Below, one piece after another: positions 1-27,019 of a DNA stretch of 27,019 nt. The notes under the pieces were generated by a model that was not told the origin of the DNA, searched no databases, and worked only from the letters and a program-made list of their open reading frames with translations. The position numbers were made by a program, and so were the translations under genes. This DNA is from a virus (lineage: Duplodnaviria; Caudoviricetes). Numbering within the stretch: the first letter of the stretch is position 1; each line of letters begins with the position of its first letter. The stretch lies in the IMG/VR virus record IMGVR_UViG_3300012667_000014, positions 1-27,019 of that record; one strand, written 5' to 3'.

Positions 1-2
1 AT

Positions 3-110
3 CGTGAGCAGCGTGTTGCAAAGGTCAAAGAACAAAGGCTTTGGCGTTGCAAACGCTGTGACGAATACTTCCAGACACTAGCAGAAGCAAGGGAACACAA
101 ACATGGTTGA
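3..110 (+). CDS. 3' end of a small Zn-finger-like protein (partial, runs off left edge)
   Basis: Manual translation: ...REQRVAKVKEQRLWRCKRCDEYFQTLAEAREHKHG*, with a C-x2-C-x3-F-x8-H-x-H pattern. Not in the ORF track. Confidence 0.55.
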   Translation, partial: REQRVAKVKEQRLWRCKRCDEYFQTLAEAREHKHG

Positions 111-195
111 AATTATTTGTTTTTTATTTGTTGCAGCAGTCTTTTATGTAACTGTGTTTTTTGTAGTTCTTGCTTTATTAATTGCTCAAGATTAA
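103..195 (+). CDS. Small hydrophobic membrane peptide (30 aa)
   Basis: MVEIICFLFVAAVFYVTVFFVVLALLIAQD*. Purine-rich AAGGGAA upstream, start overlaps the previous stop, and its stop overlaps the convergent endolysin stop (TTAA 192-195). Confidence 0.5.
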   Translation: MVEIICFLFVAAVFYVTVFFVVLALLIAQD

Positions 196-641
196 GCGTG
201 GTATTCGGCTTCTGTCAGGATGCCAGGTTTATATTTGTTTTCAGGCCGATAAATAGTCAGCTTTTGTTGACGCATTTCAGGCGCAAATGAAATGTGCATC
301 CAACGACCATATTCGTGAATCATTTGGTCAAATTTAATGCCTAATTCTTCAACCTTTTGACAAAGTTGAATTGGTGTCAAGTTAGACGATGAAACGTCAA
401 TTGCAAAGCCATCCATGTGTGAACTGACTTTAGAACCACCCACAGCCACGTTCACATCAGGCAAACGCAACCATGAGTTGATGCGCAACGGGCCTGTTGC
501 AGCGCGTAATGGTTCCAAGCAAGCAGCAGCGTGTTTCATGTTTTCCAATTGAATGTCGCTAGGCTGGTTTGGGATGCCCATACGCACAGCAGTTTCGCTG
601 TAAGTGGCTTCTTCAAGGGTAAAGTGTTCTGAAAGGTTCAT
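192..641 (-). CDS. Endolysin, peptidase M15A-type zinc peptidase
   Basis: LSEHFTLEE N-terminus, INSWLR, SSHMDGFAID (H-x6-D) and WMHIS zinc-ligand motifs; last gene of the lysis cluster. Confidence 0.88.
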   Translation of the reverse strand: MNLSEHFTLEEATYSETAVRMGIPNQPSDIQLENMKHAAACLEPLRAATGPLRINSWLRLPDVNVAVGGSKVSSHMDGFAIDVSSSNLTPIQLCQKVEELGIKFDQMIHEYGRWMHISFAPEMRQQKLTIYRPENKYKPGILTEAEYHA

Positions 642-1033
642 TTTGTAAACTTGTTGTAAAGGTCAATGCAAGAATTCAATTCAATTATGGCTTGGTCACC
701 GTCTGCTGTGATGGCGATAAGGTCGTCAGCAGTCTTTGGGTCAAGTTCGGCTCTCGCTTCTGAATTTCCTGCGGCAGTGGTGGCAGAGCAACTGGAACGG
801 ACTGACAACCTGATAGCGCCAGCAGCAACATCGGAACGAAGCTGGTTAATTTTTTGTTTGGCATTTTCTTTATCCTTGTGAAGTTCGTCAGTAGCTTTTG
901 CCACTTCAATGGCACGTTGGGCAACAATGCGGTTGATTTCTTCTTGTTGCTCTAAATAGGCAACGTGATGTCCCATGTAGAACACAGAAATCAATGCAAG
1001 CGTAATTGCAATAACACTATTCGGGCTTGGCAT
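638..1033 (-). CDS. Rz-like inner-membrane spanin
   Basis: Start reassigned to ATG 1033 (MPSPNS...). N-terminal TM helix, coiled coil, C-terminal ARAELDP...ITADGDQAIIELNSC typical of Rz; contains an embedded lipoprotein ORF. Confidence 0.85.
   Translation of the reverse strand: MPSPNSVIAITLALISVFYMGHHVAYLEQQEEINRIVAQRAIEVAKATDELHKDKENAKQKINQLRSDVAAGAIRLSVRSSCSATTAAGNSEARAELDPKTADDLIAITADGDQAIIELNSCIDLYNKFTK
685..864 (-). CDS. Rz1-like outer-membrane lipoprotein spanin embedded in Rz
   Basis: MPNKKLTSFVPMLLLALSG|CQSVPVALPPLP...: basic N-region, hydrophobic core, lipobox LSGC, Pro-rich mature part; different frame, fully inside Rz. Confidence 0.8.
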   Translation of the reverse strand: MPNKKLTSFVPMLLLALSGCQSVPVALPPLPQEIQKREPNLTQRLLTTLSPSQQTVTKP

Positions 1034-1274
1034 TTTTTTCTTCTTTGTTAAAAGCAGAAACGCTAAGGATTGCGCCAAAAGCTATGTGAATAAAACCGCC
1101 ATTTGTTAACGTAAGCGGAACCCATTGTCGAAACGCATCATTAGCTGCTTGTGTTTCCCAAAACTGAACAATGGTATACATGACAGGAAACGCCACAAAA
1201 TCGGCAATGTTCACAATCATGTAGGTTAGACCCATCATATATGTCCACTTTTGTTTATGTGTTTCATCCATCAT
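1017..1274 (-). CDS. Holin (resembles the GTA-type 3TM holin family)
   Basis: 85 aa with two hydrophobic segments, WVPLTL..GGFIHIAFGAIL motif and charged C-terminus; directly upstream of the spanins. Confidence 0.65.
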   Translation of the reverse strand: MMDETHKQKWTYMMGLTYMIVNIADFVAFPVMYTIVQFWETQAANDAFRQWVPLTLTNGGFIHIAFGAILSVSAFNKEEKNAKPE

Positions 1275-1468
1275 TTTTCCTTTCTAAGTTCTTCTTTAAG
1301 TTTCCGCAGTTCACGGGCTTCTTTCTTGATTTCTGTTTTCATCCACAGTGTTTCCACATAGGCCATGAAAGACAGAGCAAACACAACAATCAGCACAACC
1401 AACACAATCAGGTGTGCCAGAAAGACGCTCGTTGAATCGCTTGGTTTTTTACTTGCCACAACAACCAT
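1271..1468 (-). CDS. Small single-TM membrane protein
   Basis: 65 aa; a long hydrophobic stretch followed by a charged helix; stop overlaps the holin start. Confidence 0.6.
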   Translation of the reverse strand: MVVVASKKPSDSTSVFLAHLIVLVVLIVVFALSFMAYVETLWMKTEIKKEARELRKLKEELRKEK

Positions 1469-2094
1469 CCCAAAAAAAGCAACCCAACCAAAGCAACGCC
1501 AGCATCAATTGACTTTTCGGCAATCTCACGCATCAAAGAATTTTGCTCACGTTTTAAAGCTGCATCCTCTTTAGCTTGCTTCTCACGCGCCAGCCTTTGT
1601 TCTTCTTCTATCTGCTTACGCATTTCCTCAAACTGTGTCCACAAAGCACCCAATTCAGGTGGGCTGTGATACACCATCTGTTCACGCAACTCGACCTGCA
1701 TAGCCAACAGCTTCTGACGCACCATAATGCGCTTCAAAGCCATTCGCTTTAATGAAGTGCCAGCAGCTTGAACCTTCTTAGCTTCACGCTCCTGCTCCCA
1801 AAAAAGTTCCTCAAGCCTGTCAAACGCATCAAACATATTTCCAAGTTCGTCACCAATCTTGAAAATAATTTGGTCAGGGTCTGCTTTTGCTACTTCCGCA
1901 ACACGCGCCTTTTCAGCCTCAATTTTTTTAGCTTGTTCCTTAGAAACCGTTTTGCCAGCGAATTGACCAGAAATTTCATCATAGATTTGTTTGACGTTGC
2001 CAGCTACGCTTTTCACTTCTTTGTAAAGAGCGCAACCATCTTTGACTAACTTGAAAGCCGTTGTTGCCGCGAATAACGCAGTCCCAATTGGCAC
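1408..2094 (-). CDS. Hypothetical coiled-coil protein with C-terminal TM helix
   Basis: 228-aa helical, charged ORF; GVALVGLLFLGWLLW near the C-terminus; tightly packed with neighbours. Confidence 0.7.
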   Translation of the reverse strand: MPIGTALFAATTAFKLVKDGCALYKEVKSVAGNVKQIYDEISGQFAGKTVSKEQAKKIEAEKARVAEVAKADPDQIIFKIGDELGNMFDAFDRLEELFWEQEREAKKVQAAGTSLKRMALKRIMVRQKLLAMQVELREQMVYHSPPELGALWTQFEEMRKQIEEEQRLAREKQAKEDAALKREQNSLMREIAEKSIDAGVALVGLLFLGWLLWQVKNQAIQRASFWHT

Positions 2095-2095
2095 A

Positions 2096-2299
2096 TCACA
2101 AACCGATTAGCTTGGCAAAGAACTTGGCAGCAGCGCCAGGGCCAAACAACACAGCAACAAGCACCGCATAAATAAGAAATTCCATCTTATCCATGCGTTT
2201 CTTGCCGCTTTCAAATTGCTCTGAAATACGCTCATAGCGCATTGCACACACTTCTTCATGCGTAGACAGTCTGGCATCCGTTGCGTCTATTGTTGTCAT
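2096..2299 (-). CDS. Small coiled-coil + TM protein (XhlA/holin-like)
   Basis: Start reassigned to ATG 2299 (MTTIDATDARLSTHEEVCAMRYERI...), just after the previous stop; C-terminal hydrophobic helix. Confidence 0.65.
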   Translation of the reverse strand: MTTIDATDARLSTHEEVCAMRYERISEQFESGKKRMDKMEFLIYAVLVAVLFGPGAAAKFFAKLIGL

Positions 2300-2300
2300 G

Positions 2301-2843
2301 TTATGTCTTCTGGATAAAGGCCAATGAATAGTACAAAGGCAGGTTAGTGCCAACGTTGCTAGTAACAGAACTTGTAAATCCGCCTGTGTTGCCAACAGCG
2401 TAAGTGTTACCAGCACCAACAACAAAGCTGTCTTTCAGGTTAGGCGTTCCGTTAGTTCCATCACACAGAACGTAACCAGAAGGAATTGAAGCAATCGAGC
2501 CTGACCACATAATGATGCCGCCAGCAGGCACAGCAGACACGCTAGGTGTTGTGCCAATGATGCCGTAAAGGTTGTCGTAAGTTTGAATCACCACATTAGA
2601 TGAATCAGTCAGGACAAACTTGTAAGTAGAACCAGAAGTTAGCCAAATCTCAGCAGGTGGGCGACCATCTGTGCCTAGTTGGATTGGGTTAGTGTTGGCA
2701 ATAGTGCCAGCAGAATCCGTGTAGGTTGCAGATGGGGTTGTTGAACCAGCTTGGTAGGTGTAGAGAAAACCGCCTGCAAGTGGAACGCCTGTGGTGGTAA
2801 AGAACTGAAAGCCGTTACCGATTGGGGAGAGATTGACTGCCAT
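2301..2843 (-). CDS. Short tail appendage protein: tailspike head-binding-like N-domain plus tail-collar domain
   Basis: N-terminal G.PLAGG.LYTY.AG.TTP...Y.D..G..ANTNPI.L..DGR pattern; C-terminal GGIIMWSGSIASIPSGYVLCDGTNGTPNL collar motif; occupies the P22 gene 9 position. Confidence 0.75.
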   Translation of the reverse strand: MAVNLSPIGNGFQFFTTTGVPLAGGFLYTYQAGSTTPSATYTDSAGTIANTNPIQLGTDGRPPAEIWLTSGSTYKFVLTDSSNVVIQTYDNLYGIIGTTPSVSAVPAGGIIMWSGSIASIPSGYVLCDGTNGTPNLKDSFVVGAGNTYAVGNTGGFTSSVTSNVGTNLPLYYSLAFIQKT

Positions 2844-2845
2844 TT

Positions 2846-5014
2846 TTAATCCTTGTTAGCCATGCCACGAAGTTCAATACGAGTTGGTTGTGTGCTGATA
2901 CCAGCAGACCTAGAAATTGATTGTTGCAATTTCTTTTGTTTTGCCAATGCCTCTGCTTCTGCTGCTGCTTTTGCTTTTTTAGCCTCAAAAACAGGTTTTA
3001 AAATTGATGAAACAACACCGCTTGCGCCGCCTGTTTTAATGTTTAATGCAGCTTCACCAGCGCCAAGCATTAAGTCTTTTGCTGCTTGTGTAGCAGCTTG
3101 ACGTTCACTAGTAATAGCTGTTTGAGAAACGTTTGCATTGCCGCCAGAACGATTTTTAACGTGTTCCGACAATTCAGCCACTTCACCAATGTTGCGTAGT
3201 CGGTTAGCCACTTCAGGGCCAGCAACAATGTCTAAACGAGCATCTAACTTGTTTAGTTCCTTACGCAAAGCCATTTGGTTAACGTTGCCCTTATCGTCAA
3301 TTACGCCAGCCTTTTGCTTAATATGGTCAACAAGACCTGCAATCAATTCTTGGTGTGCTGGCGAATCTTTGCCAACCAATTCAATCATGCGGCTTAAATC
3401 AGCAGGAGTTGATTTGCTACCAGCAACAAAATTATCAAAGAATTTATTAGCCGCTGGATGTGGAACGTTACCCATCAAGATTTCAGCAGGAGTTCTGTTG
3501 TCTTCATAAGCCATTGCATACAACTTGTTGTAAGTTGGTTTTTGAGGATTTAACATGTCTTTTTGTTTTGCAAACAAAGACCTTGCAAGAATAGCTTTAT
3601 CTCTAAAAGCAATTGCTTCAGCGTCTTTCATTGGCAGTTCTTCAAAAGCGTCACGCACTAAACCTAGTACATGAGATGCCGTGCCATCGCCTTGTCTATT
3701 TGCCAAACGTCTTTCAGATTCAACGTCAGAAATTAAATTTTCAAACTTGTTTAAATTGCCTTCAGAACCATCAATGTACTTTTGCAATTTATCTTTAATT
3801 GTTTTTGGCAATTTGTCCAAACGGTCTTCAGCTTCAATTTTTGCTAAAGCATTTTCAGATGCTTGTTTTAAATCAACAACAAATTTGCCGTTTTCATCTT
3901 GCAATGCACCATAGGCTTTTTTGATGTTTGCTGTATCTACATCAACACGATTTGCCTTAACTTCTTCCAAGATGTTGTTAGCTTTACCTTCCAACTTAAT
4001 GCCAGAATGTTCAGGAGCAAATTGTTCTTTGATGTTGTTAAAGCCTTTAATCAGCATTGGGTCACGCTGCTCAAACTTTGCTCGCAAAGCCTCATTGCCT
4101 GGCTGTGCTTTTTGGTTGTATTCGTCAGAAAGTTTGACAATGTCTTGCAATGCCTGACCTTCAGTTGGAACAAAATCAGGGTCAACTTTGGCAAATTTAT
4201 TGTGAATTTCCAAAGCCTGCAATTCTTGTGGCGTAAATTCTTGTGGCAACTTGTCACCCAAAGAAGCACGAAGTTCTGGCGTTGCTTCAGCCAAAGCAGC
4301 TTTAACTGCATTTTCTTGTGCAACGGCAGCAGCTCCACCACTTTGAAGTTTAGAAGTGTTGTCCATTGCAACAGGCGGCACAGCTTCCATTTGCACGTTA
4401 GGCTTTTTCAAACCGCCAAACTGTGCTTCTAACTGATTAGATGCAACATCGGCAGCTTGACCAGCCAACTTACGCTCTGGTTTCATACCAAGAACTTCAG
4501 GCATGATGGGTGGCAATTTACTTGCTTCAAAAGCACTTTGCAAATCGCCCATGTATTCTTGGCCCTTTTCGGTGCGCGGCTGGTAGGTCATCTGACCCAT
4601 CAAGTTTTTCGCTTGTTCTTCAGCAACTTGCATACCTTCTTTTGTCCCGTATTTACCAGAACGAAGGTTAGCAACAATGCCAGTGGCAGCGCCAAGAGGT
4701 GCAGCAATTGCGCCAGTTAAAGCACTTAAACCAACTTCACCAGCGCCAAGCAACGCATTGCCCAATTGAGGCAAAGGTTCTTGATTTGCTTGTTTTACTT
4801 TTGCAGTGGTCGGCTTGCCAACGTTTAGAAATGCAGCAACGTCAGGGTCTGACATATAGTCAGATGCTGGAGTTTCCGCATCAGGTTGAAGTTGTGGATT
4901 CTTTCCTGACATTGCGCTTTTCTTTGGTGCAATATCTTTTGTAGGAATCTGACTAACAGACGATTTGCCGCCCGTCAGAAATGCTGCAATGTCTGGGTCG
5001 GTATCGTATGCCAT
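2846..5014 (-). CDS. Internal virion/ejection protein (P22 gp16 position)
   Basis: 722-aa Ala/Lys/Glu-rich helical protein; third of three large ORFs after the tail hub. Assignment is by synteny. Confidence 0.6.
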   Translation of the reverse strand: MAYDTDPDIAAFLTGGKSSVSQIPTKDIAPKKSAMSGKNPQLQPDAETPASDYMSDPDVAAFLNVGKPTTAKVKQANQEPLPQLGNALLGAGEVGLSALTGAIAAPLGAATGIVANLRSGKYGTKEGMQVAEEQAKNLMGQMTYQPRTEKGQEYMGDLQSAFEASKLPPIMPEVLGMKPERKLAGQAADVASNQLEAQFGGLKKPNVQMEAVPPVAMDNTSKLQSGGAAAVAQENAVKAALAEATPELRASLGDKLPQEFTPQELQALEIHNKFAKVDPDFVPTEGQALQDIVKLSDEYNQKAQPGNEALRAKFEQRDPMLIKGFNNIKEQFAPEHSGIKLEGKANNILEEVKANRVDVDTANIKKAYGALQDENGKFVVDLKQASENALAKIEAEDRLDKLPKTIKDKLQKYIDGSEGNLNKFENLISDVESERRLANRQGDGTASHVLGLVRDAFEELPMKDAEAIAFRDKAILARSLFAKQKDMLNPQKPTYNKLYAMAYEDNRTPAEILMGNVPHPAANKFFDNFVAGSKSTPADLSRMIELVGKDSPAHQELIAGLVDHIKQKAGVIDDKGNVNQMALRKELNKLDARLDIVAGPEVANRLRNIGEVAELSEHVKNRSGGNANVSQTAITSERQAATQAAKDLMLGAGEAALNIKTGGASGVVSSILKPVFEAKKAKAAAEAEALAKQKKLQQSISRSAGISTQPTRIELRGMANKD

Positions 5015-6342
5015 TAGAAGTCACCTTTTTCAAGACGCTTAATTGTCTCAGCTTTTTTAGCCAAGGCGCGGCGTTCTTCCTCGCTTGTCCCCTTCAACAC
5101 CAACTGAATTTGGCCCTGCTTTTCAGCTGGAGACATATCAGAAGAATTGATGTTTTGAACCATAAAGATTCGCGGGTCGTAGTTTTCAGCCCATGATTGT
5201 TTAAAGTTACGAGCGTGGATTGGGCCGTTGTATGTTCCAGCCTTTTCGTAATACTTATTCAAACCAGAGTTGAATTTTTCCAAAGCGGTAGAAGTAGCAT
5301 CAGCACGTTGAACAATTTGAGCCAAAGCACCTGCTGTAATGTTTTCACTACCGTTAGCAATAGCAACCACTTGACGCGCTTGGTCTGTGGCAGAACTTGC
5401 ACCCATCAAAGCAGCTTGACGCATTTGGTTGTCAGCCAAGTTTTTAATCAATTCGTCAAGTTGTTCGCTACCAGCAATGAATTTCCCAGCAGAACGCAAT
5501 GCCTGACCTGGTGCGCTACCAGCAGCAGCAGCAATGTTTTCTTTAATCTTGCGTGATGTTTGTTTTGCTTCTTGTGCAGCTTGAGCCAAACTTGTTGATT
5601 CTTTTTGAAGTGTTTGACCTTCTTCAAATCGAGCCGTTTGCTGTGTGTTCATCTGTGGAACGCCGCCAGAAGGAACTGGCATATCTTGACGCACAAGGCT
5701 TGATGATTGTGGAACGGCAGGAGCAGCAGGGCTTGCTGGAGCAGCAGGGGCGGCAGGAGCAGCGCCACCAGCACCAATTTGCTCAAGGCGACCAGATGCG
5801 GGAGCGTATTGGTATTTAACACCGTTGATTTCAACAGTGCCACCAGTTTGCATTGCTCGTTTTCCTTCAGGCGAAATTTGCGTGTCAACGATGTTGTTGA
5901 TTGATTGACGCACAGCAGCAGGGTTCTTTTGAGCAACTTGAAACAGAGGGTTAAACACACCATCCACAGTTTCAGCAGGCAAGCCGTATGTAGTGGCGCG
6001 TTGCTTTGCTTCGTACAAAGCACCCATTACATCATTTGCGTCTTTGCTTTTCAATCGTGGGTCGTTCAACACACCGCCAGCCAAGCCATACAAGGTGCTT
6101 GTTTGCTTTTCATTCAAGCCAAGTTCAGCAGTGCCAGTTTGTGCCGTTTGTTGACGCACAGCCAATGGGTTCATTTGTTTAGCTTGAGCAATCTCCATCT
6201 GTGCTTTTTGCAAAGCCAAAGGGTTTAATTGTTCTGCTTGTTGGAACGCTTGAGCGCCGCGAGCCGTGTTAATCAGGTCGCCAAGGCTTGTGCCTTGTTG
6301 AGCCGCAGGACCAAGGTTGGTGTTGAATTGATAATCTGCCAT
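5014..6342 (-). CDS. Internal virion/ejection protein (P22 gp20 position)
   Basis: 442-aa Gln/Ala-rich helical protein with an Ala/Pro linker (AAPAAPAAPASPAAPA). Assignment is by synteny. Confidence 0.6.
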   Translation of the reverse strand: MADYQFNTNLGPAAQQGTSLGDLINTARGAQAFQQAEQLNPLALQKAQMEIAQAKQMNPLAVRQQTAQTGTAELGLNEKQTSTLYGLAGGVLNDPRLKSKDANDVMGALYEAKQRATTYGLPAETVDGVFNPLFQVAQKNPAAVRQSINNIVDTQISPEGKRAMQTGGTVEINGVKYQYAPASGRLEQIGAGGAAPAAPAAPASPAAPAVPQSSSLVRQDMPVPSGGVPQMNTQQTARFEEGQTLQKESTSLAQAAQEAKQTSRKIKENIAAAAGSAPGQALRSAGKFIAGSEQLDELIKNLADNQMRQAALMGASSATDQARQVVAIANGSENITAGALAQIVQRADATSTALEKFNSGLNKYYEKAGTYNGPIHARNFKQSWAENYDPRIFMVQNINSSDMSPAEKQGQIQLVLKGTSEEERRALAKKAETIKRLEKGDF

Positions 6343-6351
6343 GATGTTTCC

Positions 6352-7761
6352 TTATCCTACGCGACCACTTTGGTTCAGCAATTGAGACAACATATAGGTG
6401 TTGCCAATGTTGCCAACCGTATTTGACAAAGCGTTGGCAGAACCAACTTGACCAGCCGCTTGAGCCGATGCGCTTCCAATGCCCAACTGAGTTGCAGCGT
6501 TTGTTGCGTTTGTGCCTGCGGCATTGGTAGCTGTTTGACCAGCTTGACCAATACCAGCAATACCAGCCAAAGTGTTGTAAATGTTGGAGCGTTGGTTTTG
6601 ATAGTTAGTGAACGCGTTTTGATACGCATTGCCTGCGTAGTCTTGCGTGTACTTGTTCAAACCTTGCAAAGCATTGCCGCCCAAAGCGCCACCACCCATG
6701 TTTGCTGCACGTTGGTTAGCCATTTGGCCTTGTTGCAACATGAAGTCATAGTTTGGCGCAAGACCTTTTTGCAAGTCCGTAGCGTCAAACTGGTGGGTTA
6801 GGTAGCCAGAGCCTTCTGCTGTCCCAGTTGGGTTACCAGCAGCGTCATAAGTTGTATATTGACCGCCACCAAGACCGCCAATTTGATTTAAAGCGCCATA
6901 ACCAGCAGTGCGATAAGGCGCTTGCTGTTGGTTAATGGTGTTAAACATTTCGCCCTGCAATGCTGTTGCATCTCTTGCAGCGGCAGATTGAATGTTTGCA
7001 GCTTTCTTTGCGGCATCGGCTTGCAACAAACCTGTTATGGCTTGACCGCCAGCCATGTAAGGCAGCATTGCAGACAAACCTGAACTGGCAGCAGGCGTAA
7101 CGCTAGAAAGAGCCGCAGGAACAGCGCTGTAACCACCACCAAGCGTCATGCTGTTTGGAGAACCGCCAACACCACCAAGGTCAATGCCGCTTAAAGCCTC
7201 GCCGCCTGAAGCAGCTTCTGCTGCTCCAAGTTGACCAAGTGATGTACCAGTTACAGCGCCAGCAGAAACAGGGGATGTTACAGCCCCAAGTTCGCCAAGA
7301 GGCGTTCCAACCACAGAGCCTTGTGTTACTGGACTTGCTATGGCTCCAGAGTTTGCAACGGCTTCACCGCCACCAGTAAAACCAGCAGCTTCGCCAATTT
7401 GCCCATAGTTAGACAAATTGCCTTGATAACCGCCAGTAGCACCAGCGGCAAGGTTTGCCAATCTGCCAGTGTCGCTGTTTAGAATTTCTTGTGCGCCATC
7501 GTTAACTAGCTGTGACGTAATCAAGCTAGAGCCAGGCAGATAGTAGTTGCCAGCAATTACAGCGGCAGCAACTAGCGGGTCGCGCACATCCATGTAAACG
7601 TCATCAACGCCTTCAACAACGTCACCAACAATGTCGCCAACGCCTTCAATCGCATCAGTAACAATTGAAAGTGGATTTCCACCGCCATGCAGCGTCATTC
7701 TGCCGCCAATAGGCTTGAAAGCATTGATTGGCAGTTCACCGAAAAAAGCGTTGTATCTCAT
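6352..7761 (-). CDS. DNA transfer/ejection protein (P22 gp7-like)
   Basis: Gly/Ala-rich; AKKAANIQSAAA...QQAPY...G..AL and PNYDF.LQQG...G.L.GN.L..L..Y.QDYA...YQNAF motifs typical of this class. Confidence 0.7.
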   Translation of the reverse strand: MRYNAFFGELPINAFKPIGGRMTLHGGGNPLSIVTDAIEGVGDIVGDVVEGVDDVYMDVRDPLVAAAVIAGNYYLPGSSLITSQLVNDGAQEILNSDTGRLANLAAGATGGYQGNLSNYGQIGEAAGFTGGGEAVANSGAIASPVTQGSVVGTPLGELGAVTSPVSAGAVTGTSLGQLGAAEAASGGEALSGIDLGGVGGSPNSMTLGGGYSAVPAALSSVTPAASSGLSAMLPYMAGGQAITGLLQADAAKKAANIQSAAARDATALQGEMFNTINQQQAPYRTAGYGALNQIGGLGGGQYTTYDAAGNPTGTAEGSGYLTHQFDATDLQKGLAPNYDFMLQQGQMANQRAANMGGGALGGNALQGLNKYTQDYAGNAYQNAFTNYQNQRSNIYNTLAGIAGIGQAGQTATNAAGTNATNAATQLGIGSASAQAAGQVGSANALSNTVGNIGNTYMLSQLLNQSGRVG

Positions 7762-8162
7762 AATTTATGCTCCACCAGAATGTAACGCTGACTGAAACCC
7801 AATCTGCGCCACAGCCTTGCTACTGATTCTCTCACACCACCTTGTATTTTAGTCGCACCATGCGCCTTCAAGATAGCCTGAAATTGATTAAAAGTGTCTG
7901 AATTCGTGATGTTTTTCCCGCCTATCGCAGTAATAAACGCCACACGGTCATTTGGCATATTTGTGAACTGAACTGCAATCACGCCCAACATAGTCTGTTC
8001 GTCAAAAACCCCTAGCGTCAGCCATTGGCCTGAAGACAGATAAACCTTAACTTGGTCAACGGTGAAATCTCCACCAGAATGAGCCAATGAATCCTCAATA
8101 AAAGGCGCAATCCCCTGCCATCTTTGTGCAATCTGGTCAGTAGGTATGCGTAGAATTTTCAT
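7758..8162 (-). CDS. GNAT-fold-like virion assembly protein (P22 gp14 position)
   Basis: 134 aa, alpha/beta pattern ending in RESVARLWRRLGF; immediately upstream of the ejection proteins. Confidence 0.55.
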   Translation of the reverse strand: MKILRIPTDQIAQRWQGIAPFIEDSLAHSGGDFTVDQVKVYLSSGQWLTLGVFDEQTMLGVIAVQFTNMPNDRVAFITAIGGKNITNSDTFNQFQAILKAHGATKIQGGVRESVARLWRRLGFSQRYILVEHKL

Positions 8163-8405
8163 TCAAGGATTGTAATAAGGAACTTTGTAAGGCTTGCCGT
8201 TCACGGTCACATTTATGAACCCAACAGGATTAGCAGGTAGGGTCGGGCCACTTACCTCGGTATTCGCTGTCGTTGCCGAGGAAAAGTTCAACAGATTCAG
8301 AAAGAATTGTTGCCATGCCCTTGTCGGTCTTTTTGTCCCACCATCCAAGAACTCACTCTGTGGATATGGGTTAACTTGCGGAGAGCTATAAAGTCCGTTG
8401 GACAT
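8163..8405 (-). CDS. Small tail protein (tail needle/plug position)
   Basis: 80 aa directly after the gp10-like gene; PTRAWQQFF helix and C-terminal GFINVTVNGKPYKVPYY. Confidence 0.55.
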   Translation of the reverse strand: MSNGLYSSPQVNPYPQSEFLDGGTKRPTRAWQQFFLNLLNFSSATTANTEVSGPTLPANPVGFINVTVNGKPYKVPYYNP

Positions 8406-10393
8406 TAGTTTTCTCCCACACTAGCTTTTAGGTTTGCAGCAATGATGACAACGTTCACAGGGTCTGTAATTGACACCTCAAACACTCGGTCACGGGCTTG
8501 ACCCAATCTGCGCCAAATAGCACGATTGCGATATTTACCCATCTTGCCAATGCTCACCCAATATTCTTTTGACCATGTAGAACCGCCGTCATTAGACCAG
8601 CGCAGCATTGCTTGCGGGTTGGTCGTTGTGACAGTGTTGTTCAAAGCGGCTTGTTGACCAATCACAAATGTTTGGAATGGGCCAATCGTAAAAGTGGCAT
8701 CAGGATAAATGATGTACGGTGAATTCAGATAAATGTCACCAGTAGGCTGAGACAAACCAGTTGTGCCAACGCCAGGCTGAAACTGAATCTGCAATTCGTC
8801 AAAGTATTGACGTTGGAAATCAGTTACAAAATGCGGTGCGCGGCGCAGTCTACGCACGTTTTGACCATTATCTGTATAGTTGTTTTTATCCAACTCATAG
8901 ATGCGCCCGTTCTCATAGTCACCTACAAGCACCATGCCTTGAAAGTTAGCACAGCAATTACCGCGATGACGCTGGTAAGAATTGTCGTTAGCCGTGTAAA
9001 GCCACTTGTGCCACATCTCAGTCGTGGAATCGTAAGCCCATGTAAGGTTCAGCGTTGGGAACGTGACCACATAGACCTCATGGCCTTCAAGCTGATATGT
9101 CCAAGCAATAGCATCATCAACATATTGGTTAGTCAGCGTGTTTTCAACTGCGTGTGTAGAAATACGTTTCGGCAGATAGCCGTTCATTTGCATGATTTGC
9201 GCTTGACCACGGTTATTTCGCGAAACGTAAGCAAACGAGTTGCCTAATCGAGCCAATGAGAAAGGCGCAGCAATACCGTGTTGGGTTGATGTGCCAGGGA
9301 TGCGCTGGAACGGGAATGGCACAGCTCCAACGTCAGTCCACACTTCCGAGGAAATCTCACCCAACAAATACACTTCACGGTGGTCAACAATCAAAGCCAC
9401 CAAATCGTCAGGAGCGCCATCTTTTAGCGAGTAGCTAGTCTGTGGCGATATTGGCGACAAAAGGTCAGTAGCGCCCCACTGTTGGGTTGTAGGGTTGTTG
9501 TAAACAATGTAGTTGTCCATTACGTCAACGGTGTTTGCACCGCTAAACGCGCCATCCGTAGAAGGCAAAACAGAGAAGTTAATGGCATACATTGTTACGC
9601 CAACAGCAACGGTACTTGCAACGCTTACCGTGTAAGTTCCGATGCCGCCAGTACCCGTACCCAACGCAGTCACCACAGTGTCTGCTGTAACGCCAACGCC
9701 CTGAATAGTCTGACCAAGGTAGATTGTTCCCGTGGCAACAGAAGCAACAGTCATTGTCGTGCCAGCAATCGTTGCCGTAAATGTTGCACCTGTCGCAGTT
9801 GAGTTCAAACTAGCAGCAGCAACAGTTTGCGACACGTTAATTGTGTATGTGCCTGTTCCACCAGTGCCAGTACCCAAAGCGGTAATGACAGTTTCGTCAG
9901 CAACGCCAACGCCATACAACGATTGGCCCACAGCAATAGTGCCGCTAGAAACGCTTGTTACCGTCAAGGTAGTGGTAGACACAGAACCAGTAAACACAGC
10001 GTTGGCAGGGCTAGAAATGCGCCATGTGTAGCGATAAGCACCGTCTACCAAGTAAACGTTCACGCCGTTATCGGTAATTCGCACCTGACCAGCAGATGAA
10101 TTCAGCACACCAATAACAGAAGGCACTAAGTCAGAAGTCAGCGCGTAAACATACGGGCCAGACACAACGACCATTTGTGAGCCACCAGAAACGGTGTGCA
10201 TCCCACGGACTTCTTGAGTATTAGGCAAAACTGCCTTCAAGGTAAGTCCAGGCGTAGGATAAAGAGCCACAACGCCGTTAGCGGGTGGCTGCTTTAGCGG
10301 GTCAATCTCAGGAAAGAAATTGATGCACTCTTGAGCATCTTGATAAATGCTCGGTGCTTCGTATGAGGGGCCGACAAATCCAAAATCAGGCAT
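8405..10393 (-). CDS. Tail hub / DNA stabilization protein (P22 gp10-like)
   Basis: CINFFPE...LYPTPGL N-terminus, [48 protein letters not shown] motifs. Confidence 0.85.
9584..10000 (-). repeat. Tandem duplication of a ~70-aa beta-rich domain inside the gp10-like protein
   Basis: aa 132-198 [60 protein letters not shown] vs aa 203-270 [60 protein letters not shown]. Confidence 0.9.
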
Positions 10394-10395
10394 TT

Positions 10396-10968
10396 TTATT
10401 CTTTCTGAACGTACGATTTTCCAGCAAGAAGCGTTTTGATTGATGGCAAGCTGATTTCGTAGTCAATAGCAAGTTGCCTTGCAGAAACCCCATTCCGTCT
10501 TTTTTCACGAATCTCTGTTGCTTGTTCCATTGTAAGTTTGCAACGTGGCCCTTTGCCACCAGAAAAGTCTGGCGAACGACCTTTTGCAGCTTTATCAGCC
10601 ATGTTGTCAGCATGAGTTCCAACAAACAAATGACTTGGATTGCAACAGCATGGATTGTCGCACTTATGCAACAAAAATCCAGTTTCTTCTGTACTTGCTG
10701 GCGCACGCCATTCAATGACATTTGGAAATGCCAAAGAATATATAACTCTATGCGCGTAGTAAGAATAGTCATTTATTTGAACTCTGCCGTATCCATTTTT
10801 TAACAAACCTTTCCAAGGCCAACATTCATTTTCACTACGTTTATCAACTTTGCTCCACAAAACCTCAGGTGTATTTGCTGGCCTTCCAGCTTTTCCAAAC
10901 ACAAAACCTTCTTTTTTCTTTTTGTGATATTCGCGTTGATAATGTCTTTGCTTTTCGAGTTTGTCCAT
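10396..10968 (-). mobile_element. Free-standing HNH homing endonuclease
   Basis: CWPWKG...GYG...YAHRVIY...LHKCDNPCCCNPSHLFVGTHADNMAD HNH core plus C-terminal HTH (KLTMEQATEIR...[10 protein letters not shown]). Start reassigned to ATG 10968, preceded by AAGGAG. Confidence 0.9.
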
Positions 10969-10995
10969 GACTGCTCCTTTTAAAAGAGCAATCAT
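10967..10995 (-). promoter_or_regulatory. Hairpin sequestering the SD and start codon of the HNH gene
   Basis: Minus strand AUGAUUGCUC-UUUUAAAAG-GAGCAGUCAU(G): 10-bp stem with one U.G pair whose 3' arm includes GAG of the SD and AU of the AUG. Confidence 0.75.
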
Positions 10996-11010
10996 AACAT
11001 AAAACCATAC

Positions 11011-11994
11011 TTAGATGAAACCCCCGCTAAGTATCCAACCAGCATCCTTACTGCGCCCTGTAAGCAACGCATCAGGGTAGCGAGCGACTTGAAGCGGCGA
11101 CATATTTGTGCGCTTCAGCGTTGCTTTTGATTGCGCTGCAAACTGGGTAATCATTGCAATCTGTGTTTGAGATGCTTTGCCATACATAGGCATCAAACGC
11201 TCGGCAAGACACCAACGCAAAGCCATGTTGTAGCCTTGTGGTAAGACGACCTCTTCATACAAGCTGCCGTAGCGCGTAAACAAAGTGTTAGCAAACAAGT
11301 GCATCTCACCCTGTGAAGGGTTAGGCCACACAAACAAATTTCCAGAATCAGCGTTAGGGTTGTAGTAAACCGCTTTAGGCCAAGGACCATTCAGGGTTTT
11401 CAAACCAATCATTTGATAGTCAGACAAAGCCAACACAGCAACTGGGTAATCCAAACCACCGCCTTGAATTGGCTCACCGTTTGACGTAGTGTTCACGCGA
11501 ACAAATGCCGAATCAATGTTCAAAGGCTTTTGGTAGTTGGCTGTAATCGTTGTCGCAGCCACATTTTGTGGGATGCTAACGCGATAAGTACCAGCTTCAA
11601 TGACGTTACCACCACCGCCTGTGATACCCAAAGTGATTGTTGTGCCAGGCAAGATGCCGCCACCACTCAGCGTTTGACCTTGAGCCACAGCGCCTGAGTT
11701 GACGCTAGTGACAGTCAGAATGTCGCCAGAAATCGAGCCTTCAAAAGAAGCGCCAATAAAGTTGGTGGTTTGCGGAAATGGGCCTAGGCTGTATTGAACT
11801 TGACCTGAAATCACAGGAAAAATGATTTCGGTGACGTTGAACACCATCATGTTTTCGTTTGACCACTGGTCAATCATGTCGTTCAACATATCAAACGCGT
11901 CTTGTGCTGCGTCTGGTGTTGGCGTTTCGCCCGCCTCCAATGCACCGATATCTTTCAATGCTCGGCTAATGATATCAATCGGCTTTGTGGTCAT
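11011..11994 (-). CDS. Head-to-tail adaptor (P22 gp4-like) with inserted beta domain
   Basis: DIISRALKDIGALEAGETP...DAFDMLNDMIDQW N-terminus and LPQGYNMALRWCLAERLMPMYG C-terminus; directly upstream of the gp10-like gene. Confidence 0.8.
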   Translation of the reverse strand: MTTKPIDIISRALKDIGALEAGETPTPDAAQDAFDMLNDMIDQWSNENMMVFNVTEIIFPVISGQVQYSLGPFPQTTNFIGASFEGSISGDILTVTSVNSGAVAQGQTLSGGGILPGTTITLGITGGGGNVIEAGTYRVSIPQNVAATTITANYQKPLNIDSAFVRVNTTSNGEPIQGGGLDYPVAVLALSDYQMIGLKTLNGPWPKAVYYNPNADSGNLFVWPNPSQGEMHLFANTLFTRYGSLYEEVVLPQGYNMALRWCLAERLMPMYGKASQTQIAMITQFAAQSKATLKRTNMSPLQVARYPDALLTGRSKDAGWILSGGFI

Positions 11995-12002
11995 GTTTTA
12001 CC

Positions 12003-12311
12003 TTACAGGTCTGGTGTGAAGGTCTGCGGCAACCAAGGGGCTGGCACAGGCTTCTTTGACAGCGTTTCTAGCTGTTCTGCTAGGCGTGATTTTATGACAT
12101 TCTTACCGTCTACAACAGAAGAATCTTCAATCCACTTAGCAATCATTTCTTCTGTCACTTCAGCAAAAGGCACATCACCCGCTTCTGGAAAAGACCAATA
12201 GCCTTCTGTTTCAACGGTGTTGTCGCCTTCAGTTGCAGCGCAGAAATATTTAGCCGATGTGATTGCTTCACCATCGGCGTAAATGTCTAGAATTTTCCAG
12301 ACGTAGTTCAT
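12003..12311 (-). CDS. Hypothetical protein, possible fibre assembly factor
   Basis: 102-aa acidic ORF with PFAEVTEEMIAKW and PAPW; downstream of the fibre genes. Confidence 0.55.
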   Translation of the reverse strand: MNYVWKILDIYADGEAITSAKYFCAATEGDNTVETEGYWSFPEAGDVPFAEVTEEMIAKWIEDSSVVDGKNVIKSRLAEQLETLSKKPVPAPWLPQTFTPDL

Positions 12312-12520
12312 GCCGCCGCCTGTTGCAATGGGGTCAAGTCTTCCGTAGTCCAGAAGTCTTTAGCTAGCATGATGTTCAGATGCTCTTTGTTACGAGCCAC
12401 TGTGTCAGCCCATTCAGCGTCTTCCATGCCTTCAGGTTGACCTGCGTTGATGAGGTTAACTGAGTCCATGCAAGCTGCGTAGTGCTTGGCGATTTGTTCT
12501 TGGGTTGTTAGTTCGTTCAT
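12308..12520 (-). CDS. Hypothetical protein, possible fibre chaperone
   Basis: 70-aa acidic helical ORF with AAGGA SD; directly follows the S74 fibre gene. Confidence 0.6.
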   Translation of the reverse strand: MNELTTQEQIAKHYAACMDSVNLINAGQPEGMEDAEWADTVARNKEHLNIMLAKDFWTTEDLTPLQQAAA

Positions 12521-12531
12521 GATTAGTTTCC

Positions 12532-13908
12532 TTAAGGGTGGGTTGCTTTGTATGCGTCAAACTCTGCTTTGAGTTCTTGGATGGCTGCTGTCAATGTGGC
12601 AACCAAGAAGCTGGTGTCAATGCTTTGATATTGAGCGTTACCTTCTTCATCAACAGCGTCTTTTTCACCTGTTACAGCTTGAGGACAGACTTCAGCTAAT
12701 TCGTGAGCAATAAAGCCTTCACCGATTTCATCAGGGGCTAATTTCCATGTATAAGTGCAAGGTTTCAACGCAGCAACACGAGCAAGCGCACCTGACAACG
12801 GCTGCACGTTTTCTTTCAGACGGTAATCAGAAGTTGTGTTGTACGCAATAGCTGTTGTACCGTTTTGCGTAATAGAACCAATTACGCCTGAGTTGTAATA
12901 CCAACTTGCGTACACAGATCCGCCTGCGGAGCCGCTTGCATGGCCAACAGCAAACGCGCCATTCCCCGCCGCGCTCCATGCAGGCTGATAGATAAAGCCA
13001 GATGCTATTGCTGAACCTGGTGTGACATTGCCAAGTCCAAAATTACCGTTACTGTCAATAACTTGCCGTGGATTCCCATCCCCATCAGACAGCACGATGT
13101 AGTTGTTTGCTGTGCGAATGTCTAAGCCGCCTTGGTTGCCGTCATAAGCACCAAGAATAGTGTTCTTAGAGCCTGTGGTAATTTGGCTTCCAGACTGATG
13201 GGCGCTTCCTGAACCGATAAAAGTATTACCTGCGCCAGTTGTAAGACTAGCTCCTGATACCCAACCAACACAGGTGTTGTAAGCTCCTGACATTCCTGAC
13301 GCACCAGAACCAGCAACATAACCTACAAATGTGTTTCCAGCGCCTGTGGAGTTATAACCTGCTTGATAACCCACAACAGTGTTTTGTGAGGCTGTGGTGT
13401 TGTTTGCAAGCGCCGCACTTCCCACAGCCACGTTGTTATTACCTGTAGTGTTTGAAGACATGGCAGACGGGACGGAGCCAGGACGATAGCCACCAACAGC
13501 CACGTTGTCTGTGCCTGTCGTGTTGTTATAAAGAACCTGTCCACCAATAGCGGTTAATCCTGCTCCAGTAGTGGTGCTATAAGCGGCTTGATAACCCAGA
13601 GCAGTATTTCCTGCGCCTGTTGTATTAGCAGACAAAGCACTAGCACCCACCGCAGTGTTGGTAGCTACTGCGCCAGCGCCTTTGCCGACTGTGAGACCAT
13701 TAATGGTCGTAGCAGTTGCAACGTTAATGTTTGGCGTAGTGAGCGACAAGCTAGAAGCCAGCATAGTGCTAGAAACAGTACCTGTGTCGCCAGTAGTAAC
13801 CATGGTTCCCGCAGTCGCAGGAACGTTAATGTTGAATGTCGATGCCGTGTTAGGGCCAACCAGATTAACCTGACCGCCTAAAGTTGCTTGAAATACTAAA
13901 TTGCCCAT
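12532..13908 (-). CDS. Fibre/spike protein with beta-roll repeats and C-terminal peptidase S74 intramolecular chaperone
   Basis: Repeated NTAVG..AL..NTTG (~14 aa) units; SDYRLKENV...GFIAHEL.EV.P.AV...L..AIQEL autocleavage chaperone signature. Confidence 0.85.
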   Translation of the reverse strand: MGNLVFQATLGGQVNLVGPNTASTFNINVPATAGTMVTTGDTGTVSSTMLASSLSLTTPNINVATATTINGLTVGKGAGAVATNTAVGASALSANTTGAGNTALGYQAAYSTTTGAGLTAIGGQVLYNNTTGTDNVAVGGYRPGSVPSAMSSNTTGNNNVAVGSAALANNTTASQNTVVGYQAGYNSTGAGNTFVGYVAGSGASGMSGAYNTCVGWVSGASLTTGAGNTFIGSGSAHQSGSQITTGSKNTILGAYDGNQGGLDIRTANNYIVLSDGDGNPRQVIDSNGNFGLGNVTPGSAIASGFIYQPAWSAAGNGAFAVGHASGSAGGSVYASWYYNSGVIGSITQNGTTAIAYNTTSDYRLKENVQPLSGALARVAALKPCTYTWKLAPDEIGEGFIAHELAEVCPQAVTGEKDAVDEEGNAQYQSIDTSFLVATLTAAIQELKAEFDAYKATHP

Positions 13909-13917
13909 GATTCTTCC

Positions 13918-16485
13918 TTATGGTGCGATGATTAACTGGCTGACCGTCAAAGCCCCCGTTGAAGGGTTGAATTTTAGCTTTGTTGATGATGTTTTTTCAG
14001 GCAAATTACCCGTGGTGCTTGTTACCCAAGTTGGATAAACAGTCGCATTAGTCGTTGTGTCGTCTGTAATTCCAACGTTTGTGGCATTAGTCGCTGACGT
14101 TGCGCTTGTCGCTGTGCTTGCGTTACCCGTTAAAGCGCCAACAAAAGTGGTTGATGTAACAGAAGTTAGGCCAGCAATAGTCGTTGCCGATGCCCCCAAG
14201 CTGATAGCCGTAGAGCCAACAGTAATGCTTGAGTTAGTCAACGCTGAATTAGGAATACTGGTCAAGCCAGCACCAGAACCGCTGAACTGAGTAGCCGTCA
14301 AAACGCCCGTAGATGGGTTAAATTGATACTTAGTGGAGCTAGTGTATTCAGTCGTTAAATTACCGCTTGTAGCGGCTGCAAACAGCGGATAGCGTGTGGC
14401 GTTTGTGGTCGTGTCGTCAGTTACGGTAGCGTAAGCCGTTGGAGTTGTCCAAGTAGGCGTTCCAGTGCCTTGTGAAGTCAAAACCTGACCGCTTGTTCCT
14501 GCTGCTGTGAATCCAGTAGCACCAACGCCTGATTGGTAAGGCACTGCTCCTGCAACGCCGCCAGCCAAGTTTGTAGCTGTACCAATTGAAATTGTGCTTG
14601 GAGCTACGTTTTTCCAACGAGATTGCCCACTGTCATAAGCCAACAAATCATTGTTTGTAGGGCTAACAATCTCAACGTCACCTTCATATTGACCGAGCTT
14701 GCCACCAAATGCAGGGCGAATAAACAATGAGCCAGTTGCACCAGCAGCAGCGTTTACAACAGCACAGACTTGAATCTTGGCATTTGGAGCGTCTGGAATT
14801 GTTTTGGTAAGACCGCCAGGTGTGGTTGGGTCATAGTACAAAATCTGCCCATCGACCCAAGCCTCTGCACCGCCTGTGGTGTTGATACCACGGACAAGAC
14901 CAAAGTAAGTGACGTATCCCCATTGATTATTGGCAATGTCTTCTGTGGCAACGCCCATCACATAAGAGGCAGTTTCGGCTGTTAATCCGCTTGCTGGAGC
15001 GCCTCTAAGTGCGCCAGAACCGCCAACAGTGCCAGTAAACATCACAACTTGGCCTTCTGTAATTGCAGAAGAAGCCCTGATGCGGTAATACATTTCTTCG
15101 CCAATTTGGAGCGTGGCATTAGAGCCTTCCATGCCCAAATTAAGCGTTTTATTACCGTCTGTGTTGTCCCACCACAAACGACCTGTTGCGCGGGTAACAG
15201 TTGCAGCCGTATCAAATTGGATGTAATCAGTTTCTAGCTGAGTAAGCCCAGAGATCGTGCCGCCTGTGATTGCAACGTTGTTGGCGTTTTGGGTTGACAT
15301 AGTGCCAAGCCCTGTGATCGCCGTGTTTGGAATGGTTGTGGATGCACTTACCGCGCTTGTGTCGTTGCCGTACAGATAACCAGTAAGACCAAGCGTTTTG
15401 AGCGTACCAAGGGCAGCAGAACCGCCTGTGATAGCCACGTTGCTTGCGTCTTGCGTTGACATTGTTCCCAAACCAGTAATGTCTGTGTTTGGAATTGTTG
15501 AAGACGCAGAAAAAGCAGATGTGCCGTTACCTTTGACGTAACCAGTTAGCGTTGTTGCGCCTGTGCCGCCATAGGAAACAGAGATTGTGCTTGCTTGCCA
15601 TGTGCCAGTTGAAACTGTGCCAACGCCAGTAATTCCTGTGTAAGAACCAGACAATCGAGCTGAATCAATCGTTCCCGATGTGATTTGCGTGCCAGCAATA
15701 GCAATGTCTTGATCTGTCAGGCTGGTCAATTGACCTTGAGCGTTGACAGTAGCCGTGACAGTCTTAGATGCAGAACCTTTGGTTGCTGCGGTCACGCCAG
15801 TGTTTGTGATGCTAAACGTATTTGCAGCAAGGCTCAAACCTGTGCCAGCATAATAAGTCGCAGAGCCTGAGAACTGAACCCAAGGCATTGCAGTAACGCC
15901 AATTGTTCCAGTATCAGAAGCCGTACAAACCCAACCAGTTTGGGCTTGGGCGCCATTCAAGATGACGGTGTAAGCGCCTGGCACTTCTGACCACACATCC
16001 ATGTCGGTGGCGCGTGTCCAAGCACTTGAATTAGCAATGTAAATGCCGTTTTCAGACGATGTGCTTTGATTCTTAACCAATACCCTGTCACCAGCCAATG
16101 TGGTGTAGGTGTCAATGGTCTGAAGCCCTGAAAGCGTGATGTTTGCTGTTGTCGAGCATTTCACAGCTTGCTTGGGGTTTAGCCCTTGAGCAATTGAATC
16201 AACATATAGCTTATTGGCAATGTCTGTGTTGCCAACAGGCGCAGTTGAAATTGTGCCTGTGGTAGTGCTTACGTTAGTAAACACACCAGTTGAAGGCGTA
16301 ACAGCCCCAATAGTCGTGCTATTGATTGTGCTATTGGTGATGTTCAACCCAGATTGGTCTGGATTCACAGTCGCATAAAACGGCTGCCCCTGACCAATGA
16401 AGGTTTGAAATTCACCGTCAACCGAAAAATATGCCTGAACAGGCAGTAAATTTTGGTTTTCGGATTCGGCGGGTTCAGCCATCAA
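13918..16485 (-). CDS. Large modular fibre protein (855 aa)
   Basis: Thr/Gly/Ser-rich; ANKLYVD, TTANITLSGLQTID..GDRVLVKNQ...ENGIY...WTRATD module, GGTGATT motif and internal repeats. Confidence 0.8.
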   Translation of the reverse strand: MMAEPAESENQNLLPVQAYFSVDGEFQTFIGQGQPFYATVNPDQSGLNITNSTINSTTIGAVTPSTGVFTNVSTTTGTISTAPVGNTDIANKLYVDSIAQGLNPKQAVKCSTTANITLSGLQTIDTYTTLAGDRVLVKNQSTSSENGIYIANSSAWTRATDMDVWSEVPGAYTVILNGAQAQTGWVCTASDTGTIGVTAMPWVQFSGSATYYAGTGLSLAANTFSITNTGVTAATKGSASKTVTATVNAQGQLTSLTDQDIAIAGTQITSGTIDSARLSGSYTGITGVGTVSTGTWQASTISVSYGGTGATTLTGYVKGNGTSAFSASSTIPNTDITGLGTMSTQDASNVAITGGSAALGTLKTLGLTGYLYGNDTSAVSASTTIPNTAITGLGTMSTQNANNVAITGGTISGLTQLETDYIQFDTAATVTRATGRLWWDNTDGNKTLNLGMEGSNATLQIGEEMYYRIRASSAITEGQVVMFTGTVGGSGALRGAPASGLTAETASYVMGVATEDIANNQWGYVTYFGLVRGINTTGGAEAWVDGQILYYDPTTPGGLTKTIPDAPNAKIQVCAVVNAAAGATGSLFIRPAFGGKLGQYEGDVEIVSPTNNDLLAYDSGQSRWKNVAPSTISIGTATNLAGGVAGAVPYQSGVGATGFTAAGTSGQVLTSQGTGTPTWTTPTAYATVTDDTTTNATRYPLFAAATSGNLTTEYTSSTKYQFNPSTGVLTATQFSGSGAGLTSIPNSALTNSSITVGSTAISLGASATTIAGLTSVTSTTFVGALTGNASTATSATSATNATNVGITDDTTTNATVYPTWVTSTTGNLPEKTSSTKLKFNPSTGALTVSQLIIAP

Positions 16486-16491
16486 ATCACC

Positions 16492-16827
16492 TTAGAAAGC
16501 GATTGGTGTAACGTAAACGATAGAAGGACCAGCAGCGGAACCAATCATTCGCACATAAGTGGGAGTAGTTGGAACGGCAAACATGATTGCATCATTCATT
16601 GAAGGTGGCAACACAAAGTCACCTGTGTTTGTACCGCTAACAGGCAGCACAGGAGCGCCGACACCAGTAGGGCCAAACTTCACAGCAACGCTTGTTGCGC
16701 CAGTGTTAATCAAGGAAACGAAGTTACATTGAATGTTTGGGTCGTTGTTGACCAAGCGTTCTGTCGTAGCGGTTGCGCCAGCAGAGACTGCCACTGTGGG
16801 TCCAACCACACGGAAAGGAGTAGACAT
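16492..16827 (-). CDS. Hypothetical beta-rich virion protein
   Basis: 111 aa with AAGGA SD, in the structural cluster. Confidence 0.6.
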   Translation of the reverse strand: MSTPFRVVGPTVAVSAGATATTERLVNNDPNIQCNFVSLINTGATSVAVKFGPTGVGAPVLPVSGTNTGDFVLPPSMNDAIMFAVPTTPTYVRMIGSAAGPSIVYVTPIAF

Positions 16828-16856
16828 AAATTTTCCTTTGCAAAGATGGGCTGATT

Positions 16857-17519
16857 TTACCTATTTCGCAGGTAATTTCCTAGATGCCCTTGAAAGATTT
16901 TATAGCCAATATGTCCCATGGCGATTTCAGGGTCAATCCACACCTGACCACCAATGTTGCGCCAGCGGATGCAGAAACTGTAATCTTCACCCCATTTGTA
17001 ACCGTCTTCAAACACATGGTCAAACAAAGGGTAGAACTGTTTGTCACGCTCTGAGGTGTAAAAATGACGTTCAGGGTATTCAGCAATCATGCGTTCAATG
17101 CAATTACGGCTGATTTTCATAAACCCTGTTGGCACTGACTTTACTTCCAAAAGCCCTGTTTCTGGGTCTGCCCACAGTTCTTTCTTGTCAAGGTAATGCA
17201 ATTGGTAATTGATCGGGTCACGGCGACCAGGGTAGATGCCAGCCACCAAATCAACAGGAGCGTCAACTAGCTTGAGCAAAGCGCCAGCCTGCCAAGTCAC
17301 ATCCGAATCTACAAAAATCAATTGGTCGCAGTCTGATTCCCAAAAGCGTGTGGCAATGATGCCTCGGCTGTCAGCAATTAGCGCATTACCAATGTCGTCA
17401 ACTAACGTGTAACGGTCGCCCCTTTTGACCAGTTCCAATGTATCGTTGAGCAAGGAACGCATTGTTCCCATGTGAACCGTTCCCGTGTAAGCAGGAATGG
17501 CAATCATTATGTGTTTCAT
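16857..17519 (-). CDS. GT-A fold glycosyltransferase-like protein
   Basis: IMIAIPAY beta strand, LIFVDSD (DxD), TGFMKISR, GEDYSFC and GHIG motifs typical of GT2-like enzymes. Confidence 0.75.
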   Translation of the reverse strand: MKHIMIAIPAYTGTVHMGTMRSLLNDTLELVKRGDRYTLVDDIGNALIADSRGIIATRFWESDCDQLIFVDSDVTWQAGALLKLVDAPVDLVAGIYPGRRDPINYQLHYLDKKELWADPETGLLEVKSVPTGFMKISRNCIERMIAEYPERHFYTSERDKQFYPLFDHVFEDGYKWGEDYSFCIRWRNIGGQVWIDPEIAMGHIGYKIFQGHLGNYLRNR

Positions 17520-17533
17520 TCTTTTTCCTTCTC

Positions 17534-17569
17534 AAAAAGAAACGCCACCCGATTTTACTCAGGTGGCGT
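17534..17569 (-). terminator. Rho-independent terminator after the coat and small capsid genes
   Basis: Minus strand ACGCCACCUGA-GUAAAA-UCGGGUGGCGU followed by UUCUUUUU. Confidence 0.8.
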
Positions 17570-17588
17570 AAAAGCAACTGCTTAAAAC

Positions 17589-17822
17589 TTAGGCTGTGAT
17601 GCCAATGTTTTGCAGAGCAGTGATGATAGCGTTGGTTGCTGCAACGAATTCAGCAGTTGATGGGCCTGCGGTCAATGCTGTGATTGCGCCTGCTTGAACA
17701 ACTGGAGTTTCGCCGTAAAAACCAACTTTACCGCCAGCCAAAGCAATGAGCGAGCCATCGGCTGCGCCACCATTGAGCAAATAAACTGGGGTTTGGGTTG
17801 ATGCTGGTCCTGGATTAGACAT
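17589..17822 (-). CDS. Small capsid-associated (decoration-like) protein
   Basis: 77 aa Ala/Gly-rich with KVGFYG.TPV.Q motif; AAGGA SD; lies between the coat gene and a terminator. Confidence 0.6.
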   Translation of the reverse strand: MSNPGPASTQTPVYLLNGGAADGSLIALAGGKVGFYGETPVVQAGAITALTAGPSTAEFVAATNAIITALQNIGITA

Positions 17823-17845
17823 GATATTTCCTTAAAAAGAGTTTT

Positions 17846-17872
17846 AAAAAACGGGGGTGTTTAGCCCCCATT
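17846..17872 (-). terminator. Probable terminator directly after the coat gene
   Basis: Minus strand AUGGGGG-CUAAACA-CCCCCGU followed by UUUUU. Confidence 0.6.
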
Positions 17873-17877
17873 CTCAA

Positions 17878-19134
17878 TTAGCTGGCAACGCGGCAAGCCA
17901 ATTCAGGGTACAGAGGAGCCCAACCATACAACACATCCAAACGAGTTGGGATGCTGTCGTTGTTGATCGTGTACTGACGCACAACGCGCATTGACAAACC
18001 AATTTCCTTGTCGCTTGCACGACCAGCAAAATGCACGCCTTCTGGCAATTCCAAATCGGCTACTGCCAAAGTGAAAGCGTTTTTGTGCATGATGATGTTC
18101 TGAGCAGACACCACACCAGTTTTGTTGAACTGGGTCACGGCAGCAGTGCTAGAAGTAGTTGGGATAGTCACGTTCTGGAATTGACCAGCAGTGATAACGG
18201 CAGGCGACACAACCACGTTGGCAGACGAACCAGAGCTGATTGCAACGGTTGTTTTCACAACGAAGTTACGCAGCTTGTTCGAGCCGTAGGCTTGACGGTT
18301 CTGTGGGTTGACAGCGTAAACGCCATCAATAGTGAACACGTCACCAGCGTTCAAGTTGATGATACCTGTGTTGGCGGCAGTCATGCTGATAGTGGAGCTA
18401 GAAGCCCAACCAGAAGTCAAGAAGCCAGTGCCAGTTGTGGTGTTCACAGAAGCGGTCACGGTGTCGGTGCTGTTGTCACCGAAAGTTTGTGCCACAACGT
18501 TCTGGTCCAGTTTCCAGTTCATACCACCAGAATCACGGCCCATCAAACCTTTACGGTATTGAGATGCAATGGCTTCTTGAGGAACGAACAAACCTTTCAA
18601 GCTGTTCACGATGGAAGCAGATGTGAAGGGTTCAACGATACATGAACGGCGACCGTCACGTGGTGCGCCTTCGCTGTCGAGATAAGCGCCAGCGGTCAAG
18701 TAGGTCAGGAGTTCAGTAGGAACAACGCCAGCAGTGCCAACGATGTTGGCAGTTTGAGCCACAGCCATAGCCATACCGTCACGGTCAATCTTGTTGGCGA
18801 TTGCAGCGATTGCAGGCTTCAACACGCGGTCGCTAAACATATCCAAGGACAAAGCCAAGTCTTGTGTAGTGAACTGTGTGTCAACGTGGAACTGTGTTGA
18901 CAAGGTAACAGGCACTGAAGTCTCGTTGAAGTCTTCAACGTTCAGAGCAGGGCCAGTAGTACCGATGAAACGACCAGGCTTGCGAACGTTCACGGTGTTA
19001 CCGATTTTTGCGCCCACGACAGCGAATTGGTCGTCATAGTTGCGGTCAACTTCAGAAGTGAAGGTCAACTCGTTTTCCAAGACCATCAACGCTTCGTTGG
19101 TGATCTTGCTAATGGTCAATAAATTGTTTGACAT
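17878..19134 (-). CDS. Major capsid protein (P22 coat protein family)
   Basis: MSNNLLT...ITNEALMVLENEL...KIGNTVNVRKP N-terminus and RLDVLYGW..LYPELACR C-terminus; follows the scaffold. Confidence 0.92.
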   Translation of the reverse strand: MSNNLLTISKITNEALMVLENELTFTSEVDRNYDDQFAVVGAKIGNTVNVRKPGRFIGTTGPALNVEDFNETSVPVTLSTQFHVDTQFTTQDLALSLDMFSDRVLKPAIAAIANKIDRDGMAMAVAQTANIVGTAGVVPTELLTYLTAGAYLDSEGAPRDGRRSCIVEPFTSASIVNSLKGLFVPQEAIASQYRKGLMGRDSGGMNWKLDQNVVAQTFGDNSTDTVTASVNTTTGTGFLTSGWASSSTISMTAANTGIINLNAGDVFTIDGVYAVNPQNRQAYGSNKLRNFVVKTTVAISSGSSANVVVSPAVITAGQFQNVTIPTTSSTAAVTQFNKTGVVSAQNIIMHKNAFTLAVADLELPEGVHFAGRASDKEIGLSMRVVRQYTINNDSIPTRLDVLYGWAPLYPELACRVAS

Positions 19135-19158
19135 TTTTTGCTTTCAAAAAGATTAGGT

Positions 19159-20055
19159 TTACCGAATTTTTCCCGCTTTGCGAAGTTCTTTCCACTGCGC
19201 TGCTGTACCAAAGAAGACCCCATTGGAATCTAGTGGCACATCAGGTGTGTTCTTACCCCCGCGAATCGGTTGAATCGGTGCTGGTGCTTTACTTCTAACA
19301 ATAGGGGCTGGCTTCTCTGCTTCGGGTTTTGCCTCGAAACGAGCTTCCAACTTCCCAATCTCTCGCAACGCTTGCTTTGGCGACAAACCAGCGATTTTCT
19401 TAGCGACTTCATCGTTCTCAGCTAGGTGATATAGGATTTGTGGACCTACTTCACTCTCCAGAATAGCGTCACGAATGTCGTCATTTACGACCACATCGCT
19501 TGACGCAACAATGTCATCAAAATCAGGCAGTGAGGATTTAGCTGCTTCCACCTTTGCAGTCCATTGGTTAATAACCTTCTGGCGTTGCTCGGCTTCTTTG
19601 GCTTGTGCCTCTTGCTGCTTCATTTCACCAATTCGTTTGTCTGCCGTGTACTCTGCAAGAGCCTCGGCGTATTCAAACGCATCGCTGAACTGACTGGGTT
19701 GCGGCTTTTCGTCAACTGGGTTAGCTTTTTGAGGCTGACCACGGTTTTCTAAAGCTGCCAAACGCTGTTCTAGAGCTTGCCTTGCTTCACGTTCTTGTTG
19801 CGCTTCTTTACGCGCTTCTTCACGTTGCTTGGTAATCTCAGAAAAACGGCGCTCAAGTTTAGGATTTTGCTTGCGCTCACCCTCTTGTTTTGCTTCGGCT
19901 TCTGCTTCTTCAGGTTCACTCTGTTCAACTGCTTCTGTCGGCTCCGATTTCTCGGCCTCGGCAGGAGCTGGTGATTCAGCTAAACCTAATCTGTTTGCAT
20001 AAAATTCCGCTGCGTTGTCGCTGGTCAAAACTTGACCTGCTTCTTTTTCAGACAT
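19159..20055 (-). CDS. Scaffolding protein
   Basis: Acidic N-terminus, long coiled coil, SEVGPQILYHLA, SKAPAPIQPI and basic C-terminal helix; between portal and coat. Confidence 0.8.
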   Translation of the reverse strand: MSEKEAGQVLTSDNAAEFYANRLGLAESPAPAEAEKSEPTEAVEQSEPEEAEAEAKQEGERKQNPKLERRFSEITKQREEARKEAQQEREARQALEQRLAALENRGQPQKANPVDEKPQPSQFSDAFEYAEALAEYTADKRIGEMKQQEAQAKEAEQRQKVINQWTAKVEAAKSSLPDFDDIVASSDVVVNDDIRDAILESEVGPQILYHLAENDEVAKKIAGLSPKQALREIGKLEARFEAKPEAEKPAPIVRSKAPAPIQPIRGGKNTPDVPLDSNGVFFGTAAQWKELRKAGKIR

Positions 20056-20077
20056 TACGTTGTCACTCCGAATTTTC

Positions 20078-20094
20078 CCCGTCTACCTGACGGG
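20078..20094 (-). promoter_or_regulatory. Leader hairpin upstream of the scaffold gene
   Basis: CCCGUC-AGGUA-GACGGG, about 8 nt before the GGAG SD, with no U-tract. Confidence 0.5.
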
Positions 20095-20107
20095 TAAGGT
20101 TGTGGTT

Positions 20108-20136
20108 AATCTACCACAGAATCGTTTAAAAATCAA
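20108..20136 (-). promoter_or_regulatory. Putative sigma70 promoter for the scaffold-coat operon
   Basis: TTGATT (20136-20131), 17-bp spacer ending TGG, TAGATT (20113-20108). Confidence 0.55.
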
Positions 20137-22217
20137 ATTGCCCGTTCAGTTGTTTCTGCACTAGCGGCTTTTAAAGCCAACTTGTCCATTGTCGCCAAAC
20201 GAATAGCAATTTCAGCCTTCATGCGTTCAATCTCAAGCTGTGTTTGTGTCTTCAAGACAGTTTCTTGCGCTTGAGCATCCACCTTCATCTTCATGTCGGC
20301 GTGGTCATGGGCATCTTGAAGCTCAATTTGATGCGCTTTGTTAGTTTCTTTAATCAACACGCGCTTGGTTTCGCCTTCTTGACGCATTTGCTCAACGTCA
20401 GAACGGTTCTTCAGCATCAACTGCATAGATTGAAGCTGTTGTTGCAGTTCTTCCACTTGTTTCTTGCCTTGTGCCAATTGCATTTGAACTTGTGGCGGGA
20501 TTTCGCTGTGTTCGTCAATCTGAGCCAATGGGTTAGAAGCAGCCAAGCGGTCAGCAATAACGTCAGCACCAGGCCAATCCATGTTGCGGAACACCAAATC
20601 GCCGCAAGTTTTCATCAGGCTTGGGTCAGCAGCCAAGATTGGCAGCATTGAATCAACGGCTTCTTGGCGCTTGCTGTTGTAGCCAGGGCCAGTGTCCATC
20701 ACCACGTCATATTGACCAACGGTCATGTCGTTCAACACGCGACCAACGGAATCAATTTGGTTTACGGTCAACAATTCAGGTTTGCCGTCATCGCCAATGA
20801 TTCGCATCACACGCTCGGTGTCGTAAATCTTTGGCAACAAGTCCAGAATAATCGTGCCGCAATGGGAAATTGAGCGCGTCAGGTTGTCGTAATAGTCGTA
20901 GTTTGTCAGGTCAACTTGTTGTTGCTGACCGTTCAAAGCCTTGCCTGAGATGTTGCCTTGCTTCAGTTGTGCAGGGTCAAACACGCCCATGATTGACTTA
21001 ATGTCATCATCCACACCAGCAGCAGCAGCCATGATGCCAGCTTGCGGCGGCTCTGGTTGCAGACGTTGTGGCACAGGTGCAGGGCGACCATCAATGTCAG
21101 TCTGCTTGTAGCGCAACAGCGGGAAAGACTTAATGTTGGCGTTTGCCCAATCGTTTTCGTGGCCTTCGTCTTGACCTTCAGCAATCAACCACTTGGCCTT
21201 TGGAGCCAGTGCAACGCCTTCGGTAATAGAAGTCTGCCAGAAGTTATACATACGCTGTGGGTCTTTGGCATAACGAATCATGCCGAACTTCTTGCGCTTG
21301 TCACCAATCACGATGTGACGACCATAGACAGGAATGATTGGGATGTACTTACCAGCCCAAGTGCCTTCTTCAATAATATCAATTGCAGTTAGCTTGCAAT
21401 ACTTGATCGTTTTCTTGTACGAATCACGCTTATCAACCACCACAATGCCAGCACTTGCAAGACGAGCAAAGAAATCTTTGTCTTCAGCAAAGGTGCTTGA
21501 ACCATCGCTCAATTGATACAAAGTGGCTTTCTCGCGCACTGTGTAGAAGTATTCAGCAAGGCGAATGTCCTCTTTGGTAATCCATTCAGACTGACTGTCA
21601 CCAGTGCCACGTTGGGTGAAAGACGTACCGCCATCAACCGATGCGTCAGGATAGAGCTTAGAAAACTCTTTCTTTGGCATCATTGTTGTAATCAAGCAAC
21701 GGTCAGCGTCAGAGCCATCAGGAGCCACAGAATTAGGGTCGAAATAGACAGTGAACGGATTATCAATAGGGTCAATGTAAATTTCTTGCTCAAATGAATC
21801 TTCCGAAACGTAATCTGTACGAACACGGAAATAGCCCCAACCCATGCGAACAGCGTATTCAAATGCGTTGTCGTAAGCGTGGTCGGCATTGGAATTGTTC
21901 TCAATGTGGCGCACGATGCCTTGAATGGTCTGAGCGTCAACCATGTCTTCATGCGTGTTCATTGCATGAACTTTGATGCGTGGGCGTTGCTGGCGCTGTT
22001 GGTTACAGACTTGGCGGCAATAGTTATCCACCTTGTTGACCGTAATGACAGGGCGCGATTCCAGATTGCGTGAGTTTTGCAACTCCACGGGCCATTGGTC
22101 GCCACCACCAAATTTAAGGTCTTCAAGCGCCTCTTGGCGGTTCATCGTGTCGGCATCGTTTGCCAATTTCAAGAATTCAATTGCTTCTTGAATCCGTGGG
22201 TCGTAATCATCTGCCAT
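20133..22217 (-). CDS. Portal protein (P22 gp1-like)
   Basis: 694 aa; EDLKF..GDQW, RP.ITVNK, GMIRYAKDPQRMYN, ISGKAL, G.YDVVMDTGPGY.SKRQEA and a Gln-rich C-terminal helix. Confidence 0.92.
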   Translation of the reverse strand: MADDYDPRIQEAIEFLKLANDADTMNRQEALEDLKFGGGDQWPVELQNSRNLESRPVITVNKVDNYCRQVCNQQRQQRPRIKVHAMNTHEDMVDAQTIQGIVRHIENNSNADHAYDNAFEYAVRMGWGYFRVRTDYVSEDSFEQEIYIDPIDNPFTVYFDPNSVAPDGSDADRCLITTMMPKKEFSKLYPDASVDGGTSFTQRGTGDSQSEWITKEDIRLAEYFYTVREKATLYQLSDGSSTFAEDKDFFARLASAGIVVVDKRDSYKKTIKYCKLTAIDIIEEGTWAGKYIPIIPVYGRHIVIGDKRKKFGMIRYAKDPQRMYNFWQTSITEGVALAPKAKWLIAEGQDEGHENDWANANIKSFPLLRYKQTDIDGRPAPVPQRLQPEPPQAGIMAAAAGVDDDIKSIMGVFDPAQLKQGNISGKALNGQQQQVDLTNYDYYDNLTRSISHCGTIILDLLPKIYDTERVMRIIGDDGKPELLTVNQIDSVGRVLNDMTVGQYDVVMDTGPGYNSKRQEAVDSMLPILAADPSLMKTCGDLVFRNMDWPGADVIADRLAASNPLAQIDEHSEIPPQVQMQLAQGKKQVEELQQQLQSMQLMLKNRSDVEQMRQEGETKRVLIKETNKAHQIELQDAHDHADMKMKVDAQAQETVLKTQTQLEIERMKAEIAIRLATMDKLALKAASAETTERAI

Positions 22218-22247
22218 ATATGTCCTAGGTTGACAAGTTTGCCAATT

Positions 22248-23531
22248 TTAGCCCATCCAGCTATTTGCGCCACCGTAATTTTGCACTGGTCGAGCCTGTC
22301 TTCGTTGTTTTGGTTCGTTAATCATCAAACCAATGTAGCGGAACGCGTCAGCGCCGTGGCTGTAATTGTCATGCACTGGCGTTTTGCTAAATTGCTTGGT
22401 GTCTGGGTCAACATCGTAACGGTAATGTCGCAAGCATTGCAATCCATCGTGGCAATTGTCACGGTCAAACCAGCAGTTTCTGAAGATTGTTCGGGCAGCG
22501 TTGATACTGTCCAAAATAGGCGTTCTTGGGATGATGCGGGTTTTGTAGCCAGCAGCCCTGACAATTTCTTCAATGCTGCGACCATTGCCTGCCAAAGTCT
22601 TGTTCTCAGCGTCATGCGGTAGCCACAGCGTGTCATAGATATATCCAAAGGTCTGCATCTTGGCTAAATAGTCGCTCATGGTCTGCTGATTGCCTTCCAT
22701 GTACCGAATCAAGCGGGTTTCCATACCCACAAACTGCAAGAACCAAATAGCCGTAGCGTCAGACCAACCCAAGTCAAAGATGGCGTGAACAGGCTTTGTG
22801 GGGTCATAGTTGACCTTGGTGATACGCCCATCCAACTCAGCCACTTGCATTTCACGGGCAAACACAGCGCCATCAACTGTCTGACGGCACAAACCTTCCC
22901 AGACAACGTTATAGGCTTGCGGGTCACGAGCTTTTAGCTGGTCCTTCTCAAGTCTGAGCGTTTCAGGAAACCAAGGGTTATCCGACCAGTTAATCTTGAC
23001 CACGATACAGTCATCAGGCGGGTGAAGCACAAACCGCTGATAAGTTTCGTCACTTTCCAACTCGGGGTTAAACGTAATCCAAATCTCTGAGCCAGGCTTG
23101 CGAATGGTTGGGATAAGCACGTTCCAGCTTAAACGGCTGGTTGTCTGCGCTTCTTCAACCCAACAAATGTCCACACCTTCGTAAGATTTGACGTTTGCCA
23201 CGTTGTTCTTGAGGCCAACAAAGCTGAATTCTGAGCCGTTTTTGCCACGGATGCTGGTTTGGGTGATTTCGTAGAACGAACCTAACCCTAGGGATTCAAT
23301 CTGGTCGCACAGCAGCTTGTGAACCGAATCTTTGATAGAAGTCTGAAACTCACGGGCGCAAAGGATGCGCAGCTGGTTCTTGGCGGCTTTAATCAGCAAC
23401 GCCCTAGCAACACCCCATGACTTAGCGCCACCGCGACCACCGTACAAAACTTTGTAGCGTGACTTCTCAAACAAGCATTGGAGCTTGATTGGAAACTCAG
23501 CATTAGCAATGGCGGTGTTGACTTCTGACAT
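22248..23531 (-). CDS. terL: Terminase large subunit (PBSX-type)
   Basis: Walker A YGGRGGAKS, Walker B WVEEAQ, TFNP, nuclease DLGWSD and SHGADAFRY. Confidence 0.95.
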   Translation of the reverse strand: MSEVNTAIANAEFPIKLQCLFEKSRYKVLYGGRGGAKSWGVARALLIKAAKNQLRILCAREFQTSIKDSVHKLLCDQIESLGLGSFYEITQTSIRGKNGSEFSFVGLKNNVANVKSYEGVDICWVEEAQTTSRLSWNVLIPTIRKPGSEIWITFNPELESDETYQRFVLHPPDDCIVVKINWSDNPWFPETLRLEKDQLKARDPQAYNVVWEGLCRQTVDGAVFAREMQVAELDGRITKVNYDPTKPVHAIFDLGWSDATAIWFLQFVGMETRLIRYMEGNQQTMSDYLAKMQTFGYIYDTLWLPHDAENKTLAGNGRSIEEIVRAAGYKTRIIPRTPILDSINAARTIFRNCWFDRDNCHDGLQCLRHYRYDVDPDTKQFSKTPVHDNYSHGADAFRYIGLMINEPKQRRQARPVQNYGGANSWMG

Positions 23532-23546
23532 TTGTTCCTTTTAAGT

Positions 23547-23712
23547 TGTTGGTGTCGGAGTAGCCATCTCCGAGGTGGGATTATCCAAGTTTCCCAACCC
23601 TCTTGACAGGGTAATGGCGGCTAACCATTGAAACACCAACACGACTGAGGACTGCTATGCACTCATAGGGGCTTGCGCCTTGCTGAGTCTGGGTACGGCA
23701 ATCCTCATGCGT
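23547..23712 (-). ncRNA. Unassigned highly structured RNA: long GNRA-capped stem plus five-way junction with complementary loops
   Basis: Stems read by hand: UGAGGAUUGC/GCAGUCCUCA, ACUCA/UGAGU, GGC-GCAA-GCC, GUUGGUG/CACCAAC, AAUGG/CCAUU, ACCCU/AGGGU, UGGGA/UCCCA, UCGGAG/CUCCGA. G.U pairs favour the minus strand. Confidence 0.7.
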
Positions 23713-23714
23713 TT

Positions 23715-23790
23715 TGGCTCCTCAAGGTGGGGTCGAACCACCGACACACGGATTAACAGTCCGTTGCTCTGCCAACTGAGCTATTGAGGA
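23715..23790 (-). tRNA. tRNA-Asn (GTT) with encoded CCA
   Basis: TCCTCAA TA GCTC AGTTGGCA GAGC A ACGGA CTGTTAA TCCGT GTGTC GGTGG TTCGACC CCACC TTGAGGA G CCA: canonical 76-nt cloverleaf. Confidence 0.97.
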
Positions 23791-23791
23791 A

Positions 23792-24205
23792 TTATTCTTC
23801 TTGCGGTTTCACAAACGTCACGTTAATACCAGAAAGCAAAGGCGCTCCATCAGCACCCGTGATCTCAGTCTTCGTGCTTTCACGGTACTTCTTAGGGAAT
23901 CGTGCAGCCATAGAACGCGACCAAAGGCCAGTGTTCAACTTAGCTGCATCCTTGTGTTCCAGCATATAGGATTGTGCTTGGTCTTCCCACCATGCAAGCT
24001 CTAATTCCTTCGCCAATTCCAAGGCGTGCTGAAATTCCTCATGAGTATCACGCCATGAGAACAAAGTTCTAGTTCCAACACCAATTATTGCGCCTATTTG
24101 CTCAACAGATTTACCAATGCGCCCCAATGCAATGACTTCATCGCACATAGCGGGGTCATACAATGTTGGTCTACCTACGGGGCGTTTTTCGGTTGTTTCT
24201 GTCAT
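23792..24205 (-). CDS. terS: Terminase small subunit
   Basis: GRPTLYDP start, HTH (GKSVEQIGAIIGVGTRTLFSW), EITGADGAPL tail; upstream of terL. Confidence 0.8.
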   Translation of the reverse strand: MTETTEKRPVGRPTLYDPAMCDEVIALGRIGKSVEQIGAIIGVGTRTLFSWRDTHEEFQHALELAKELELAWWEDQAQSYMLEHKDAAKLNTGLWSRSMAARFPKKYRESTKTEITGADGAPLLSGINVTFVKPQEE

Positions 24206-24206
24206 G

Positions 24207-24365
24207 TTATTCAGCTTGTGCTGCCTCTGGTGCTTCTTGCTTTTCCAACTCAGCCAACTGCCAGCGGCATTGCTCCAAAGCGCCGTTAATCATGTGCAGG
24301 TTGACTTCCATTTGCTTGCCTTGCGCCATCAGTTCTTCCATGCGCTTTTGAATTTGCTCTTTCAT
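24207..24365 (-). CDS. Small helical hypothetical protein (52 aa, not in ORF track)
   Basis: MKEQIQKRMEELMAQGKQMEVNLHMINGALEQCRWQLAELEKQEAPEAAQAE*; GGAG SD; fills the gap before terS exactly. Confidence 0.7.
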   Translation of the reverse strand: MKEQIQKRMEELMAQGKQMEVNLHMINGALEQCRWQLAELEKQEAPEAAQAE

Positions 24366-24484
24366 TTATCTTCTCCAGTTACTACGGTTGATTGTTTGTT
24401 AAGTCGTGGGCGCTTCTTGGGGTCTTTTTCTTCAAGCATCTTGCCTAGCTTCCACAAAAGCCATTGAATCTTACGCTTGAGCAT
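24362..24484 (-). CDS. Small basic hypothetical protein (40 aa)
   Basis: MLKRKIQWLLWKLGKMLEEK...; GGGGA SD before ATG 24484; stop overlaps the next start. Confidence 0.5.
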   Translation of the reverse strand: MLKRKIQWLLWKLGKMLEEKDPKKRPRLNKQSTVVTGEDK

Positions 24485-24674
24485 TGGTTTCCCCAAAATA
24501 AGCCAACAGGTCAATGTCTTCGTTAAGGTTCTTAAAACGCTCCTCAAACGAATACAGAATGCCTTTATACAGGCTGACATAGTAGCGGTTGCCGTTCTTT
24601 TTGTAGAACTCCAACTGCTTCTTGGCTATGCCGTAAGCCAGCGCCAGCGTGTAAATGTTCTCTTTGACTATCAT
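24471..24674 (-). CDS. Hypothetical protein (67 aa)
   Basis: ATGA overlap with the GroES-like gene; Tyr/Lys-rich. Confidence 0.55.
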   Translation of the reverse strand: MIVKENIYTLALAYGIAKKQLEFYKKNGNRYYVSLYKGILYSFEERFKNLNEDIDLLAYFGETNAQA

Positions 24675-24955
24675 TCTTCAACAAAACAAATGTCTTGCCA
24701 GCTCATTTTCAAGCATTGGTCTTCACCTAGCTTCAATGGCTCAAACTTCAAATATTCGTCTTTGGCTGTGTTCGCTACCGTACCAAAGTGGACTTTATCG
24801 CCCATCTTTAGCCCCTGGCGCATAGCATCGTCACCCAAGGCGACAACGTGGCCTGTCGTTGGGTAGCCTTCTACCTTGCTCAAGTCCAGCACTTCAGACT
24901 TGAAACGTTGTTCAGGTTTGACAATGATTTTGTCTCGCAATGGCTTGATGTTCAT
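24671..24955 (-). CDS. groES: GroES/Cpn10-like co-chaperonin
   Basis: MNIKPLRDKIIVK...GHVVALG...LKMGDKVHF...MSWQDICFVE aligns by eye with E. coli GroES MNIRPLHDRVIVK...GEVLAVG...VKVGDIVIF...MSESDILAIVE. Confidence 0.82.
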   Translation of the reverse strand: MNIKPLRDKIIVKPEQRFKSEVLDLSKVEGYPTTGHVVALGDDAMRQGLKMGDKVHFGTVANTAKDEYLKFEPLKLGEDQCLKMSWQDICFVEE

Positions 24956-25179
24956 GCCGCCACCTTTTTGGTGTACTTGCGTTTGGGCTTGTCTTCTGTC
25001 ATCTCACGAACAGGCAATGCCAACATCTCAGGCACAGGCTCTGAGTAAGGCACAGGCGTGAATTCACCGCACCATTCATTTGGTGAACGGGTTTGGAATG
25101 TCGGATAACGCCGACAAGTACCAATAGCTTGACCACTATTACAAAAGTGGTCACAGCCTTTACAATGACGATCAACCAT
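24952..25179 (-). CDS. Small Cys-rich putative metal-binding protein
   Basis: CKGCDHFC...GTCRRYP...WCGEF; AAGGAG SD before ATG 25179; basic C-terminus KPKRKYTKK. Confidence 0.7.
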   Translation of the reverse strand: MVDRHCKGCDHFCNSGQAIGTCRRYPTFQTRSPNEWCGEFTPVPYSEPVPEMLALPVREMTEDKPKRKYTKKVAA

Positions 25180-25207
25180 TTTCAAATCTCCTTATTTGAT
25201 TTGGCTA

Positions 25208-25244
25208 GAAGCCCTTGCAGTTCCTTCTCAACTGCTTGGGCTTC
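25208..25244. other. Intergenic stem-loop with 2x2 internal loop
   Basis: GAAGCCC-TT-GCAGTT-CCTTCTC-AACTGC-TT-GGGCTTC; a T-run follows only on the plus strand. Confidence 0.6.
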
Positions 25245-25249
25245 GCTTT

Positions 25250-25465
25250 TTAGCGGTAAGCTGCTTTTTCTTTGACGTAGCAGATGCCAGCAGTACGACC
25301 AGTGTCGAACTTCTTGTCAGCGCCCACAGCGTCTTCTTTGCCCATAGCCACGCCACCGCGCAGACCTTCTTTACGCTCACCAGTACGGTCAGAAGAAGTT
25401 GCGCCCATTGGTGCTTTTGCGCCAGTAGTGCTAGGGATGCCTTTGTTTGAATCCATCTTACCCAT
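25250..25465 (-). CDS. Small Gly/Lys-rich, probably disordered protein (71 aa); first gene after the promoter
   Basis: Start reassigned to ATG 25465 (MGKMDSNKG...), preceded by AAAGGA. Confidence 0.7.
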   Translation of the reverse strand: MGKMDSNKGIPSTTGAKAPMGATSSDRTGERKEGLRGGVAMGKEDAVGADKKFDTGRTAGICYVKEKAAYR

Positions 25466-25493
25466 GATTTTTCCTTTAGGAAGTTGTTTGGTA

Positions 25494-25522
25494 ACTTTAT
25501 GCCGTTGGTGGCACAATGTCAA
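25494..25522 (-). promoter_or_regulatory. Near-consensus sigma70 promoter heading the packaging/structural region
   Basis: TTGACA (25522-25517), 17-bp spacer, TAAAGT (25499-25494). Confidence 0.7.
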
Positions 25523-25544
25523 TGCAATTTTAACAGGAAATCCT

Positions 25545-25709
25545 ATGCCTACCAATTTTAAAGTCTCTGGCGACATGAAATCCAAAAAGACCCCAACAGG
25601 TCATTACGAACCCATCAAAGAGCATCGCAACGAAATGAAGCGCATTGCGGCTTTGGAAAAAGAACTCAAGCGTCACGAGAAAATGCCAGCTTCTAAGGCT
25701 CACGGTTAA
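25545..25709 (+). CDS. Lone plus-strand small basic protein (54 aa)
   Basis: MPTNFKVSGDMKSKKTPTGHYEPIKEHRNEMKRIAALEKELKRHEKMPASKAHG*; AGGA SD; occupies otherwise empty space. Confidence 0.65.
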   Translation: MPTNFKVSGDMKSKKTPTGHYEPIKEHRNEMKRIAALEKELKRHEKMPASKAHG

Positions 25710-26013
25710 GCTCGTCAGGCCATTTGCCTTGGCCTTTTAGCTGTGCCACGGTCTTTTGATAGGCCATTTGCCACAACATTCGGCGCTGTTCCTTGTTGAG
25801 CCTTGCGCCTTGGTCTAGTTCTGTGTGGCATTTTTGACACAAAGCGGCTGTGAATTCGTCACTTGCCTTGATTCCCCTGCCTTTGCCGTGTTCAGCCCAA
25901 TTACTGTGGGCGGCTTGGGTTTGGTCTTCTACATAGCAGTTTTGGCAAGGTAGGCTAGCTACGTTTTTAAGATGCTTTTTGCTTCTGAAGTAGTTGAACT
26001 TGGGAATCATCAT
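25693..26013 (-). CDS. YbcO/DUF968-like Zn-binding HNH-fold putative nuclease
   Basis: RS..HL..VA.LPCQNC...AAHSN....GKG.GIKASD....LCQKCH pattern. Confidence 0.7.
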   Translation of the reverse strand: MMIPKFNYFRSKKHLKNVASLPCQNCYVEDQTQAAHSNWAEHGKGRGIKASDEFTAALCQKCHTELDQGARLNKEQRRMLWQMAYQKTVAQLKGQGKWPDELNREP

Positions 26014-26678
26014 AAAAAGCTGACCTGTTCTTGTTTTGGTTGTTCAATGAACATATCCACTTGTTTTCTGGCTTGTTCTATGCGTTTACAGGCAATGTCA
26101 AAGTATTTTGGCTCACGCTCTATGCCTATGAACTTACGACCCATCTGGATAGCAGCTACGCCTGTTGTGCCGCTTCCCATAAATGGGTCAAGGATTGTTT
26201 TAGGGTTGCTAAGCTGGTCAATGCTCCAAGTCATTACTTGAATTGGCTTTTGTGTTGGATGCTCAGAGCCAACAAGCGAAGACCTATTAACAACAATTGA
26301 ACGCAAGGCTTTTTGTTCAGAAGTCCAAGCAAGTTCACCATCAGACATTGAAAGACCTTTTTGTCCTTTATCCCAATAAAGCCATCCCATTGTTGCTGGC
26401 AACATATCTGCAAAATAGTTTCCACCCCAAATAAGGCATTTGTCAGCAGATTTAAGCATTAAATCAAACAATTCTTTGCTAGGTCTGCCGTTATCCCATC
26501 CCAAATCTTCAAAATGTTTTCTTTTGTGTTTTTGGTTTTTTGTAAATGTTTCCTGTTGTCCAGCACGTGAAATTCCATAAGGCGGGTCAGTAATAACCGC
26601 ATCCACTTTGTCTAAAGTAGGCAGAATGTCCATGCAGTCGCCTAAATACAGCGTTGCGTCACCGATTTGCACTTTCAT
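26010..26678 (-). CDS. DNA methyltransferase (N6-adenine/N4-cytosine, beta-class order)
   Basis: Catalytic DPPY near the N-terminus, HPTQKP, SAM-binding DPFMGSGTTG, FIGIE near the C-terminus. Confidence 0.92.
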   Translation of the reverse strand: MKVQIGDATLYLGDCMDILPTLDKVDAVITDPPYGISRAGQQETFTKNQKHKRKHFEDLGWDNGRPSKELFDLMLKSADKCLIWGGNYFADMLPATMGWLYWDKGQKGLSMSDGELAWTSEQKALRSIVVNRSSLVGSEHPTQKPIQVMTWSIDQLSNPKTILDPFMGSGTTGVAAIQMGRKFIGIEREPKYFDIACKRIEQARKQVDMFIEQPKQEQVSFL

Positions 26679-27019
26679 ACAATTTCTACCACATCTTTTC
26701 CGTGACTTTTAATGTAATTGGCAGTTCTACGAATCATCTTTTCGTAGTCTGACCGTGGGATGCTAATGCGCTGAAGGTCGTGAAACTCCCACACATCCTT
26801 AATTGCTTTGATTCCTGCGCCTGACAAGCCCATCTTTTTGGTGTCTTGGTAGCGTTTGGCGGCTTCTAGCATTGCATCTTGTGCAGCCTGGCAATACGGC
26901 AGCACTTCAGGACCAATGCCAGCTTTGCCCATTGTTTCGGCAATGTTGATAACGTCAGCTAGCCAGCGCCAATCTTCTGTCGTTCCCATGCCTTTGGTCA
27001 TTGCGTCAATGGCTGAAAG
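26675..27019 (-). CDS. Hypothetical protein (5' partial)
   Basis: Frame stays open to the window edge (LSAIDAMTKG...); stop overlaps the MTase start. Confidence 0.65.
   Translation of the reverse strand, partial: LSAIDAMTKGMGTTEDWRWLADVINIAETMGKAGIGPEVLPYCQAAQDAMLEAAKRYQDTKKMGLSGAGIKAIKDVWEFHDLQRISIPRSDYEKMIRRTANYIKSHGKDVVEIV

Follow-up and report, generated by a model that had tools for sequence, protein, structure and literature searches.

The stretch of DNA analysed here, hereafter the window, covers 27,019 nucleotides of a 27-kb linear record of a freshwater phage; the record is ~78% complete and has a P22-like head module. On the minus strand of the window, terS, a tRNA-Asn gene, an element of 166 nt and terL follow one another in this order, and the element, as delimited in the first-pass annotation, starts 2 nt past the CCA end of the tRNA. 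The genes and candidate expression signals were as follows.

25494..25522, minus strand: sigma70-like promoter candidate, ~1.3 kb upstream of terS (10/12 match)
23792..24205, minus strand: terS, terminase small subunit, 137 aa (PHROG 309, E 3.5e-17)
23715..23790, minus strand: tRNA-Asn(GTT), CCA encoded (ARAGORN; Rfam RF00005, 66 bits)
23536..23540, minus strand: Shine-Dalgarno-like AAGGA of terL, outside both conformers described below (sequence; folds)
22248..23531, minus strand: terL, PBSX-family terminase large subunit, 427 aa (TIGR01547, 155 bits; PHROG 3717)

The promoter candidate is a possible source of the precursor transcript; it is a weak one, as 8 sigma70-like sites were found in the window against 5.2 expected. 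Also on the minus strand, a GroES-like co-chaperonin gene was found upstream of terS (24671-24955; PHROG 3188, E 7e-5), and an HNH endonuclease gene, likely a mobile homing endonuclease, within the head-completion module (10396-10995).

Fold and strand of the element

All helices named in the first-pass annotation were present in the minus-strand minimum-energy fold of 23712-23547 (−63.9 kcal/mol), and the element folded far better than shuffled controls (z −4.42; 0/200 shuffles as stable), bearing out the earlier description of a structured RNA. Folded alone, domain 1 had a z of −4.16 and domain 2 a z of −2.72, with 2/200 shuffles as stable as the latter. The parts of the fold were assigned as follows.

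23641..23712, minus strand: domain 1, a constant stalk around a variable cargo, predicted RNase III substrate (159 distinct units; covariation; box match)
23664..23685, minus strand: conserved cargo core of domain 1, with a 4x4 internal loop, a 3-bp stem and a GNRA tetraloop (70 IMG/VR stretches; 23 distinct contexts including the window)
23547..23641, minus strand: domain 2, a five-way cloverleaf with an 8-9-bp acceptor-like stem stacked on a 5-bp T-like stem (fold; homolog L424; contigs from sequencing runs)

It had also been claimed that the structure belongs to the transcribed strand. As the plus strand of the element is likewise stable when folded (z −3.28), the window by itself says little about the strand, but the claim stands on the pattern in the family of related units described below. 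A U.G wobble was kept at one stalk position in 129/159 units, and A.C mismatches were nearly absent from the stalks, with 2/159 at each of two R:Y positions and, when one unit per cargo family was counted, none in 98 at two R:Y positions.

Rfam returned no family for the element at the gathering score or at E≤10, including the ribozyme and riboswitch models, in agreement with the first reading, which had not recognised it. A known ribozyme was rejected on the lack of any Rfam match to the element at E≤10, tRNA-linked theta ribozymes being compared by eye. In the window and 59 related-locus entries, Rfam found only tRNAs, one unrelated abiF match and sub-threshold matches.

Three features had been missed. 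The stalk runs 5 pairs further (tRNA GCCA-A with UUGGU), in competition with the closing stem of domain 2; domain 2 contains two loop-loop complementarities; and the element belongs to a repeat family. Separately, the acceptor strands of tRNA-Asn (23784-23790 / 23719-23725; UCCUCAA/UUGAGGA) closely resemble the upper stalk strands of domain 1 (23699-23707 / 23647-23655). Cross-pairing between them is possible, and the resemblance may be chance, since the tRNA at locus L015 differs.

A modular family of phage RNA units

Related inserts follow a common pattern, in which ACGCAUG-RRGAYU and RRUCYYCAG-YCGU flank a first variable region and, directly after these, GUUGG and CCAAC flank another. A scan of IMG/VR with this pattern gave at least 120 stretches, and the total was estimated at ~1,400 from 6/64 parts. 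The GTDB scan gave 19 stretches, six of them in Burkholderiales-labelled or Polynucleobacter, Undibacterium and Ramlibacter records; several of the 19 look like chance matches and were kept in the unit counts. Units that look true were seen in cultured Burkholderiales, namely Undibacterium sp. SXout7W (L296), Polynucleobacter sp. UK-Kesae-W10 (L297) and Ramlibacter sp. AN1015 (L288).

With one mismatch allowed per anchor, 173 units were defined. They carry 109 families of domain 1 cargo, and the 111 units closed by a helix of at least 6 bp ending in CAAC carry 81 families of domain 2. Families of the two domains were freely combined: of the domain-1 families with several members, 18/19 were joined to at least two domain-2 families, and 16/19 domain-2 families with several members were joined to at least two domain-1 families. 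Two or three units stand in tandem at 26/143 oriented loci, and each of the window's two cargoes was also seen with different partners. Rather than a one-off terL leader, the element is a single unit within a modular family of phage RNAs, and its two domains are separable modules. The expectation of a single discrete RNA of ~165 nt was not borne out, as the domains recur separately.

In GenBank phages, BLASTN with the element plus its tRNA found an unannotated unit in MW202484; the element alone gave chance matches only, and the array at L114 gave no match. Shortly downstream of the cassette at five loci (L164, L176, L181, L225, L235), we observed a gene of PHROG 28018, a family of unknown function, and a Dps-like small gene adjoins at PHROG 28018 loci (PHROG 858 in L223 and L224).

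Covariation of domain 1 and reuse of its cargo core

The stalk of domain 1 consists of ACG/CGU, a 2x2 loop and a 9-10-bp upper stem, ~20 bp in all. Across nine close homologs, 97.9% of pairs were kept and 7 pairs had changed on both sides, and none of 500 shuffles reached the pairing or covariation score, relatedness being ignored in this comparison. The 22-nt cargo core was found mostly between tRNA-Glu and tRNA-Leu, or after tRNA-Glu, in a different short closing stem (6-9 bp), and a covariance model built from freshwater units matched these tRNA-bounded cores at E 5e-8 to 5e-6. A further cargo scan returned only an already known contig. The other frame, seen at L430:379-448, L468, L489 and ~55 similar IMG/VR contigs, is ~65 nt long and lies directly 3' of tRNA-Glu, usually before tRNA-Leu; it has a purine-rich 5' arm and no Rfam match.

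Alternatively, the cassettes might be DNA modules that are selfish or nearly neutral; recombination at the constant repeats would spread them, and their compact folding would make them tolerable. Their patchy presence and free shuffling would fit this, as would contigs from sequencing runs in which both arms of the stalk are retained and enclose different inserts of 70 and 117 nt and, weakly, a single contig from run X3 that joins tRNA-Asn to the terL leader without a cassette, with only 29 nt on one side. However, compensatory changes occur within the cargo, wobble pairs fall on one strand only, units share the strand of neighbouring tRNAs (15 to 0), and one cargo core is reused in a different frame. 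These observations point to selection on RNA, and we consider the selfish-module explanation quite improbable.

The terS-terL junction

To compare related packaging regions, we fetched 80 loci each by terS and by terL homology and cut out the junctions. Among 96 distinct terS-terL junctions, the genes overlap without an insert in 76; the other 20 have a gap of more than 50 nt, and 17 of these carry the opening motif. In 4 of the 17 scaffold-bearing junctions (L045, L053, L096, L107), the stalk is shortened to 9 bp and lacks the distal box of RNase III sites discussed below; these shortened hairpins have a 4-5-nt loop and no cargo, and keep a conserved domain 2 with complementary loops. Other contents were also seen by eye in the terS-terL slot, including tRNAs alone or a tRNA with an endonuclease-like ORF (L001:1905-2554, L025:1916-2084). 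At L128 the slot holds a methyltransferase-like ORF, which suggests an insertion hot spot.

The genes downstream were taken from 76 motif-selected loci. These gave 73 downstream ORFs, and the 63 left after 10 spurious-looking opposite-strand ORFs had been dropped were scanned. Terminases made up 28/63 (17 terL and 11 terS), all on the same strand and from several families.

Two roles had been put forward for the element, a phage ncRNA of the packaging module and a cis element controlling terL. The former held in that the element is structured, Rfam-negative and biased towards packaging regions (28/63), but not as a dedicated packaging RNA. The latter was not supported, given the absence of the insert from 76/96 junctions and the same domain 2 standing before an unrelated gene in L424. 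The absence from 76/96 junctions argues against a packaging RNA or a terL switch alike. A translational switch for terL was rejected, as the Shine-Dalgarno region was unpaired in both predicted conformers (folds to 23541, 23540 and 23500) and domain 2 also precedes an unrelated gene; the domain 1 cargo, moreover, recurs in other settings, one of them between tRNA-Glu and tRNA-Leu.

A more general cis explanation is that the structure only stabilises or tunes the terS/terL message and that the cargo has no role in trans. The terminases of several families among the downstream ORFs and an ATG ORF within 60 nt of 35/111 domain-2 units would agree with this, and a closed 5' cloverleaf could shield an mRNA. 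We nevertheless think it improbable, because the insert is missing from most related junctions, the cargo is conserved as families and shuffled, units form tandem arrays with 21/111 domain-2 units having another unit or a tRNA next downstream, the cargo core stands alone between tRNAs, and the ribosome site is not sequestered in the predicted folds.

The packaging-motor RNA of phi29, pRNA, multimerises via loop-loop pairs. The position of the element at terminase genes, and complementary loops that could pair between molecules, are reminiscent of it. However, most close relatives with 70-95% identical terminases have no insert at all, so that the conservation in close relatives seen for phi29-type pRNA is lacking. 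The cargo also differs between near-identical terL genes, and the same domain 2 precedes an unrelated gene. A packaging-motor role was accordingly rejected and is in our view very improbable.

Domain 2 is a cloverleaf with predicted kissing loops

Within domain 2, the loop of the first hairpin complements that of the fourth, and the loop of the second complements that of the third.

23561..23623, minus strand: predicted kissing pair 1, loop 23623-23618 with loop 23566-23561, 6 bp, D-loop/T-loop-like (sequence)
23585..23606, minus strand: predicted kissing pair 2, loop 23606-23602 with loop 23589-23585, 5 bp (sequence)

Both kisses together arose in 0.2% of 20,000 loop shuffles. A full-length homolog, L424:261-353, stands behind another cargo and before an unrelated gene, and differs from the window's domain 2 at six sites: one compensatory pair and one wobble, both in the first hairpin, two loop changes and one broken terminal pair. 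Covariation over these two full sequences was insignificant (263/500 shuffles). The domain was also found behind four further cargoes in contigs from three studies; runs X2, X3 and X10 gave contigs with it, and run X5 gave nothing. In kissing pair 1, G.U becomes A-U in L424, X2, X3 and X10, a change that also fits a nested U-G pair; in kissing pair 2, U.G becomes C-G in L424 and X3. The commonest sibling domain-2 family has a similar complement between first and last loops (17 copies by pattern, 3 with a mismatch), with an A-U variant in L005 and L242.

Searches for further copies of the window's domain 2 gave little. An IMG/VR pattern scan (52/64 parts) returned at least 120 stretches, none with the upstream stalk, a second IMG/VR pattern scan gave 0 matches, and a metagenome scan gave 2, of which L424 is real and L425 is chance. 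A double-kissing cloverleaf of the kind predicted here appears to be undescribed in the literature searched.

Domain 2 was rejected as a tRNA gene, as it has no ARAGORN or Rfam call, non-canonical loops and no CCA. Canonical tRNA T-loops were found by pattern in 7/108 domain-2 cargoes. The domain-2 cargoes of L269, L225, L206, L244 and L211 are tRNA-like, with recognisable D and/or T arms and enlarged or odd anticodon or D regions; ARAGORN did not call them.

A strand with two predicted partners, in the stalk and in domain 2

Folding prediction gives GUUGG two partners, namely the CCA end of the tRNA and then the 3' strand of domain 2.

23713..23718, minus strand: tRNA GCCA end plus 2 nt, the upstream partner of the shared GUUGGU in the early conformer (pairing probability; covariation)

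In 159 units the stalk extends by 5-6 pairs into an upstream RCCAAC. Where the strand departs from consensus (29 units), the upstream partner changes with it, giving 110 pairs against a permutation mean of 68 (0/2000). We then folded the growing transcript. For ends from 23634 to 23556 the predicted upstream pairing was ~1.0, and once the 3' strand of domain 2 was made, pairing of the domain-2 stem reached 0.77-0.94. When 40 more bases were included, ViennaRNA preferred another fold, in which the upstream pairing returned (0.97). The two conformers, folded under constraint, had energies of −60.0 and −64.3 kcal/mol, 4.3 kcal/mol apart in a model of pseudoknot-free folds. Such a predicted hand-off of a strand appears to be undescribed in the literature searched.

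Predicted RNase III processing of the stalk

The helix of the early conformer is a 21-step ladder with a 2x2 loop and one mismatch, which matches the ~20-22-bp length of RNase III substrates, whose helices may be interrupted. In the text of PMC1540722 the proximal box is GC, AU/UA, AU, AU/UA and the distal box UA, UG, and according to PMC3867540 the distal-box ends are separated by 22 bp. From these two texts we deduced the register, with U.G at +9 and U-A at +10; an alternative register one pair further out gave no box match. Real RNase III sites seldom match the consensus according to PMC5371410, so a box match is a soft criterion, and PMC3074117 describes the distal-box sequence as unimportant in Aquifex.

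In the register used, U.G stands at +9 in 129/159 and U-A at +10 in 148/159 units (82/98 and 93/98 with one unit per cargo family), the 3' letters at these two positions being free in the search pattern while +1 to +4, +7 and +8 were fixed by it. The stalk has U-A at +3 and G-C at +4, so that positions 1 and 2 of the proximal box fit; positions 3 and 4 are mismatched (+2 A.G, +1 C.Y) and are not the inhibitory GC/CG, these columns being pattern-fixed. At +7 is a G-C, which lowers reactivity in a model substrate, and the boxes are not matched in the lower half of the stalk. When pair order and orientation were shuffled, an E. coli-type box match arose in 0.8% of cases for the window and 0.05% for the late-leader stalk of lambda. 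The predicted cuts are as follows.

23709..23710, minus strand: predicted RNase III cut, 5' strand, 23710 / 23709 (from the box register)
23641..23642, minus strand: predicted RNase III cut, 3' strand, 23642 / 23641 (from the geometry of a 2-nt 3' overhang)

No RNase III gene was found in the 27-kb record. On balance, we consider it probable that the element is a unit of a modular cassette whose stalk is cut by host RNase III, releasing swappable small structured RNAs. The data show the family, its covariation and shuffling, its optional presence and the box match; transcription, cleavage, folding order and a function of the cargo are inferred.

Punctuation of the tRNA type was weighed against this. 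RNase P would cut at the first base of domain 2, 3'-trimming nucleases would free the domain-1 hairpin, and the stalk would bind a protein or aid folding. A downstream helix of at least 6 bp ending in CAAC, found in 111/173 units, speaks for this, and T-arm-like geometry occurs in 32/108 domain-2 cargoes against 6.6±2.4 in shuffles, about half of these coming from one family. Shortened stalks still keep domain 2, and where the cargo core lies between two tRNAs, its closing stem is only 6-9 bp long. On the other hand, the window's domain 2 has neither a CCA nor a canonical T-loop, and an ARAGORN tRNA lies within 500 nt of only 15/173 units, directly upstream in 2, many flanks being short. RNase P punctuation would also leave unexplained the U.G and U-A of the distal box and the covariation of the outer stem in units without a consensus domain 2. 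We therefore regard it as unlikely and favour RNase III.

With RNase III as the nuclease, the stalk would first close to ~20 bp during transcription, using bases lent by the CCA end of the tRNA and by the start of domain 2. Cleavage at 23710 / 23709 would leave 5 nt of trailer on the tRNA, and together with cleavage at 23642 / 23641 it would release a hairpin RNA of 68 nt and set the 5' end of domain 2 at the U that pairs with A23547. Domain 2, once its 3' strand was made, would retake GUUGG and form a compact tRNA-like body with two kissing-loop pairings. In arrays, the cut in the next stalk would free domain 2, and every domain would be released; the window's domain 2 belongs to the last unit and may remain attached to the terL message and protect its 5' end. 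For the released RNAs, the likeliest role would be in trans, as structural mimics or decoys and not as antisense guides; this is the least supported step of the scheme.

Possible roles of the cargo

The cargoes are folded, conserved as families and interchangeable, some have canonical tRNA arms, and no antisense target was found, the longest perfect complement within the window being 11 nt, as in shuffles, in a record that is ~78% complete. We therefore favour structural mimics or decoys over antisense guides, at modest odds. The arrays of enterobacterial phages include a tmRNA-tag-like piece (Rfam tmRNA matches below threshold). In Klebsiella phage KP591P1 (L420:1200-1330) and Salmonella phage STGO-35-1 (L422:1215-1300), a tmRNA-tag-like frame without a tRNA-like domain was seen upstream of a stalk cassette; it follows a sigma70-like promoter and runs antisense to structural genes.

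A wider picture can be offered tentatively, as a possibility that we rather doubt. The cassettes may be RNA morons of tailed phages. Recombination at the constant RNase III stalk would shuffle a stock of hundreds of small folded RNAs, produced in bulk as late transcription begins. Resembling host translation RNAs (as tRNA-like bodies locked by kissing loops or as pieces like the tmRNA tag), they would serve as mimics or decoys directed at RNA-binding proteins or host defence nucleases, and the strand hand-off would time the cleavage. Should the proposed cassette scheme hold, late operons of phages ranging from freshwater types to relatives of lambda would begin with a large unannotated class of small-RNA genes whose processing follows a predictable rule, one that could be tested directly with lambda in E. 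coli K-12. The scheme would also assign a role to the non-tRNA RNAs long known from tRNA clusters of phages, and nature would supply models of a compact fold with two kissing-loop pairs and of a processing site whose timing is set by strand displacement. Because the frame is constant, the cargoes can be listed easily, and a small sample already held 109 and 81 families.

Comparison with known systems

The C4 RNAs of P1 and P7, CI of P4 and IsrK of Gifsy-1 are small phage RNAs with a tRNA-like multi-stem fold that host nucleases cut from longer transcripts. The form proposed for the window element resembles them in being small, tRNA-like, multi-stem and excised by a host nuclease. However, these RNAs sit in immunity regions and the element in a late operon, and no Rfam match was found at any locus tested.

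RNAs C and D of the T4 tRNA cluster are stable non-tRNA RNAs co-transcribed with phage tRNAs. ROOL and GOLLD (Weinberg 2017, PMC5737381) are likewise non-tRNA RNAs found with phage tRNAs, in other systems. The element has no sequence match to any of these, differs in its constant frame and interchangeable cargo, and is much smaller than ROOL and GOLLD.

Tandem arrays of variable inserts between constant repeats are also seen in CRISPR, in TIGR-Tas and, according to bioRxiv 10.64898/2026.09.22.753630, in UG27 ncRNA arrays. Unlike spacers, however, the cassette inserts are folded and conserved as families. PHROGs identified no linked effector or reverse transcriptase among the 26 ORFs of the window, an incomplete record, or the 63 downstream ORFs. 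A CRISPR-like guide array was rejected on both grounds.

Six candidate structured RNAs upstream of similar terminases, two of them environmental and 48-49 nt long, are listed in Fremin 2023 (PMC10690425), and the alignments of that study may include parts of the present family. Otherwise, in a literature search whose coverage left out most subscription papers, no description of the cassette family was found. The principle of the processing is established; what appears to be undescribed in the literature searched is that it frames small RNAs which are shuffled.

Among RNase III sites, the stems of T7 R1.1 and the rRNA operons, as given in PMC1540722, PMC3867540 and PMC3074117, resemble the window's stalk in length, in the weak pair at the predicted cut, in proximal positions 1-2 and in the UA/UG distal box. 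Those stems separate mRNAs or rRNAs, whereas the stalk here has variable small RNAs inside it and a strand in common with the cloverleaf that follows.

The late-leader stalk of lambda (NC_001416, about 44,786-44,862) fits the boxes at +2, +3, +4, +9 and +10. The title of Daniels et al. 1988 (PMID 2849240; cited in PMC7547250) reports RNase III processing sites in the lambda late transcript. Like the window's stalk, that of lambda is ~20 bp long and lies near the head of the late operon, and the two share the pairs from +8 to +11 (A-U, U.G, U-A, G-C) and the G-C at +4. They differ in the lower stem, and the 2x2 loop, the more than 100 cargo families and the arrays belong to the family described here. 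A sibling domain-2 family, which also follows the freshwater stalk, reaches enterobacterial phages, with short matches in 121 records; in three of these phages it stands directly behind a lambda-type stalk with a near-perfect box set, next to tRNAs. A covariance model of the window's domain 1 matched no lambda-type stalk at E≤1, so common descent is not shown, and the likeness may be convergence on the preference of the enzyme. The Undibacterium record carries three units, two of which have a stalk intermediate in sequence between the freshwater and lambda types.

Follow-up and report, generated by a model that had tools for sequence, protein, structure and literature searches.

A predicted folded 94-nt RNA cassette between phage terminase genes with two complementary loop pairs and a tRNA-acceptor-like frame

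Natural RNA-only cages (ROOL, GOLLD and manA) are newly discovered and their function is open. The manA RNA of cyanophages and Photobacterium is described as forming pentamers and a 60-mer through two intermolecular kissing interactions, L5-L7' and L8-L9', one of which joins consecutively numbered loops (bioRxiv 10.64898/2026.07.01.735769); its pseudoknot was originally drawn with a question mark (PMC2864571). The cages of ROOL and GOLLD are held together by kissing bridges that, according to the account of these RNAs, were first detected as covariation (PMC12286853). The phi29 pRNA self-associates through loop pairing and is presented as essential and as reported for phi29-like motors only (PMC5066667). 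Bacterial RNase P, as summarized in PMC4919922, prefers a U at position –1 of its substrates and processes several phage regulatory RNAs.

Here we describe cassette B, a predicted 94-nt RNA encoded in a 27-kb IMG/VR virus record of 78% estimated completeness (hereinafter designated the window, meaning the whole stretch of DNA that was analysed). Like manA (RF01745), cassette B is a short structured phage RNA with two complementary hairpin-loop pairs (L5-L7' and L8-L9' in manA_A0F1, as described in the sources above), but it has no manA sequence or Rfam model match (gathering score or E ≤ 10), sits in a tRNA-acceptor-like frame within an exchangeable array of freshwater phages with likely Burkholderiales hosts, and its assembly is predicted here from sequence. 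ROOL and GOLLD, too, come from phages and prophages, have unknown functions, often lie near tRNAs and join their chains through kissing-loop bridges (PMC12286853); they span several hundred nucleotides, whereas the 94-nt cassette B has no Rfam match, and a tRNA lies within ~1 kb in only 6 of 72 cassette frame loci, so the notion that the cassettes usually stand beside tRNAs was rejected. Cassette B also shares small size, a multi-way junction and complementary loops with phi29 pRNA, but pRNA is described as essential and tied to the gp16 motor (PMC5066667), whereas cassette B is absent from complete close relatives and adjoins a two-subunit P22-like terminase.

A tRNA-like closing stem, a U before and a G at the predicted 5' end and a co-located tRNA are features in common with C4 of P1/P7. 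Further likenesses are P4 CI RNA and the T4 species 1 and 2 RNAs, which we take to be RNase P-processed phage small RNAs. Unlike tRNAs and RNase P-processed phage RNAs, cassette B has no D-/T-loop consensus, anticodon-like role, encoded CCA or found antisense target, and we know of no standard frame with hundreds of cargoes among such RNAs. No tRNA cloverleaf (D-loop GG, T-loop UUCR, anticodon arm) is present in cassette B, and the only tRNA that ARAGORN and Rfam detect is the adjacent tRNA-Asn. Cassette B may thus work like manA, ROOL and GOLLD while belonging to none of them; we regard it as a probable variant of the structured, self-assembling small RNAs of phages, in an array organisation of which we found no description. 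If this is true, it would be an RNA-only ring or cage with a subunit smaller than manA.

The insert between terS and terL and its cassette array

On the minus strand of the window, terS (24205-23792) is followed by terL (23531-22248), portal, scaffold and major capsid protein genes, and the PHROG families of TerS, TerL, portal, scaffold and capsid are other than phi29-type. The 260-base gap between terS and terL comprises a tRNA-Asn (23790-23715) and ~170 strongly folding bases; the 176-nt unit folds with a z score of –4.2 (0 of 200 shuffles as low), and the ~170-base folded part has no Rfam family match at gathering score or E ≤ 10. The features are listed below.

23792-24205, minus strand: terS, terminase small subunit, 137 aa (PHROG 309, E 3.5e-17)
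23715-23790, minus strand: tRNA-Asn(GUU) with encoded CCA, first unit of the insert (Rfam RF00005, 66 bits; ARAGORN)
23707-23712, minus strand: 5' arm of the constant frame (fold; recurrence in 109/120 viral frame-motif matches)
23646-23706, minus strand: cassette A, 61-nt RNA with acceptor-like closing stem and GNRA-capped arm (6 homologues with paired changes, by eye)
23547-23640, minus strand: cassette B, 94-nt five-way-junction RNA with acceptor-like closing stem and 3' A (fold z –3.3; near-identical copies in 4/4 runs)
23613-23629, minus strand: hairpin 1, loop 23624-23618, complement of loop 4 (sequence; loop test; variant G>A at 23618)
23597-23612, minus strand: hairpin 2, loop 23607-23602, complement of loop 3 (sequence; loop test)
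23576-23596, minus strand: hairpin 3, 11-nt loop 23591-23581 (sequence; loop test; variant G>A at 23585)
23556-23572, minus strand: hairpin 4 at the T-arm position, 5 bp, 7-nt loop 23567-23561, abutting the closing stem (sequence; fold)
22248-23531, minus strand: terL, terminase large subunit, 427 aa (PHROG 3717 and 2)

In the predicted fold, positions 23712-23710 of the frame 5' arm pair with 23643-23641, next to a 2x2 internal loop. Cassette B ends 16 bases upstream of the terL start, and the purine-rich ribosome site of terL (~23540-23534) lies outside the RNA fold. Given their common strand and the lack of any terminator-like site found inside the insert, terS, tRNA-Asn, insert and terL are probably co-transcribed. 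Promoter-like sites in the window (6 versus 4.1 ± 1.9 expected) are not above chance; the best sigma-70-like site (10/12; 25522-25494, minus strand), upstream of small ORFs and terS, is a possible late promoter. One small ORF (24671-24955, minus strand) shows a weak co-chaperonin GroES match (PHROG 3188, E 7e-5), and a clearer GroES-like gene is located upstream of the array at another locus (L113).

Comparison of nine terS-terL gaps reveals a constant frame around unrelated sequences, one gap (L034) containing three units in tandem. We estimate 1,100 IMG/VR matches to the 17-base frame motif. Its upstream partner arm accompanies 109 of 120 fetched viral matches versus 2 of 120 in prokaryote genomes, both of which are Burkholderiales MAGs, suggesting Burkholderiales as the likely host group; in a search for the host, 19 of 401 family-level genomes match the frame pattern, with the upstream partner arm only in the starting genome. 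Each array unit consists of two slots, A and B, both with a 7-8 bp closing stem and both starting with a G preceded by U. The distinct modules extracted from all loci (220 A and 173 B) group into 214 BLAST families, including 137 singletons and 7 families found in both slots. In slot B, pair 7 is paired in 91% and pair 8 in 42%, and an A comes next in 160/171; a freely varying position of slot A is G-C in 140/218 and A-U in 64/218. Most other frame positions are fixed by the search patterns and their constancy is not independent evidence. Tetraloops, G.U pairs and tRNA bodies indicate an RNA read from the minus strand, and ARAGORN (relaxed threshold) makes 10 calls, one of them a run-through duplicate, of tRNA cloverleaves using the frame stem as acceptor among 393 module strings. 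Integron attC sites were considered and rejected, as their consensus is unmatched and the G.U pairs and tRNA bodies point to RNA.

Cassette B is thus one cassette of a widespread phage array that is unmatched in Rfam and presents ~214 exchangeable RNA families in tRNA-acceptor-like frames. Rfam gives no matches in 10 related loci and, in 20 further loci, only tRNAs and two sub-threshold matches; in the window, only the tRNA-Asn reaches gathering score, and three more sub-threshold matches at E ≤ 10 are irrelevant. A sub-threshold int-alpA-like RNA (L104:818-886, minus strand; 31.3 bits versus a gathering score of 35.8) lies just downstream of one array and before a replication gene, outside the modules. 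No account of this array was found in the literature searched, and single modules may be catalogued anonymously in the supplements of PMC5737381 and PMC10690425, the latter of which reports 10,006 candidates, 14 of them upstream of a large terminase.

Across 72 frame loci, a terminase gene is the nearest neighbour in 22 (10 before terL, 9 before terS and 3 after terL), with TerLs of several unrelated families, and the remaining loci adjoin primase, helicase, polymerase, MazG, a Dps-like gene (5), SSB, HNH, resolvases or unknown genes. The gene after the array in the five Dps-like loci (L098, L136, L137, L138 and L145), four of which have an HNH gene upstream, belongs to PHROG 858 ('starvation-inducible transcriptional regulator') and is presumably Dps-like.

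Cassette A constitutes a separate RNA family, showing paired changes in its stems and an arm capped by GYAA (window 23646-23706, minus strand; L380, L381, L477, L111, L114 and L184), and neighbours different B cassettes in other phages, for example in L380. Units that are collapsed or halved, in which one slot is absent or has shrunk to a short hairpin, occur in L006, L011, L016, L027, L166, L441 and L466, suggesting deletion and exchange by recombination between constant frames.

The presence of the insert was followed among the best 80 of 601 TerL relatives, confirmed at 75-95% identity. In the 60 that gave a terS match, terS and terL abut in 49 and are separated by a gap in 11, and public contigs that skip the whole insert exist. 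A 100% complete relative with a 92% identical TerL lacks both frame and module; its DNA is 81% identical to the window over terL-portal, 88% over scaffold-capsid and 88% over terS, with an alignment gap at the insert. In the records of 10 relatives that were searched, the cassette frame is present in 0/6 relatives at least 90% complete, the sole one-mismatch match having no partner arm, and the cassette B module in 0/5 near-complete relatives. Throughout the relatives and copies compared, the cargo changes and the terminase does not. Cassette B is optional and exchangeable. In one TerL relative, a tRNA-Asn (L074:434-509) lies ~2 kb upstream of terL and is not directly followed by a cassette frame.

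Fold, loop complementarity and natural variants of cassette B

The minimum free energy fold of a 95-nt piece is a four-hairpin junction (–35.5 kcal/mol, z –3.3, 3/1000 dinucleotide shuffles as low) closed by an 8-bp stem (23640-23633/23555-23548). Stem 1 (23629-23625/23617-23613) presents loop 1 UUAGCCG (23624-23618), stem 2 (23612-23608/23601-23597) loop 2 GUCAAG, stem 3 (23596-23592/23580-23576) loop 3 AACUUGGAUAA and stem 4 (23572-23568/23560-23556) loop 4 AUGGCUA. The initial annotation had claimed a 6-bp complementarity between loops 1 and 4, a 5-bp complementarity between loops 2 and 3 and the lack of any linker between hairpins 2 and 3, all of which hold; a linker is equally absent between stems 1 and 2. 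Loops 1/4 form 6 contiguous pairs, 5 of them Watson-Crick, and loops 2/3 form 5, 4 of them Watson-Crick, with only 2-4 pairs available to the remaining four loop combinations. Under three nulls, 50-210 of 50,000 sets of random loops matched in length attain the 6+5 double match, a chance of 0.1-0.4% that applies per RNA, before counting the RNAs viewed in a genome scan. ViennaRNA pairs the first and last bases of loop 1 (U.G), in competition with the sixth kissing pair, and loop 4 is self-complementary over 6 pairs, two of them G.U. An alternative long helix between hairpins was rejected, since pairing, read from the sequence, ends at the loop edges.

Near-identical copies of cassette B are found in public assemblies from all four runs examined (5 contigs), of which three are aquatic and one is labelled soil; the X13 contig is identical to the window module and may be its source. 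Three runs registered as RNA match at small shares (0.06-0.10), and run X4 is flagged as probable DNA. Two of the four changed positions listed among the copies fall in loops. One, G>A at 23618 (minus strand), is carried by X1 and X4 at depths of 2.4 and 19.5, respectively; the other, G>A at 23585 (minus strand), by X1 and X6 at respective depths of 2.4 and 2.6. Each variant is present in two studies. Both replace the single G.U of a kiss with A-U, leading to 6 and 5 Watson-Crick pairs, and 2-6 of 50,000 random trials pair as well as the loops carrying both changes. Only 4 of the 31 possible loop transitions convert a kiss G.U into A-U, which places two improving changes out of two at p ~0.013, or 0.036 when only the 8 loop guanines are counted (arithmetic on transition counts). 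Both changes are one-sided, two of the contigs have a depth below 5, and the change at 23618 is ambiguous, as it equally repairs a U.G that could close stem 1 (U-A). Both loop changes sit together in the low-depth second X1 record, where stem 1 is weakened by two other changes and the alignment breaks off at hairpin 4.

The initial annotation had looked to covariation of loops 1/4 and 2/3 in homologues. Complementarity is kept in the copies and two variants turn G.U into A-U, but the changes are one-sided, and two-sided covariation was not found among the near-identical copies, the searches having yielded no diverged homologue. Blastn of the module against GenBank phages returned no match; five IMG/VR module patterns gave 0, 4, 5, 12 and 9 matches, none with the frame or a four-hairpin fold; one metagenome scan gave two overlapping contigs whose match covers 24 nt of otherwise unrelated sequence; and nhmmer over the fetched loci recovered only the window itself. 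Upstream of the module, the contig ends carry four different sequences, so that cassette B moves independently of cassette A; in run X4, a terL-like start again follows the module. Cassette B is a strongly folding cassette with two non-random loop complementarities that are kept in its variants.

Geometry of the loop contacts and sister cassettes

The missing linker between hairpins 2 and 3 had been taken by the initial annotation to favour pairing between molecules. A rigid idealised A-form model reverses this reading, with the 2/3 contact fitting in cis and the 1/4 contact strained. Loops 2/3 match the dimensions of an H-type pseudoknot, with a 5-bp stem, a 1-nt loop, a 5-bp second helix and 7 nt crossing 14-16 Å, so that the zero linker would be no obstacle in cis; the geometry resembles that of the T2 gene 32 pseudoknot. 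In the same model, loops 1/4 pair 6 of each 7 bases and stack stem 1, kiss and stem 4 into 16 bp, spanning 48 Å when straight, 42-44 Å at a 60° bend and 34-38 Å at 90°, versus a reach of 39 Å with the closing stem intact and 53 Å with its top pair opened. A cis kiss between loops 1 and 4 would thus be strained, and is allowed by the model upon a 90° bend or one opened closing pair.

Sister cassettes provide a second view of loop pairing. K2 (L106:948-985, plus strand; L134, L140, L188 and L398) has a 6-bp kiss between neighbouring hairpins that is 100% paired in 5/5 sequences, with 2 of the 6 pairs changed on both sides and 0/500 shuffles as high, the sequences having been picked by a pattern that allows matched loops without requiring them. 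The K2 kiss spans at least 24 Å versus a 21 Å linker even at a 90° bend, which precludes cis closure in the rigid model and makes K2 perhaps the cleanest self-assembly candidate. In M1, a 3-bp pairing of the first and last loops is A-U in 12/17 and G-C in 5/17, a switch that may be a single event. Together, the K2 and M1 sequences show selection on loop-loop pairing in the cassette family. The broader proposal that kissing loops are universal in the family was rejected, as p ≤ 0.05 is reached in 8/86 multi-loop families. Among 31 modules with four or more hairpins, a double kiss occurs in two, cassette B and the unrelated slot B module of L193, in which first and last loops pair around an inner 6-bp pair to form a nested double kiss.

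Loop-loop pairing in cassette B is backed by the chance test, by the two wobble-to-Watson-Crick variants and by covarying kissing loops in sister cassettes; the self-assembly that the initial annotation had drawn from it is plausible, and finds a closer precedent in manA RNA than in pRNA.

Proposed mechanism and alternative readings

We propose that cassette B RNA would be cut from the late transcript, likely by host RNase P, at the U/G boundary before the 7-8 bp acceptor-like stem. The acceptor-like stem stacked on a 5-bp/7-nt hairpin, the U at –1 and the G at +1 are tRNA-like, and the frame also holds tRNA bodies in relatives; the 3' RCCA is absent from cassette B, in which A and then AC come after the stem. 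Since both slots start with a U before a G and RNase P prefers U(–1), release by this enzyme is a reasonable inference despite the missing RCCA, and we consider it probable. Loops 2/3 of the released RNA would form an intramolecular H-type pseudoknot, with loops 1/4 joining neighbouring molecules head to tail into small rings, or both kisses would form in trans and give cages; in light of the geometry, we lean slightly towards at least one kiss being between molecules. For the structural mechanism as a whole, its job excluded (an RNase P-released, tRNA-framed small RNA that oligomerises through two loop kisses), we estimate a probability of about 0.48. The job itself might be accessory and host-directed, the RNA serving as a stable multivalent decoy or ligand for a host RNA-binding or defence protein and its cassettes being swapped between phages as other accessory genes are, a tentative suggestion drawn from the turnover pattern of the cargo only. 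Equally tentative is the larger picture, in which freshwater phages would maintain a standardised plug-in library of >200 small RNAs in tRNA-acceptor frames, with cassette B building an RNA-only ring or cage via its two kissing interfaces and acting on or against the host.

A compact processed monomer could account for much of the same evidence. Both kisses would then form in cis, loops 1/4 in the manner of a tRNA elbow and loops 2/3 as a pseudoknot, to give a nuclease-resistant, tRNA-shaped decoy. The frame, which also accommodates tRNA bodies, places hairpins 1 and 4 where a tRNA has its D-arm and T-arm, and tRNA D- and T-loops meet in cis. The model likewise permits loops 2/3 to close in cis (14-16 Å for 7 nt), as well as loops 1/4 if the top closing pair frays, and the variants and loop test are equally compatible with cis and trans. 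With the closing stem intact, however, a 6-bp kiss with single-base linkers requires a bend of more than 60°, and the ROOL and GOLLD loop contacts first read from covariation are described as having turned out intermolecular (PMC12286853). We judge the monomer a possible but not the favoured form. Alternatively, the element might act in cis on the late mRNA, affecting terL translation, mRNA stability or read-through, with the kisses merely stabilising a leader. Its 16-base distance from the terL start, the 10 of 72 frame loci directly before terL and the terL-like start downstream of the module in run X4 are in line with such a leader; the ribosome site lying beyond the fold, the ~214 unrelated module families that share the frame before many gene types and the abutting terS and terL in 49/60 relatives make it improbable.

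A packaging or capsid role, suggested by the initial annotation from the position between terS and terL, finds no support. A pRNA-like ring on portal, procapsid or terminase that aids packaging would suit this position, the 22/72 loci with a terminase gene as nearest neighbour and the loop-mediated self-association of pRNA, but exactly the insert is missing from the 100% complete relative with a 92% identical TerL, the frame occurs in none of the six relatives at least 90% complete, the cargo turns over while the terminase stays, and pRNA, as described in PMC5066667, is essential and confined to phi29-like motors. Complete close relatives without the cassette indicate that it is not a required packaging part, and the cassette family stands beside many gene types and unrelated terminases. 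We therefore consider a packaging RNA very unlikely and not to be pursued; our preferred reading of this position, at the head of the late operon, is an insertion site that is well transcribed. Coincidental loop complementarity in a neutral or decaying cassette is a reading for which the many RNAs examined in a genome scan, the mere two loop variants known and the collapsed units in relatives could be cited; a chance of 0.1-0.4% and the improved pairing in both variants (~0.01-0.04, arithmetic on counts) render it quite unlikely. Least credible is an antisense function of the C4/CI immunity type, in which the loops would act as seeds for pairing with another RNA and be masked by their mutual pairing: the C4 precursor is an RNase P substrate according to a title cited in PMC4919922, but on the coding strand of the window loops 3 and 4 lack any perfect target and loops 1 and 2 match only scattered 6-7-mers, there is no Rfam C4 match, and the variants improve self-pairing.

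As a self-assembly candidate, cassette B offers 94 nt with defined interfaces, natural variants and testable cis/trans predictions, and the ~214 families in a common tRNA-like frame form a panel for structure screens and for the effects of phage accessory RNAs on hosts. Ten loci of this panel (L412, L414, L449, L390, L440, L127, L198, L138, L382 and L383) contain slot-B tRNA bodies that encode no CCA and whose anticodon or D arms are odd or swollen; these are candidate tRNA decoys.
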